64,000 nt of DNA from an uncultured delta proteobacterium (GCA_963696385.1 CAVOKF010000005.1:1-64000); one strand, 5' to 3'; counted from the stretch's first letter, positions 1 to 64,000 are shown. Notes: generated by a model from the letters alone, not told the origin. Made by a program: numbers and translations.

Positions 1-81
1 CTCCCACTACGCCAAAAGCTTCGATTCGCGCACCTTCGGACCTCTACCCGCTGGCGCCATCCGAGGAACGGTGACCCCCCT

Positions 82-744
82 ATGGACCTTCTGACGACCA
101 TCCTCAGCTGCAGTCTGTATCTCGCCGACGACAATCTCGTGCGCGCGATCGCCCAATCGACGAGCGAAGCCAACCCCGACTTCGTGCTGGACGCGTCGGT
201 CGACGGGAGCCAGCTCGACCCACCGCCCATGCCCAAGACGTCCGCCGACGCCCTTGTCCGCGCGAAATCCATCTTGGCCAATGGAGGCCGACCGCTTCTC
301 GGGCTCATGCAGGTGCCCCCGGCGTGGCTGAGTGCCTTCGGGCGCAATCTCGCCGAGGCGTTCGATCCCTGCACCAATATCGCCGTCGGCACGGCGATGC
401 TCTCGCAGTTCGATTTCGAGTGCGCCGCCCATAGGATTCCGATGGCGTCACCGAAGAAAGCCCCCGAAGCGCACGGGGGCCTGCCCACGGGTGCGTTTGC
501 CGGCACCGCGCATCCGGCCTCGGCCGCTCATCGACTCTGCGTGTTGCGCAGGTACGAGGGTGCCATCGGCCTGCCCGACTTCGCGGCCGTTACGACCCTC
601 GAGATCCGCCACCAGCGGCCCACCCCTGCGCCGGTCGCGGAGGCCCCCATCTTCGTCCCCGTGACCCGAGAAGGCGCGGGGGCCGATTCGCTGCTTGTTC
701 CGACGGTTCCCTTCGCGCCGTCTGCTTTGGCTTCAAGTCCGTAG
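82..744 (+). CDS. VirB1-like lytic transglycosylase-fold protein, catalytic Glu apparently replaced
   Basis: Motifs LVRAIAQSTSEANP, LGLMQV and AFDPCTNIAVGTAML resemble VirB1/SLT motifs I-III. Thr sits at the expected Glu of AIAxVES. Confidence 0.6.
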   Translation: MDLLTTILSCSLYLADDNLVRAIAQSTSEANPDFVLDASVDGSQLDPPPMPKTSADALVRAKSILANGGRPLLGLMQVPPAWLSAFGRNLAEAFDPCTNIAVGTAMLSQFDFECAAHRIPMASPKKAPEAHGGLPTGAFAGTAHPASAAHRLCVLRRYEGAIGLPDFAAVTTLEIRHQRPTPAPVAEAPIFVPVTREGAGADSLLVPTVPFAPSALASSP

Positions 745-864
745 TCGTCGCTTATCGCAGAATCCCTTCATCCAAAACACTCGATGCGAAGTCTGTAGTT
801 CCGCTCACCCAAAAACACGACGTTTCGAGCTGACCTCGATGGACGAGGTCCGTGCGGCTTCCCA

Positions 865-1338
865 TTGCCAAAAAAACCTCCCGAAAGGAGCCCGTCGATG
901 CATTCGCCCCCTGAACTGCCCCCTGAATTCCATGAAACAGTCCGCGCCCTCGCCGGGCTTGCCGAGCCAAACCAAATCCTCACCCTCAAGCGGGAGCTCT
1001 TGCAGGCGCACAAACGCGAAGGGCACCTCCGGCTGCACTGCTCGGAGTTGGAGCAGAGGCTGGTCGACCTCCAAATCCAAAGCGCCGAGCGGGATCGGGA
1101 GCACAGCGCCTTTGCCGAGTGGCTCAATGCCGAGTTCGCGCGAGCCACGCGGGCGCTCGGCCAAGTCACAGGCGATCAGGAAAAGCGCCTGCGCGGCATG
1201 CGTCTCGAACTCGCTGCTGCCGAAGCCAATTGCGACGAGCTCGAGCAAGCGTGCCGCTCGCTTCTGCTCACCCTCGAGCACGCCGCAGATGCCGAGGCCT
1301 ACACACCGCTCGCCGACGCCTCGGGAGGTTCCGCATGA
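865..1338 (+). CDS. Hypothetical coiled-coil protein
   Basis: E/L/R/A-rich heptad-like sequence, co-oriented with the element genes. Confidence 0.55.
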   Translation: MPKKPPERSPSMHSPPELPPEFHETVRALAGLAEPNQILTLKRELLQAHKREGHLRLHCSELEQRLVDLQIQSAERDREHSAFAEWLNAEFARATRALGQVTGDQEKRLRGMRLELAAAEANCDELEQACRSLLLTLEHAADAEAYTPLADASGGSA

Positions 1339-1520
1339 ACCCCTGCCGAAGGAATCGCCGCCTCGTTCGTGCCGCACGGCCCGTCGGCGGTTTCGTCTTT
1401 CCCAAAAAGGGATGGCGGGACCGGCAAGGCGCACATCGCGAGGAGATCCGGCTCGCCCGCTTGAGGGCCCAACACGACCACCCACCGAAATCCCCCTCTG
1501 CCACGAAAGGAACCATTGTC

Positions 1521-1727
1521 ATGAGCCAAAAGAAAACCATGCAGCTTGTCGGCGCCATCGAACGTAGCGGCGGCGTCGGCAAGAAAACCTGGTGGACCCG
1601 CATTGGGGTCGCCTTCCAGAACAAGGACGGATCGTACAACTTGCGATTCGATTACCTGCCCCATCTCGCTGGAACCACCATTCAGATGCGCGAGATGGAC
1701 ACGACGGAGGCCGCGCCCACCGAATAG
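1521..1727 (+). CDS. Small conserved mobile-element protein (KTxWTRIGxAFxNKDGS family; DUF736-like, possible ssDNA binder)
   Basis: AAGGA RBS upstream of ATG 1521; motif KKTWWTRIGVAFQNKDGSYNLRFDYLP. An alternative in-frame ATG at 1335 overlaps the upstream stop. Confidence 0.6.
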   Translation: MSQKKTMQLVGAIERSGGVGKKTWWTRIGVAFQNKDGSYNLRFDYLPHLAGTTIQMREMDTTEAAPTE

Positions 1728-1841
1728 CGCAGTTTGCCATCCGAACGCCGGGGGGCGCGGGCCAGACGACTGGGCTCGCGCCCCCGCGGCGACGCCATTC
1801 ACCCCACCCATTCTCTTTTCTCCAGCACGAGACGTCCAGTC

Positions 1842-2828
1842 ATGCACGACTCCGAACTGCACCGATTCAAGACCGATATCGATTTGGTCCAATACGCGAC
1901 CGATCGCTACGGATACCAACGCGATCGGCGCGAGAGCAGCCGCGCGTGCCACGTGCTGCGTCACGCCGTCACGAACGACAAGATCATCGTGCGCAAAGCT
2001 TCCGACGGCCACTGGACGTACTTCTCGGTCCGTGACGATCGCGATCAAGGCACGATCGTCGACTTCGTCCAGGCGCGTGCCCGGCATGGCTCCCTCGGTC
2101 ACGTCCGCGAGGAGCTACGCCACTGGCTCGGCACCAGTCGCCCGATCGTCGATTACGGTGTGCCCTTCGCGCCGGCTGCGCCTGTCGACCGTCGCCCACC
2201 GGCGGCGACGTTCGCGGCCGCCCGGAACGCGGACAACAGCCCCTACCTCAATACGCGAGGCATTCGCCCCGAGACCCTTCGGCACCCGCGCTTTGCGGGG
2301 ACGTGGGGACTCGACCGGCGCAAGAACACTCTCTTCGTTCATACGACGGCGGCCGGTGAGGTCACCGGTTTCGAGATCAAGAACCGGGGCTTCACCGGGT
2401 TTGCCACCGGGGGCACGAAGAGCGCCTGGCAGAGTAAAGCTCGGCCGACGGACTCGGCGCTCGTCGTCACCGAGAGCGCCATCGATGCACTGAGCTACTT
2501 CCAGCTGCACCCCGGCGAGAGGGACCACACTCGTTACCTCAGCACCGGGGGAGCGCCAAGCACCCGCCAGATCGGGCTACTCGACCGCGTCTTCGCGCAA
2601 TTGCCCCCGCAGAGCCGAGTCATCGCCGCGGTCGATTCCGATGACGCGGGGGTCAAGCTCGCGAGGCGGATCGAAACCCTCGCCCGCGAGCGAGCGCACG
2701 TCACGTTTCAGCGTCACTCGCCGTCGCCGGCGAAAGACTGGAACGACGTCCTTCAGCAGGTCGAGCGCCCCTACATCCGTGCGCTCTCGCACGAGCGATC
2801 ACGCTCGGCCTTCGATCGCGGCCGATGA
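1842..2828 (+). CDS. DUF3991 + Toprim domain protein (plasmid/ICE-type primase-like)
   Basis: N-terminal FKTDIDLVQYA...DQGTIVDFVQ; YLNTRGI; Toprim motifs VVTESAIDALSY, YLSTGG, AVDSDDAG, KDWNDVL. Confidence 0.8.
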   Translation: MHDSELHRFKTDIDLVQYATDRYGYQRDRRESSRACHVLRHAVTNDKIIVRKASDGHWTYFSVRDDRDQGTIVDFVQARARHGSLGHVREELRHWLGTSRPIVDYGVPFAPAAPVDRRPPAATFAAARNADNSPYLNTRGIRPETLRHPRFAGTWGLDRRKNTLFVHTTAAGEVTGFEIKNRGFTGFATGGTKSAWQSKARPTDSALVVTESAIDALSYFQLHPGERDHTRYLSTGGAPSTRQIGLLDRVFAQLPPQSRVIAAVDSDDAGVKLARRIETLARERAHVTFQRHSPSPAKDWNDVLQQVERPYIRALSHERSRSAFDRGR

Positions 2829-2896
2829 ACCCGCGTGCCGCACACCCATTGTCCGTGTTGCCCGAGTCCACCCTCTCACCACCATAGGAGCCCACC

Positions 2897-3532
2897 ATGA
2901 CCGTTCGGCACGACCCCGAAATCGAACACTACAAACGCTCGATCAACCTTGTCGGCTACGCGATGGCGACCGGTTACCGACCGTGCCCCGGCAGGGGCGA
3001 CGGCTTTCTCTTCCTCGAACACCCGAGTGGGGACCGGATCGTCGTGACACGAACCAGGAGCGGTTACTGGCTCTACGCGTCGGCCAACGCCCACGAGCCG
3101 GGGCCGAAAGGAGAGTCTACGGATGACGCGACCCGGCGTTTGCGCCGCTGCATTGCTGCCGCAATCGACAAGGGGTCGATCGTGGATTTCGTTCTGCATC
3201 GCGACCGTGCCGCTCGCGGCGAACAAGTTTCCCTCGAGCGGGTTCGGGACCGCCTGCGCGAGTATCGGCAGTGGGGCCTCCCTCTCGACTTCGACGGCCC
3301 ATTGGCTTGCCCGAGCGACCTTGCCCCGATCCGGCCCGTCCTCGATCGACCGCGCGAAGATCGGCCATCGGCCGACGGGCGGTTCGGCCATCGCGACGTC
3401 GCCCACGAGGTCAGCGGAGCGAACCGCCGAGTCGATCCCCGCCGGCGTCGCACCGACGGGATGCCCAATCCAATCATCACGAGCGAAATGCCCCGGGGCC
3501 CTCGCGGCCGCAGCCCGGAGCGTGGCCGATGA
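2897..3532 (+). CDS. Paralogue of the N-terminal domain of 1842-2828, lacking Toprim
   Basis: YKRSINLVGYA...DRIVVTR...GYWLY...DKGSIVDFV...LERVRDRLR aligns by eye with the upstream protein; AGGAG RBS. Confidence 0.7.
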   Translation: MTVRHDPEIEHYKRSINLVGYAMATGYRPCPGRGDGFLFLEHPSGDRIVVTRTRSGYWLYASANAHEPGPKGESTDDATRRLRRCIAAAIDKGSIVDFVLHRDRAARGEQVSLERVRDRLREYRQWGLPLDFDGPLACPSDLAPIRPVLDRPREDRPSADGRFGHRDVAHEVSGANRRVDPRRRRTDGMPNPIITSEMPRGPRGRSPERGR

Positions 3533-4428
3533 ACACCGCCGTGCAATTGCGCCGGACCGGGACCGAGGTCCGAAGCGGGCTTCTCTACGGCACTCCGGTG
3601 GCGACCGTCGCCGGCACACTTGGACCGGTGGCTCTCTTCTCCTCGGGAAAGATCGTCGCCTATCGCATTCGGCATCGCCGTCGAACGCGGCTGTTCGTCT
3701 TCCGAACGCTGGACGTCGACGACCGACTTGCGGCGCGCATCCCCGGCGTGTGTCCTCGTGTCCAATTGCTTTTGGAGGTGCGGACAGCCGGGCGTGCCCG
3801 GCTCGTTCGGGGCCTACTGGCCTATCTCCTCAAGACTCACAACGACCCTTGCCGTCTGCCGGATGGGTTCTACGTGCGGGTCGGCGTCGCTCTCGCGGGT
3901 CGTCTGCCGGCGCACAAGATCCTCCAGTCATTGCTCTCCTCGTCGCTTGGACCGGATCCACCGGGTCGGCGGAGTCGCTCCACGGCAGGTCATTCGTCTG
4001 ACCCAGCCTGCCGCATGACCGCGGACCACTCCCCCGTGATCACCCGCCCGCTTCGCGCGGGCCCTGCCCAGTCGCCTTTTCCCGCGCGTCGCTCGCTTGC
4101 GACCGCGCCTCGCGCATTCGCCCGGAGTTCGCCCATGAGAAGCACTCAGACCGATCCCACTCGCTCCACGGCAGGTCATCTCTACGAGCCTGGAGCCCTC
4201 ACGACACTGGAGGCGACGGCCGTCGCGCTCCGGCTCGATTCCTTCGCACTCCGCGATGACTGCGATCGCCGAGCGCACGTCTGCGGCACCATTCCGGTGG
4301 TCCGACTGCCGGGCGGCGTCATGGGATTCCGGATCCACGGCACATGGCGGTTCCTGTTCCCGATCTCCGGTCCAGGCCCTAGCGATTCCGACCGTTCTCA
4401 CAAGCCGCCCACCGGAGAGGGTCAATGA
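3529..4428 (+). CDS. DUF2840-like ICE protein; C-terminal half is low-complexity and doubtful
   Basis: ATGA overlap with the upstream stop; pattern FSSGKIVAY...IPGVCPRVQLLL...DPCRLPDGFY...LAGRLP resembles DUF2840 of Tn4371-like ICEs. Confidence 0.5.
   Translation: MNTAVQLRRTGTEVRSGLLYGTPVATVAGTLGPVALFSSGKIVAYRIRHRRRTRLFVFRTLDVDDRLAARIPGVCPRVQLLLEVRTAGRARLVRGLLAYLLKTHNDPCRLPDGFYVRVGVALAGRLPAHKILQSLLSSSLGPDPPGRRSRSTAGHSSDPACRMTADHSPVITRPLRAGPAQSPFPARRSLATAPRAFARSSPMRSTQTDPTRSTAGHLYEPGALTTLEATAVALRLDSFALRDDCDRRAHVCGTIPVVRLPGGVMGFRIHGTWRFLFPISGPGPSDSDRSHKPPTGEGQ
3975..4179. repeat. 19-bp perfect direct repeat TCGCTCCACGGCAGGTCAT (3975-3993 and 4161-4179)
   Basis: Both copies read directly from the sequence, 186 bp apart. 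Confidence 0.85.
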
Positions 4429-5198
4429 GACCGCACCACCTCGCCCTGGGGGCGCGGTCGTCGGGTCCGGCCAATCCACTCCGCAATGTCGGCCGGGCGA
4501 GCGACCGCCCGAACCAGCCACTCATCGGCTATCCGCCGCCCAACGAGCTTGCGGCGCTTTGGGGCGCGTGCGTCCCGTGCGGCCTCGACGACGAGGTGTC
4601 GGCCCTTCTGGCGCGCCACGGCCTTTGCGCCGAGTGGGTCGATGACTTCCACTTGGCGCGCGCGCTGCTTCCGACGGTGTCGCTTCCCGGGTGGGCATCA
4701 TTTCGTCGCGCTCACCCGAGCCGTGTCTCGTGGATCGAATCGGGCCACCGCTTGCTCGTGCCGATCTTCGACGCGCTCGGTCGGATGCGGAGCGTCCGAG
4801 CATGGTGCGTTCGCGAACACGACACGGACGATCCGAGGCGCGTGTCCCCCGCAGGCTACGCGTACCGGCACCTCGTTCTCGCCTGCGGTCAGGGTGTCGC
4901 CCTGCTGTCGGGCCGTTGGGAAGAGCTGGGTGGGCAGCCACGACCTCGCGTCGTCATTACCCAGGGCGAGCCCGATTTTCTCACCTGGGCGACGCGGAGT
5001 TCCGACGCCGACGAAGCCGCGCCGATCGTGCTCGGCGTGTTGGCCGGGGCGTGGTCGGACGACTTTGCCCGACTCATCCCCGACGGGGCCCGGGTGTTTG
5101 TCCGCACGCATCACGATGCCGCCGGTGATGCGTGCGCCGAAGCGATTTGGCGATCGCTCGAAGGACGCGTGGCGGTTCACCGATCGAGGCCCACATGA
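4425..5198 (+). CDS. Toprim-like primase-related protein
   Basis: HRLLVPIFD...SVRAW; VVITQGEPDFLT (EGxxD-like, with Q for E); THHDAAG; ATGA-coupled on both sides. Confidence 0.55.
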   Translation: MRPHHLALGARSSGPANPLRNVGRASDRPNQPLIGYPPPNELAALWGACVPCGLDDEVSALLARHGLCAEWVDDFHLARALLPTVSLPGWASFRRAHPSRVSWIESGHRLLVPIFDALGRMRSVRAWCVREHDTDDPRRVSPAGYAYRHLVLACGQGVALLSGRWEELGGQPRPRVVITQGEPDFLTWATRSSDADEAAPIVLGVLAGAWSDDFARLIPDGARVFVRTHHDAAGDACAEAIWRSLEGRVAVHRSRPT

Positions 5199-6757
5199 GC
5201 TCCAAAGACGAAAACGAACGGTTGCGCGCCGGACAGCTGCCGGTGGACCCCGAAGACGACGCGGTGCCCATGCTTTCGGGCGACCCGTGGGACGAGCCCA
5301 TTCCTTTTGGCGACGCGCCCGCGTTTCCGCTGGAGGTGCTACCGCCCTGGCTCGGGGTTTGGGCCGCGGAGCAGGCCCATGCCGTTCAGGCCCCTGCGGA
5401 TCTGCCCGCGCTTCTCGGCCTCGCCGTTCTGTCGTTCACGACCGCGAAGAAGGTCGCCGTCGAGATCAAGCCCGGGTGGTCGGAACCGACCAACCTTTAC
5501 GTCGCCGTGGCGCTGGCGCCCGGCGAGGGCAAGTCGCCGATCTTTGCCGCCGCGACCGCACCGCTCCGCGAATGGGAACGGGAGCTCCGCGCGCGTCGCG
5601 CTCCGCAGATCGCCGACGCTGAAGAGTGCGACCGGATGCACGAGGAGCGGACCCAGAACCTGCGTAAGCGCGCGGCCCGAGCCGATCACGACGTCGAACG
5701 GCGCGCGCTCGAGGACGAGCTACGCGCGCTTGCAGTCGATCGCGTCGGTCGCCGGGCCCCGTCGGCGCCGCGGTTGGTCGCCGACGACGCGACCCCCGAG
5801 GCCGTGGGGCGGTTGCTCTCGGAGCAGCACGGTCGCTTGGGGGTCTTTTCCTCCGAGGGCGGCCCGTTCGCGATCCTGGCCGGGCGCTATTCCGACGGCC
5901 GCGTCAATTGCGAACTCTTCTGCAAGGCGCATTCGGGCGACGCGTACGATCTCGATCGCATCGGCCGGCCGAGCCTTCATCTTGCGGCGCCACTTTTGAC
6001 GATTGGCTTGACGGTGCAGCCGTCGGTCATCGCGGGTTTGGCATCGACGCCTGCGTTTCGCACGCTGGGTCTTCTGGCGCGATTTCTCTACGCGCTGCCG
6101 CGCTCGAGGGTCGGCACTCGTAAGGCCGATCCCGAGGCCGTCACCGAATCGGCGCGCTCCGAGTACCGGCGCGTCGTGCGGACGGTCGCCGGCCTTGCGG
6201 AGCACTTCGACGAGCACGGGGAGTTCGTCGCTCATCCGATTCCGCTCACGGAGGCTGCGCGCGGCGGGTTGATCGCCTTCAAAGCCGAGATTGAGCCGCG
6301 TCTCGGGCCCGCCGGCGATCTGCACTCGATGGCGGATTGGGGCAACAAGCTGCCCGGTCTGGTGGCCCGCCTCGCGGGGGTCTTGCACGTGGGCGACTAC
6401 GCCGAGGGGGCCCTCGGGCTGGCCATCGAGCGCGGCGCTGTCGACCGCGCGGTCGTGCTCGGTCGGTACGCGCTCGAGCACGCGCGCGCGGCCTTCGGCC
6501 TGATGGCGGCCGACTCCGCGACAACCCTCGCGAAGCACATTTGGGCATGGTGCGGCCGATCGGATACCGGCTCCGTCACGCGCCACGCGATGCACCGCGC
6601 GATGCAATGCCGAGTCGAGCGGGCGCCCGATTTGGATGCCGCCATTGCCATGCTCGTCGAGCGCGCGCTCTTGCGTGAGGTCCAGGACCTTGGACCGCGT
6701 CGCCGCGGCCGTCCTTCGAGTCCCCTGTTCGAGATCAACCCCCGCGCGAGGCAGTGA
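5195..6757 (+). CDS. DUF3987/YfjI-family P-loop protein (putative replicative helicase of integrative elements)
   Basis: FPLEVLP; WSEPTNLY; Walker A-like APGEGKS; RLVADDATPEA; DRIGR; TVQP; GLLARFL; ARLAGVLH. Confidence 0.85.
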   Translation: MSSKDENERLRAGQLPVDPEDDAVPMLSGDPWDEPIPFGDAPAFPLEVLPPWLGVWAAEQAHAVQAPADLPALLGLAVLSFTTAKKVAVEIKPGWSEPTNLYVAVALAPGEGKSPIFAAATAPLREWERELRARRAPQIADAEECDRMHEERTQNLRKRAARADHDVERRALEDELRALAVDRVGRRAPSAPRLVADDATPEAVGRLLSEQHGRLGVFSSEGGPFAILAGRYSDGRVNCELFCKAHSGDAYDLDRIGRPSLHLAAPLLTIGLTVQPSVIAGLASTPAFRTLGLLARFLYALPRSRVGTRKADPEAVTESARSEYRRVVRTVAGLAEHFDEHGEFVAHPIPLTEAARGGLIAFKAEIEPRLGPAGDLHSMADWGNKLPGLVARLAGVLHVGDYAEGALGLAIERGAVDRAVVLGRYALEHARAAFGLMAADSATTLAKHIWAWCGRSDTGSVTRHAMHRAMQCRVERAPDLDAAIAMLVERALLREVQDLGPRRRGRPSSPLFEINPRARQ

Positions 6758-6770
6758 CGTCCATGTCGTC

Positions 6771-7037
6771 CCGATTTTCGTCATTTTCGTCACTGGACTT
6801 GGCGGGCCCCGAGGTTCCGGTTCGCCCCGGCCCTCGCTCGCGCCGTCTTCGGCGAGATGCGGCTACCCCCAGCGCGATCCGATTTTGGTCATTTTCGTCA
6901 CTGGATTGGGGGGGACCGACGCTCGATATAGGGGCCGTTCGCGTCGGCGTCCGGGCCGCCCACGCGCCGCACGAGCCAGTCCCGGCCACGACGAATCGAT
7001 TTTCGTCATTTTCGTCACCGGATTCGGCGGGACTGAC
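6771..7037. repeat. Three ~42-bp imperfect direct repeats (core CGATTTTCGTCATTTTCGTCACTGGA), iteron-like; putative origin
   Basis: Copies at ~6771-6812, 6879-6920 and 6996-7037, immediately after the DUF3987 stop; each has an internal ATTTTCGTC-like tandem. Confidence 0.8.
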
Positions 7038-7232
7038 TTTCGATTTCGGCAGACGGCGGTGCGCGCGTCCGCGGGACGGGCAGGCGCCTTTCTACGGCAT
7101 GGAGCCGCGGATTGGTCGACGACCGGAACCACGACGATTCGTTTTCCGACCGGATGAGCTGAGCCGAAGGCCCCGGTCTCGTCATCGCGCCCTCCTTGAA
7201 CGGATCACCACGGCAGAAAGGAAGCAAGCCGG

Positions 7233-7586
7233 ATGAGCTTCGGTCGCGACCTATTGCTTGAGATCATCGACGCGGCCGAGCGCGACCCGGCGCTCGCCGA
7301 GCGCGTACGACGCGTGCTCGGGGTGCAGCCCGTCAACGACGCGAAGGAGCCGGTGGCGCTCTACCTGCGGGCTTCCGAGTACGCGCGTCGACTCTCGCTC
7401 GGCGAACGCACCGTTTGGGAGCTCGTCGCGGAAGGGCTTCCGACGATCGGCAGTGGCAAATCGCGGCGCATCGACGTCGCGCGCGCCGATGACTGGCTTC
7501 GGGGCCGACGCGATCGGATCGACGCCGCGATTCAGGCGCATGCCCAGCGAGCGGCGCACCGCGCAGCAGCCAAGGTATCGCGATGA
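7233..7586 (+). CDS. HTH excisionase / recombination directionality factor-like protein
   Basis: YLRASEYARRLSLGERTVWELVAEGLPTIGSGKSRRIDV...DDWL is a typical Xis/HTH_17 pattern, upstream of the integrase. Confidence 0.75.
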   Translation: MSFGRDLLLEIIDAAERDPALAERVRRVLGVQPVNDAKEPVALYLRASEYARRLSLGERTVWELVAEGLPTIGSGKSRRIDVARADDWLRGRRDRIDAAIQAHAQRAAHRAAAKVSR

Positions 7587-7831
7587 AACGTACGCATAAA
7601 TCGGGGTGCACCATGGGCCATAAGCAACGTTCCGATTCGCATGACGATCTACGAGCGGGGGGCCGCGACACGCTGCGGGCGGTCGATCGGCTGCCGCTCG
7701 TTCGCGCTTACACGTTCGACCTCGAAGGGCCGCGCCGTGTGGCGAGCCCGCACACGTGCCCCGCGTTGGAAAGCTCGGGCGCCGAGTTTAGATTGGAAGC
7801 TATCCCTGAAACTGCGGAGGGGCAGTCATGA
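7583..7831 (+). CDS. Small hypothetical protein
   Basis: ATGA overlaps with both the excisionase and the integrase; no recognisable motif. Confidence 0.3.
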   Translation: MKRTHKSGCTMGHKQRSDSHDDLRAGGRDTLRAVDRLPLVRAYTFDLEGPRRVASPHTCPALESSGAEFRLEAIPETAEGQS

Positions 7832-9402
7832 GCACCAACGACGATCGCGGCTGGAACCTCTTTCGGCGCGGCAATGGCCAGTGGATCCTCAAGTACAGGA
7901 CCGCCCCCGGCCAGTGGAGCGCGACGCGCGTGCCACGACAACACCGGACCGAGCATGCGGCCGAGCGCTACGCGCGCGATTGGCTTCAAGCATACCGAAA
8001 GCGACTCGCCGAGCTGCCGACCGCTCCAGTCGGCGACGACGTCCGGCCGACGCTGCGCAGCCTCGCCCCGCGTTGGCTCGCTCTCAACGGGCGCAACCCG
8101 AAGCTGTCGCCCGCCATGCGCAAGCAGCATGCGAGCTGCGTGCAGAACCACGTGCTCGCGTACCCCGACGTCGCAGACACGCCCATCGTCGAGCTCGGCC
8201 CCGCGACGTTGCGCGCGTGGCTACGCGAGGTTCGCGATCACGGCAAGGTGACGCCCAAATGGCAGACGCAGGACGGTCAACGCGTTCGCACTCTGGTGCG
8301 GGGCGGAGCGCTCGCCCCCTTCACGTGCCGCAACGTGGTCAATAGCCTGACGGCGTTCTTCGCGGACGCTCTCGCGGAAGAGTGGGTGAACCTTGCCGCA
8401 AACCCGATGAAGCACGAAGCGGTACGACGCGAGGTGCCCGAAGCGGTGACGCTCGCGGGCAAGCACACGATCGTGCACTTCTCGCGGCCCGTGGCCGAGC
8501 GCCTGCTCTCGAGCCCGGCCGTGCCCGAGTGGCGCCGGGTGCGCACGCTGCTCGCCGTGACGAGTGGAATGGCGGAGGGGGAGCTCTCGGGGCTGCGCCT
8601 GGACGACCTCGATCTCGACGCGGCCGTGCCGATTGCACGCATCACCAAGGCGCTGGCACTCGAGGGCGACCGCGGTTGGGCCACGCTTCGCAAGACGAAG
8701 ACGGACAATCGCGTGCGCGTGCTGCCGCTGCACTCGCTCGCGGTGCGTGCGCTACGCGGCTGGAAGGCGGTGGGATGGGCCAAGTGGGTTGGCCGTCTTC
8801 CCCTTCCGCCGGACCCCGTGTTTCCCAATGAGAGCGGAGAGGCGTGGCGCCCGCATACGGCGGAGATGCTCCGCGCCGATCTGCGCGCGGCGGGGTTGCC
8901 CGAGGCGTATCAGGGGCGGCCGTATACTTCGCACGCGACGCGAAGGAGCTTCGCCACGTGGCTCACCGAGGCCGGCGTTCCCGAGGCGACGATCAAGCGG
9001 CTAATGGGTCACGCGAGCGCGGGGGTGACCGCGCAGCACTACACGGCACTGGCGATCTCGACGCTGCAGGCGGCGGTCGAGACCATCCGGCTCGACCTGT
9101 CCGCCGGCGAGGTGATTGCCCTGCCAATGAGGGCCGTCGGGGGGGCCGATCCCGTTCCGAAAGCCGCTGCTCATGGTGCGGATTTTGGTGCGGGTCTTGG
9201 TGCGGGCCGCACCAAGCGGGAGGGCGAATCCCCAATGATCTCGCTAGCACGCCCGGCTGGACTCGAACCAGCGACCCGCGGCTTAGAAGGCCGCTGCTCT
9301 ATCCAGCTGAGCTACGGGCGCGTGAAGGTTTCATTTACCACCACCTTGGCGGGTGTGGACGCGATCCTCAGCGCTAGTGGCCGCATGCCGCGACGCGAAT
9401 GA
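7828..9402 (+). CDS. int: Tyrosine recombinase/integrase; ORF extends antisense through the tRNA
   Basis: KTKT, HATRRSFAT (HxxR), LMGHAS and VTAQHY are present. Box I reads SGMAEGEL, with Ala at the catalytic Arg position. Confidence 0.9.
   Translation: MSTNDDRGWNLFRRGNGQWILKYRTAPGQWSATRVPRQHRTEHAAERYARDWLQAYRKRLAELPTAPVGDDVRPTLRSLAPRWLALNGRNPKLSPAMRKQHASCVQNHVLAYPDVADTPIVELGPATLRAWLREVRDHGKVTPKWQTQDGQRVRTLVRGGALAPFTCRNVVNSLTAFFADALAEEWVNLAANPMKHEAVRREVPEAVTLAGKHTIVHFSRPVAERLLSSPAVPEWRRVRTLLAVTSGMAEGELSGLRLDDLDLDAAVPIARITKALALEGDRGWATLRKTKTDNRVRVLPLHSLAVRALRGWKAVGWAKWVGRLPLPPDPVFPNESGEAWRPHTAEMLRADLRAAGLPEAYQGRPYTSHATRRSFATWLTEAGVPEATIKRLMGHASAGVTAQHYTALAISTLQAAVETIRLDLSAGEVIALPMRAVGGADPVPKAAAHGADFGAGLGAGRTKREGESPMISLARPAGLEPATRGLEGRCSIQLSYGRVKVSFTTTLAGVDAILSASGRMPRRE
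9174..9205. repeat. Three TGGTGCGG octamers at 12-bp period; candidate integrase arm-type binding sites
   Basis: At 9174-9181, 9186-9193 and 9198-9205, about 45-75 bp inside the element from the tRNA 3' end. Confidence 0.55.
9248..9321 (-). tRNA. tRNA-Arg(UCU)
   Basis: GCGCCCGTAGCTCAGCTGGATAGAGCAGCGGCCTTCTAAGCCGCGGGTCGCTGGTTCGAGTCCAGCCGGGCGTG folds as a cloverleaf with anticodon TCT; CCA not encoded (CTA follows). Confidence 0.95.
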
Positions 9403-9808
9403 CGGCGCGGCGAGTCTGGAGCGCGCGATCCGATGGCAGCGCGGCCGAGCGCGAGCAAGTTGTGGTGATGGAGTCGAAAGGTCCAGCGCGGGTGATCGCG
9501 ATGCTGCTTAGCAATCGCCTCGGCGAGAGCGGGGGAGCCGGTGCGTGACGGCGTGCGACGGTACATTACGCGCTAACGCGTTGAGCGGGTCGTCTACCCC
9601 GCGCGCCGTGTACCACCACCGCTCAGTCGTTTTGAAGCGGATCGATTCTTCCGTCGTGGGATTGCGCCATCGGCGTCCTGCCAGCTTCGGCGATGCGCCT
9701 CTTGAGCTCGCCATCGTCGGCGGGTGCGGCCAGCAAAGGCCCAAGGATCTGAAAGCGCAGACGTGCCCATCGCACCCGCGGACGCGGCGCGTTGTGGTCG
9801 TTGGCCAT
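9400..9808 (-). pseudogene. Frameshifted N-terminal fragment of a DDE (rve/Mu-like) transposase
   Basis: Pieces in three frames: RWARLRFQILGPLLAAP...GELK / WRNPTT...TERWWY...DPLNAL / QHRDHPRWTFRLH. Confidence 0.6.
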
Positions 9809-10396
9809 GGCTCTCCGGGCGGCGGCAGGGATCGCCGCACCAGCACGACGCAAGCTACGCCGATGGGAAAAACGCCGGCGGCGCCAACTTCCGCGCGAAC
9901 CGCGCCCTCCGGCGCGGTTACATTATGCTGCGTACAAATCGCGACCCGTCCGGGCAGATCGTGGTGGGTGCCAGCCAGACCAAAGGGTTTGGCGATGGCC
10001 GCCGGTCCGACGCCGAGTCGTTCCAAGAGCGAACTCAGGATCCGTCCAGGCTCGGGGGCCGGCGCCAGGCGCGCGGAGCGAGCTACTAACGGGCTCGTCC
10101 TCTTGAACGGGCCCCGCCACCATCGCAGCCATCATCGTCCACGCAGGCACGCCTGTCTTGCGAACGGCCCTGCCCACGGCGTGGCCGCGAGGGCGACGGC
10201 GCTCGCGAGAACCATCACCGCCCCGACGTACACCCGGCGACCGAGAAACCGGACCGACTGCGTGCGCCGGCCATCGCAATCGCACAAAACGGCGCATTGC
10301 TCACCGGCGAATAGCGATCAGCTGACACGGTGACGTTCTCTTGGAATGTCCCGCCCTCGCCGCCTAGAGAGCGGGAAGGTGACAGAGAGACTCCCC

Positions 10397-11317
10397 ATGC
10401 AGCGCGTACGAGAGATCGTTACAGTAGCCACCCGTCCTATGCCCCTCGGATTCCCCGATGCCATGTCCCGAGCTCTCGACGAGGCGATAGTCGGTCGTAT
10501 GGGGGCGCTTTTCGACTTCCTCGCGCGGGGCTCGCACTTGCCCGGTCCGCGCGCGAACGACGCCCTCGCTGAGTTATTCGCGCTCGCCTGTCGGGCACAC
10601 GGCGGGCGAGCAGACAGCGTTGTCCTCGCGATGGCGCGCCTGTCGGCGGACGAAGCGCCTGGGGCCACGCCCCTCGAATTTCTCCCGGTGTGTGGAGTCC
10701 TGGCCCTCGGCGCGCGCGCCGCATCGGACGAGGCGGCGCGTCGGCGCTTGGTTGCCGAGATGCATACGCACGCCGACGACCTGCGGTATCGAGTGCGTGA
10801 CGCAGTCGTGGACGCGCTCGGGCGTGTCGGAGGCGCGTCGGGCGATATTCTGGTGCACGAAACCGCGACCTGGATGGACGGATACTTTCATGCTGCGGCT
10901 GTCTTGCGCGCGATCGGACGCGAACCGTGGCTGCCCCGAATTCACCGCGCTGCGGGTGCAGTCAGCCGGCTCGCCGACGCATTCGAACTCGCGCGCGCAG
11001 CCCCCCGGGCGGCGGCTCGCTATCCGGGCAGAAAGGCGCTCGTCGAAGCGCTCGGACGCGTCCCGATCGCTGTCGCTCTTCGCTTTGGCGCTCCCGTCTT
11101 CGATCTCTTCGTCCAATGGACAGCCACAGAAGATCCCGAGCTACGCGACGTCGTCTCGGCCATCAGTAGCGACAAGCGGCTCAACTCGCGCTTCGCCATC
11201 GATCTCGCGCGGGTGCGCACCGCTCTAAGGGCTACTCGCGCGCCCCCGCGCAACCCGGATCATGACGTCGGTCCGACACGCGATCGCAGCGGCGCACGGC
11301 GGAGAGGCGGTCGGTGA
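10397..11317 (+). CDS. HEAT/ARM-repeat-like alpha-helical protein
   Basis: HADDLRYRVRDAVVDALGRV and EDPELRDVV repeats. Confidence 0.55.
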   Translation: MQRVREIVTVATRPMPLGFPDAMSRALDEAIVGRMGALFDFLARGSHLPGPRANDALAELFALACRAHGGRADSVVLAMARLSADEAPGATPLEFLPVCGVLALGARAASDEAARRRLVAEMHTHADDLRYRVRDAVVDALGRVGGASGDILVHETATWMDGYFHAAAVLRAIGREPWLPRIHRAAGAVSRLADAFELARAAPRAAARYPGRKALVEALGRVPIAVALRFGAPVFDLFVQWTATEDPELRDVVSAISSDKRLNSRFAIDLARVRTALRATRAPPRNPDHDVGPTRDRSGARRRGGR

Positions 11318-11323
11318 AGTGCT

Positions 11324-13795
11324 TTAGCGGGCCGGCGAGTCGGCGCCCTTTGGCTCACTGACCCGTCTATTGGAGAGAGACACTAGATCTCGGCTCGCCC
11401 GCTCGACCGCGACGCGTCCGTCCTTGGTTGCAACGATCGCGACGTCACCCGCTTTGAGCTCGCCCTCTAAGAGCATCTCGGCGATAGGCGTTTCGACGAA
11501 CCGCGCGATCGCGCGCCGCATCGGGCGCGCGCCGAGCTCCGCGTCGAAACCTCCTTGGTCGAGGAGCGCTGCTACGGCGGTGTCGTTGATGTCGAGGTCC
11601 ACGCCACGCGCGCCCTTGAGGTCCGCGCCAAGTGCGCGCAGCATGCGCCGCGCTACCTCCGCCACGTCCGCCCGGTCGAGGGGGGCGAAGGCGATCACCT
11701 CATCGATTCGGTTGTAGAACTCGGGAGCGAGCGCCGACCGGGCGGCCGCGCAGACGGCTTCCTCATAGGCGCGCACATTCCTCTCTTCAAGCGCGCCGAA
11801 GCCCATGCGACCGCCCGCCGTTTGTCGCGAGAAATCGGCCCCCAAGTTCGAGGTCATCGCAATGACGACGTTCGTGAAGTCGACGATGCGTCCCCTACCG
11901 TCGGTCAAGCGCCCTTCGTCGAAAACTTGAAGAAAGGCCTCCAGGACGTCGCGGTGTGCCTTCTCGATCTCGTCGAGGAGAAGCACCTGATAGGGCCGCC
12001 TGCGCACCACCTCGGTTAGCTGACCGCCCGCTTCGTGCCCCACATAGCCCGGCGGTGCCCCAACCAGGCGCGAGATGGTGTGTGCCTCCGCGTATTCGGA
12101 CAAATCCAGGCGTGTCATCGCATGCGGCGAGTAGAACAGGCACTCGGCGATCGCCTTGGCAGTTTCCGTTTTGCCAACGCCCGTCGGGCCTAGCATGAGA
12201 AACGAGCCAATCGGCCTTTGCGAGTGAAAGCCGCCGGCATTGCGCCGCAATACGCGGGCGATGCGTCCAAGCGCGTGTGCATGGCCGACGATGCGTGTAC
12301 CCATCGACTGCTCGAGGCGCAACATGCGCACGGCATCGGTCTCGAGAAGGCGCTCCAAAGGAACGCCCGTTGTTTCGCTAACGACCTCGGCGATCTGCGC
12401 GCGTGCGACTTCGCGCTCACCACGACGTCGCGCACGTGCTCCTGCGAGGTCAAGAATGCTCACGGCCTTGTCCGGCAACGCCCGGTCAGGAACGTACCTC
12501 GCGCTCCACGATACTGCCGCCGCCATCGCGGTCGGCGCAAAGCGGACCCCGTGGTGCCGCTCAAATGCTGGAGCCACCCGCTCGAGAGCAAGAACCGCCT
12601 CGTCGGGCGCGAGCTCCGACACCTCGATGGCTGTCAGTCGCCGCGCGAGGGCTGGGTCAGCTGCGATCACGCGCTTATAGTGTTCGGGCGTCGTCGCGCC
12701 GATGCACGGCAGGTCGCCTCGAGTGAGCGCGGCTTTGAGTTCGGCGGTCGTCTCCTCGTCGGCCGCAAGAATCGCGTGAATCTCCTCGAAAAATAATACA
12801 ACCCGCCCCTCGAAGCGGGACGCTTCGGTCTTGAGTTGGGCAATCCGCTCGGCGAGAGCGCCGCGCACCCCCGTCCCGGCGAGCAATGTGGCTGCGTCGA
12901 TTTCGATGACGATGCGGTCGTCGAGTGACGCGGCGCCGTTCGCGTCGGCGATGCGTTGGGCAAGTCCGCGAACCACACTCGTTTTGCCGACGCCCGCGGG
13001 ACCGACGAGGCAAGGGCAGTTGCCATGGCGTTTCGCAAGCACGTCGAGCGTACGCTCGATCTCGACCTCACGCCCAACGACGGGATCGAGCTCTCCGCGA
13101 ACCGCCGCCAGCGTCAGATTACGCCCGACAGACGTGAGCATTGGGGCGCTCCTCGATTCGATTTCGAAGCGCGCGACCGGGGTTGGACTCGAACGGGCCG
13201 CCGACAGCGACGGCGATGACGAGCCATGCCGAGGCCGCTTTTGCCGTGATGGGCTGGGAGCGACGGACGCGTGTGAGGCGGATTTCACGGCGGGTTGGGA
13301 GGAAGCGACGTGGCGTCCCCCCGGACGCGGCATCGCACCGGATGCGGAGGGTTGCAGCGAAAGTTGGGTCACGGGCGACATTCGGCGCGGGCCGACAATC
13401 CCCATTGCAAGCTGCATGGTGGCCGTCCGTAGCTTGACGACGTCCGAGCCGCACTGAGAGATCGCGCGAAATGCTGCCGTCGCTCGCTCCTGACAAAGCG
13501 CGAATAGCACGTGAATCGCGCCGGCATCGCGCAGCGGCGATCGGGCTGCGAGTTCTCGCGCCCGTTGAAGCGTGCGTGACATGGCGTCGGCGTGATCGTC
13601 GACGAGGACGCGTGCTGCCTTGAGCAGCACCTCCGAGTCCAGGCGCCGCTCCTTAAGTAGCTCGGCCGCGCTTCCCCCATTTGACGCGATCGCGGCAAGC
13701 AAATGACCCGTAGTTGCGCGCTCGCCGCGTTCCTTGGCCATTTCCTCTGCAAGCCTTCGCAACGAAGCCAGCTCCGATTCTTGCCCGCCGGTCAT
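11324..13795 (-). CDS. ATP-dependent Clp protease ATP-binding subunit (ClpA/ClpC-like, no M-domain)
   Basis: Clp_N domain; LDPVVGRE; GPAGVGKT; LPDKA; GPTGVGKTE; RLVGAPPGYVG; LLDEIEKAH; MGF ClpP-binding loop; GARPMRR. Confidence 0.92.
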   Translation of the reverse strand: MTGGQESELASLRRLAEEMAKERGERATTGHLLAAIASNGGSAAELLKERRLDSEVLLKAARVLVDDHADAMSRTLQRARELAARSPLRDAGAIHVLFALCQERATAAFRAISQCGSDVVKLRTATMQLAMGIVGPRRMSPVTQLSLQPSASGAMPRPGGRHVASSQPAVKSASHASVAPSPSRQKRPRHGSSSPSLSAARSSPTPVARFEIESRSAPMLTSVGRNLTLAAVRGELDPVVGREVEIERTLDVLAKRHGNCPCLVGPAGVGKTSVVRGLAQRIADANGAASLDDRIVIEIDAATLLAGTGVRGALAERIAQLKTEASRFEGRVVLFFEEIHAILAADEETTAELKAALTRGDLPCIGATTPEHYKRVIAADPALARRLTAIEVSELAPDEAVLALERVAPAFERHHGVRFAPTAMAAAVSWSARYVPDRALPDKAVSILDLAGARARRRGEREVARAQIAEVVSETTGVPLERLLETDAVRMLRLEQSMGTRIVGHAHALGRIARVLRRNAGGFHSQRPIGSFLMLGPTGVGKTETAKAIAECLFYSPHAMTRLDLSEYAEAHTISRLVGAPPGYVGHEAGGQLTEVVRRRPYQVLLLDEIEKAHRDVLEAFLQVFDEGRLTDGRGRIVDFTNVVIAMTSNLGADFSRQTAGGRMGFGALEERNVRAYEEAVCAAARSALAPEFYNRIDEVIAFAPLDRADVAEVARRMLRALGADLKGARGVDLDINDTAVAALLDQGGFDAELGARPMRRAIARFVETPIAEMLLEGELKAGDVAIVATKDGRVAVERASRDLVSLSNRRVSEPKGADSPAR

Positions 13796-13843
13796 CGCAC
13801 GACGGCTCGCACGAGCTCCGCACGCGGGCCAAGAAAGCGGCGC

Positions 13844-14536
13844 CTAGGCGTCGACGCGATACCGAGCCATCCGTCGCTCGACACAAGTCAAGGGCCACGT
13901 GTACTGTTCTTCGTGCTCCAGCGTCGCTCTCGGATGGCTCGGCGGCGCATCCTTAGCGAGTAGCACCCAAACATTGCCCCCCGCCGCGACCAGGCTTGTG
14001 CCGAGGTCGAGCCACGCCTCCGCCGGCAGCGTCGCGCGAGAGATGGCGATGTCCCACTCGCGGCGAGAGGACAGCGCTTCGCCGCGCGCCCGCTCGACGC
14101 CGATGTCCCCCCGCCCTACGGCGCCGATAACCGTCCGAAGGAAGCTCGTGCGCTTTGCCAGCGGCTCGATCAGCGTTACCTGCAAGTCGTCGCGCAGCAA
14201 GGCTAGGGCTAGTCCGGGGGCGCCCGCGCCGGTGCCAACGTCGATGACGCGCACACCCTGCGGCAGCATCCCAGCTAGCACTAGTGCGTCCGCTAGCATA
14301 AGGTCGACTAGCTCTTCCGGAGTGCGCGCGGCTGTGAGGTCGATGCGCGCATTCCATTCTCGCAGCCGACGGAGCCACGTCTCGACGGCCGCACGTGCCG
14401 TCGGCGCGGGCGTTGCACGGAGGATGCGGACAGCATTGTCCACGAGCACGGTCCAATTTAGCGTGACGCGCGCTTCATCCGTGCCCGGACTCGACTTCGC
14501 GGGTGCATCGTTAGGTACGCGCTTGGCCGCCACCAA
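13844..14536 (-). CDS. rsmG: 16S rRNA m7G527 methyltransferase
   Basis: WNARIDLTA; DVGTGAGAPG; LIEPLAKRTSFL; ISRA. Confidence 0.88.
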   Translation of the reverse strand: MVAAKRVPNDAPAKSSPGTDEARVTLNWTVLVDNAVRILRATPAPTARAAVETWLRRLREWNARIDLTAARTPEELVDLMLADALVLAGMLPQGVRVIDVGTGAGAPGLALALLRDDLQVTLIEPLAKRTSFLRTVIGAVGRGDIGVERARGEALSSRREWDIAISRATLPAEAWLDLGTSLVAAGGNVWVLLAKDAPPSHPRATLEHEEQYTWPLTCVERRMARYRVDA

Positions 14537-14581
14537 GACGCAATGATACCTCTCGTAGCGGCCCGCCGCGAGCCCGAACGC

Positions 14582-15646
14582 ATGAATGTCGTCCTACCGC
14601 CGCCGCCGCCCCTTCATACGCTCGACTTCACATTACTCGGGCCGCTGGTCGCGTCCGCCTTTCCCGAGAGCGATGGTCGGTTCGGGTGGCAGCCGATGCC
14701 GGGCGGCGCCTCGGCACGAAGATATTTTCGCTTGCGGATCGGCGAGCACACGGCGGTGGCGATGTTCGTGCCGGATGGCGCGCGGCCAGAGGAATTTGCC
14801 AAAGCCAACACCGCGTCGACGCGCTGGCCCTTCCTCGAAGTGCGCGATCTGCTTGCGGCCCACGGAATTGATGTTCCGCTGCTGTACGGCCAGGCGACCG
14901 AGCATGGCTGGGTCCTCCTTGAGGACCTAGGCGATGCCACACTCGCCGGATTCCTTGCGGCACACGAGGATCGCAAAGAGGAGCTCTACCTGCGTGCGGT
15001 GAACGACCTTGCTCGGGCTCAAAGCTCGCTCCTCCGGATGCCGACGGGCTGCGTCGTGGCTTCACGCGCATTTGACGAAGACTTGCTGGTCCGGGAGATA
15101 CACCACTTTCGCGAGTGGGGCGTCGAGGCGCGCGGGATAACACTGTCGGGTGCGGACCGCGCCGACTTCGACAGGATCGCTGTCCGCCTCGCAAAGCGCA
15201 TCGCCTCCTGGCCTCGCGTATTCGTGCACCGCGATTACCAGTCCCGGAATCTGATGGTGCGTCCGACCGGCGCGCTCTGCTGGATCGATTTCCAAGACGC
15301 GCTCCTCGGGCCGCGCATCTACGACTTAGTGGCTTTATTGAACGACAGCTATCAGAATTTCGATAGGGCGTTCGTCGAGGCGCGTCTCGACGATTACGCG
15401 CGCGTTGCGGCTCTTGAGGCCGGGGAGCGCGCGACTCTAGGCCGCGAATTTGATTTCGCGACTGTGCAGCGCAAGCTCAAGGATGCAGGCCGCTTCGTCT
15501 ACATCGAACGGGTCAAAGGCAATGCGTCGTTCTTGAGGTTCGTCGAGCCGACAATCGCAAGGGTGCGGTCGAGTTTGGCGCGGCTCGCTGAAGACGAAGA
15601 CATGCGCGCGCTCTCCCAATTGCTCGGGCGTGTGCTGCCAGGGTGA
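14582..15646 (+). CDS. APH-family phosphotransferase, AmgK-like anomeric sugar kinase
   Basis: GGASARRYFR; LLEDLGD; HRDYQSRNLM; IDFQDA..GP..YDL; QRKLKDAGRF. Confidence 0.8.
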   Translation: MNVVLPPPPPLHTLDFTLLGPLVASAFPESDGRFGWQPMPGGASARRYFRLRIGEHTAVAMFVPDGARPEEFAKANTASTRWPFLEVRDLLAAHGIDVPLLYGQATEHGWVLLEDLGDATLAGFLAAHEDRKEELYLRAVNDLARAQSSLLRMPTGCVVASRAFDEDLLVREIHHFREWGVEARGITLSGADRADFDRIAVRLAKRIASWPRVFVHRDYQSRNLMVRPTGALCWIDFQDALLGPRIYDLVALLNDSYQNFDRAFVEARLDDYARVAALEAGERATLGREFDFATVQRKLKDAGRFVYIERVKGNASFLRFVEPTIARVRSSLARLAEDEDMRALSQLLGRVLPG

Positions 15647-15653
15647 GTGGATC

Positions 15654-17702
15654 GTGCCGGTCCATCAGGTTGTCACATCCCGCCCGCCGGGCCCGCCTCC
15701 TCGCGTCGGCCTGACGGCACACGGGCTCGACCTGGGAGACGGCAAAGTTCTGCCGCTTTGGTCGGGCGCGATGCACTACTGGCGCAACCGGCCTTCCGAG
15801 TGGCGGACCGGCCTGGAAGCGATGCGTCGGATGGGTCTTCGGCTCGTTGATACCTACGTACCTTGGGGCGTTCACGAAACTGCGCCGGGCGAGTACGACT
15901 TCGGGCAGCATGACCCGCGGCTCGACGTCGTCCAATTCCTCGAGATCGCGCACGACGTCGGCCTGCGATGTCTGCTTCGCCCGGGACCGCACATTAACGC
16001 CGAGCTCACGTTTTTCGGATTGCCCGAGCGCGTCGTTTGGGATCCGGAGTGTCAGGCGCGAACGCCGGGTGGACATCCGGTGATGCTGCCGATGGTGCCG
16101 GTGGCGTTTCCTGTTCCGAGTTACGCGAGCGACGCGTTCCTCGAGCAGACTTCGCGCTGGTATCGGGCAGTTGGTCACCGCTTGTCGCGTCTGCGCTGGC
16201 CGGACGGCCCGATCGTCCTCGTCCAAGTTGATAACGAAGGGGCGCTCTACTTTCGGGACGGTCAGTATGACCAGGACTATCACCCCGACGCAGTGCACTC
16301 ATTTCGCGAGTTTCTTCGGATCAAGTACCGGCGCAGCGTGCGCGCGCTCCGCTACTCTTGGAGCGACGAAACGCTCAGCTTCGCGGCGGTTGAGCCGCCC
16401 AAACGGTTTGACGCTCGCGAGACACGTGGACTCTCGAGGCATGTCGATTGGGCCGAGTTCCACGAGCATCTCCTATCGACGGCGATGGATCGAATGGCCG
16501 CATCGTTGGCAGACGCCGGGTTTGACGGATTGCCGCTCACCCACAACTTGCCGCTTGGCGAGAGTGCGACCCCACTAAACCCGGCGCGGCTAACCGCCAT
16601 CGACCTCGTCGGTCTCGACTACTACCATCGCGCCAGTCCGAACGATCACTGGGCGATCTTGCGTCGCACGACCGAGCTCGCCTGCCGGTGCGAAGGTCGA
16701 CTGCGCCCCGCGTTTGGCGCCGAGGTTGGAGCGGGGTTTCCGCCCTTCTTTCCGCCGCTCGATGAGCACGACTCGATGTATGCCCTAATGTGCGCTCTGG
16801 CTTACGGATTGCGTGGTTTCAACTTGTATATGGCTGTCGAGCGCGACCGTTGGGTGGGCGCCCCCATCGACGTACACGGGCATCCCCGTCCTCTCGCGGA
16901 GCGCTATACGCGCCTATTGACGGCGCTGGACCGGGGCGCATTTCACACGCTGCGGCGCCGCTCGCCGGTCCGGCTCGTGGTGCCACGCGCGCTGCGGCGG
17001 CTGGCTCGCGTTACCCACGCGTTTGGCCCGCTGACCCCCGCGCTGTTTCACGTCGCCGGCGCAGGCTGGCGCGAGACCGTGCTTGAGCGCGACTTCGGAC
17101 TGGATGCACCTCCCGTTATGGCGGCCGAAGCATATCTACGCGCCTTTGAGCGCGCGCTGCACGCGCGCGGGGTTCCGTTCGCATATGTGGGAGGCGAGAC
17201 GGTCGAGCGCTCGACAGCTGGGGCTCAATGGATCGTGTGCGCGAGCGCAGGTGGGCTCAAACCGCATCTCGTAGACAGCCTGCACGCGGCGAGAGAGTCG
17301 GGCGTTCTTGTCACCTTAGGGCCGCGTCTCCCCGAGCTCGACGGCGCGATGCGGCCGCTGCGACGTCCGGTCGACGTGAGCGGCATAGAGATCGAGCCGC
17401 TCGAGGACCTGGCGGGTGCAGACGCGCTCGTGGCGAAACGGATTGACGAACTGCGATTGCCTACCTGGCCGGTCAATCCGGTCGATGCCTACGTCGCTGT
17501 CCACGAGGACGACTCCGGCGCTGTCCGCATCGTCTTCGTCATGAATCCCACGACCGGAGACGCCACCGCCCGCTTTTCTCTCACGGGCGTCGCTGCACTG
17601 GTCGATGCTCTCGACGGTCGCCGCGTTGCACGAACCGCCGGCGCGCTCGAGGTGAGCGTGCCGGCACGTGCAGTCCGTATGATGGTCGCAGAGGCATCGT
17701 GA
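15654..17702 (+). CDS. Beta-galactosidase-like glycoside hydrolase (GH35/GH42 clan A)
   Basis: SGAMHYWR; DTYVPWGVHE..PGEYDF; RPGPHINAE; GPIVLVQVDNE. Confidence 0.85.
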   Translation: MPVHQVVTSRPPGPPPRVGLTAHGLDLGDGKVLPLWSGAMHYWRNRPSEWRTGLEAMRRMGLRLVDTYVPWGVHETAPGEYDFGQHDPRLDVVQFLEIAHDVGLRCLLRPGPHINAELTFFGLPERVVWDPECQARTPGGHPVMLPMVPVAFPVPSYASDAFLEQTSRWYRAVGHRLSRLRWPDGPIVLVQVDNEGALYFRDGQYDQDYHPDAVHSFREFLRIKYRRSVRALRYSWSDETLSFAAVEPPKRFDARETRGLSRHVDWAEFHEHLLSTAMDRMAASLADAGFDGLPLTHNLPLGESATPLNPARLTAIDLVGLDYYHRASPNDHWAILRRTTELACRCEGRLRPAFGAEVGAGFPPFFPPLDEHDSMYALMCALAYGLRGFNLYMAVERDRWVGAPIDVHGHPRPLAERYTRLLTALDRGAFHTLRRRSPVRLVVPRALRRLARVTHAFGPLTPALFHVAGAGWRETVLERDFGLDAPPVMAAEAYLRAFERALHARGVPFAYVGGETVERSTAGAQWIVCASAGGLKPHLVDSLHAARESGVLVTLGPRLPELDGAMRPLRRPVDVSGIEIEPLEDLAGADALVAKRIDELRLPTWPVNPVDAYVAVHEDDSGAVRIVFVMNPTTGDATARFSLTGVAALVDALDGRRVARTAGALEVSVPARAVRMMVAEAS

Positions 17703-17703
17703 C

Positions 17704-18441
17704 ATGCTCTCCTCAATAGCCCGCTCTCAAAGCCCGCCCGCCGAGCCTCGATCCTCAATCCTCGACGCGCACGAGACCGCGATCCGCGAGGTTCTCAACG
17801 ACGGGCCCGAGATGCCCGCGCCCGCCGTGCTCGAGCGACTGCGGCCCCTGGGGACCAAAGGCGGCGTCACGATCCTGCGCCGCCGTCTGCGGCGTCTTCG
17901 CCCACACGGACATCGCGAGGCATTCCTGACACTTCACTTCGCGCCGGCTGAGACCATGCAGGTGGACTGGCGGGTTCGCGTCGCTCACGGCGTGGCCCAG
18001 CGCGCGTTCGCCGCCGTTCCCTGCCACTCGCGGTATCTCTACATCGAATTCACAGTCAGCCAGGCTTGCGCGCAGCTTCTACGGGGCACCACCGCCGTCG
18101 ACATCGTCGACAAAACGAGACCGTCGCGCTCTCGCACTCGGCCAAGGCGACCGTGTTCAATCCCAGGTTCTCGAAGGCGTGCTCGCAGGGCGTTTGCCCT
18201 CTGGGCCTGCAACGTCCGCAAGGGCAACGAAAAAGGACGCGTCGAGCGCACGATCGGCTTGGTCCGTCGACCCACTGGCCCGGTCGCCGGTTCCGCGATC
18301 TGCTCGAGCTCAATGCGCAGGCCTTCGCTTGGACATTGCCGCCAACGACCAAGAGTTTTGGCGTCGCTGGCATATGGCACTCAGCAGTGGTTGTCCGACG
18401 ATGTCTACCAGCCACTCGGCGGATCGCGCGGTGGCGCGTAA
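17704..18441 (+). pseudogene. istA: Decayed IS21-family transposase (IstA) remnant
   Basis: EAFLTLHFAPAETMQVDW; CHSRYLYIEF; GNEKGRVERTIG; frameshifted and deleted, with no istB. Confidence 0.75.
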
Positions 18442-18582
18442 TGATCACAATGTTGCTCGGCGGGAGTCGGAGAGTGCGTCTTCGGCACCTTCGCGATTCA
18501 TTTCGTCACCAGGCAATCGGAGACGGCTTACGGGCGCGAGCGCGCGACTCGGTAGTCGGGACGTGTTACGCCGCTCCCGCAG

Positions 18583-18996
18583 ATGCTTTCGCGCCGCGCC
18601 GCCTTCGTCTTCGGCACGTTGGATCTCTTTACGGCCGCTCTGACGGCCCTCGGCGTGTTCGTCGCACTCCCAGCGCGGTGGGCGCCGATTGACGCAACGG
18701 CTGCGGCTGTATTGGCGCTCGAGCTGGGGTCCTCCGTGGCCCTCTTCTCTGGGGCGGGCTGGGCGGAGCGGCTCGCCACGGTGGCTGCGGGTTTTGCGTT
18801 CGGGGTCGGACTCGTGCTCGTCACCCTACTGGCGCTGACGGCGAGTTGGCTCAGTGGAGTCTACGGCGCTGTCGGTCGCGGAGGCGCTCTCGTCCTCGCT
18901 CTTGTCGCCGCGCTTGCACTGCCGTATCTCGTCGTCTTTCCCGCTGTGAAGCTCTTCTGGTTAGGGTCCAGTTCTCGAGGACGGGACGAAAAGTGA
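18583..18996 (+). CDS. Hypothetical 4-TM membrane protein
   Basis: Four hydrophobic segments; GTGA-coupled to the next gene. Confidence 0.65.
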   Translation: MLSRRAAFVFGTLDLFTAALTALGVFVALPARWAPIDATAAAVLALELGSSVALFSGAGWAERLATVAAGFAFGVGLVLVTLLALTASWLSGVYGAVGRGGALVLALVAALALPYLVVFPAVKLFWLGSSSRGRDEK

Positions 18997-20648
18997 GGGG
19001 ACGGTCGCTCTTTTGGCTGCTCGTCACATGGGCAATTGGCACCCTCGTCGTGTGCACCATTGTTCACCAAATGTTTGAGCTCGACATCGACGAACTGCAT
19101 CCACGCGCAGTCATCGCGAGCGTCTGGAGCGGCGGCGAGCTCCGGGCACGAGCTGTTCTCGCCCGCGCAGATGAGGGGGCGCCGGCTTTCGACGCGGCGC
19201 TCGCCGCAAACCACGACGCGACCCTCGTCTACGAGAGCATCGTCGCCGAAGGTCCCGTGTGGGTACGCCCCGCTTTCCTCCTCGCCCTGGGGTTGGTCGC
19301 CGGGCACGACGGTATTCGGGCGACGTACCGGGGGCGCACCGAGTATTTCACACCGGACGACTTGCTTGCGCGCCAAGCGTACGACAAGGGCGTTGAAATC
19401 AAGAGTCTGTCCCTCACCGCAGGCGTGGACGTGCCGCTCGTGCTCGCGCTGCTGTCCGAGCGGTTCGGCGTTACGGTGCGAACCCTGCTCGACGAGGCGC
19501 GGTTCGCGCGTTTTCGTGTTACTCGGTCGATGCCACGCGTTCTTCCGCATCCTGCGGTGACGGCCGAAACGATGACCAAAGACGACGTGCGCGCCGCGGT
19601 CATTGCGGCTGGCTCGTTTCTGGCCCGTGGGGTCGATGGCGAAGGGCGGTTCCGGTACCTTGTCGACGCGCCGACGAACCACGTGCTGTCAGGGTACGAT
19701 TGGCCTCGCCACGCCGGGGCGACGTATTTTCTCGCTCAGGCCGCGTCGCTCTCCGGCGACGCCGACATGAGTGCGGCGACGCTGCGCGCGGCCGATCGCT
19801 TGAGAGATCGAGCAACCGTCAGTTGCGGCGACCACCGATGCATTGGCTCAGGTATGGTCGTTGACCTCGGCTCGTCGGCGCTCGCTGTCGTCGCTTTCGT
19901 CGAGATAGCTCGAACGAATCTTGACCCGGAGTACGCGGCTCTCGTGCCCGCATTGGCCGAATTCCTCCGTTCGCAGCAGCGGCCGGATGGCGAATTCATG
20001 CACCTGTATGACCGCGCTTCCAACCGTCCAACCGACGTTCAGTTTCTGTATTATTCGGGAGAGGCTTCGCTGGCTCTATCACGCGCGCATATGCTTCTGG
20101 GCGATGCACGCGACCTTGAAGCCGCGTCCCATGCGCTGTCCTATTTGGTGGGCGCAGGTTGGAGTTTCTTTGGAAGTCGTTACTATTTCGCAGAAGAGCA
20201 CTGGACATGCCAGGCGATGGGCGACCTTTGGGCGCGCGCGCCGAGCCGAAGTGCCCTCGACTTCTGCCTTCGCTGGCAGACGTTCAATCGCGCACTGCAG
20301 TACCGCAACGGCGACACGTCTTTTGACGCGGATGGAGCATATGGGTTCGGACCCATTCTGACCCCTCGGCTTACGCCGGTCGCCAGTCGCTCGGAGGCCG
20401 GCATCGCCACTCTCGATGCGGCGCGCCGCGCGGGCATTTCGGCCGATGAGCTGATGCGCTTGGAAGGTCAAACGCGACGATCGCTGGCGCTGCTGCTGAG
20501 GCAACAGTTTCGGCTGGGGCCGCGACACCTTCTTGTGGACCCCGCCGCAATCGACGGTGCGATGCCCGGAAGCGAGGTCGACTGGCAACTGAGGATCGAC
20601 TACACGCAGCATGCCGGCTCCGCCCTTGTACGCTGGCTCGCTCTTTGA
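18993..20648 (+). CDS. Membrane-anchored protein with a probable alpha/alpha-barrel C-terminal domain
   Basis: N-terminal TM; GRFRY...YDWPRHAGATYFL; QQRPDGEF; YYSGEASLAL; LRIDYTQHAGSAL. Confidence 0.6.
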   Translation: MRGRSLFWLLVTWAIGTLVVCTIVHQMFELDIDELHPRAVIASVWSGGELRARAVLARADEGAPAFDAALAANHDATLVYESIVAEGPVWVRPAFLLALGLVAGHDGIRATYRGRTEYFTPDDLLARQAYDKGVEIKSLSLTAGVDVPLVLALLSERFGVTVRTLLDEARFARFRVTRSMPRVLPHPAVTAETMTKDDVRAAVIAAGSFLARGVDGEGRFRYLVDAPTNHVLSGYDWPRHAGATYFLAQAASLSGDADMSAATLRAADRLRDRATVSCGDHRCIGSGMVVDLGSSALAVVAFVEIARTNLDPEYAALVPALAEFLRSQQRPDGEFMHLYDRASNRPTDVQFLYYSGEASLALSRAHMLLGDARDLEAASHALSYLVGAGWSFFGSRYYFAEEHWTCQAMGDLWARAPSRSALDFCLRWQTFNRALQYRNGDTSFDADGAYGFGPILTPRLTPVASRSEAGIATLDAARRAGISADELMRLEGQTRRSLALLLRQQFRLGPRHLLVDPAAIDGAMPGSEVDWQLRIDYTQHAGSALVRWLAL

Positions 20649-21120
20649 CGGCTGGGTTGGTCGGCTCGCCGCCAGAGCTTGGGCGTTCGGCGACTCGCCG
20701 CGTCGGTTGCCGTGCGCAAAAAAAAGATGGTCAGCGCCGCTGCGTGTGCTTAGCTATTTACCCGTGGCTGCGGCGGTCTACCGCCGACCGAGGAGAATGT
20801 CGCTTTCGCAGATCGGAAAGGTCATGACGCCCGGGCGACGCCAGGGCCGTCGAAGCTTAGCAGCTTACGGGGCACACGCGCGCGGGTTCCGCGGCCCATT
20901 CATGGCTTGCGCGGGACTCCAGCTCGCAGCGGGTTCCGCTCATCATGGCTCCCGGGTCGACGCGCGGATCCGTCTTCACCCTAGCGCCGCGATGGCGCTT
21001 GCGCTGGTTTTTCCGTTCATCCGGCGAGCGGCCCGCCCGTGTGGTCAACTCGTCGATCGCTTGCAAGCGGATGGGATCCTGCCGGGGCCAGCCGATGGCG
21101 GGAGCGAAGGGGAAGGGTGC

Positions 21121-21381
21121 ATGAAGAGAAAGCCGAGCATCAGGAACCTCGAGACCTTATCATTGGAGGAGGCCGAGGCGTACCTGGACTACGCGAACGG
21201 CGACGAGCTCAACGCAGCCTGCGCGCTCGCTTGGGATCGAAACCGCTTGGACGGCTCGGGAGCCGCACCAGATGATGCTGAGGTTCACCATGCGCTCTTC
21301 CTCTTGTGCCGAGCGCGCGGCGCGCGTCCGCCGAGCTACGACGAAATGCGCGTGGAGCGTCGTCGTCGTGTTGCCGCCTGA
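21121..21381 (+). CDS. Small hypothetical protein
   Basis: Purine-rich RBS, ATG and protein-like composition (LSLEEAEAYL...DAEVHHALFLL). Confidence 0.6.
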   Translation: MKRKPSIRNLETLSLEEAEAYLDYANGDELNAACALAWDRNRLDGSGAAPDDAEVHHALFLLCRARGARPPSYDEMRVERRRRVAA

Positions 21382-21405
21382 GTGCGATTTCGTCTCTCGC
21401 GAGGA

Positions 21406-22575
21406 TCAGGGTGGGGGGCGCGATGGCGCGAGGGGCTGATTTTGTTCGCTCGATTCGGTTGGCGACGTGGTTCGGCTGCGCCACGAAAGGAGGCCCAGGA
21501 CCCCGACCATCATGGCGATGCCCAGCACCAGCCCAGCAAGCAGCGCGGTTCGAGCCGACATGCCGTTCGGCGGGGGGGCCTGGTCGAGGTGGTCCGAGTC
21601 AGCCATTGGTCGCATAACGTATCGAACCTGGTCTTCATCCAACGTGGCAACCCGAAGGTGGCTGATTCCGCAAACTCCAGCGAGCGATTGAGCCAGTTCA
21701 TCAGCGGTCTGGAAGCGTCTGGTCGGATCGCGCGAGCAAGCGCGTAAAAACCAGGCGTCCAACCCCGCTGGCAGATTGGGATTTAGCCGCGACGGCAGCG
21801 GCAACGGGGCCGCGCAGACCTTCAACACGATGTCGCCCAACATTTCGCCTTCGAACGGGAGGCGTCCCGTCATCGCGGCAAATGTGCAAGCACCAAGCGA
21901 CCAGAGATCCGTCAACGCGCCGGGCAAACCGCCCATCGTCAGTTGTTCGGGGGCCATGAAGTTTGGCGTACCGATTACCGTACCCTCAAGGGTAGGGCCC
22001 CCCAGCCCGGACGTGCCGGCCCCACTGGGAGTGTCGTCCAGAATCTTGGCGATTCCAAAGTCGACGAGCTTGACAACATAGGGAAGCCCATCGACCCGCT
22101 CATCGCTTGTCGCGAGAAAAATGTTGTCTGGCTTCAGATCGCGATGAACGATTCCAACAGCGTGCGCTCTTGCGAGGGCGCGAGAGGCCTGAGCGATGAG
22201 GATGGCGACCTCCGTGGGCGGAAGAGAGCCCCGAGCAATGATGGCCTCGGAGAGTGACTCGCCCTCTAAGAATTCCATGACGATGTACGGTAACCCGTCG
22301 TCGCTGACGCCATAGTCGTGAACCCTAACAGCGTGCTTCGTCTGGAGTCGTGCGGCGGCTCGCGCCTCTATCTCGAAGCGAGCGCGCGCTTCGGATTGTT
22401 GTGCGAACTGTTGCTTGATTAACTTGACAGCGACCCGCGTTCCGAACTTCACGTGCGACCCCTCCCACACGGTGCCCATTCCGCCCGAGCCGATAAGCCG
22501 GACGACCCGGTACTTGCCCCCGATGATCGATCCGACGAGCTCGGGCGCTTCGAACGGGGGAACCGCCTCGCTCAT
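21406..22575 (-). CDS. Hanks-type Ser/Thr protein kinase with C-terminal TM segment
   Basis: GSGGMGTV; VAVK; HRDLKPDN; DFG; GTPNFMAPEQ; DLWSLG. Confidence 0.95.
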   Translation of the reverse strand: MSEAVPPFEAPELVGSIIGGKYRVVRLIGSGGMGTVWEGSHVKFGTRVAVKLIKQQFAQQSEARARFEIEARAAARLQTKHAVRVHDYGVSDDGLPYIVMEFLEGESLSEAIIARGSLPPTEVAILIAQASRALARAHAVGIVHRDLKPDNIFLATSDERVDGLPYVVKLVDFGIAKILDDTPSGAGTSGLGGPTLEGTVIGTPNFMAPEQLTMGGLPGALTDLWSLGACTFAAMTGRLPFEGEMLGDIVLKVCAAPLPLPSRLNPNLPAGLDAWFLRACSRDPTRRFQTADELAQSLAGVCGISHLRVATLDEDQVRYVMRPMADSDHLDQAPPPNGMSARTALLAGLVLGIAMMVGVLGLLSWRSRTTSPTESSEQNQPLAPSRPPP

Positions 22576-22682
22576 GGAACGCGTCTAAAGATACCGGATC
22601 GATGGCGGCTCGCGCCAACCTGAGGCGTCAACTGATTGCGCGGCCACTGTCGTTTGGGCAAAGCTGCCCTTCGGTCGCGCCC

Positions 22683-23420
22683 ATGACGCTCAGAACCTCC
22701 AGGTTTCTCTACGTGCCTTTCGTCGCGCTTGTGGCATGTGAAAAGCCGAGTCAAGACACCGCGAGTCCCGCAGAAGTCGCGCCGGTTTCGGTCCCCTTCG
22801 CGCCAGACGCTTCCGTGGCGACACTGCCGGCACCGGAGATCATCGTCGATCGCACGAACGTCGACGTCGGCCGGCGCCGTCTCCCTGCCGGCGAACCAGG
22901 GCTCGGCGACAGAGTCGAGGCGCTCGTGCACGGCGAGGCATCGATCGAAGGGTGCACAGTTGACGTTGTGGCGATGCGCGCCGCGCGACCTTCCGCCGTC
23001 GTCTCGGTGGTCGACGCGCTACGCCGCAGCAAGGCCTCGGCCGTCAACGTCAAGACCGAGGCACGCGACGGGACCACTTTGACGCTGCCGGTCTCGTTGT
23101 CCGGTCGTCTCTCGGACTGCGCGACCGTGGCTTGGATCACCAAGGATGCATCTGTCGTCGTGTGGCCCGCGGGAGGCGGCCTCGCCAAGCGGGTCCCCCG
23201 TGGGCTTGCGGGCCCGGACTTGACCTTGGGGCTGGAAGCGATGCACAAGTGCGCGACGGCTTGCGAAGCGACGCAATTCGCGGCCGGCGCCGATGATGCC
23301 ATGGGCTGGGGGCTGGTGTTCGACCTCGCCCTAGGTGCGTTGCACGCGGCGTGGACGCGGACCAGCGCGGTTGTGCTAGTGACTGGCCCGGTGCCGGGCC
23401 ATCCGCTCACATTGCGGTAG
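22683..23420 (+). CDS. Lipoprotein with ExbD/TolR-like periplasmic domains
   Basis: Lipobox LVAC; VVSVVDALRRSKA and ADDAMGWGLV resemble ExbD-type segments. Confidence 0.45.
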   Translation: MTLRTSRFLYVPFVALVACEKPSQDTASPAEVAPVSVPFAPDASVATLPAPEIIVDRTNVDVGRRRLPAGEPGLGDRVEALVHGEASIEGCTVDVVAMRAARPSAVVSVVDALRRSKASAVNVKTEARDGTTLTLPVSLSGRLSDCATVAWITKDASVVVWPAGGGLAKRVPRGLAGPDLTLGLEAMHKCATACEATQFAAGADDAMGWGLVFDLALGALHAAWTRTSAVVLVTGPVPGHPLTLR

Positions 23421-23763
23421 CCGATAGGCCGCCGAACGGGGACACCGCGCTGAGCCTTCACCATGTCACGAGCCCCCGCATGACGGGCCTCGGCAGTGGT
23501 CGATGACTCCCTTCGATCCTGACGGCTGCTCTGTCGAGTTCGCGCAGAGCGTCGGGACAGAACCGGACCGCCTGCTGACCAAGCGAGAGCAGCAGCACGC
23601 ACGGTCGCTCTGCTGGTTACCCCAACGAGGCTCCACCGCGTCTCCCACCGTCGTCGTTCATCCGTGAAGCAAAGAACGGCGCGAGGCGTCGGTCGCGAAT
23701 AGGGGGTTCGCGTGTCGATGTCGTGACTGGTGGCGGTTCGAACGGCCGTCCCCGGAACGATCG

Positions 23764-23836
<73 letters not shown>

Positions 23837-23930
23837 AATACGCGCACCACCGGTCGCGCCCGGAAGGGCGGGGAGGCGGGCCAGCAACGAGTCGCGCGAC
23901 CATACGCCGCCACCCTCCGAAGTCAAGTGA

Positions 23931-24614
23931 TCAATAACGATAGCCCGACACGAGCGACGTGGCGAGCAGCCCCCAACCGTTGATGGCAACAAATAGAAGA
24001 AGCTTGAAGGGCAAGCTCATGTGGACGGGACTCATCGTCTGCATGCCGAGCGCTAGGAGGACATTTGCTACGACCAGATCGATGATGACAAATGGAAGAA
24101 AAATGAGAAACCCGATGGAGAACGCCTCGCTGAGCTCCGTGACGAGGAAGGCGGGGGCGACGACGATCAAATCGTCGCCGCGCACCTGCTCGCGTTGGTC
24201 TTCCGGGCGGGTGCCCCGCGCAACGTCGAGAAATCGGTCGCGTTCGACGGCACTGGCGTTGCGCACTAAAAATTCGCGCATCGGAGAGCGCACGGCGTCG
24301 ATCCCGTCGCGCACGACGGTAGCGACATCGAGCACCTCGGTTCGCTCGAGAAGGGGCGCCGCGCGTGCGGCGATCTCATCGCCAACAGGCGCCATAACGA
24401 TCAGCGTCAGGGCCCCCGCCAATGCCGTGATAACGGTATTCGACGGAATGCCTTGTGCACCGATCGCGCTTCGCACGATTTGCAGAACCGTCGCGATTTT
24501 GACGTACGCTGTTACGGATACGAAAGCGAGCGGCAGCAAAGAGACGAGTGCAACGGCGACGACGAGTACGCTCGGGTGAGAGAATCCATTGGAAGAAGTG
24601 GCGGCTGCGGTCAT
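23931..24614 (-). CDS. sctR: Type III export gate protein, SctR/EscR/FliP family
   Basis: TAYVKI..VL.IVRSAIGAQGIP; APAFLVTEL..AF.IGF.IFLPF.IIDLVVANVLLALGM..MSP...SLPFKLLLFV..NGW. Confidence 0.9.
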   Translation of the reverse strand: MTAAATSSNGFSHPSVLVVAVALVSLLPLAFVSVTAYVKIATVLQIVRSAIGAQGIPSNTVITALAGALTLIVMAPVGDEIAARAAPLLERTEVLDVATVVRDGIDAVRSPMREFLVRNASAVERDRFLDVARGTRPEDQREQVRGDDLIVVAPAFLVTELSEAFSIGFLIFLPFVIIDLVVANVLLALGMQTMSPVHMSLPFKLLLFVAINGWGLLATSLVSGYRY

Positions 24615-24967
24615 CGCTCCCCCTTTCGGTTCAGCGTTCGCTTGCGGGTGCGAGCCAGCACCTGCGCAAACGATGAGCCTTTACTTGCTCCGTCAACGCT
24701 TGGCAGATCGCTCGCCGCGATCTCCCCGAGCTTCGTGAAGCCGGTCTCCCCGACGCCCACGACGTAGACCTGCGCGCCGACCTTCACCAGATAGATCGCG
24801 CGTCGTGCGTCGAGCGGCAGATAGCCTCGAACCTCGACCGGGCCGCTCGAACGTGCAAACCCCATGCGGCGAGCGCTCCATAAGACGACAGCCGCGAGCA
24901 AGCACACGCATGCCAGCGTGATGAACGTTTCGATCAGATATGCCGCGTAGGGAGACAGGTGCGACAC
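24611..24967 (-). CDS. fliO: FliO-like flagellar biogenesis protein
   Basis: Single TM followed by LPLDARRAIYLVKVGAQVYVVGV; ATGA overlap with sctR/fliP. Confidence 0.7.
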   Translation of the reverse strand: MSHLSPYAAYLIETFITLACVCLLAAVVLWSARRMGFARSSGPVEVRGYLPLDARRAIYLVKVGAQVYVVGVGETGFTKLGEIAASDLPSVDGASKGSSFAQVLARTRKRTLNRKGER

Positions 24968-25035
24968 GCGGGGTCCGACTCTACCGCATTGACGACCGAC
25001 TCGGTGGCCGCTAACGATGCGCGCCGGGTATCTCT

Positions 25036-26268
25036 GTGGCACTTGTCGTTCAGAAGTTCGGCGGGACCTCCGTCGGTTCGATTGAGCGCATTCGCAACGT
25101 CGCTCGGCGTGCCATCGCCGCGCAACGCCGCGGCAATCGCGTGGTCCTCGTCGTCAGCGCGATGAGCGGCGAAACGAACCGGCTTCTCGCTCTCGCGCAT
25201 GAGATCGCCAACGTGCCTGACGCCCGCGAGATGGATGTGCTCGCAGCGACCGGCGAGCAGGTGAGCGCCGCCTTGACCGCGATATGCATCCGGGCAGAAG
25301 GCGGAACTGCCCGTTCGCTTTTAGGTCATCAGGTCAAGGTGCTCACGGACGACGCGTTCACCAAGGCGCGCATAAGGGCAATTGAGGGCTGCAGGATTTT
25401 CGAAGCGCTCGATCGTGGAGAGATCGCCGTCGTTGCCGGGTTCCAGGGGGTCGACAACGTTGGAAATATCACCACGCTGGGGCGCGGCGGATCTGACACG
25501 AGCGCCGTCGCCATAGCAGCAGCCATCGGCGCTGACGAGTGCGAGATTTACACGGACGTGGACGGTGTCTATACGACCGATCCGAACATGTGCCCGTCGG
25601 CACGAAAAATCGCGCGCATCTCGTACGAGGAGATGCTCGAACTCGCGTCTCTTGGCGCAAAGGTACTCCAGATTCGGAGCGTGGAGATCGCGATGAAATA
25701 CGACGTGCCCGTTCACGTGCGAAGTTCTTTCAATGATCAGCCCGGGACGCTGGTGACCAAGGAGGACGCCGCCCTTGAAGGAATGGTCGTCAGCGGCGTC
25801 GCGTACGACCCGGCGGAAGCGCGGGTGCACGTCGTCGGACTCGACGATCGCCCGGGTGTCGCGGCTGAGCTCTTCGAAAAAATCGCCGAAAAGAACATTT
25901 CTGTCGACATGATCGTCCAGAATGTGACCACCGACCCCGACCGGCGAGCGGCGATCACCTTCACGCTGGGAAAGACTGATCTAGCGAGAGCGAAGCCATG
26001 GATCGAATCGGTCGCGAAAAGTCTCGGCTCGCGCGACGTTCGCTACGACGAGGATGTCGTCAAAGTATCGATCGTCGGGCTCGGTATGCGGTCTCACGCC
26101 GGAATCGCAGCAAAGATGTTTCGCATTCTCGCAGGTGAGGGGATCAATATTCAGGCGATCGCGACGAGCGAAATCAAGGTCAGCTGCCTCGTAGCATCCA
26201 AATACACGGAGCTCGCCGTTCGCGCACTGCACGATGGGTTCGGTCTCGCGAAAGCCGACAAGACCTGA
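25036..26268 (+). CDS. lysC: Aspartate kinase
   Basis: [32 protein letters not shown]; two ACT domains; TSEIKVS. Confidence 0.95.
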
Positions 26269-26286
26269 GGCATTTCTCGGCCGCAG

Positions 26287-26808
26287 TTACCAACCCCACG
26301 TGTACTCGATTCGCGCGAAAGCTTGAATAAAGCTAGGATAGGTCGATGGCTCGGTCAGCATGTGCTCGCGGAGCGCAACTCCAATCGCCACGTCGTGGCT
26401 GAAGCGGTAGTCCACGCCTAGCGCCACAGCGGCGCCCGGCAGGAATTTGGGGCTACCGACGTCCCGGCCTCCAATGCCGTAACCTCCAATAAGGAGCCCG
26501 GCGTAGGGCACCCACTGCATGACGTCGAAGACGTACGTAATGCCCACGTTTGCATTGGCCGCCCAGGTTGGATGAGCGGTAAATGCTTCGAGCGACCATG
26601 CGCCTTCAGCAACGAGATTGAACGCATCGCTCAACCCATAAGACCCCTGCGCTCCGATGCTTGGACCGATATCGGTCCCGCGGCCGCCGACAACCAGTAT
26701 GCTTGAGCCGAGGTCGGGTCCGATCTGGTATTCGCGTTCGACGGCACCCGCCGACAATGGCAGCGTTGTGACCATTGCGGCGAGGGCAGTTTGCGCGCGA
26801 CGCTTCAT
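26287..26808 (-). CDS. Outer-membrane beta-barrel protein (OmpA-TM-like)
   Basis: Signal peptide, alternating aromatic strands, C-terminal RIEYTWGW. Confidence 0.6.
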   Translation of the reverse strand: MKRRAQTALAAMVTTLPLSAGAVEREYQIGPDLGSSILVVGGRGTDIGPSIGAQGSYGLSDAFNLVAEGAWSLEAFTAHPTWAANANVGITYVFDVMQWVPYAGLLIGGYGIGGRDVGSPKFLPGAAVALGVDYRFSHDVAIGVALREHMLTEPSTYPSFIQAFARIEYTWGW

Positions 26809-26875
26809 CGGGCACCGGCTAACGGACGCTCGATGGGGCGCTGTCGTCATCGCTTCGCACAATCAAAGATGACCC

Positions 26876-26916
26876 CCTCCCTCTCCGCCCGGACGACTCC
26901 GCGGCGGAGAGGGAGG
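26876..26916 (-). terminator. 14-bp perfect stem-loop downstream of the DsbA gene (terminator or mRNA stabiliser)
   Basis: CCTCCCTCTCCGCC (26876-26889) pairs with GGCGGAGAGGGAGG (26903-26916); U-tract is weak. Confidence 0.6.
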
Positions 26917-26932
26917 CTCGATAGGTCGGCAA

Positions 26933-28978
26933 TTACTTTGATTCGGTGAGGGCACGTTCGATGAGCTTACGGAACTTGCCATAGCTCTGAGCGCCGTTGA
27001 TGAAGTAACCACTGCTGGCGCCGGCGGGCACGATTAGGAATGCAGGCGTGCCGTTGATGGCGTCGTCATTCCCGGCTTTCTTGTCAGCGTCAATTTCGCT
27101 CGCATGCGTGCTGCCGTCGAGCGCCGCCTTCCATTTGTCCATATTCAGGTTCAGCTCTTTGGCGTAACCGTCGAGGTCGTCTCTCTTGAGCTTCTGCTGA
27201 TTTGCGAACATCTTGTCATGCAAGGCCCAAAAGGCACTCGGCCCCTTTTGCGCGTACGCTTCACGACCGGCCTGAGCAGCGAGCGGCGCGTCAGCGTGCA
27301 TTGGTAGCGGCATGTCGTGCCACACGAACTTGATGCGATCGCCATAGTCTTTGATGACTTGTTCGACCGTTGGCTCGACGCGTCCGCAGAACGGACATTG
27401 GAAGTCGCTCCACTCGTGGATGGTCACTTTCGCGCTCGTGTTGCCGCGTGCTGGGTCATTGTTCGGTAGCGACCTTGGTACGTCCTTCCTCTCGGGCTCG
27501 GGGGCACCTTTGCCGTCTTTGACGAGCACCTCATAGACCTCACCCGGTTTGGTCCCCTTCGCAATGAGGTCCTGTGCCTTCTTTATCTCCTCGTCGATTA
27601 TCTTCTCGAACTTCTCCTCGGGTTGCGCGCCCACGAGGCGACGGCCGTTGAGGAAGAAGTGGGGCGTACCGTTGGCCTGGAGATCTTCACCCAGGTCCTG
27701 ATCGGCGTCGATCTCCTTCTTGTGAAGGTGGTCGCTAATCGCCTTTTTGATTTTTTCAGAGCTCGCGCCCGTCTCGCTCGCAGTCTTCACGATCGCGTCG
27801 ATGTTAGGCATGGAGCCGTTCATGAGGATCTTCTGATCCGCGAAGAACTTGTCGTGGAGATCCCAGAAGCCCTTGTCGCCTTTCTCCGCGCGCACTTCCA
27901 GTGCGGCCTCCGCGGCCGGCTCCGCCGCCGGGTGGAAAGGGAGAGGTTCGTTTTTCCAGACGAGCCGCACCTTGTCGCCATACTTGTCGCGGATGGACTT
28001 CAGCGTCGGCTCGACGCGCCCGCAGAACGGGCACTGGAAGTCGCTGAACTCGATGATCGTAACGAGCGCATTGGGGCTCCCGAGTGCTGCGCTATTCCCA
28101 ACCGGGACCTTGAACACGGTCGTGTCGTCCGCCTTTTCGGCATCGTCGTCTTTGGCAGGCTGGGTCTTCTTGTTCTCCTTCGACAACTCAATGTAGACGC
28201 GGTTCTTCGGAGTGCCCGCCGAGATCTTCGCTTGAGCCTTCTGCAGTTCCTGGTCGATCGTTTTCTTGAAGTTGTCGAATGGCTGCGCTCCGTTGATGAA
28301 AATTCCGTTTACGAAGAACGAAGGAGTTCCTTGCACGCCGTCGGTCTTTCCGTCGTTCAGGTCCTTGTCGACTTTGTCGGCCCACCTGTGGCTCGACAGA
28401 CCGGCCTTGTACGCGGCCATGTCCCTAACGCCGGCTTCCTGCGCCCACTTCTCGTAGCTTTCCTCGCTGAGCAATCCCTGGTTTTTGAAGGCCGTATCGT
28501 GAAATTTCCAAAACGCTTCGTTGCCAGCCAACACGAACGTGCCCTGAGCCGCTTCGGCAGCCGGCTTCGCGTTCTGGTGGAAAGGCAGCGGATTGCTCTT
28601 CCAGACGATTCGAACCTTATCCGGTCCGTACGCCTGTCTCACTTGGTCGAGCGTCGGCTCGACGCGCGAGCAATAAGGGCACTGAAAATCGCTGAACTCG
28701 ACGATCGTGACGGGAGCATCGCGTTTGCCCCACATTGGGTCTTTGCTCGAGATGGCGATGGGCGACTCGCTATCATCCCAGCCGCCGAGGGTCGACGCAT
28801 TGTCGGCGGAGATGTCGCCGCCATGAGCTCGCCGCTGATCGTAGCCCCACATGAGGGCTACGCCGGCGAGAAAACAGAGCAAAAAGCCGATGACGGCGAC
28901 GCCCGTGTTGACGCCACCTCCGGTCGCAGCAGACAAGGCTGCCGGCTGATTCTTTGGTTCCTGAGACATTGAGCTCAC
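26933..28978 (-). CDS. Membrane-anchored protein with three tandem DsbA/thioredoxin domains
   Basis: SDFQCPYC, SDFQCPFC, SDFQCPFC, each followed by a GTP cis-Pro loop; N-terminal TM. Confidence 0.9.
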   Translation of the reverse strand: MSSMSQEPKNQPAALSAATGGGVNTGVAVIGFLLCFLAGVALMWGYDQRRAHGGDISADNASTLGGWDDSESPIAISSKDPMWGKRDAPVTIVEFSDFQCPYCSRVEPTLDQVRQAYGPDKVRIVWKSNPLPFHQNAKPAAEAAQGTFVLAGNEAFWKFHDTAFKNQGLLSEESYEKWAQEAGVRDMAAYKAGLSSHRWADKVDKDLNDGKTDGVQGTPSFFVNGIFINGAQPFDNFKKTIDQELQKAQAKISAGTPKNRVYIELSKENKKTQPAKDDDAEKADDTTVFKVPVGNSAALGSPNALVTIIEFSDFQCPFCGRVEPTLKSIRDKYGDKVRLVWKNEPLPFHPAAEPAAEAALEVRAEKGDKGFWDLHDKFFADQKILMNGSMPNIDAIVKTASETGASSEKIKKAISDHLHKKEIDADQDLGEDLQANGTPHFFLNGRRLVGAQPEEKFEKIIDEEIKKAQDLIAKGTKPGEVYEVLVKDGKGAPEPERKDVPRSLPNNDPARGNTSAKVTIHEWSDFQCPFCGRVEPTVEQVIKDYGDRIKFVWHDMPLPMHADAPLAAQAGREAYAQKGPSAFWALHDKMFANQQKLKRDDLDGYAKELNLNMDKWKAALDGSTHASEIDADKKAGNDDAINGTPAFLIVPAGASSGYFINGAQSYGKFRKLIERALTESK

Positions 28979-29123
28979 CTATGCTTTTCATAAAATATGC
29001 GAATTCCCGCAATTGCGCAGCGGGAGGTCCGCGAACGCATCACAAACCGAAAGAAGCCCCGACCGCATCGCAGAAACCACGCGCGCGCCCGGTTGGGGTC
29101 TCATGATTCGGCGCGCGCGCACC

Positions 29124-29561
29124 CTATCCGCGTGGCGGACGCTCGACGCGCGACGTTACGCCGCCGCATGCTAATGGGATTCGTTCCGCGGGATCGAAGG
29201 GCTCCCGGACGGCGCAACCCATGATGACGCCTCGCGGCAGGGCTGCCGCTGGACCATCCGTCCCCCAGGTTGCGCCTAGGCGCCCCCGCACGACACTCGC
29301 GAAGAGCGAGTGTGCGTCCCCGGCGTCCGTGCATGAGCGCGCTCTCGCGATCGCCTCGTCCGGCGCGTCGAGTGCCGGGGGCATCGCAATTGCGCTCGCG
29401 CCGCGGTCGTCGCAAAACGGGGCCGATGACGCCAACGCGGGCGGGGCAAGCGTCCACAATGCGAGGACGAGACCCGCAACGAGGCCTGCGCGAAGGATGC
29501 CGCTCCGGACCATTGGGGCGCTACTTTGGATCGGCCCTACGCCGTTCGGCAAGCCGTTCAT
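29124..29561 (-). CDS. Hypothetical secreted protein
   Basis: Signal-like segment, APFCDDRGASAIA; ATGA-coupled to the upstream gene. Confidence 0.5.
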   Translation of the reverse strand: MNGLPNGVGPIQSSAPMVRSGILRAGLVAGLVLALWTLAPPALASSAPFCDDRGASAIAMPPALDAPDEAIARARSCTDAGDAHSLFASVVRGRLGATWGTDGPAAALPRGVIMGCAVREPFDPAERIPLACGGVTSRVERPPRG

Positions 29562-31543
29562 CGCACCGGAACGTCAATGGCACAGACGGTTCGCCGCATC
29601 ATGTGTGCCGCAGCCCAGCTGCACGTCTCCGTCGTCCAAAGGCGAGTATGCGCCGCAGCGAGGGCGTCGCGGACTGTCGTTCGCCGGGTGGCTACGGTCG
29701 CCGCATCGTGGGCCTCGTCGTCAGGGAGCCGTCGCACCGCGAGTCGCGCGAGTGTCGACGCATCGCGGCCGAGAGCCGTCCACCAGCCGATCGGGCCGAG
29801 GGTCGATGAAAACCTTTGCAGCTCGTCTTGGCGGGGGTCGTCGGGGCCGGTTGTTGGCACCACTCCGGCATGCGCGGATACGACGCGCAGGCCAGCGGCG
29901 TGAAACGGGACGCCCGCGGCTTCCAGCGTCAGAGCGACGACCCCATGGGCGCGTGCTTCTGTCAGTTCAGAGACCACGTCGCTCGCGCAGCCGGGCGAGC
30001 CACTGACGAGCCAGGCGACCACCCCTTCGCGATCCCACGCCCGAACAGGAAAGCGCGGCTCACCCGCCCACGGCGCAACCGCGTCACAGGATACCGGTGT
30101 GGCGAACGTTATTCCGTCAACTGGGCCGGCTTGCGCGGGGAAGTCGCTGAGCTCGCTCTTGTCGACCAGCGGCGCGACCGGTTGGATGCCGAGCGCGGGT
30201 GCAGCTCGGACGAGCGCGCTAACCACGTTGTCCCGCGGTTCGCCGAGAACGAAGCCGAACGCGGGGGAGGCCTCTTGCTGGGCGGGAGGGACCAGGACGA
30301 TTACGGCGACCGAGTGACTCTCCGCCCAGCGCATTGCCCTCGCCGCCGTCTGGGAGTCCAGCGCTGCGATGATGACCGCGGCGCCCTCTCCCGCGAGCTC
30401 GTCAAGAGAGAGCTCGGTTCTGTCGCTAATACCCGCGTCATTGCGCGTGACGAGGCGCACCCCTTCGTCGGGACCAAACTCAGCAGCGTCGGGTATAGGC
30501 TGCAGCGCACCGCACGTCCACGTGGCGTCGCCCGATCTGGTGCTGGCCGCAGATGGGATCCCGCCGAGCGCATGCACGCCCCTGGGCAAGCCGAGCGCCC
30601 ACATAACGCCCCGAAGAACGTCCGCGGATTCATCGCGCAGTCCGGGAGACTCCGTCGGAAGTAGCAGCCCGATCGTTTGCCCGTGGACGATGTTCAGTCC
30701 TCGCCCGCTATTGGCCACCTCCCCAAGGGCGGCGGTCACCTCGACTGCCATCGATACCCCCTCCGAATCCTCATCGAGGAGCATGCGGGCGAGCTGCGCG
30801 TCTCCGCTCGTCGTCGCAATTTGCACGAGGCGATCGAAAAGGATCCGCTGGATATCGACACCGTAGCCCAAGCGGGTGCGCCGAGATCGCATTGCTCGCA
30901 GCGCGCCGACGAGCACCTCCTCCCGGAGCTGTGCCACCATCGCGCCAACGCGAGCGATCACATTAGGTCTGTCCTCATCGCCGCTCGCCCGAAGCCAGGC
31001 ATCCATGTACGAGATGGCTTCGTAATCGCGGTGCGTTGCGAGCGCGGTTAGGGTCAGCTCCTCTTCGAAGCTCGATCGCGCGATCGGATCGACGCTCTTG
31101 CCGACGAGGGGCCTCAACAGTGCGAGCGCCGCGTCCGCATCGCCGCCCAGCCGAAGTCGCTTGGCGCTCGCCACGGTCCAGAGATCGCGCACGGTGCCCG
31201 CAGGCAGGCCGACCGTGCGTTGCAGTTCGACGTCGGCCGTGACGAAGTCGCTCTGGCGTAGCGCCACAAGAGCCAGGGCGACCTCGGCAAGCGGGACAGC
31301 TTCGTCGTGCGGATAGTGCGACAAAAGGCTCTCCAGCATCGCGCGCAGCACTTCAGGCTTGGAGTGCTCCGGGTCGATCCATGCCGCGCGAATCGCCCCG
31401 AACGCAGCGGCGGTCTGAGGCGATGATGGCAAGATCGCAACGGGAATTGGTCCGCGGAAGTCGCTTCCGCGTCCACACGCCGCGGCCAGCGTGAGCATCG
31501 CCCCCGCGATCACCGTGCGCGTCATACGAATTTGCACCCGCAT
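29558..31543 (-). CDS. LppC/LpoA-like lipoprotein (TPR-like N-terminus plus periplasmic-binding type I domain)
   Basis: Lipobox LAAAC; TIGLLLP; helical N-terminus; WWTALGRDA. Confidence 0.55.
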   Translation of the reverse strand: MRVQIRMTRTVIAGAMLTLAAACGRGSDFRGPIPVAILPSSPQTAAAFGAIRAAWIDPEHSKPEVLRAMLESLLSHYPHDEAVPLAEVALALVALRQSDFVTADVELQRTVGLPAGTVRDLWTVASAKRLRLGGDADAALALLRPLVGKSVDPIARSSFEEELTLTALATHRDYEAISYMDAWLRASGDEDRPNVIARVGAMVAQLREEVLVGALRAMRSRRTRLGYGVDIQRILFDRLVQIATTSGDAQLARMLLDEDSEGVSMAVEVTAALGEVANSGRGLNIVHGQTIGLLLPTESPGLRDESADVLRGVMWALGLPRGVHALGGIPSAASTRSGDATWTCGALQPIPDAAEFGPDEGVRLVTRNDAGISDRTELSLDELAGEGAAVIIAALDSQTAARAMRWAESHSVAVIVLVPPAQQEASPAFGFVLGEPRDNVVSALVRAAPALGIQPVAPLVDKSELSDFPAQAGPVDGITFATPVSCDAVAPWAGEPRFPVRAWDREGVVAWLVSGSPGCASDVVSELTEARAHGVVALTLEAAGVPFHAAGLRVVSAHAGVVPTTGPDDPRQDELQRFSSTLGPIGWWTALGRDASTLARLAVRRLPDDEAHDAATVATRRTTVRDALAAAHTRLWTTETCSWAAAHMMRRTVCAIDVPVR

Positions 31544-31602
31544 GCGGTAGCATCCTTAACACGCGGTTCTCGTCCCATCTTCCTCAGCACCTACGCGCCG
31601 GC

Positions 31603-32280
31603 GTGCATCGTCTCTTTGCACTGACGGGCACAGTTCCGTTGGGCGCCTTTCTCGTCATCCATGCGGCGCTCAATGCCACCGCGCTTTGGGGAACGGGCAC
31701 GCTCCGCGCAACAACGGGCCTGCTTCAACGCATTCCGGGATTGCGGATGGTCGAGGTGTTGTTCGTGTTTGCGCCGTTGGTGGCACATGGTGGAATCGGT
31801 CTTTGGCTTACCTTAACGCGCACTTCCCTCGCGATGCCAAGGCCTTATTCGAGGGCGATGCGTGTTGCGCTCCGAGCGAGCGGAGTCGCGGCCGTGGCGT
31901 TCATTGGCATCCACCTCAGCGAGGTTCGATTTCGCGGTTCGGGGGCGCCCCTCGGCGGCGACGTGATCGCCACCGTGCTGGCGGCGGACCTATCGGCGAC
32001 GAATCACGGTGTGCCGTGGCGCGGAGCCGTATATCTCGTCGGCACGGCTTGTGTGGCGTTTCATTTCGCGTCCGGACTGTGGGGACGCCTTGCGGCACGC
32101 GGTGACGGTGGTACGACAGCGGGGAGATTGGCGGCCCTCGCGGCCGGATCGGTGGGGGTGGTGCTCTGGCTCATGTTGCTTCTGGTCGTTCTCTTTCATG
32201 CCACTGGAGTTCGGCCCTTTGGCGGAAGCGCGGATGAAGACGGGAGCGCGACGGAGTCTTGTCCCGTGCTGTCGCGATGA
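31603..32280 (+). CDS. sdhC: Succinate dehydrogenase cytochrome b558 subunit
   Basis: LTGTVPLGAFLVIH; PLVAHGGIG; FIGIH; FHFASGLW (haem-ligand His pattern). Confidence 0.8.
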   Translation: MHRLFALTGTVPLGAFLVIHAALNATALWGTGTLRATTGLLQRIPGLRMVEVLFVFAPLVAHGGIGLWLTLTRTSLAMPRPYSRAMRVALRASGVAAVAFIGIHLSEVRFRGSGAPLGGDVIATVLAADLSATNHGVPWRGAVYLVGTACVAFHFASGLWGRLAARGDGGTTAGRLAALAAGSVGVVLWLMLLLVVLFHATGVRPFGGSADEDGSATESCPVLSR

Positions 32281-32365
32281 GTTGTGGCGAGCCGATAGCA
32301 GGCAGCCCTCAGCCGAAAGCAGCCCATTGCGATGCGCAACGACACGGGTGTGAAACGTCGTCGCA

Positions 32366-33190
32366 ATGGCCGTGTCCGGGGCCGCGCGTCATTCTGTGGC
32401 GGTCATGCCGTGGGCCGATTACGATTGGGCGTCTGCGGAAGATGTCGTACCCAGCGCGTTCGTCGACGGGTTCGTCGCCTCGATGCCGGCGCGCTACGGT
32501 TTTCTGTTCGAGGCTCGAGCTATTCAGCGGCACGCGGGCGTCTCGTTCCGTCGGGGTGAGCGGCCTGCGCACGTCGAGCTCTGGCGTTCATTGCCGGACC
32601 GCAGCGCCGCGTTCTGTGTCGTCGCTCAGGATCGCCCCGGCCTCCTGTCGGCCATTGCTGCCGCGCTCGTGCTTCACAAGCTCGACGTGATTACGGCGCT
32701 CGTCTTCTCTCGGCCGCTATCCTGCGAGATGTCGGAGGCCGTGGATTTGGTGTGGGTCCGGCGTGTGAGCGCCGTCGACACGGCCGCGATCGATGCCGAC
32801 GAAGCCGACTCGATCGGCGAAGTGCTGAGTGCAATCCTGTCGGGAATCATCTCCGTCGAACACATCGCGTCGCGGGCGTTTCCGCTGCCGCCTGGCACCG
32901 AGCAGAGCGTCGTCGTTCGCTTCGAGCCGATGGACGATGATGGTCTTGCGGCCCTCATTGTCGAAGCGCCCGACCGGCCCGGCATCCTGTTGACGATCGC
33001 TCTTGAATTGTTTCAACAGGGAGCTCAGATCGCGCGATCGCTCGTGAGGACCAGCGACGGCCGGGCGTTCAATCGCTTCGAGATCGTCGAGTTCAGCGGT
33101 GCGCCTCTTACCGACGAGCGGCGAGAACAGATTCGGAACGCGGTGTTTGCCGCCCTCGCTCTCACCGAACCATCCTTGGGGTCGCCATGA
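32366..33190 (+). CDS. Stand-alone double-ACT domain protein resembling the GlnD C-terminus
   Basis: DRPGLLSAIAAAL and DRPGILLTIALEL ACT motifs; no NTase or HD domain. Confidence 0.75.
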   Translation: MAVSGAARHSVAVMPWADYDWASAEDVVPSAFVDGFVASMPARYGFLFEARAIQRHAGVSFRRGERPAHVELWRSLPDRSAAFCVVAQDRPGLLSAIAAALVLHKLDVITALVFSRPLSCEMSEAVDLVWVRRVSAVDTAAIDADEADSIGEVLSAILSGIISVEHIASRAFPLPPGTEQSVVVRFEPMDDDGLAALIVEAPDRPGILLTIALELFQQGAQIARSLVRTSDGRAFNRFEIVEFSGAPLTDERREQIRNAVFAALALTEPSLGSP

Positions 33191-33278
33191 CCCGAGTGGA
33201 CACATGCGAGGGTGCTCTCCTCCGTTTGACACACGTGTTCATTTCTCCTACGGCACTTGCAGGAAGGCCGTCCCGAAA

Positions 33279-35327
33279 TTGCTTACTCAAACCGAGTCCG
33301 GGAATGTCCGCCGAGTCGTCGTCGTTGGCGGCGGTCTCGCTGGGCTGATGACCGTCATCAAGCTTTGTGAGGCGGGCGTTCCGGTCGATCTGTTTTCGCT
33401 CGTTCCGGTGAAGCGGTCGCACTCGGTCTGCGCTCAGGGCGGTATCAACGCGAGCGTCGACACCAAAGGTGAGGGCGACTCGCCGCAGGTGCACTTGGAA
33501 GAAACGGTGTATGGCGGTGATTTCCTCGCTAACCAGCCCCCGGTCAAAGGCATGTGCGACGCGGCGCCCGCCATCGTTTTCATGCTTGACCGCATGGGCG
33601 TGCCATTCAATCGCACGGCTGAAGGCTTGCTAGATTTCCGTCGCTTCGGCGGGACCCTATTTCATCGCACGGCGTTTGCTGGAGCAACGACGGGCCAGCA
33701 GTTGCTCTACGCGCTTGACGAGCAGGTGCGGCGTTGGGAAATCGTCGAGGTTGAGGACGAGCGAGGGCAACACGTTCCCGGGCAGCCGATGGTGCGCAAG
33801 TTCGAGTGGTGGGATTTTCTCGCGCTCGTGAACGACGACGACGGCATTTGTCGAGGAATCGTTGCACAGGACCTGAAGACGATGGCCATCAGAGCCTTCC
33901 CGGGTGAAGCCGTTTGCTTGGCGACTGGCGGCTGCGGCATCATCTTCGGAAGAACGACGAACAGTGTCATCAATACGGGAACGGCGTCGAGCGCGGTCTA
34001 TCAGCAGGGCGCCTGCTACGCGAACGGCGAGTTCATACAGGTCCATCCAACCGCGATTCCCGGGACCGACAAGCTGCGCCTCATCTCGGAAAGCGCTCGC
34101 GGAGAGGGCGGGCGCATCTGGGTCCCGCGTGATCCCCGCGAGCGTCGGTCTGGCCGGGAGGTCCCGGAGAGCGCTCGCGATTATTTCTTGGAAGAGAAAT
34201 ATCCGGGCTACGGCAATCTCGTCCCCCGGGACATCGCGAGCCGCGAGCTCTTCAGAAAATGCTTTCATGCGGATCGCGGCGTCTACAACGCAAAGAGCGG
34301 CCGGAACGAAAACGAAGTGTATCTGGATGTGACGCACCTGCCGCGCGAGGTGCTTCGAAAGAAACTCGCGGGCGTATTGGAAATTTATGAGAAATTCGCT
34401 GGCGAGGACCCGTACACGAATCCGATGCGGGTATTTCCCGCCGTGCACTATTCGATGGGCGGACTCTGGGTGGACTTCGAGCGTGCCGCCAACGGGTCGC
34501 TCGTGATGGCTTCACCCCGCAATCAGGCGACGAATGTGCCTGGCCTCTACGCTTGCGGCGAAGTCGACTATCAATATCATGGCGCGAATCGGCTCGGCGC
34601 CAACTCGCTGCTTTCGTGCCTGTGGGGCGGCATGGTGACCGGTCCGGCCATCGCAGCGTATCGAAAGAACCTTGCCCGTGGAGCGTGGGACATGCCGTCG
34701 TCGCTCTTTGAAAAGGCTGAGCGCCGCGAGCAGAGAAAGTTTAGTGCCATCCTGGCGATGACGGGTAACGAGAATCCCTATGTCCTGCACGACGAGCTCG
34801 GCAAGGCGATGCTTGTCGACTGCACTATCGAGCGCGACAATCGGAGGCTCGCTCAAGTGATCGCAAAGATTGAAGAGCTCGATGAGCGATCACGGCGCGC
34901 TGGCGTCACGGACACGGCGACGGGTGTGATGAATCAGGGGGCGCAGTTCCTGCGGCATCTTTGCAATATGATCGTTTTGGCTCGCGTCATCGCGACCGGA
35001 GCGCGGGCGCGAGACGAGTCACGTGGTGCCCACTTCAAACCCGAGTTTGCCCAACGTGACGATGCGACGTGGATGCGAACGACCCTGGCCTTCCATCAGG
35101 GCGCAGCAAACGGTGCTCCTGACGCTGTCCGGTACGTTCGCGCATTTGACTACACTTTGGGGGGCGAGCGCATCCACGTGACCGATGATGTCGACGTCAC
35201 CCTCGTTCGACCGAGGACCCGTAGGTACGAGATGGCGGGCGCAGCGAGCGAGGCCGCGAAGGGTGGCCTCGAGTCAGTTGGGCTGTCGTCGCTCGGCGAT
35301 GCCGTGCAGACCGAAAAGGGCGTATGA
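33279..35327 (+). CDS. sdhA: Succinate dehydrogenase flavoprotein subunit
   Basis: GGGLAG; RSHSVCAQGG; EFIQVHPT; SESARGEGG; HYSMGG; HGANRLGANSL; ESRGAH. Start (TTG 33279) inferred. Confidence 0.95.
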   Translation: MLTQTESGNVRRVVVVGGGLAGLMTVIKLCEAGVPVDLFSLVPVKRSHSVCAQGGINASVDTKGEGDSPQVHLEETVYGGDFLANQPPVKGMCDAAPAIVFMLDRMGVPFNRTAEGLLDFRRFGGTLFHRTAFAGATTGQQLLYALDEQVRRWEIVEVEDERGQHVPGQPMVRKFEWWDFLALVNDDDGICRGIVAQDLKTMAIRAFPGEAVCLATGGCGIIFGRTTNSVINTGTASSAVYQQGACYANGEFIQVHPTAIPGTDKLRLISESARGEGGRIWVPRDPRERRSGREVPESARDYFLEEKYPGYGNLVPRDIASRELFRKCFHADRGVYNAKSGRNENEVYLDVTHLPREVLRKKLAGVLEIYEKFAGEDPYTNPMRVFPAVHYSMGGLWVDFERAANGSLVMASPRNQATNVPGLYACGEVDYQYHGANRLGANSLLSCLWGGMVTGPAIAAYRKNLARGAWDMPSSLFEKAERREQRKFSAILAMTGNENPYVLHDELGKAMLVDCTIERDNRRLAQVIAKIEELDERSRRAGVTDTATGVMNQGAQFLRHLCNMIVLARVIATGARARDESRGAHFKPEFAQRDDATWMRTTLAFHQGAANGAPDAVRYVRAFDYTLGGERIHVTDDVDVTLVRPRTRRYEMAGAASEAAKGGLESVGLSSLGDAVQTEKGV

Positions 35328-35336
35328 ACGGTCAGG

Positions 35337-36098
35337 ATGGCCAAGCAGCGTATCGTCAAGCTTAGGGTGAAGCGCCAGGACGGGCCGAATTCGTCTGCGT
35401 ATTGGCATGATTTCGAAGTCGCTTGGCAGCCGCAGATGAATGTGATCGGCGCGCTGATGGAGATTCGCCGACGGCCTGTCGCATTCGGAGGGCAGAAGGT
35501 CACGCCAGTCGTCTGGGAGTGCGTATGCCTCGAAGAAGTTTGCGGCTCGTGCACGATGATCATTAACGGGCGCGTCCGGCAGTCATGCAGCGCGCTCATT
35601 GATCACGTCGCGCCCGATGGGGAAACGATCGTGCTCGAACCGATGACCAAGTTTCCCGTGGTGCGCGATCTCGTCGTCGATCGATCCAAGATGTTCGATG
35701 ATCTGAAGCGCGTAAAGGCTTGGGTTCAGCTTGACGGATCGCACCCGCTCGGCCCCGGTCCGCGTCAATCGCAAGGGAGCCAGGAGCAAGCCTATCCGCT
35801 CTCACGGTGCATGACCTGTGGGTGTTGTCTCGAAGCGTGCCCGCAAGTCAACGCTGGCAGTGCATTCGTCGGCCCGGCCGCTGTCAGTCAGGTGCGCCTC
35901 TTCAATTTGCATCCAAGCGGCGAGATGCATGAGGCGGAGCGACTTGACACCGTCATGGGCGATGGCGGTGTCGAGGATTGCGGCAAGGCCCAGAACTGTG
36001 TCGAGGTCTGTCCGAAAGAGATTCCGCTGGTCGACTCGATCGCGGCGGTGGGGCGAGCGGCAACGAAGCGCATGCTTCTTGGCTGGCTGCTTGGGTAG
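35337..36098 (+). CDS. sdhB: Succinate dehydrogenase iron-sulfur subunit
   Basis: CLEEVCGSC; CMTCGCCLEACP; CGKAQNCVEVCP. Confidence 0.95.
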   Translation: MAKQRIVKLRVKRQDGPNSSAYWHDFEVAWQPQMNVIGALMEIRRRPVAFGGQKVTPVVWECVCLEEVCGSCTMIINGRVRQSCSALIDHVAPDGETIVLEPMTKFPVVRDLVVDRSKMFDDLKRVKAWVQLDGSHPLGPGPRQSQGSQEQAYPLSRCMTCGCCLEACPQVNAGSAFVGPAAVSQVRLFNLHPSGEMHEAERLDTVMGDGGVEDCGKAQNCVEVCPKEIPLVDSIAAVGRAATKRMLLGWLLG

Positions 36099-36204
36099 CT
36101 CTCGCGAATAAGAAATTTGGCCCTGCGGCGCGTGCTGCGATACCGCATGAATCCGGCAACGCTCCGATCTTGGACGGGCCACTTCCCCATAGGAGCCGTG
36201 GACG

Positions 36205-36543
36205 ATGAACCACCTGATTAGCGCCGTGACGATTCCGAAGGCGCGTACACTGGCCGATCGCGTGCGTGACGTCGCAAGCTCCCTCGGCTGCGATGCCATA
36301 TGGGTCCGGGCCTCGGGCCCACACGTGTTGCTGGGTCTCAGTGCGGACGAGCCCTTCGCACGTGTGACCCCGCTTGGAAGCGGCGCGTTTGGACTGTCCT
36401 TTCGAAGGGTCGACCCTTCGGTGCTTTCGCGGGCGCACGAGTGGGAACCCTTGCTGCTCGTCGATTCACTGAGCGATATCGTCGAGCACGCACTGATTGG
36501 GGCCGCCGCGCCGCTTCGGCCCCTTGACGGTTCGGGCAGTTGA
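36205..36543 (+). CDS. Hypothetical protein
   Basis: AGGAG RBS and protein-like composition. Confidence 0.5.
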   Translation: MNHLISAVTIPKARTLADRVRDVASSLGCDAIWVRASGPHVLLGLSADEPFARVTPLGSGAFGLSFRRVDPSVLSRAHEWEPLLLVDSLSDIVEHALIGAAAPLRPLDGSGS

Positions 36544-36565
36544 CACAAATGGTACTCTGAGCCGC

Positions 36566-37270
36566 GTGCGGAGACGGCGGCTCGCATTCTCGGTTTGCGT
36601 GACGGCTTCTACGTGGGTCGTGGCCGCCTCTGCCCAGCCGTCCGAACCCGTGTTGGAAGCCCCCGTTCGGTTTTCCGAGCAACCGGACGACGCGCGACAA
36701 GATGCCTCACCGAGTCCCCCCGCGCTGGGCGAAGCGCTCCCGCCGCGGCCACGCAAGAGGGGGCTCGTCCTCGAGTCGACCCTCGGTGTGCTGGGCTTCG
36801 CGGGTCAATTTCGTCACGTCGCACCGCCCGCATACTGGCTTCACACACAGCTCGGGTACGAGATCGGTTGGCTCATGATGTTCGTTGCCGCGGAGGTCGC
36901 GCTCACGGACACAACGGAGTCGCTCGACGAGTCGCAGTCGATGGGCTTCGCCATGTGGGGGTTCAGCGGTGGCGCGCGCGCTACAATGCAAGCGACCGAG
37001 CGAGTTGCCTTCTACCTGCAGGCGGAAGTCGGCGCGTTGACTGCGGACGCCCCCCGCGACGCGTTAGTGATTCTCGGTTTTCGCCGTGCGGAGACGTTGA
37101 ACCCGTCCTACGGATCTCGTATGGGCGTTGAATGGTACCAGACGGATAGACATCTTGCGCTCTTCGCTGCCTTGGGTGGCCGACTGGCAGAGGGTTTGGC
37201 TAAGACCGCCGCCCCGTCGGACTTGCCGTTGGGATGGGACGTGGGCGCCGGGTTCCGTTATACATTTTGA
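36566..37270 (+). CDS. Outer-membrane beta-barrel-like protein
   Basis: Signal peptide, Pro-rich linker, amphipathic strands, C-terminal FRYTF; start uncertain. Confidence 0.6.
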   Translation: MRRRRLAFSVCVTASTWVVAASAQPSEPVLEAPVRFSEQPDDARQDASPSPPALGEALPPRPRKRGLVLESTLGVLGFAGQFRHVAPPAYWLHTQLGYEIGWLMMFVAAEVALTDTTESLDESQSMGFAMWGFSGGARATMQATERVAFYLQAEVGALTADAPRDALVILGFRRAETLNPSYGSRMGVEWYQTDRHLALFAALGGRLAEGLAKTAAPSDLPLGWDVGAGFRYTF

Positions 37271-37325
37271 CGGCAAGGCAACGCTCGCGGCACCCAGGTC
37301 GGTCGAGACTCGGACAGAACGGATC

Positions 37326-38102
37326 ATGAATCTCCACCGTGTCATCCTATTCACGCTCGCGCTCGGGTCCGCGACTGGCGCATGTGGGGTTTCGCGGTCA
37401 GAATTCGAAGCGAAGTCGCGGGAAGCGGAAGCCGCAAAGCAAGACTCGGACGTCACGAAGAAGCAGCTCGCCCAGGTGCAGCAGCAGCTCGCGTCGAATC
37501 TGCAGCTTGTGGGCGACTTGAAAAATTCACTCGGGATGGCGCAATCGCAAGCGATCACCGAAGAGCAGAAGGCCGCGCTCGAAGAAGCCAAGCATGCCGT
37601 TGAGGAAGCCCAAGAGCGCGGCAGGCTGCTCGGGGATCTCCAATCGAAGTTCAAGAGGCTGATCGATGCCGGTCACCTGAAGGTGACGACCCGCCGTGGA
37701 CGGATCGTCTTGCAGTTGCACAACGACGTTCTCTTTGATCCTGGGGAAGCGGACCTGAAGGCGGGAGGCAAGCTCGCCGTGATGGAGGTCGCCGCGACGC
37801 TTCGCGCCGTCGGTGCGAAGCGCTTTCAGGTCGCGGGACACACCGACAGCGAACAGCTGAGTCCTGCGACGAAGGCCAAGTACGCCACGAACTGGGAGCT
37901 GTCCGCCGATCGCGCCATTGCAGTCGTAAAGCTCCTGGTTCAGAGCGGAGTTGATCCGAGCGTCCTGTCCGCGGCCGGGTACGGGCCCTACGATGCTGTG
38001 GCGCCGAACAACACCGCCGAAGGACAGGCTAAGAATCGGCGCATCGAAATCACGCTCGTGCCGAATGTCGCTCAGCTGGTTGCCGCGGTGGAGAAAAAGT
38101 GA
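37326..38102 (+). CDS. OmpA/MotB-family peptidoglycan-binding lipoprotein with coiled coil
   Basis: Lipobox TGAC; VLFDPG; VAGHTD; NWELSADRA; NRRIEI. Confidence 0.88.
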   Translation: MNLHRVILFTLALGSATGACGVSRSEFEAKSREAEAAKQDSDVTKKQLAQVQQQLASNLQLVGDLKNSLGMAQSQAITEEQKAALEEAKHAVEEAQERGRLLGDLQSKFKRLIDAGHLKVTTRRGRIVLQLHNDVLFDPGEADLKAGGKLAVMEVAATLRAVGAKRFQVAGHTDSEQLSPATKAKYATNWELSADRAIAVVKLLVQSGVDPSVLSAAGYGPYDAVAPNNTAEGQAKNRRIEITLVPNVAQLVAAVEKK

Positions 38103-38151
38103 TGCATGCCATCGACCTTAGACGAGAAGCGATGCTCACCTCGATTCACCC

Positions 38152-40071
38152 ATGAGGCTCGTGCGTGTTGCGCTCGCCAACGCCAACGCCACGGTCGGTG
38201 CCTGTCGGTCCAACATCGATCGGGCAATCGATCTGGCGCGGATCGCCGCCGCCGATAAGGCAACGGTGGTAGTTTTTCCCGAGCAAGTGGTGGGCGGCTA
38301 CCCGCCAGAAGACCTGATTCAGTGGAGGGCTTTTGTAGACGCTCAACGGGCCCAGCTCGATCGCTTTGCGCGCGAGACGTCCGACCTCGGGTGCGCTTCC
38401 GTACTCGGGCTTGTTATAGGCCGCGGGCCCCACTTATACAACGTTGCGACGCTCGTTCATGCGGGCCGCGTGCACGGGTTTGTCCCAAAAGAGAAGCTGC
38501 CTCTCTATAATGTATTTTACGAAGCGCGTACGATGGCGCGGGGCTCGGCGGGACTCGCCGACCGCATCGCGGGTGTGGCGTTTGGCGATTTGGTGTTCGA
38601 ACTCGATTTCGGCGTGGTGGCTCTCGAAGTCTGTGAAGACGGATGGTCTCCCGATGGTCCCATGCGCCGGCGCTCCTATGCGGGCGCCGAGCTCGTCGTG
38701 AACGTGAGCGCATCGCCCTTTCGGGTCGGAATCGCCGAGACGCGTCGCGAGATGGTGGCGACGCGTGCTGCGGACTGTCAGGTGACGCTTGCCTACGTCA
38801 ATCTCGTCGGCGCCAACGATGGGCTGGTCTTCGATGGCGGGGGGTTCGTGGCCCAGAACGGCCGTGTTCTGCTCGCCGCTGAGCGATTTCGTGAAGGAGT
38901 CGAAGCCGTGACGTTCGACCTCGACAGAACGCGTCGACTAAGAACCGAGAACACAACCTGGCGCGAGGACCAGGAGGCGTTCGCCGCAATTGCGCCCAAC
39001 GTAATGCGCGTCTCGGTCCCCGAACCGACCCACGGACGCGAGGCTTTGACGTTTCCGGTTCCGATCCACAGAAGCTTCTTTCTGCCCGCCGACGAGCGTC
39101 GTAAGTCGGCGCGCGACGCGTTCTGCGAAGAGCTGCTGGATGCACTGGCGTTAGGGGTAGGCGATTATTTCGAAAAGAACGCGTGCTTCAACGTGATCGG
39201 TGTCGCGCTCTCGGGGGGGCGGGATAGCCTGATCGTTCTCGCGATCGCTCGCCGATGGATCGACCGCCGTTGGGCGGCGCTTGCCGAGAGCGAGCGTCGA
39301 GCCAAAGCTCGCGAACTGTTACGTACTTTTTACATGCCGACGCGCTATTCGTCAGCGGAGACGCGTGCTGCAGCGGAACAAACGGCCGTCGATTTCGACG
39401 CTCAATTGTCAGTGGTCTCGATCGACGATGCGTTTGAGCGTGAGCTCGAGGCGGTCGAGCGCATGTTGCAGCCCGGCGAACGGCTGACCCCAATGGCTCG
39501 GCAGAACGTTCAGGCTCGCGTGCGGTCGGAGCGCATGTGGACTTGGGCGAATGCGGTGGGTGGCCTGTTCTTGCAGACGAGCAATATGAGCGAGAAAGCC
39601 GTGGGCTACGTCACCATCGGTGGCGATGGCGAAGGAGCGCTGGGCGTCATCGCCAATGTCCCGAAGACCGTCGTCAACTATCTTATCGACTGGCTCTACG
39701 ATTCGACACGATCGGAGGGGATAAGGCTGACGCTTCTCAAGCCTGCAAGCGCAGAGCTTGCGGCCGACCAAGAAGATGAGCGTGAGCTCATGCCGTTTCC
39801 GGTCCTTGACGCCTGCTTCGCGCTCTTTGTGGGCGAGAAGATGGGCGCAGACGAGGTGGCGGTGGCGCTGCGAGTCCTGTTTCCGGAGTTCCAGAGAACA
39901 ACGTTGGATGCGTGGGTTGAACGGTTCGTGGGTTTGTTCTCGGACTCGATCTGCAAATGGGTGCAGGCTCCCATCTCTTTGCATGTCGGCAATCTCGATC
40001 TCGAGCGGGAGCGTGCGCTCCAGCTTCCGGTCGTCAAGGGCGGCGATTGGCATGGCGTCGTGCGACAATAG
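38152..40071 (+). CDS. nadE: Glutamine-dependent NAD+ synthetase
   Basis: Nitrilase triad (FPE, K..LP.Y..F.E, CED); LSGGRDS; QNVQAR; SEKAVGY; SAEL. Confidence 0.93.
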   Translation: MRLVRVALANANATVGACRSNIDRAIDLARIAAADKATVVVFPEQVVGGYPPEDLIQWRAFVDAQRAQLDRFARETSDLGCASVLGLVIGRGPHLYNVATLVHAGRVHGFVPKEKLPLYNVFYEARTMARGSAGLADRIAGVAFGDLVFELDFGVVALEVCEDGWSPDGPMRRRSYAGAELVVNVSASPFRVGIAETRREMVATRAADCQVTLAYVNLVGANDGLVFDGGGFVAQNGRVLLAAERFREGVEAVTFDLDRTRRLRTENTTWREDQEAFAAIAPNVMRVSVPEPTHGREALTFPVPIHRSFFLPADERRKSARDAFCEELLDALALGVGDYFEKNACFNVIGVALSGGRDSLIVLAIARRWIDRRWAALAESERRAKARELLRTFYMPTRYSSAETRAAAEQTAVDFDAQLSVVSIDDAFERELEAVERMLQPGERLTPMARQNVQARVRSERMWTWANAVGGLFLQTSNMSEKAVGYVTIGGDGEGALGVIANVPKTVVNYLIDWLYDSTRSEGIRLTLLKPASAELAADQEDERELMPFPVLDACFALFVGEKMGADEVAVALRVLFPEFQRTTLDAWVERFVGLFSDSICKWVQAPISLHVGNLDLERERALQLPVVKGGDWHGVVRQ

Positions 40072-40098
40072 CGCCTCGGAGGGAGAGCCAGTTCACGT

Positions 40099-41593
40099 TA
40101 ACGCGCATTCATAAGTTGGTACTTAGGGATTCGGGATGGCGCGCTACCACACAAGTGCGAGTGGCTCGAGGCCCATAGCGAGACGACCGCGCTTTCGATC
40201 GCGAGCAGGATGAGCGCGGCGCGCGTTGGAATCGAGGAACTTGAGCGCTTCGGCGAGGGCACGACGTAGTTGGCGCGGCGAGTCGAGAAGGCCGCGGAGG
40301 ACATCGTCGAAGTAATGCTTGCCGGACGCTGCGGCTCGCTGGGTCGAAAGCTCCACCCCCAGCGACGCTTCCGCGAAGTGTGCGAGTGAACGTTTCAGAA
40401 GGGCTGCGAGCAGGCTCGCCCATATCATCGCTTTCGCGATAGCGGCCTTGCCCGTATCGAAGGCATGAAGGTTGGCGTGGGATTTGAACTCTTTGAACAG
40501 GAGTTCCACTTGCCAGCGGAGGCGATACAAGCCGGCCACGTCGGCGGCGGAGAAGCGCTTGCGAGCGAGGTTGCTGTGCAGGTACACGAACGTCTTCGCG
40601 TTGCGCTTGCCGCGCTTGTAGATCGCCACAATTCGGCCGCGATACACGAATGAATTCGCCAGCCATTCGATGTCGAGATCGACCGTCTGGGCCGGAAGCA
40701 GGTCCCAGTTCAACTTCTGGCCGAGCAACTTGGGGATGGATTTGCCGGCGCTGTCGAAAGCTGCCCGAATGGTGGGTCGAATGTTTTTGGTTCCGCGGAC
40801 GATGAAGGCGCCGCCCGCTTGGTCGACGTCGAAAAAGAATTTTCGCTCCTCGTACCCTCGGTCGGCCAGAAAGAGCCGCTCGCGAAGACTCGCGGCCTCG
40901 GGACGGTAGGTTCGCTCGGTCTCCTTGTCGGCCGTCAGGGCGACGATGCGCACATCGTCTTGGAGCAGACTCATCGTGACGTGCAGTTCCACGGCGGCTG
41001 GCGAGATTTTCGTAAAGCGGCCCGGCCATGTGCGTTTCAAGTCGTCCTTGAGCGCGAACGACGTCCCGTCGTGAATGACAATGTCCCGAAAGGTCGACAG
41101 TTTGGGGGACACGGCGTGCAGAACCGGCTGGCTCATCTTCTGTACCGTCGCTTCCAGCAGCATCCGAAACATCTCTGGAAAGGACGCTTGCGCGAGCCGG
41201 TTGTGAAAGGGCTTATATCGCAGCGAAAGGCCCGCGAATTTCCGGAACGTCCGCAGAATATCGGCCAACCACTTGGCGTGGCCCGACCCGAGCGTGGACA
41301 GCACCGCCACGACCATCGCCAGCGGCATCACCTTGCGCACGCGCCGTAGCCAGCCGCTACGTCTCGCGATCGCGGTCACCTGCTCCTCGCCGAGTACGTC
41401 GGTAAGCCGTTTCGCATACACGCCGACTTCGGCGCGTGTACCGTTCGATCCGTGCATCGGGGTCTCCTTTCGCGTGTCCACAACACCGCGTCTAGAGAAT
41501 CCCCGATGCCTTTGACTACCCAATTCGTGCACTATGCACGTAAGTGATCGACATCACTCGAGAAATAAAGATCCTACCTATGAACGCGCATTA
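40099..41593 (-). mobile_element. IS4-family insertion sequence (~1.5 kb) with imperfect 26-bp terminal inverted repeats
   Basis: Left end TAACGCGCATTCATAAGTTGGTACTT vs reverse complement of right end TAATGCGCGTTCATAGGTAGGATCTT (20/26 match); no target duplication visible. Confidence 0.85.
40144..41457 (-). CDS. IS4-family DDE transposase
   Basis: IHDGTS; LADRGY; YRLRWQVELLFKEFK (YREK motif); AAGGAG RBS. Confidence 0.92.
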   Translation of the reverse strand: MHGSNGTRAEVGVYAKRLTDVLGEEQVTAIARRSGWLRRVRKVMPLAMVVAVLSTLGSGHAKWLADILRTFRKFAGLSLRYKPFHNRLAQASFPEMFRMLLEATVQKMSQPVLHAVSPKLSTFRDIVIHDGTSFALKDDLKRTWPGRFTKISPAAVELHVTMSLLQDDVRIVALTADKETERTYRPEAASLRERLFLADRGYEERKFFFDVDQAGGAFIVRGTKNIRPTIRAAFDSAGKSIPKLLGQKLNWDLLPAQTVDLDIEWLANSFVYRGRIVAIYKRGKRNAKTFVYLHSNLARKRFSAADVAGLYRLRWQVELLFKEFKSHANLHAFDTGKAAIAKAMIWASLLAALLKRSLAHFAEASLGVELSTQRAAASGKHYFDDVLRGLLDSPRQLRRALAEALKFLDSNARRAHPARDRKRGRLAMGLEPLALVW

Positions 41594-42694
41594 GGCGCCG
41601 GCACTGGCATCGCCGCCTTTGGTGAAGCTCGCCACGACGGCGAGCGGCACCCAGAGCGTAAAGAGCAGTGGGGTGCACCGAGCGATCATTGCGAGCGCGC
41701 GAACGCCCGTGGCGGGCGTGCCGTCGCGACGGATCACGACGACCGCGTGGCCCCGACGGATGCCGTCGGGTGTCCAAGGTCGCACGTCGAAGCGGGCAAG
41801 CCAATCGAGCAGAGATACGGCGCGCGACAGCAACCGACCCCGGAGCCGGGACCGGTCATAGTAGAGCTTTCGCGCGCGGACGTCGGGCGTCGAGAAGAGT
41901 GCGTAGATCGCCAGCGTGAGCCACGTGAAGCCTTCGACTCGGCTGGTCGCCTCGATCAGTAGGTGGAACCAGACGCCCCACCAGAGTGCGACCACGCGTA
42001 AATGGTGGGACCAAAGACCGATGACGAGGAGAAGCTCGGTCGCGATGGCAAGCTTTGCAAGAACGTTCGCGACCTCGGGGCGCATCGCCCAATCCACCAG
42101 TGATGCGGGCACTCTCGGATCGATCCCCTGCTCAGCCGAAAGCAGCATTCGCTCGAGTAGAACGCGGCCGTCTCGCCAGTCGGCATCGAGAAGCTTCGAC
42201 GTACCGGACGCGACGTAGATGAGACACAGCTGGATCTGAGCGAGACGCGCAGCCCACATAGGTGCGATCCGCGTTCCGACGACGGTACCGGCGACGTAAA
42301 ACGACCGATCGCACGGGGCGAAAGAAAGCAGGAGCGCATAACAATAAAGCGCGTAACGATTGTGATGAAATTGCAATCGGTCACACAATAGAACATACGC
42401 CCCAAGCGCTGCACTCACCGCGAGCGCGGCCCTCGCGCGATGCCCTGCGACGACCAGCGCCGAGAGCAGCACCTGGGTGGCGACGACAACCCCGTATATT
42501 GTCCTCGAAGGGACCATAGCCTGCGGGATCATCGGCCAATGGAATCTGTCGCCGAAATACCCGTCCTGCAGTTCGTGCGCCGCCCGCAACGCGTTCGCGA
42601 AAAGAAGTATGCCCAACGCGACGCGGACGGCTCCGAGCACGTAGGTGTCGCCCAGTTCGTCGCGCCACCGTTTGATACTTTCGCGCAGCATCAC
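41591..42694 (-). CDS. HTTM-domain membrane protein (VKGC-like)
   Basis: QFHHNRY; QIQLCLIYVASGTSKL.DADWRDG; FH; C-terminal LYYD DCC1-like segment; stop codon supplied by the IS end. Confidence 0.75.
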   Translation of the reverse strand: MMLRESIKRWRDELGDTYVLGAVRVALGILLFANALRAAHELQDGYFGDRFHWPMIPQAMVPSRTIYGVVVATQVLLSALVVAGHRARAALAVSAALGAYVLLCDRLQFHHNRYALYCYALLLSFAPCDRSFYVAGTVVGTRIAPMWAARLAQIQLCLIYVASGTSKLLDADWRDGRVLLERMLLSAEQGIDPRVPASLVDWAMRPEVANVLAKLAIATELLLVIGLWSHHLRVVALWWGVWFHLLIEATSRVEGFTWLTLAIYALFSTPDVRARKLYYDRSRLRGRLLSRAVSLLDWLARFDVRPWTPDGIRRGHAVVVIRRDGTPATGVRALAMIARCTPLLFTLWVPLAVVASFTKGGDASAGA

Positions 42695-43221
42695 TTAACT
42701 CGCCGGGATCGACTGAACAGGGTCACCGGCGATGGCTCCCGGCCATTCTTACGCACGAGCATGTCCGCGCGAAGGCGAATTGTTTCGTCGTCGCCTTCGA
42801 GGTGTTCGGTAACGTCGTCGAGGGCGCGCTGCAAGCGAGCGATTTCGGCGTCGACGCCGTAGGAGGCGAAGACGCGCGCGTCGATCGAGCCCAGAACCGG
42901 GTCCCGGATGCGGTCTCGCCATGAAAAATGGCGGAGCTGTCCGGACTTTGAGCGCGCGCTCCACTCGCCCCGTGGCGCCGGAAAGGTCGCGGCCGACGTC
43001 ACGCGGGACAGGTGTATCTCGAGGGTCGAAGCCTCCGGAAACATACGGAAGCCGAATATGTGGTCGCTCCGGCCACCCGCAGAGACGACGAGCGCGGACT
43101 GCGCGGCGATCCAGCAGGCGCCGAACACTACGCGCGCGCGCGGGCCGATGTGCAACACCCGGCCGACGCTACTAGAATAGCCGCCGTTTGGCGGCCGATT
43201 TCCGTTGGCGCACTCGAGCAT
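42691..43221 (-). CDS. Hypothetical protein coupled to the HTTM gene
   Basis: FGFRMFPE motif after a TM segment; GTGA overlap; start uncertain. Confidence 0.55.
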   Translation of the reverse strand: MLECANGNRPPNGGYSSSVGRVLHIGPRARVVFGACWIAAQSALVVSAGGRSDHIFGFRMFPEASTLEIHLSRVTSAATFPAPRGEWSARSKSGQLRHFSWRDRIRDPVLGSIDARVFASYGVDAEIARLQRALDDVTEHLEGDDETIRLRADMLVRKNGREPSPVTLFSRSRRVK

Positions 43222-43712
43222 GTCACGATTACAGGACCGAGTGCCCACGAACTTCGCGAATCGCCGTGTGCTTGACGCTTCTCGGCTGCGGTCGGTCGCC
43301 GGAGCCGCCTCGCAAGGAGCCTGCCCCGACGTTGCCATATCGCCCAAGCGGGAGCAGCGCGGCGCGGCCGCCCCGATCAGCACCCGCCGTTGTGCAGCCT
43401 AGAACCCAAAGCGGGGTGGTCGCGTCGCGAGATGTTGTTCGGAGCGGAGCCTCACTCGCTTGTGACCCATCGGGGTCCGACTTCCGCCGCGGCCGGCCTT
43501 CACCTCTCGCGTCGATGCGGTTCGGCAGCCTCGAAGGCGCGAGCCCGCTGGCGCGTGAGTTGCGAATCGCTCGGGGCCCTCGATCTTGCTTGCTTGCGAC
43601 GATTGGCGCGCGAGCCGAGACGTGCGCGCGAGCCAGGAATCAGGCGAACGTTGCTGCGCGAGAGCGTCGGTCGGGGGCCCGCGCGAGATGTCGGGATCTT
43701 CTCGTGCGCGCT

Positions 43713-44387
43713 TCACGTCCGTCGAGCGTCGCTTTTCGCCGACCTGTCGGCAGTCACCGCCCGCCCACGGCGTCGCGCAAGCTCTGCCAGCACGCGCCGC
43801 AAGGCGATCGATCGCGAACGAAGGCCGACCAAGAGTTGATAGATGGTTTCGGCCGCTTCGGATACGACGCGATCATCGCTCTCGCTATCCAGCGCACGCG
43901 CCAGCGCGCCTGCCTCTTCGACGATTCTGGACGCTGCGTCCGACGGTGCACCGCCGATGGCGCGCGGCGGTTGGCTCCCCCCGCCGCCCGCCCTTTTCGG
44001 CGACGCAATCGTTGCCTCCAAAGAGGCGAGCAAGGTCTGCGGTTGCTCGCTCGCTTGCCAAAGTCGGTCGCCGTCGAGGGCCTGAAAGAAACAGCTCGGA
44101 GCTCCCGAATGGCACGACGGCCCGTTCGGCTCGCTCGAATAGATCACACAGTCGGCGTCGCAATCTGCAAGCACCCGGACGACAGGCGTTTCATAGCCGC
44201 TGGCGCGTCCCTTTTGCCAGAGTTCGCCGCGCGAGCGGCTCCAGAAAGTGGCGCTGCCCGTCTCCACCGTCTTGCGGACAGCGGCGTCTGTGGCGAACGC
44301 GAACATCCGGATCTCGCCCGTGAGATGATCCTGCACGATGGCGGGGACGAGCCCCAACGAATCGAACTTGAGAGGCAACGTAGGCAT
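43713..44387 (-). CDS. hisIE: Phosphoribosyl-AMP cyclohydrolase fused to a degenerate PR-ATP pyrophosphatase domain
   Basis: GLVPAIVQD; FWSRSR.ELWQKG; DCDAD; PSCHSG..SCF; C-terminal EEAG...EAAETIYQLLV. Confidence 0.85.
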   Translation of the reverse strand: MPTLPLKFDSLGLVPAIVQDHLTGEIRMFAFATDAAVRKTVETGSATFWSRSRGELWQKGRASGYETPVVRVLADCDADCVIYSSEPNGPSCHSGAPSCFFQALDGDRLWQASEQPQTLLASLEATIASPKRAGGGGSQPPRAIGGAPSDAASRIVEEAGALARALDSESDDRVVSEAAETIYQLLVGLRSRSIALRRVLAELARRRGRAVTADRSAKSDARRT

Positions 44388-44874
44388 CGTGGTCCGCAGC
44401 TTACACCCGGGCCGGACGGTACTGCGAAGCGCCTGCATGGGCGCTCGTGTGACGACAACGTCACGCAACCGAACGGATACATGGGCGCAACACCCGATGG
44501 GGTCCAGGGAGTCCGTTTCGCTCACGCGCCCACGAGTGCATCGGTCAACATGTCGCACCGATGACCTCGGCGCCGAGCGGCGTCGGATGGGTAAGGTCGC
44601 CGCCGGCGAGCTGCGGGCGCACCCTGAACCCTCGCGCCATCGATCCCGCTCCACCCATCGCGTCGAATGTGCGCGAAAACGCCGCACCGTGCGCGAACGC
44701 GACCCGGAATCGCGAGGACCTCCGGCATCACGAGCAGCGTGCGCACGTTCTTTCCAAGACCGATCGGCGACCGGCCCTCGGCGCCGCCCCGACGCGGGGG
44801 GGACCCAATCGCGACGCAGAACGTAGGACGACGCTCAGACGGATCCACGACGCGTGGTAGCTTAGGCGCAACCC

Positions 44875-46299
44875 ATGACTCGCGTTCGGTTCGCGCCATC
44901 GCCGACGGGATATCTGCACATCGGCGGGGTGCGCACGGCACTATTCAATTGGCTATGGGCCCGAAAAACCGGCGGAGCGTTCGTTCTGCGCGTCGAGGAC
45001 ACGGACCGCGAGCGAAGCACGATGGAAAGCGTACGCGTCATCCTCGAATCGATGAAGTGGCTTGGCCTCGATTGGGACGAGGGGCCCGAGGTCGGGGGTC
45101 CCCATGGGCCGTACACGCAAATGCAGCGGCTCCCGATTTACGACCACTATGCCAGGCGGCTCGTTAGCGAAGGAAAGGCGTATCGCTGCTACTGTTCAAA
45201 GGAGCAGCTCGAGGCTCAGCGGGGCGAGTTGAGGGCGCGCGACCCGAAGGCCACGTTCAAATACCCCGGCACATGCCGATGGCGTAGCGACGCGCCGAAC
45301 CTTCCGTTCGTCGTTCGGCTCAAGGCCCCCCAAGGCGGCAGCGTCACGTACATCGACGAGATATTCGGCGAAATAACGACGCCGAACGCCTCCCAACAGG
45401 ACTTCGTTCTGCTGCGGTCAGACGGCGTGCCCCTCTACAATTTCGGCGCCGTGGTGGACGATGTCACGATGGGGATAACACTCGTGGCAAGGGGTCGGGA
45501 TCACATGGTGAACACGCCCCCGCAGATTCTGATTTACGAGGCCCTCGGCCTACAGCCACCGGCGTTTGCGCATCTTCCGATGATGCTGGCAGTCAACGGT
45601 GAAAAACTGAGCAAGCGGCATGGCGCGGTCAGCGTTGGGGAGTACCGCGATCTGGGGTATTCGCCCCACGCAGTGCTCAACTATTTGGCGCGATTCGGCT
45701 GGTCCCACGGCGACCGGGAAGTCTTCTCAATCCACGAGCTAGTCGAGGCATTTGACTGGGCCGACTGCAACAGGAGCGACGGCAAGTTCGACGGGAAGAA
45801 GCTGCTCGCGACCAATCATGAGCACCTGAAGTCGGTCCGGTTGACGAGCGACGAAGAGTACGCGGACCGGACGCGGCCGTTTCTCCAGGCGCGAGGACTT
45901 GATGTCGATCGAGATCGCGTGCGCGAAGCGGTCTGGCTCATTCGCGAGCGAGCGACCACGTTCGCCGACGCCGCTGATCGGCTCGACTTCGTTTTTCGTG
46001 AGCCGCCGCATTTCGATCCCGCCGCGGCGTCCAGGTTCTTGGTCGCTTCGAACGCGGCGCGCCTTCAGGAACTCACCGACGTCGTGGCGGGTGTTGAATC
46101 TTGGACGGTTCCGGTGCTTGAGGTGGTGATTCAAGCCTGGCTGAGCGCAAGCAGTTTGTCCATCAAGGACGTGGCGCAGCCTGCTCGTGTCGCGCTCACT
46201 GGTCGCGCGGCGAGCCCAGGCCTCTACGAGGTCATGGTGGCGCTCGGACGTGAGCGCACCCTCGAGAGACTGCGATCCGCTGCGAGGGCCGGCGCTTAG
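44875..46299 (+). CDS. gltX: Glutamate--tRNA ligase
   Basis: RFAPSPTGYLHIGG; KLSKRHG; RVALTG...SPG. Confidence 0.95.
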   Translation: MTRVRFAPSPTGYLHIGGVRTALFNWLWARKTGGAFVLRVEDTDRERSTMESVRVILESMKWLGLDWDEGPEVGGPHGPYTQMQRLPIYDHYARRLVSEGKAYRCYCSKEQLEAQRGELRARDPKATFKYPGTCRWRSDAPNLPFVVRLKAPQGGSVTYIDEIFGEITTPNASQQDFVLLRSDGVPLYNFGAVVDDVTMGITLVARGRDHMVNTPPQILIYEALGLQPPAFAHLPMMLAVNGEKLSKRHGAVSVGEYRDLGYSPHAVLNYLARFGWSHGDREVFSIHELVEAFDWADCNRSDGKFDGKKLLATNHEHLKSVRLTSDEEYADRTRPFLQARGLDVDRDRVREAVWLIRERATTFADAADRLDFVFREPPHFDPAAASRFLVASNAARLQELTDVVAGVESWTVPVLEVVIQAWLSASSLSIKDVAQPARVALTGRAASPGLYEVMVALGRERTLERLRSAARAGA

Positions 46300-46315
46300 T
46301 CCTATCGCTTGCAAA

Positions 46316-48010
<1,695 letters not shown>

Positions 48011-48098
48011 GGAAATCTCGCGTGCGCCATCCTACTCTGCCTGCCGCCGACGCGCCCGCGAAGCTGAGCTACGCGCGACGGGGGACGGCTTCGACTCG

Positions 48099-48983
48099 GT
48101 GCTTGCTTTGCTCAAGGCGATCGTCCCTATTCCAGCGCTCCTGGTCCTCTTGCCGGCCTTGTGGTGGTTTTTCCGTGACACATGGAGGGAGCTCGACCAC
48201 GAAGCGACGATATGGCGTTCAACGTTGGCCGTCGACGGACGCTCCGACTATCGCCCGTTCGTTGCGCTCGCAATCTGCGCGGTCGTCCTAACGCTGCAGG
48301 ATTACTACGGAGGTCGGGTCGCGTACGACGATGCCTTGCGACCATGGCTCGCTCACTTGGAAATTGGGCACCCGCGATTGATTCGCCTGTTCAAGTACGA
48401 CACTCTGTACGGATTCGGATGGTGGGCGTTCACGCGCGTACTGGGATATGTCGCGCCGCTCGCCGTTTGGAAGCTTTTCTTTCCGAACGACTCATTGCTC
48501 GACATGGGATTTCGGGTCCGCGGCTTCTTCGAACACGCATGGATCTATGGGCTATTTTTGGTTCTCGTGCTGCCGGTCATGTTCCTCGTTTCGCGGCAGC
48601 CGGATTTCGGCTCGTACTACCCCTTCTACCGAGAAAGCTCGCGCTCTTGGTTCGATCTCTTGGTTTGGGAGGCGATCTACTTCGTTCAATTCTTTGCCCT
48701 TGAAGTTTTCTTTCGCGGGTTCTGGCTCGGGGCCCTTCGGCGGAGCTTCGGATCAGGTGCCATCTTCGCTATGGCCGTTCCCTATTGCATGATCCACTAC
48801 GGAAAGCCATTCCTCGAGGCGAACGGCGCGATCGTCGCGGGCATTGCGCTCGGTTCGTTGAGTATGAAGACCAAGAGCATTTATCAGGGCTTTCTAGTTC
48901 ACATTACGGTTGCCGGAATGATGGATTGGTTGGCACTCTGGCATCGCCACGCGCTGCCCAAAATTTTCTGGCCAGCCGGTTAG
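48099..48983 (+). CDS. CPBP/CAAX-family intramembrane glutamic protease
   Basis: LEVFFRGF; PYCMIHYGKP; FLVH; multiple TM segments. Confidence 0.85.
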   Translation: MLALLKAIVPIPALLVLLPALWWFFRDTWRELDHEATIWRSTLAVDGRSDYRPFVALAICAVVLTLQDYYGGRVAYDDALRPWLAHLEIGHPRLIRLFKYDTLYGFGWWAFTRVLGYVAPLAVWKLFFPNDSLLDMGFRVRGFFEHAWIYGLFLVLVLPVMFLVSRQPDFGSYYPFYRESSRSWFDLLVWEAIYFVQFFALEVFFRGFWLGALRRSFGSGAIFAMAVPYCMIHYGKPFLEANGAIVAGIALGSLSMKTKSIYQGFLVHITVAGMMDWLALWHRHALPKIFWPAG

Positions 48984-48995
48984 ACTGGATTTACA

Positions 48996-49493
48996 CTACA
49001 CTTCGAGCGATCCGAGCGCGTTCGCGAGAGCGCGGGCACGCACGGCATTTCGCAGCGGGCCGTCGTAGAGGGCGCGAAGGGCGTTGAGTGACGCACGGGC
49101 GGCTCCGCGAGAAGGGCCCGTCCACGAACCGATGATAGCCAGGTGTCGCCAGAGGAGGGACTCAAGCGCTCGAGGTCGTGATGCGAGCGCCGCCGCGGCG
49201 CGCTGAACCACCTCGACGGATTGTGGATCGCTTCGCATTGCGCGAAGGTAGAGTGCTACCGCACTCGGTACCCCGACCACTCTTCTGGCCTTGACATCGG
49301 CGGCGTCGCACAGCGCGAGTGCGCGGGACGGGGCGTCGGCCGCCGCCGAGATCCGAGCCTGCGCCTCGCGCAAGGCTTCGCGTCGGGCGCGTCGGGGCCG
49401 CCCCCATCCGCGGGGCGCGGGACGAACTCGCCAGAGGAGCCAGGCGAGAAAGGCGCCAATGGCGAGGGTGAGAGGAATCGACCAGTCTTGCAT
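48996..49493 (-). CDS. Hypothetical membrane-anchored TPR-like protein
   Basis: N-terminal TM followed by a helical Ala/Arg-rich region. Confidence 0.5.
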   Translation of the reverse strand: MQDWSIPLTLAIGAFLAWLLWRVRPAPRGWGRPRRARREALREAQARISAAADAPSRALALCDAADVKARRVVGVPSAVALYLRAMRSDPQSVEVVQRAAAALASRPRALESLLWRHLAIIGSWTGPSRGAARASLNALRALYDGPLRNAVRARALANALGSLEV

Positions 49494-49572
49494 TGGAGTG
49501 TGACGAAAGCCTACCCCGGCTATCTTGCGGCGAGCCGTCCTTCTTGGCACCCTTTGATGAAGGAGATTCGGG

Positions 49573-50214
49573 TTGGTGCAAGCCGTTCGCGCTGCTGTCG
49601 TGTTCGTCGCACTCGTCCTGCCGGCGGTCGCCCGAGGGGACATCTATACTTATACAGACGGCGACGGAACGGTTCACTTCACCAACAGCCCCGCGGGCGA
49701 TAAACGCTATCGGGTCTACATTCGCGGCAATGGTTGGCAAAAAACATCGCCTGCTCCTGGTGTGATTCCGGTCCCAGCGAGCGACCACGATGTCACGCGC
49801 TTCACTCGTTACGACGAATGGATCCATGAAGCCGCCACGCTCTACCAGATTCCCGAGCAGCTCGTACGCGCTGTCATTCGTTGCGAAAGCGACTACGATC
49901 CGCGCGCCGTCAGCGTCTCTGGTGCACGTGGCCTGATGCAGTTGATGCCCGATACGGCGTTCATGATGCAAGTGCGCGATATCGATGACCCCCGGGAGAA
50001 TATTTACGGGGGCACCCGGCTCTTGCGCGTCTTAGCAAACGAATTCAATGGTGACCTCGAGCTTACCGTCGCGGCGTACAATGCGGGCGATGGCGCGGTC
50101 ATCCGGTCCGGTGGAATCCCGCCGTTTGTGGAGACGCGCGACTATGTCCTCAACGTAACGCGGTACTACCGCCGGTACCGAAGCATTCTTGACCCAGCCG
50201 AGGCCAGCCAGTAG
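49573..50214 (+). CDS. Soluble lytic transglycosylase with an N-terminal DUF4124-like segment
   Basis: IYTYTDGDGTVHFTN; AVIRCES; GARGLMQLMP; AAYNAG; ETRDYV; AAGGAG RBS before TTG. Confidence 0.9.
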   Translation: MVQAVRAAVVFVALVLPAVARGDIYTYTDGDGTVHFTNSPAGDKRYRVYIRGNGWQKTSPAPGVIPVPASDHDVTRFTRYDEWIHEAATLYQIPEQLVRAVIRCESDYDPRAVSVSGARGLMQLMPDTAFMMQVRDIDDPRENIYGGTRLLRVLANEFNGDLELTVAAYNAGDGAVIRSGGIPPFVETRDYVLNVTRYYRRYRSILDPAEASQ

Positions 50215-50326
50215 CGGTCGGCCTGCAGTGTTGGGCCTCAGCTTGCGCGGGCACCCCAAGCTTGGTAGGTTGCGCGCCCGTTTTTCCGCGCAAGTCATCT
50301 CGCGCACCCTTGAAAGGATTGAGTCC

Positions 50327-50818
50327 ATGCCCGCGACAACGCCGCTTGCACGCATGAAGGAAGGATTTGGCGACAAATCCAAACTGGTCGAAGCCGTCGA
50401 GAAGCTCACCGGCGATGGACTCTGGGTCGCGCGCACCAATGAAAAAAAAGGGCTTGCCTACGTCTCGAATGCGAAACTTCTGCGACTACATAGCACGTTC
50501 ACTGAAGTGAAGGAAAAGTTCGGCTCGCGCGAAAAGCTCGTCGAGGCAATTCTCGAGCTAGAGAATCGCACTCAAGACCCTGGGCTGAAGCAGAAGCTTT
50601 CAACCTGGCCCGTCCCACGCCTCTTCGATGCGTATCTCTCGGCAGCGAAGCGCAACGCGAGAAAGGCTCGGCAGCAGCAAGCGGGAGGGTCGGTCGAGTC
50701 CGCGTCGAAAGCCGCGAGTGGCACGGGGCAAACGAAGCCCGCCGCCGTGCGCGCATCGGCCCGCGAATCTCGAACGAGTCACCCGACTCGTCCGCGAGTC
50801 GAGAAGCCTGGCCGCTGA
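50327..50818 (+). CDS. Hypothetical basic protein
   Basis: AAGGA RBS; internal repeat FGDKSKLVEAV / FGSREKLVEAI. Confidence 0.6.
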   Translation: MPATTPLARMKEGFGDKSKLVEAVEKLTGDGLWVARTNEKKGLAYVSNAKLLRLHSTFTEVKEKFGSREKLVEAILELENRTQDPGLKQKLSTWPVPRLFDAYLSAAKRNARKARQQQAGGSVESASKAASGTGQTKPAAVRASARESRTSHPTRPRVEKPGR

Positions 50819-50935
50819 GTGGCGACCATTTCGTTTTTCGCTCGTTCGACACACTGAAACGAGTAACGTGGCGGCCGCGCTAGCGGCCGTTGGCGAGCCG
50901 TGTTCGATAGCGCCAGTTGGAGGCATCGCAAAGCG

Positions 50936-51541
50936 ATGAAGGTGGATAAGGACAAGATCGTCGTCGGAGACAGTGGCTATCCGGTCATGCACGAGATGTT
51001 CGTGCCGAAGGCGATATTCTTCACCAACGGCGTTGGAGTTCACAAGGATCGCCTTTCGTCTTTCGAGCTCGCCCTGCGCGACGCCGGTATCGAGAAAGCG
51101 AACCTCGTCACCGTCAGCTCGATCTTTCCGCCTCGATGCAAAGAAATGAGCCGCAAAGAGGGCGAAAAGCTCATTATGCCCGGTCAAATCGTGCACTGCG
51201 TGATGGCACGGCAAGACACCAACGAACCGAATCGGCTCATCGCTGCTGCAATCGGCCTCGCGCGCCCTGCTGACAAGGACCGTTACGGATATTTGTCCGA
51301 GCACCATAGCTACGGTGAGACCGCGAGAAAGGCGGGCGACTACGCCGAGGACCTCGCAGCAACGATGCTAGCGACCACGCTCGGGATCGAATTCGACCCC
51401 GAGAAGGCCTGGAACGAGCGCGAGCAGGTCTTCCGGCTCGAAAAGACGATCTTGAAGACGCGCAATATCGTCCAGAGCGCTGAAGGTCATCCCAAGGGTA
51501 CGTGGTCAACCGTCATCGCCTTGGGGGTCTTCATTTTTTAG
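50936..51541 (+). CDS. pdaD: Pyruvoyl-dependent arginine decarboxylase
   Basis: [25 protein letters not shown] (Ser-Ser self-cleavage site); [18 protein letters not shown]. Confidence 0.85.
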
Positions 51542-51597
51542 GTCTTCCGGCATGCTTCCCGGGTCGAGGTGCCGCGCGTACGAGTCGATGGGTCGGC

Positions 51598-51864
51598 TCA
51601 GTCGGAACGACCGTAGACCTCGTCGATGACGCGTTTGAGCCGAACCCCATAAACGATGGCGAACGTGTCGCGGCTGCCGGGGAAGAGTTCCTCGGCGCGG
51701 GCCGCGACGGCGTCTACGATGGCTTCCGCGTCGCCCCGTGTCACATCGCCCGCACGAATGGTGATCTCGGCCCAATCGACCGCGCGGCGAAGCAAATAGA
51801 CGCGTTTGGTCTCCTCGCGACCCTCCGGGCTCCGCAGGATCTGGATGGCCTCCTCGAGCGTCAT
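51598..51864 (-). CDS. Small hypothetical protein
   Basis: GAGG RBS; LFPG...F..VY..RL.RVI.E; co-oriented with the ATP-grasp gene. Confidence 0.6.
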   Translation of the reverse strand: MTLEEAIQILRSPEGREETKRVYLLRRAVDWAEITIRAGDVTRGDAEAIVDAVAARAEELFPGSRDTFAIVYGVRLKRVIDEVYGRSD

Positions 51865-51877
51865 CCTCGCCCGTAAA

Positions 51878-53104
51878 CTATAGCGATCGCCGCGCGCCTG
51901 ATCGAGTCGACGCCTGAATCTCAGCGGGCTCGCCAAGCCGTCGCCGCCGCAGCGCGTAGCGCACCAAAAGGCGGACGAGTGCGGCGAAGTCGATTCCGAC
52001 GACCGCTGCGGCGCGGGCGATCCCCGCGTTCGGCGACAAGTCGCAATTGGGGTTCACGTCGACGACGTAGGGAATGCCACTCGATGCGAGGCGAATGTCC
52101 ACGCGGCCGTAGTCCCGCACGCCGACGGCGCGGAACGCCTCCGAGGCCACTCTGCGAACGCGGGCCGCGACCGCAGTCGGGAGAATCGGGTGCATGACGG
52201 GCACGGTCCCCAGATCGTCGACTGAGCCGATCGTCCATTTGGCGTCGTAGGAAACGATGCGCGGTGCGTCGGGCGGCAGTGCCGTGAAGTCGATCTCGCT
52301 CAGCGGGAGCACGCGTGGCGTGGGATGTCCGAGCAGTGCGACGTTGAACTCGCGACCATCGATAAACTGCTCCACGAGGCACGGCTGCCGCAATTTTGTG
52401 ACGACTGCATGCACCGCCCGCGAGAGCTCAGCGGAGCTGCCCACCACGCTCGTTGGCGCAATGCCAACCGACCCGTCCTCGCGCACTGGCTTGACGATCA
52501 GCGGGAATGCCAGATCGCACGGCTCGCCCGCGCTTGCGAGGACGCGCCCTGCGGGAGTTGGAATTCCCGCCTCTTCCAGGCGCTGCTTCACTCGATCCTT
52601 TCGAAGCGCAAAGCTCAGCACCTCCGGCGGCGATCCGGTGTACGGGATCCCGAGAAGACCGAGAAAGAGCGGCACGGCGCTCTCGAGCCTGGCATCGCCG
52701 GCAAGCGACTCGCACAGGTTGAATGCGCAGTCGACGTCGAGGTCCGCAAGGCGAGTCCTTAGACCCACGAGATCACCGTCGACCGGGACCAGGTGCGCCT
52801 CGTAGCCCGTTCCGGTCAGCGCACTTGCCACACTGGTAGCGACGAAGCGCACCTCCGCGCGCGCCGCCCACGCGGGATCCACTTCAGGGCAGCCGTCCTC
52901 GTAGTCGACATTATGCAGGACCGCCACGCGCTTGGTTGCGCGGTTGCGCTTCGATGGAGGCCGCCGATCCGAGGTCGTTTGAGCCGGAGCGGCTGGAGGC
53001 AACTCGAACATCATGACTCCGTCGTCCTTCGGTGGGGCGCGCGCCAGCGGGGTGACAACATGCGCCCTTCTTTGCGAATCTACCGGCCTACCGATCTTGG
53101 TCAA
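51878..53104 (-). CDS. D-Ala-D-Ala ligase-like ATP-grasp enzyme (non-canonical)
   Basis: FNLCE; IPYTGS; IVKPVREDGSVGI; EQFIDGREF; YGRVDIR; VDVNPNCDL; true start probably near 53014. Confidence 0.85.
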   Translation of the reverse strand: MTKIGRPVDSQRRAHVVTPLARAPPKDDGVMMFELPPAAPAQTTSDRRPPSKRNRATKRVAVLHNVDYEDGCPEVDPAWAARAEVRFVATSVASALTGTGYEAHLVPVDGDLVGLRTRLADLDVDCAFNLCESLAGDARLESAVPLFLGLLGIPYTGSPPEVLSFALRKDRVKQRLEEAGIPTPAGRVLASAGEPCDLAFPLIVKPVREDGSVGIAPTSVVGSSAELSRAVHAVVTKLRQPCLVEQFIDGREFNVALLGHPTPRVLPLSEIDFTALPPDAPRIVSYDAKWTIGSVDDLGTVPVMHPILPTAVAARVRRVASEAFRAVGVRDYGRVDIRLASSGIPYVVDVNPNCDLSPNAGIARAAAVVGIDFAALVRLLVRYALRRRRLGEPAEIQASTRSGARRSL

Positions 53105-53105
53105 G

Positions 53106-53858
53106 ATGAGAAACGCACTCCACCCTTCGATTCACCGGAGTCGCTCGGCGCCCACGGGCATCCTGGAAGGGCTGCGAGGGGCGGTCGTCGTCTTCGCCAA
53201 GGACGTCCGCATCGAGATGGCCACTCGCGAGATCGTCACCACGACGACGTTCTTTGCCGCGCTGGTGACCATTTTGACGAGCGTGGCGCTCACGACGGGG
53301 CCGCAAGCGACCATCCAAGTCGGCCCTGGAACGCTGTGGCTCGCCGTCCTGTTCTCGTCGATCCTCGCGCTCGGCCGGAGCTGGCAGAGAGAGAGAGAGG
53401 AGGCGGCGCTCTTGGGCCTGCTCGTTTCGCCCCTGCCACGTGCCGCCATTTGGTTGGGAAAAGCGGCTGCGGTGTTCGTGTTCCTGTGTGCGGTCGAGGT
53501 CGTCGTAGTCCCGCTGGTCGCGCTCGTTTTCAACGTCGACCTTACGCACGTCGTCGGCGTGCTGGCGCTCGTCATGGTCTTCGGCACCGCCGGCGTGGCC
53601 GCCACGGGGACGCTGTTCGGCGCGATGACGGTGCGTACCCGTGCGCGGGAGCTGCTCCTCGCGACCGTTCTATTTCCCCTGCTCTCGCCTGCGCTCCTCT
53701 CGAGCGTCGCCGCCACACGCGAAATTTTTTATGCAACGTCGACCGGTCAGTCGGTCGACCTGCACGAGGTAGGGGATTGGCTGCTCCTTCTCGCGGTGTT
53801 CGATTTCGTGGCGATCGCCGGGGGGATGGCGCTCTTCGGGGCGATCGTCGAAGACTAA
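53106..53858 (+). CDS. ccmB: Haem exporter protein CcmB
   Basis: KDVRIE; PGTLW...FSSILAL.RSW..E.E; IWLGK; RELLL...LFPL..P. Confidence 0.85.
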   Translation: MRNALHPSIHRSRSAPTGILEGLRGAVVVFAKDVRIEMATREIVTTTTFFAALVTILTSVALTTGPQATIQVGPGTLWLAVLFSSILALGRSWQREREEAALLGLLVSPLPRAAIWLGKAAAVFVFLCAVEVVVVPLVALVFNVDLTHVVGVLALVMVFGTAGVAATGTLFGAMTVRTRARELLLATVLFPLLSPALLSSVAATREIFYATSTGQSVDLHEVGDWLLLLAVFDFVAIAGGMALFGAIVED

Positions 53859-53913
53859 GCCCGTCGACGATCCTCCCGACCGCGACGGATGCGACCGTAT
53901 ATTGTGGTGTGCG

Positions 53914-55407
53914 GTGGTGGCGCGCGTCCTAGGCCGGCTCTTACGCACCAAGTCGATCGACGCCGTGGTCGCTGATGCGGGGCGCAGCGATGCGTCGCTC
54001 AGGCGGGTTCTCGGGCCCGTGAGTCTCGTCATGTTCGGCATTGGCGCAATCATCGGCACGGGAATCTTCGCGACCATCGGAACGGCGTACTCGGGCGACG
54101 CCACCCGCTTGGGCGCTGGGCCCGCCGTGATGGTTTCATTCGCGGTCACTTCAGTGGTCTGCGGCTTTACCGCGATGTGTTACGCGGAATTCGCCGCCAT
54201 GGTCCCCGTTGCGGGCAGTGCGTACACTTACGCATACGCAACCCTGGGCGAGTTGGCCGCGTGGATCATCGGGTGGGACCTGCTTCTAGAGTACGCGATT
54301 GGGAATACAGCGGTCGCGATCTCGTGGGCTTCCTATGCGGACGCCTTTCTGCGCGGCCTCAACGTTGTGCTGCCTCGTTGGCTGGTCACCGACTATCGGA
54401 CGGCCGCCATCACACCGGGGGTTCTCGCCGACGCGCCGCACGTATTCGGCCTGCCCGTCGTTTTCAACGGGCTGGCGTGCGCCGTCGTCACTGCAATCAC
54501 CATCATTCTGACGTGGGGTGTCCAAGCCTCGGCGCGATTCAATACGGCTATGGTCATGGTGAAGCTCGGAACGCTCGCGTTCTTCGTATTCTCGTGCGTG
54601 AAATTCGCGAGACCGGAGCATTGGCAGCCGTTTGCCCCCAACGGTTGGACCGGGATCGCGTCGGGTGCCGCCGTCGTTTTCTTCGCATACATCGGCTTCG
54701 ACGCCGTTTCGACGTGCTCGGAGGAATGCCGCGATCCGGGCCGCGACATGCCTGTCGGCATTATCGGGTCGCTCGCGATCTGCACGGCCTTGTACGTTCT
54801 CGTCGCCGGTGTCTTTTCTTCACTGATGCCATATGGCGAGTTCGTCCGCCTCGACGCGACCCAACGCGCCCAAGCGCTCGCGGTTGCCATGGAGCACGTC
54901 CATATGCCGGCTTGGGCCGTCGGCGTCGTTGCCCTGGGCTCGGTAGTTGCGCAAACTGCCGTGTTGTTCGTGTTTCAGCTGGGCCAACCGCGTATTCTAC
55001 TGGCGATGGCGCGCGACGGGTTGCTCCCGCCGATTTTTGCCCGCGTGCATCGGCGGTTTCGGACACCCCACGTCTCCACCGTGGTGACGGGGGTGGTCGT
55101 CGGCGTCGGCAGCGGCTTGGCCAGCGTCGATGAGATGGTCGATCTCACGAACATCGGAACCCTCTTCGCCTTCATCCTCGTGTGCATCGGAATCGTGATC
55201 CTCCGGTACCGAGAGCCGAACCGACGTCGCCCGTTCCGGGTCCCCTTCGGCGCCTGGGTCATCCCATCGGCTGGTGTCGCGTGCTGCGCTCTGCTCATCG
55301 CCTACTTGCCTCCCGCTTCGTGGCTCCGCTTCGTGGGCTGGCTCGTCGTCGGTCTCGTGGTGTACGGGGCTTACGGATTTGGGCGATCGAGGCTGGGCCG
55401 GCTCTGA
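53914..55407 (+). CDS. APC-family (CAT-like) amino acid permease
   Basis: GIGAIIGTGIF; CYAEFA; GSAYTY; FFAYIGFDAV; PRILLAMARDGLLP; RPFRVP. Confidence 0.92.
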   Translation: MVARVLGRLLRTKSIDAVVADAGRSDASLRRVLGPVSLVMFGIGAIIGTGIFATIGTAYSGDATRLGAGPAVMVSFAVTSVVCGFTAMCYAEFAAMVPVAGSAYTYAYATLGELAAWIIGWDLLLEYAIGNTAVAISWASYADAFLRGLNVVLPRWLVTDYRTAAITPGVLADAPHVFGLPVVFNGLACAVVTAITIILTWGVQASARFNTAMVMVKLGTLAFFVFSCVKFARPEHWQPFAPNGWTGIASGAAVVFFAYIGFDAVSTCSEECRDPGRDMPVGIIGSLAICTALYVLVAGVFSSLMPYGEFVRLDATQRAQALAVAMEHVHMPAWAVGVVALGSVVAQTAVLFVFQLGQPRILLAMARDGLLPPIFARVHRRFRTPHVSTVVTGVVVGVGSGLASVDEMVDLTNIGTLFAFILVCIGIVILRYREPNRRRPFRVPFGAWVIPSAGVACCALLIAYLPPASWLRFVGWLVVGLVVYGAYGFGRSRLGRL

Positions 55408-55446
55408 TTCGGAAGCCCCAACGGGAATCCGTGTACCTTCGCGGTC

Positions 55447-56946
55447 GTGCGCCGCCGCCCCCTTCGTCTTGGAAGCAGCACGATTTTCGATCTTCTCGTC
55501 GCCCTGTTCGCGTCCACGCCCGCCTGGATCGTGAAGCATCCCCCGCTTGAAGATCTGCCGCTGCACCTGGCAACCATTCGAATCATCAAGAGCTTTCACG
55601 ACCCAGTCTTCCGGTTCGACCAGTACTTCGTGCTGACGCTCGGACGGACGCAGTACGTTCTCTACTATTTGGCCGGTGCGGCCCTAGCCACTGCAATCGG
55701 CGTAGTCGGGGCCAACGTGGTGCTCATGTCGTCGTACCTCGGCGGGACCATTCTGGCGCTGCGGTCGCTGCTGCAGGCGCTCAACCGCGATGAGCGTCTG
55801 AGCCTGCTTATCATCCCGCTGCTCGTCAACGTGATGTTCGTCTACGGGCTCTTTCCCTTCTTGCTCGGCATTCCCATCATGTTTTGGGCCCTCGGCGCGG
55901 CTGTGCGTCACTTCGAGCGGCTGTCCATTGGGACCAGCATCCTTCTAGGTACCTTGGCGCTGGCGCTCTTTTACTCCCACATTTTTCCGTTCGGAATTTT
56001 CTGCATCGGCTTCGCCGCGATGTTTCCGTGGGGTAGACCGTCCCGCTGGCTCCGCGCGGCCACTCCCGTCGCCCCAGCTTTCGTTGTGCTGGTATCGTGG
56101 ACGTTGCTCACCAAGGCGGGCAAGCTCGTGAGCGCTGCAGCCACGGACAACGGCGGGGATCCGCGGTTACCCGTCGACGCTGCGATCGAGCAAATTCCGA
56201 AATGGTTCACCAATGTGCTCCGCGACACTACCGACGAGGTGACGGTCGTAGCCCTCGCGATCGTGGTCGTAGCGGCTTTCGGTTTATCGCTCGGAGATTC
56301 CGATCATCCCAAGGCTCACGTCCGCGCATACACGGCGCTTCCGGTCGCCTGCATCGTGCTGTACTTTCTGTTGCCCCAGGGACACGGCTATATCTGGCTC
56401 ATCGCGCAGCGGTTTCCGATTCTGTTCGCGATGACGGCCATTCCACTCGTCAGGATGCCGCGCGGAGCACGCGGGCATGTGGTCGCCTTCGCAGCTCTCG
56501 CCGTCGGCGTGAGCTCGATCGTCAATACGTGCCGACACTTCATCCGATTCGAGGTCGAGGAGGTTGGCGACATCGACGACGTCATCGCCTCCATGCAGCC
56601 GGGCCGAAAGGTGTGTGCCCTCATCTACGACAAGGGGTCGGCCATCGTGAACAATCAGCCGTTTCTCCACTTTGGTTCATATTATCAAGTACGAAAAGGT
56701 GGCGTGGTCATGTTCACATTCGCCGGGTACGCGCACTGGCCCGTCGATTTCCAGCCGGGCAAGTACCCGCCGCCGGGCGGTCCCGCCCGCTTGCGATGGG
56801 AGTGGACCCCGGAGTCTGTGCCAATCTCGGAAGTGTATCCGTACTACGATTATGTGCTCAGCCGCGGTGCTGGTTTCCGGCCCCCGCCCGGCACGTACCA
56901 TCCGGCGTCACGCTCGGGACGCTGGACCGTTTGGGCCAAGGACTGA
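55447..56946 (+). CDS. Polytopic membrane protein, possible GT-C glycosyltransferase
   Basis: PPLEDLPLHL in the first loop; about 11 TM segments; QRF motif; soluble C-terminal domain. Confidence 0.5.
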   Translation: MRRRPLRLGSSTIFDLLVALFASTPAWIVKHPPLEDLPLHLATIRIIKSFHDPVFRFDQYFVLTLGRTQYVLYYLAGAALATAIGVVGANVVLMSSYLGGTILALRSLLQALNRDERLSLLIIPLLVNVMFVYGLFPFLLGIPIMFWALGAAVRHFERLSIGTSILLGTLALALFYSHIFPFGIFCIGFAAMFPWGRPSRWLRAATPVAPAFVVLVSWTLLTKAGKLVSAAATDNGGDPRLPVDAAIEQIPKWFTNVLRDTTDEVTVVALAIVVVAAFGLSLGDSDHPKAHVRAYTALPVACIVLYFLLPQGHGYIWLIAQRFPILFAMTAIPLVRMPRGARGHVVAFAALAVGVSSIVNTCRHFIRFEVEEVGDIDDVIASMQPGRKVCALIYDKGSAIVNNQPFLHFGSYYQVRKGGVVMFTFAGYAHWPVDFQPGKYPPPGGPARLRWEWTPESVPISEVYPYYDYVLSRGAGFRPPPGTYHPASRSGRWTVWAKD

Positions 56947-57049
56947 CGGTGTAGCGACGCAGGCCGCGGGCTCAAGCTATAAAACTCATGCGCGCGTCTT
57001 CGCGAGGATTATGCCAGTCTCGCTTGCTCCAGCACGACGGTTCGCCCCC

Positions 57050-58207
57050 TCAGATGCTGCTGTTGAGTGGGTCGAACTTACTGCCGCCCGTTGTGAAGGT
57101 CGTGGACTTGCTCTTCGTGGTGGAAGCGCCGTGCGCCGCGGCAGGAGCCGCGCCATGGGCCTTGTGCTTCTTCGACTTTGCCTTGTCGCTATCTTCGACG
57201 TGCGTCTTGTGATCGACGACCGTAAGTTGATCGGTAAAATGAGGGCTCAGTGGCGAATCCGATGGAGGACCAGTGAGGGGAGTGGGCGCAGTAGCCTCTG
57301 CTGTCGCCAAGGGCGGGGCGATAGCGGGAGTCGGCTCCGCGGCCGGTGGCGGCGGTGGCGGTGCAACCCCGACAGCAGATTCCTGTGTTGCTCCCCGCAA
57401 GCCGACGCGCGCCAAATAGGGCTGCGCCCATCGCGGGCGCTGAACGGCTACGGCGGCCAAGCTCCCAACGATCGCCACAGCGACCATTGCGCCGAACCAG
57501 CGCTTTGCGGAGCCGCCGCGAAGCTTCGCCATGTCGGCGTCAATCTCACCAAAATCGACGCTCAATGGGCGCAGGCTGGTGAGGATTGGGCTCCCCGGAC
57601 CCTGTGCGGCAAATCCCGAAGTGGCCCCATTCACCATGTGTGATGCTGGGCTAGACGCAAGGCCGTAGACAAAAGGCTGACCCGCCAACGCGTGCTGAGA
57701 GGAGACGTCGGACGCGTTGGGGCCAGGCTGCGGGATTTGCGACGGGGTCGCCATTCGGCGACTGGCCGCAGCGACGGTGTCGGGCGACGGCGCTCCGAAA
57801 GGCAATTGCGCGACTCGCAGGGGAGCTACCTCTGCCTGAGGTATGGGGTATGCGGGCACACCGTTCGGGATGCCAACCTCGCGTCGGGTCATTTGCGCCG
57901 GGGGCGAGGTCGGTCGCGAGACATCCGTCGCGTGCGCACCGGGCTCCAGCGCCTGCACGTGTTCGGGAGCTGCTGAGTTGGGCGCCGATCCCACGGGCGC
58001 CGACTCGATCAGCTCGACCTCGTCGGTGTCGTCGTCGATGCCAGCGAGCGCGCCGAGCTTCGTCCACTGAGTCGCGCCGGACGCCAGCACCATCGTCTCT
58101 CCGTCGATGTGCCCCGCTTGGAAGGCCTCGTCCAACTGATCGAGCGTGACGCGATGCACGTCCCCGTCAGAGAGCTTTACATACCAATGATCGCCGCTTG
58201 TGCTCAT
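57050..58207 (-). CDS. GYF_2-like domain membrane protein with Pro-rich linkers
   Basis: WYV...VTLDQLDEAFQAGHIDGETMV...W; single TM; C-terminal FDPLNSSI. Confidence 0.65.
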   Translation of the reverse strand: MSTSGDHWYVKLSDGDVHRVTLDQLDEAFQAGHIDGETMVLASGATQWTKLGALAGIDDDTDEVELIESAPVGSAPNSAAPEHVQALEPGAHATDVSRPTSPPAQMTRREVGIPNGVPAYPIPQAEVAPLRVAQLPFGAPSPDTVAAASRRMATPSQIPQPGPNASDVSSQHALAGQPFVYGLASSPASHMVNGATSGFAAQGPGSPILTSLRPLSVDFGEIDADMAKLRGGSAKRWFGAMVAVAIVGSLAAVAVQRPRWAQPYLARVGLRGATQESAVGVAPPPPPPAAEPTPAIAPPLATAEATAPTPLTGPPSDSPLSPHFTDQLTVVDHKTHVEDSDKAKSKKHKAHGAAPAAAHGASTTKSKSTTFTTGGSKFDPLNSSI

Positions 58208-58341
58208 GCGCTGCTCCTTCAACACGCTCGAGGCGGTTAAACACTATAGCCCGTTGAAGCGTCGGTAGGCGCAGAAGGCACGAAAATGACAGGATATGCA
58301 ATGACACGAGATAATTTTCGTCGCACTAAAACCTGGCGGGA

Positions 58342-59367
58342 TCAAGTCGAGCGAATTGGCGCCGTCTCACTTGCTGCCGGGCCCGTGAGCTCGCGTCGCG
58401 TCAAGGCGGCAACGAGCACGCAAATGCCCGCCATCGTAAGTTGGGCGACGTGCGCTACGAAGGCGATCGATAGAGCGCGTGCGGGTGCGTTGCTGAACCC
58501 AAGCGCCCCCGCGAACGTACCGTATGTACCGTCGGCAACGCCGAGCTGATTGGGAATGACATCGCCGATCGTGGCCCCCACCAAGTGGATGCCGTGGGCG
58601 ATGAAGGCGCCTCGGACATCGCCCATGCCGCCGACTGAGGACAACACGACGCCGTACTGGACGAGCTGGCCCGCCCGCGCAATCGAACATGCCACGGCGC
58701 TGCGCCAAGGCAACACGCTGCGAGTCGCAGGCTCGGACGCCGGGTGCGGTTCGCGCTCCCTTAGCCGGTGCCGGAGCAAGCCGGCGGTCCGATGGAACCA
58801 CCGCGCAAGTGGCCCCCCACGCGTGATCTTTAACAGCCCGGCAGCAATAGCGAACATGAGTGCGGCGTTCCCGGCAAGCAGGAGCGCCAACGGCGCGTGA
58901 ACCCCGAAGCTCCATGCGACGACGCCGAAGGCCGCTGCGGACGCAACGGCGATGGCAAAGACGTAAGCTGCTTGCAACTGCGCGCTCGCGTTCGCGGCCG
59001 CAGCTACTCCGATATGCTGAGAGATGAGCGTTGCCCGCGTTACTTCACCGGCGGCGCGCCCTGCGGGAAGGAGGACCATCATTGCGTACGCGATGGCGGA
59101 GGACCGGACCCAGGTCGACGCCGGCACCTTCGCCGACTGGCGCTGCAGCAATGAGCGGAGCGCGACCACGTCGCCCAAGAGCTGCGCCACCTCGAACGCG
59201 AGAATAGTCGGCATCCACGATCGCCCCTGCCACATCACGTGCGCGACCCGCTCCGGACCGGCGCCACGCACCAGGTACGCGAGGAGAACGAGTCCCGCGG
59301 CCGCCAGCAATGACCTGCCGACAGGGCCTCGGAAGGCGGCGATCACGACGCCTGTCGGCCTGCCCAT
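58342..59367 (-). CDS. Lysylphosphatidylglycerol-synthase-TM (UPF0104/flippase-like, HpnL-like) membrane protein
   Basis: LLPAGRAAGEVTRA; IPNQLGVADG; about 8 TM segments; alternative GTG start at 59346 overlaps the upstream stop. Confidence 0.7.
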   Translation of the reverse strand: MGRPTGVVIAAFRGPVGRSLLAAAGLVLLAYLVRGAGPERVAHVMWQGRSWMPTILAFEVAQLLGDVVALRSLLQRQSAKVPASTWVRSSAIAYAMMVLLPAGRAAGEVTRATLISQHIGVAAAANASAQLQAAYVFAIAVASAAAFGVVAWSFGVHAPLALLLAGNAALMFAIAAGLLKITRGGPLARWFHRTAGLLRHRLREREPHPASEPATRSVLPWRSAVACSIARAGQLVQYGVVLSSVGGMGDVRGAFIAHGIHLVGATIGDVIPNQLGVADGTYGTFAGALGFSNAPARALSIAFVAHVAQLTMAGICVLVAALTRRELTGPAASETAPIRST

Positions 59368-60701
59368 TCAGCGATAGCGTGGCGATGCCGCCAAACGCGC
59401 CGAAAGGCCTCGGCGTACCGGTCGACCGTATCGTCGGTTTGGGCGATTAGCGGACAAGACTGCGAAAAGAGCACAAGGGAGCCAGCCAAGAGGCTCCGCG
59501 TCCTCGGATACCGCTCGGGGTCGTAGTTGACGAGCAGGTCCGTACCGTCGCTATGGGATTGGGGAAATCCCGTGGACGAATCGCGCCGCTGAAAGACTGT
59601 TTGGGCGGGTAAGGGTCCCGATTGCCATTGGACTACTTCGAGCCCTTCTGCACGGAGTGCACGGGATACCGCGTCGCGAAAGAGCTCGGGCGGAACGTCG
59701 AGGCCTGCCCGCCTCGGATCGAGGTGGACTCGGAATTTGTGGTGCACAGAGCTGCGTCCAGGCGGAACATGCGGCGGCGTGACACCGTCCAGCTCGGACA
59801 AGGCCAGCGACAGCCGTTCGGCGTTTCGCTGACACCGTTCAGTTCGCTCCGGCAATTCGGCGAGCTGCGCTCGTGCGAAAGCCGCCATCATCTCGTTTCC
59901 GCGGTACATTGAGCCCACCCGACAAGAGTCCAGAGCTCGCAATCCGTCGAGCGGTCGACGCGGATCGTACCCCGCAGCCTCGCCGCGCGAGAGATCTTGC
60001 CCGAAGTTTCGCAGCGAATTCGCCTCCTCAGCGATCGATGCGCTGCTTGTCACCAGGATTCCCCCTTCGCCCGCCGGCAAATTTTTGCTTGATTGCAGCG
60101 AGAAGGCGCCGGCCGTAGCTATTGCGCCGACGCGCCGGCCCTCGAACTCGGCCCCATGGGCTTGGGCCGCATCTTCAATGACGAGTAAGTTGCATCTCCG
60201 CGCGACTCCCATCAGAGCGGCCATGTCGGCCGCGCAGCCGTGCATATGAACCGGCATGAGCGCCCGCGTCCTGGCAGTAACAGCGTCGGAGGCGGCGCCC
60301 GGATCGATGCACCCGGTGAGGGGATCCACGTCTGCGAACACCGGTACTGCGCCAACGTGGATCACGGCTAGAGGTGTAGCGACGAAGCTGTAGGCAGGAA
60401 CAATCACTTCGTCGCCCGCACGCACTCCGGCGGCCGCGAGGGCGATCGCGAGAGCGCTCGTTCCGCAATGTGTCAGCAGTGCGTATTTGACTTCTGCGAA
60501 CTGGGCGAATTCTGCTTCGAGAGCTATGGCTTCCGGAGCGAAGGGTCCCGAAAGGATGCCACGATCGAGAACTCGGGTGATGGCTCGTCGCTCGTTTTCG
60601 GTAATGAGCGGCCACAGCCGGTGCGCCTCTCTACCGATTACGGGAGTCCCTCCGAAGAGGGCGAGGTCGGCGGTGCGGGACGCGGTTCCCGCTAAGGTCA
60701 C
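59343..60701 (-). CDS. DegT/DnrJ/EryC1/StrS PLP aminotransferase (StsC/BtrR/MosB/RifK-like)
   Basis: LALFGGTPV; GTSAL; GDEVIVPAYSFVAT; IEDAAQAHGA; FSLQSSKNLPAGEGG (PLP Lys); GTG start overlaps the ino1 stop (GTGA). Confidence 0.9.
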   Translation of the reverse strand: MTLAGTASRTADLALFGGTPVIGREAHRLWPLITENERRAITRVLDRGILSGPFAPEAIALEAEFAQFAEVKYALLTHCGTSALAIALAAAGVRAGDEVIVPAYSFVATPLAVIHVGAVPVFADVDPLTGCIDPGAASDAVTARTRALMPVHMHGCAADMAALMGVARRCNLLVIEDAAQAHGAEFEGRRVGAIATAGAFSLQSSKNLPAGEGGILVTSSASIAEEANSLRNFGQDLSRGEAAGYDPRRPLDGLRALDSCRVGSMYRGNEMMAAFARAQLAELPERTERCQRNAERLSLALSELDGVTPPHVPPGRSSVHHKFRVHLDPRRAGLDVPPELFRDAVSRALRAEGLEVVQWQSGPLPAQTVFQRRDSSTGFPQSHSDGTDLLVNYDPERYPRTRSLLAGSLVLFSQSCPLIAQTDDTVDRYAEAFRRVWRHRHAIAEWAGRQAS

Positions 60702-61954
60702 TGCGTGGGCCCCAGGTGGGACTTGGCGCCGTTCGATTGCGAGAGTGCGCGGCTCGTCGCATGCGTCCGTGCCCACTCGAGCAGCAGCTTCTCCTGCTTG
60801 AAAAGGTCGTGGACCGGTGCCTCTCCGGGCGCATGGTACGGAGACTTGAAGAACATCGATAGCTGCCGCTGAATACCCCGTTCGCCCTGTCGTTTCGCGA
60901 CGTCGAGCAGGCGAACGAGATCGATAACGAGCGGTGCGGCGAGAGCCGAGTCCTGACACAGGAAGTTGACCTTGATCTGCATCGGGATTCCGGCAAAACC
61001 CACGATGTCGATGTTGTCCCACGCCTCTTTGGAGTCGCCGCGTGGCTTGTAATAGTGAATGTGAACTTGGTGATTGTCCACGTGGTAGCCCACGATCGAA
61101 TCGAGCACGGCGGCTTTGCTCATGACCTTCGTCTTGTTTGACGATGGCGCGTCGAGTGCCAACCCGTCGCTGTTGCCCAGGACGTTGGTCGAGTACCAGC
61201 CCTCGATGAAGAGCCGCCGCGCTCGGAACATGGATGCCAGCGCCGTTTTCAGCAGCGTCTGGCCGGTTTTCCCGTCCATGCCAGCAAATGGGTTCGCCAT
61301 CTCGTTTGCGTGCTGTTCGAGTGCCGGAACGTTGGTCAAGCTCGGTGTGAAGTTGCAGTACGGGATTTGGAGCTGGTTTGCCGCATAAAAATACCTCATC
61401 GCGGGCGAAATCTCCGGGTCACTCGTATCTAGACCCGCGTGGAACGCACGCAAGTCACGGTGCACGGGCTGTACTTCAAGGAAACGTTCGGTGGACGCGA
61501 GGTTGACCATCACGACGCGATCCAGGCCGTGCTCTTTCTTGAACGACTCCATCTGGCGTTGGACGATGGCGATCTGCTCGCGATGTGTGCTCGCGGCGAT
61601 GAGATTGCCGCCGTCGATGTTTTCGCAGTACGACCTTGCAAATACCGCTGGCCAGGGTCGCACTCGTTCCAGATCCGGGCGCACCTTTTCGAGTACGTGC
61701 TCGAGAAAGACCCCGTGATGGAGCGCGCCTTCATAGACGTTTGCATACTTGAGATCCCATCCTCCGAAGACGAGGTTCTCGAGTGGAGCGAAATCGAGAA
61801 GCTCGGTGATGGACTCGGCGATCCGCGCGTCAGTCCGCTCGGTGACCATCCCGATGCGCGGCACGATGCCACGTTTCATCAGTTCCACGCCGGCGATCAC
61901 GGTCGATGCGACGGCTCCGTTTACTCCAATGATGGCGACCCCGATCCGGTTCAT
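60698..61954 (-). CDS. ino1: Myo-inositol-1-phosphate (inositol-3-phosphate) synthase
   Basis: VFGGWD; NLASTE; DGKTGQT; WYSTNVLGNSDG; RGDSKEAWD; DSALAAP; FFKSP. Confidence 0.93.
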   Translation of the reverse strand: MNRIGVAIIGVNGAVASTVIAGVELMKRGIVPRIGMVTERTDARIAESITELLDFAPLENLVFGGWDLKYANVYEGALHHGVFLEHVLEKVRPDLERVRPWPAVFARSYCENIDGGNLIAASTHREQIAIVQRQMESFKKEHGLDRVVMVNLASTERFLEVQPVHRDLRAFHAGLDTSDPEISPAMRYFYAANQLQIPYCNFTPSLTNVPALEQHANEMANPFAGMDGKTGQTLLKTALASMFRARRLFIEGWYSTNVLGNSDGLALDAPSSNKTKVMSKAAVLDSIVGYHVDNHQVHIHYYKPRGDSKEAWDNIDIVGFAGIPMQIKVNFLCQDSALAAPLVIDLVRLLDVAKRQGERGIQRQLSMFFKSPYHAPGEAPVHDLFKQEKLLLEWARTHATSRALSQSNGAKSHLGPTQ

Positions 61955-61996
61955 GGCTACTTGCCTCGTGCGCGATGCTTGACGGGTCCGTGGCGC

Positions 61997-63649
61997 TTAT
62001 TGTGCCGCGTACTGCCAAAGCAGTTGTTTCTTCGTGTCGTCGATGATGCGCGGGAACTTGCCTTGCACGTTGCCGCCCGTAACCTGTGCGAGGAAGCGGC
62101 GCGCTCCACCGCTAGCGAGCAGCACAACGCGCGCAGGGAGCAAGGCGACGTCGTCCTGGCGGTGCTCGCGGTAAACGCGGTTCTGCATCCTCAGGCCCTC
62201 GTCGAAGGCGTTGGCGAACGCCCTGATGTCGCCGGGGGCGGCTCCTTGATGGAACTCGATGAACAAGATGTACCGACACTTCGCGCTGCCGTCGATACCG
62301 ACTTCCGCGCCGGCCCCGAAGTCGACCGCGGTGCCAGGATGGGCCGCGAGTGCATGAGTGACCGCCTGCTCGATTTCAACGTGGGTCGTAAGCTCTTGGG
62401 TCAACGAAAGGCACCCGGATAAGCGGCCTGCGAACTCGATGCGTAATGGATCGACCGACGCGAAGCGGACGATGTCCCCGAGCTCGTAGGCGTACAGGCC
62501 CGACGCCGTTGTGACCACGATGGAATACAGGCGATCGCGTTCGACGGACCACAGCGGAACACGAGCCGCGTCCGGGTCAGCGCGTCTCTCGATCGGAACG
62601 AACTCGAAGAATGTTCCGCGGTGCGGGATCATCAACATCCCGTCCGCTCCCGAGAAGTCGGACGCCGCGTAGACGCCACCTTCCGTGGCGTTGTACGTGT
62701 CGACCAGCGTGAAGTCGTTGCGCCCCATCAGCTCTCTAATGACGGGCAGATACGGCGCTGCAGCGACTCCCCCGCCGAAAAGGACTCGCAAGTTGGGCCA
62801 CACCTCAGTTATGCCTCGGACGTTTCGCCCGCGTGCGCGGGCTGCCGCTCGCACCTTCTCGAACAGGAGGCTGAACCAGCACGTTGTTCCGACGACCGCG
62901 CGCACGTCGTAATCAAGGTAGCGCGCGGCGATCACCGCGAGCTTCTCATCGTAGTGTTCAATCGTTCGCACGTCGCGCTCCGGTAAGTACACCGGTCGCG
63001 TCACGAGTGGCATCTTCGTCATCATGAGAGCCGGATTCGACGTTACGAGCGCCGGACCGTCCCTCCGCATCGTTGTTGGCGGAAAGAGGCCGAGCGTGAA
63101 GCCGCGGAAGAGGTCTGCATCTCGCGACCATCGCATATACCGCATCAGGGTGTCCGAGCCCGCGCGTTGCTGGAAGCGGATCTGGAGGTCCGTAATGGGT
63201 AAGAATTTGGACTTGCCGTCGCTTGAGCTCCCTGACGAATTGCCGAAATAGCGCACGGCGTCAGGGACGAGCACACCGCGTTCGCCCGCGCGCATGCGAT
63301 CGATGAGGGGCGAAAACGAGTCATAGTCACCCACTCGTACGCATCGAGCGAATGAATCGTAGTCACGGATGTGCGAAAATTCGTGCGCACGCCCGTACTC
63401 CGTTCGCGCTGCGCGACGGAGCAGCGACAGGAGAATAGTCTCTTGCGTCATTCGCACGTCTGCCAGTGCGGCGTCCCAGGCCTGCACCTGAAGACGCGCG
63501 ACGTGACGCAGCGCGTGGCCGAAAAACCTTGGGTAGGGGGATCGAACCAGCCTGCGCGCGTGGTTAGTTGACGCGGCTCCCTCGGCGCGGCCACCGTCGA
63601 CGCGCGCAGGTGCTTCTTGCGACAGCTCGTTCATCTGACGGGACGTCAT
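61997..63649 (-). CDS. GH3-family acyl-adenylate-forming amide ligase
   Basis: Motif I NSSGSSSDGKSKFLPIT; motif II DTYNATEG; FFEFVP; motif III GLYAYELGDIV; FAGR; N..Y..HR; QGKFPR. Confidence 0.88.
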   Translation of the reverse strand: MTSRQMNELSQEAPARVDGGRAEGAASTNHARRLVRSPYPRFFGHALRHVARLQVQAWDAALADVRMTQETILLSLLRRAARTEYGRAHEFSHIRDYDSFARCVRVGDYDSFSPLIDRMRAGERGVLVPDAVRYFGNSSGSSSDGKSKFLPITDLQIRFQQRAGSDTLMRYMRWSRDADLFRGFTLGLFPPTTMRRDGPALVTSNPALMMTKMPLVTRPVYLPERDVRTIEHYDEKLAVIAARYLDYDVRAVVGTTCWFSLLFEKVRAAARARGRNVRGITEVWPNLRVLFGGGVAAAPYLPVIRELMGRNDFTLVDTYNATEGGVYAASDFSGADGMLMIPHRGTFFEFVPIERRADPDAARVPLWSVERDRLYSIVVTTASGLYAYELGDIVRFASVDPLRIEFAGRLSGCLSLTQELTTHVEIEQAVTHALAAHPGTAVDFGAGAEVGIDGSAKCRYILFIEFHQGAAPGDIRAFANAFDEGLRMQNRVYREHRQDDVALLPARVVLLASGGARRFLAQVTGGNVQGKFPRIIDDTKKQLLWQYAAQ

Positions 63650-63677
63650 AGTCCCTGAGGTGACCGATGCTCAAGGA

Positions 63678-64000
63678 TCAAGCGCGGTCCAAAATACGTG
63701 ATGCTGCGTAATCGGCGAGCGTGACCACGGTGTCGATTGGGTTGAAACGTACGCAGCTCGGGAAGATCCTCGCGTCGCATACGAAGAGGTTGTCCACGCC
63801 ATGGATGGCCAAATCCGCTTCCACCGCGCGGACCTGCGGGTTGGACGAACAGGGGGTGCCTCCCTGCGGATGTGCGCAGAGCGCGCCGCGCCGAGTCGAT
63901 AGGATGGGCTCGTCGAGCATCGAGAGCCCCCTACGACGTCGCCCTGCACGGAAGGGGTGTCTGGAGAGCATCACGCTGCGAGCTCCGGACCCGGAGAAGG
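63678..64000 (-). CDS. GMC-family FAD oxidoreductase, C-terminal part (5' end outside the window)
   Basis: Frame is open to the window edge; AHPQGG...HGVDNLFVCDARIFPS..RFNP..TV..LA.YAA.RI is the GMC C-terminal signature. Confidence 0.75.
   Translation of the reverse strand, partial: FSGSGARSVMLSRHPFRAGRRRRGLSMLDEPILSTRRGALCAHPQGGTPCSSNPQVRAVEADLAIHGVDNLFVCDARIFPSCVRFNPIDTVVTLADYAASRILDRA

Follow-up and report, generated by a model that had tools for sequence, protein, structure and literature searches.

The operon at the end of this window (the whole stretch of 64,000 nucleotides that was analyzed, from an uncultured delta proteobacterium) may make a lipid of the cell envelope. Our tentative first choice is a phosphorus-free N-acyl-aminocyclitol, that is, an inosamine amide, in which a GH3 enzyme joins two arms and the acid is made by a GMC oxidase and an ALDH. 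That the product is some N-acyl-inosamine lipid, counted over this explanation and the first two rivals below, we consider moderately probable. The proposal rests on how well the genes are preserved, how they are linked, and how they are distributed together, and on the motifs and folds of their products. The features are as follows.

58342..59346, minus strand: LPG_synthase_TM (flippase-like) membrane protein, 334 aa, GTG start (Pfam PF03706)
59343..60701, minus strand: long-form DegT/StrS PLP aminotransferase, 452 aa, GTG start (Pfam PF01041)
60698..61954, minus strand: myo-inositol-phosphate synthase (MIPS), 418 aa (Pfam PF07994/PF01658, PDB comparison)
61997..63649, minus strand: GH3-family acyl-acid amido synthetase, 550 aa (Pfam, motifs, predicted fold)
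63678..64000, minus strand: type-A GMC oxidoreductase pseudogene remnant, C-terminal ~110 aa (homology to contig position 64010)

The GH3, MIPS, DegT, and LPG genes show no damage, are coupled to one another, and evolve under purifying selection. The five minus-strand reading frames of the first-pass annotation were all found again, with gaps of 28 bp between the GMC remnant and GH3 (63678/63649) and 42 bp between GH3 and MIPS (61997/61954), and with GTGA start/stop overlaps at 60701-60698 (MIPS-DegT) and 59346-59343 (DegT-membrane protein). Its four family calls also hold, as every Pfam score exceeds its cut-off: 116, 59, and 39 bits for the N, M, and C domains of GH3, 226 and 116 for MIPS, 263 for DegT, and 39.1 (cut-off, 33.4) for LPG_synthase_TM; GMC_oxred_C, at 37.2, is likewise over its cut-off. 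Between the host (G000, in which the window is C5:1-64000) and its nearest relative (G003), the four core genes had dN/dS values of 0.12, 0.04, 0.14, and 0.20. In four peat metatranscriptomes, the operon core is covered by contigs from a relative with ~94% identity, and one contig of 4,152 nt spans window positions 59517-63624, which indicates presence in RNA libraries and not a single transcript. These contigs leave 57000-58400 and 63786-64000 uncovered, which carries no evidential weight. Promoter and terminator scans gave signals near chance.

The GMC gene in the window is a decayed C-terminal pseudogene remnant and not the working fifth gene that had been annotated. There is no full-length gene with an FAD-binding N-terminal domain; the frame past position 64000 is open for just 125 codons, stop to stop, and homology to a 497-aa intact relative is confined to residues 387-497 plus scraps in other frames. 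The remnant is shared with the nearest relative, where stop codons interrupt its frame, and dN/dS between the two is 1.45 over 79 codons. An intact GMC past the window edge is ruled out by the short open frame, the partial homology, and the ThrRS gene (thrS), which begins on the plus strand at contig position 64651. The first-pass annotation had advised looking there for further operon genes; the extension shows the end of the remnant, 640 bp, and thrS.

Conserved co-occurrence, on which the first-pass annotation had staked its reading, was found. The four genes are conserved across uncultured myxobacteria. Of 31 Myxococcota loci, 25 keep the order GH3-MIPS-DegT-LPG without interruption; MIPS adjoins DegT in 30, and GH3 immediately precedes MIPS in 27. 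Seven of these loci contain the ALDH, 6 a type-B GMC, and 5 an intact type-A GMC. Across 401 Myxococcota genomes, a DegT orthologue occurs in 13 and GH3 in 15, including all 13, and in the two genomes with GH3 alone the contig stops inside MIPS or DegT. In the host genus, 27 of 30 genomes have the DegT orthologue, and in several members the operon lies at a fixed site near thrS. Such counts overstate the number of events, because kin are not independent. One genome (G034) has its GH3 on a different contig, and two others (G451 and G452) carry GH3-LPG-MMPL and the ALDH but lack MIPS, the DegT orthologue, and a GMC of type A or B; there, GMC tracks the cyclitol genes, and GH3 can evidently exist without inosamine. 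Directly upstream of GH3 in these two, on the same strand, are a gene of the UDP-glucose 6-dehydrogenase family and a fragment of GT4 type that matches the N-terminal domain only. A GTDB search for related loci returned 23, all labeled Myxococcota or delta-proteobacterial. Metagenome and viral collections contributed 80 and 79 loci, of which none had GH3 and two had MIPS beside DegT; phage and plasmid matches stood at 39% or less.

MIPS cyclizes glucose-6-phosphate, and the operon MIPS is a dedicated copy; a second, separate host MIPS (C4:357674-358960), 43% identical to it, is the housekeeping one. A housekeeping-type MIPS was found in 27 of 36 operon carriers. The second host copy adjoins PIP-dihydroceramide-synthase-like (148 bits; cut-off, 480), PgpA, and MMPL genes, and the host genome encodes five CDP-alcohol transferases; a phosphotransferase gene is present beside the second MIPS and absent from the operon. 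The best PDB match of the operon MIPS was 7NWR at 314.5 bits, compared with just 50.6 for the Ari2-type 6K96, and a five-membered cyclitol synthase was rejected on these scores. The two lysines mutated to alanine in A. fulgidus 3QVW and 3QVX are lysine here, and K229, K276, K280, K309, D335, and K370 are invariant in 15 alignment rows. An altered active site was not seen, the alignment having no consistent change relative to housekeeping copies. MIPS-DegT fusions were also sought, and the seven long matches checked were tandem DegT, DegT-GFO, or transferase-DegT, none with MIPS. Prediction of a MIPS-DegT complex scored 0.00, without bearing for or against.

The aminotransferase does not appear to be an NDP-sugar enzyme. 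It scores below every equivalog cut-off (WecE, 177 of 375; PseC, 170 of 423.5; ArnB, 157 of 650; DesI, 155 of 631; LegC, 149 of 420), and in a tree it falls in a clade with MIPS-adjacent DegTs, on a separate branch from the host's other DegTs; an NDP-sugar identity found no support, and the grouping with NDP-keto-sugar enzymes that would have spoken against the first-pass annotation was not seen. Its PLP lysine, K206, is invariant. The label "StsC-like" is at most tentative. Among enzymes of solved structure, the closest relatives are Fic25 and Ser5, then RbmB/BtrR, with Fic25 at 271 bits and RbmB/BtrR at 169/168; in a profile search RbmB/BtrR scored 255-247, by a small margin over the NDP-sugar enzymes at 241 bits or less. 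The closest solved aminotransferase takes an acyclic, carrier-bound ketone (excerpt of PMC11726168). Genes for a LysW-type carrier, a RimK ligase, and a transketolase were not seen among recurrent operon neighbors; they lie beside the aminotransferase in two Streptomyces loci (L268 and L269).

The ligase is a GH3 family member by its three Pfam domains, three motifs, and predicted GH3 fold. Three nucleotide-binding motifs (NSSGSSxGKSK, TYNATE, and GLYAYELGD, as defined in the excerpted PMC12493201) are conserved across 18 GH3 sequences, and the predicted structure matches plant GH3 structures at a TM of 0.77-0.82. The host genome has no other GH3. Bacterial GH3 substrates had been called largely unknown, which no longer holds because OlsH, using ATP, couples free fatty acids to ornithine, its preferred amine, to give N-acyl ornithine (excerpt of PMC12493201). 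Amino acids are the amines of the characterized GH3 enzymes described in that excerpt and in PMC12971839. The operon GH3 scores 200.9 bits against the OlsH model (NF052613), below its cut-off of 620, its relatives score 247-265, and neither the window operon nor its recurrent neighbors include an OlsI alpha/beta-hydrolase. We propose that this GH3 joins a lipophilic acid to an aminocyclitol.

Handling of the product at the membrane had been suggested, and the partners back it. The LPG_synthase_TM gene directly follows DegT in most of the 31 loci, an MMPL (HpnN-like exporter) gene is present in 18, and an inositol monophosphatase (IMPase) gene is present in 15. The nearest host MMPL (55%) is unlinked to the operon. 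The host operon has no IMPase, and the best host match to the cluster IMPase, at 36%, is too distant to be a close orthologue; the host does have a generic SuhB. An LPG-MMPL fusion in G057 found no support.

What the GMC may contribute is suggested by its distribution. Among 61 relatives, the 36 operon carriers each have a GMC, type B in 30 and intact type A in the other 6, never both. The ALDH is found in 29 of 36 carriers and in none of 25 non-carriers, and all six type-A carriers lack it. In the 401 genomes, the top tier of ALDH matches (53% or more) is exactly the 15 GH3-positive genomes, two contig-cut matches at 61-62% included, and the next match is 50%; the ALDHs tested from carriers, 16 in number, fall together on a single branch (SH-aLRT of 99, quick tree). 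The type-A label changes four times on a 33-row tree, at least two of them forced. In G219 and G037, ALDH and GMC-B lie on either side of the operon core and share its strand; the two genes remain paired where they have moved away from it, and in the host form an unlinked pair (C4:745487-749007) on a different contig. A plasmid relative of GMC-B (30%) lies within a subunit-3/GMC/ALDH cassette. GMC-B has a fused PF13618 domain and GMC-A a small upstream gene, for which hhalign put the probability of homology to the GMC-B N terminus at 0.9%. Searched against the PDB, GMC-B matched generic structures weakly, pyranose oxidases among them, and atlas searches yielded family names alone; these GMCs may resemble LaoA and fatty alcohol oxidases. 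The more probable partner of GMC is the co-distributed ALDH, which would place it on the acid arm and not on inositol. The first-pass annotation had suggested that it might be an inositol oxidase, a role that fits less well, although the absence of GMC together with the cyclitol genes in G451 and G452 speaks for it.

In the proposed pathway, MIPS would cyclize glucose-6-phosphate, as expected of its family with the catalytic lysines present; DegT would aminate inosose or inosose phosphate; and an IMPase, in the locus in kin and perhaps the generic SuhB in the host, would strip the phosphate. On the acid arm, GMC oxidase and ALDH would convert a lipophilic primary alcohol to a carboxylic acid, with the host presumably using its unlinked C4 pair and type-A GMC replacing both enzymes in six relatives, as the distribution suggests. 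GH3 would then adenylate the acid and make the amide in the manner of OlsH, which takes free fatty acids, though probably with a different amine, and the LPG_synthase_TM protein and the HpnN-like MMPL may carry the product outward. The acid may be a sterol, ether-lipid, or fatty-alcohol derivative. The host has an oxidosqualene-cyclase cluster. A sterol as obligatory acid donor was rejected, an OSC-level match being found in just 4 of the 13 DegT-positive genomes of the 401 sampled. The weakest step is the ketone, which might come from the keto intermediate of MIPS itself or from an unlinked dehydrogenase. It is left unexplained because no NAD-dependent inositol dehydrogenase was found among recurrent neighbor families (singletons were scanned in part) and no host IolG exceeds the cut-off (best, 134.8 of 355 bits). 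Also weighing against the proposal are the lack of a consistent active-site change in MIPS, the G451 and G452 loci, the host's distant IMPase match and unlinked MMPL, the acyclic ketone used by the nearest solved aminotransferase, and the preference of OlsH for ornithine.

That oxidation step would be supplied if GMC, type A or B, were an inositol oxidase making inosose, with the ALDH separately producing the acid from a lipid aldehyde. The product would be the same, and this route is unlikely but the strongest of the rivals: GMC is present in 36 of 36 carriers, G451 and G452 lack it together with MIPS and the DegT orthologue yet keep GH3 and ALDH, and GMC enzymes that oxidize sugar ring hydroxyls exist, such as the pyranose oxidases among the weak matches. 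The ALDH, however, is absent from all six type-A genomes, in more than one lineage, so that a gene with a continuing function would have to have been lost, block by block, more than once; GMC-B and ALDH stay paired away from the core, and the family context is alcohol and aldehyde oxidation (the plasmid cassette; LaoAB, excerpt of PMC13291428). The genes upstream of GH3 in the GMC-less G451 and G452 hint at a uronic acid on a glycolipid, with GMC and ALDH oxidizing hexosyl C6 and GH3 amidating the uronate with inosamine. We regard this as highly improbable, as no glycosyltransferase recurs among the 31 main loci, the GT4 matches the N-terminal domain only, the ALDH is retained, and only two related genomes are involved.

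GH3 might instead make an OlsH-like N-acyl amino acid while the MIPS-DegT product is used elsewhere, for example as an aminated inositol phosphoceramide head group. The amino acid substrates of described GH3 enzymes (excerpt of PMC12493201; PMC12971839), the GH3-LPG-MMPL genes of G451 and G452, which stand without MIPS and DegT, the GH3 of G034 on another contig, and the host's PIP-dihydroceramide-synthase-like gene and CDP-alcohol transferases are in keeping with this. It is nonetheless quite unlikely, since GH3 directly precedes MIPS in 27 of 31 loci, neither an OlsI-type hydrolase nor a phosphotransferase recurs, the OlsH cut-off is not reached, and the co-distribution of ALDH is left unexplained. 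A secreted antibiotic or signal, an aminocyclitol amide like hygromycin A or the nabscessins, is less probable again. Known inosamine amides are secondary metabolites (excerpt of PMC10949010; PMC11364655), the aminotransferase has its nearest relatives in natural-product clusters, and the distribution is patchy (15 of 401). The operon is nevertheless near-universal in the host genus, fixed at the thrS-side site in several members, and subject to purifying selection. Genes for PKS/NRPS, regulation, or resistance do not recur, and the transport partners (HpnN-like MMPL and LPG_synthase_TM) are of lipid type.

An N-acyl-aminocyclitol envelope lipid would matter for several reasons. Myxobacteria abound in soil and peat, yet little is known of their envelopes, and the operon supplies a small, defined group of genes for a lipid class predicted in them; if the proposal is true, GH3 chemistry extends past amino acids and there is a CoA-free route to N-acyl aminocyclitols. 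The operon also makes dehydrogenase-free inosamine synthesis by MIPS-aminotransferase pairs testable and shows a two-for-one oxidase replacement mid-decay. It is a bolder and rather doubtful suggestion that the operon makes a bacterial membrane lipid of a new class, an N-acyl-inosamine that contains no phosphorus, with the first GH3 to act on a cyclitol amine, a dehydrogenase-free MIPS-aminotransferase pair, and a GMC/ALDH-made acid; GH3-LPG-MMPL would then be a general unit that amidates and exports lipids and whose head groups can be exchanged. We found no publication on this gene set, in a search largely outside subscription papers and supplements, and the product may yet be a known myxobacterial lipid. 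This agrees with the first-pass annotation, which knew of no characterized pathway with these genes; a search combining these features returned the hygromycin A paper alone.

Hygromycin A offers a close parallel for the amine arm, in which Hyg18 (MIPS), Hyg25 (phosphatase), Hyg17 (dehydrogenase), and Hyg8 (aminotransferase) lead from glucose-6-phosphate to inosamine (excerpt of PMC10949010). MIPS, phosphatase, and aminotransferase likewise come together here (MIPS-DegT in 30 of 31 loci and IMPase in 15, not in the host operon), but no Hyg17-type NAD dehydrogenase recurs. The hygromycin A inosamine reportedly ends up N-acylated through an amide link; here GH3 is proposed to make the amide, and GMC/ALDH and lipid transporters replace the tailoring genes. 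OlsH (Sinac_1599 of Singulisphaera acidiphila) shares the GH3 fold and motifs and, in a membrane-lipid setting, forms its amide from a free acid with ATP and without CoA or ACP (excerpt of PMC12493201), as the operon GH3 would. The operon GH3 differs in falling far short of the OlsH cut-off and in having no OlsI/OlsG partners; it is coupled to MIPS and an aminotransferase, and therefore its amine is probably a cyclitol. Fic25, Vzb9, and Ser5 (PDB 8GYH-J and 8Y96) are 38-39% identical to the operon DegT (TM, 0.83-0.84) and act on a polyhydroxy ketone, not a nucleotide sugar (excerpt of PMC11726168), but they require amino-group carrier protein and transketolase genes, not seen here among recurrent neighbors, and fall outside the operon DegT clade. 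The next tier, RbmB and BtrR (PDB 5W70 and 2C7T), are 2-deoxy-scyllo-inosose aminotransferases whose cyclitol comes from DOI synthase, not MIPS. In Bacteroides thetaiotaomicron, a MIPS of the same subgroup (7NWR) feeds inositol into envelope lipids (excerpt of PMC10191378); that pathway, with its PIP-DAG and PIP-dihydroceramide synthases, is phosphodiester chemistry, and its host counterpart is the second MIPS cluster on C4. Finally, the two-subunit alcohol dehydrogenase plus ALDH of Pseudomonas aeruginosa LaoABC resembles GMC-A with its small gene, and GMC-B with ALDH, in layout, and LaoABC differs in being catabolic, oxidizing long-chain alcohols (excerpt of PMC13291428).

The operon core is intact in the host, and the GMC oxidase gene beside it is a remnant. 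The window is the beginning of contig C5 in a 6.9-Mb genome, and Polyangiaceae is the label on close homologues. The relevant features of the window are as follows:

58342-63649, minus strand: operon core, comprising a GH3 ligase, an inositol-phosphate synthase (MIPS), a DegT aminotransferase and an LPG_synthase_TM membrane protein (LPG)
63678-64000, minus strand: remnant of a GMC oxidase gene
57050-58225, minus strand: GYF_2-domain proline-rich protein, downstream of the operon, syntenic in the genus only
55447-56946, plus strand: unannotated 499-aa membrane protein, downstream of the operon, syntenic in the genus only
50900-53104: pyruvoyl-dependent arginine decarboxylase and a D-Ala-D-Ala-ligase-like ATP-grasp gene, with no operon link seen

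The five minus-strand frames described in the first-pass annotation, with gaps of 28 and 42 bp and two GTGA overlaps, are all present in the sequence, and their Pfam families match the names assigned. The GMC gene, however, had been taken as live and is dead in the host, such that four of the five genes named remain intact. Truncation merely by the window edge is ruled out, as the remnant frame runs 125 codons from stop to stop; its match to an intact relative of 497 aa is confined to residues 387-497. The nearest relative (G003) carries the same remnant, stops included, and dN/dS between the two genomes is 0.04 to 0.20 for the core genes versus 1.45 for the remnant (79 codons). Beyond the window, thrS starts at 64651. 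A dcw cell division cluster (mraZ to ftsZ; C5:70156-86946, loci L001 and L002) follows about 6 kb past thrS-infC.

The GH3-MIPS-DegT synteny is conserved. Among 31 loci compared (20 from related genomes and 11 from a phylum set), 25 have the full GH3-MIPS-DegT-LPG order, 27 have GH3 before MIPS and 30 have MIPS before DegT. The partner set is larger than in the first-pass annotation: an HpnN-like MMPL gene recurs beside the operon in 18 loci, inositol monophosphatase in 15 (position and strand varying) and an aldehyde dehydrogenase (ALDH) in 7, while two GMC types also recur and an Omp85-domain gene is a recurrent neighbor within the genus only. Of 61 related genomes, 31 have a DegT orthologue, as do 27 of 30 within the host genus; five more (G029, G030, G037, G047 and G049) have a frameshifted or contig-cut DegT and were recognized through MIPS, giving 36 carriers. 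Across 401 Myxococcota genomes, DegT occurs in 13 and GH3 in 15, spread over four families, and in the two GH3-only genomes the contigs break off inside MIPS or DegT. Nine RNA runs contained a small share of words. In four runs, each from a different study, the core is covered by contigs of about 94% identity that come from a relative. One such contig spans 59517-63624 at depth 60, although contigs are no proof of one transcript.

The operon MIPS belongs to the Bacteroides/Archaeoglobus type, and its catalytic lysines are intact. The host has a second, housekeeping copy:

C4:353600-358960 (L043:7609-13114): second MIPS, adjoining PIP-dihydroceramide-synthase-like, PgpA and MMPL genes

By its gene content, this is probably an inositol phosphoceramide cluster; the synthase-like gene is present in 9 of 30 short loci around the second MIPS. 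Because a housekeeping-type copy occurs in 27 of the 36 carriers, the operon MIPS is usually spare for inositol supply, although in G057 and G034 it is the sole MIPS found. We note that G012 has an extra operon-type MIPS (72%) without DegT, adjoining a PMT-type glycosyltransferase, a START-like protein and MMPL (L321:2958-10813, G012:C22).

Among solved relatives, the DegT enzyme is most similar to Fic25 and Ser5, then to RbmB and BtrR, and after these to NDP-sugar enzymes. Fic25 aminates a carrier-bound dihydroxy-ketone (PMC11726168). In a 61-row FastTree, the 11 operon DegTs and two MIPS-adjacent metagenome DegTs share one branch (support 94), which excludes both the carrier-protein clusters and the remaining DegTs of the host. 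Elsewhere, a divergent MIPS (35 to 36%) directly precedes a DegT of the operon clade (L113:1-3084 and L109:360-2351); in L113, this MIPS is preceded by a geranylgeranyl-reductase-family gene. G430 has a second DegT from this clade, a divergent one (46%; L090:8763-10598, G430:C132) that has no partner genes and lacks part of the long loop, and P0131, P0134, P0146, P0166 and P0180 are tandem double-DegT fusions of 774 to 878 aa.

GMC occurs as two types. Intact type A, the family of the remnant (70 to 79% to the query), occurs in 6 of the 61 genomes, each time immediately before GH3; the other 30 carriers have type B, about 630 aa with a fused PF13618 domain. (These tallies include two unpublished genomes, type-A G027 and type-B G010.) Outside the genus, type-B orthologues occur in the six carriers, plus an ambiguous contig-cut 48% match in noncarrier G048. 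An ALDH orthologue accompanies type B in 29 of 30 carriers, the lone exception, G026, having its GMC at a contig end, and is absent from all six type-A genomes and all 25 noncarriers. In the 401 genomes, the top ALDH tier falls in the identical 15 genomes as GH3, and carrier ALDHs form a single branch in a quick tree. The host pair is unlinked to the operon:

C4:745487-749007: type-B GMC (C4:747160-749007) and ALDH, both intact

The host's type-A GMC could decay because this pair is intact. Type-A carriers are dispersed over the tree, and therefore type B and ALDH were probably lost more than once. The distribution fits oxidation of an alcohol via an aldehyde to an acid, with type A performing both oxidations. 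A plasmid relative shows a matching subunit/GMC/ALDH layout. The first-pass annotation instead suggested that GMC may be an inositol oxidase supplying inosose. G451 and G452, of unstated completeness, fit that idea: they keep GH3-LPG-MMPL and ALDH, but neither GMC type is present, and MIPS and the DegT orthologue are missing as well. On balance, we lean modestly toward GMC acting on the acid side. At a single locus (L091:3366-4820, G219), a cytochrome P450 gene is divergent from ALDH-GH3-MIPS-DegT-LPG-GMC-B.

The product is a reasoned prediction from gene content, a phosphorus-free N-acyl-inosamine envelope lipid. By family knowledge, MIPS would convert glucose-6-phosphate to inositol phosphate. 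A ketone-forming step would then lead to inosose, DegT would yield inosamine, and the monophosphatase would dephosphorylate. GMC and ALDH may turn a lipid alcohol into the acid, GH3 would form the amide, as its family does, presumably with inosamine as the amine, and LPG and MMPL may export it. Inosamine amides such as the nabscessins are already known as metabolites (PMC11364655). A sterol requirement was discarded, as oxidosqualene cyclase occurs in only 4 of the 13 DegT-positive carriers among the 401 genomes. The host does have a sterol cluster (C8:421191-428026, L103:11191-18026) with that cyclase (DCTAE motif), squalene synthase-like, squalene epoxidase and MMPL genes, and only 3 of 29 same-family genomes match the cyclase. 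Genes read as UDP-glucose dehydrogenase, epimerase, membrane glycosyltransferase-like, MMPL and GT (C8:160150-172200, L044) possibly form another glycolipid cluster.

The GH3 keeps its three motifs across 18 sequences, and its model resembles plant GH3 structures. Two loci from genomes that lack MIPS altogether (L066:7207-14527 and L067:7974-15049) have UDP-glucose dehydrogenase and a GT4 fragment ahead of GH3-LPG-MMPL, an arrangement that reads as a variant with another head group. In a search restricted to open-access papers, no description of the operon's gene set was found. We conclude that the pathway is real, conserved and, as far as that literature shows, undescribed. The operon resembles OlsH, the GH3 lyso-ornithine lipid synthetase that joins free fatty acids to ornithine with ATP to give N-acyl ornithine (PMC12493201; review PMC12971839), combined with the aminocyclitol arm of hygromycin A (PMC10949010). 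OlsH itself showed no activity in E. coli cells. Unlike OlsH, the operon's GH3 matches the OlsH model under the cutoff, with OlsI missing from the operon and its recurrent neighbors, and unlike the hygromycin A arm, the operon has no recurrent Hyg17-type NAD-dependent dehydrogenase. The operon belongs to neither system.
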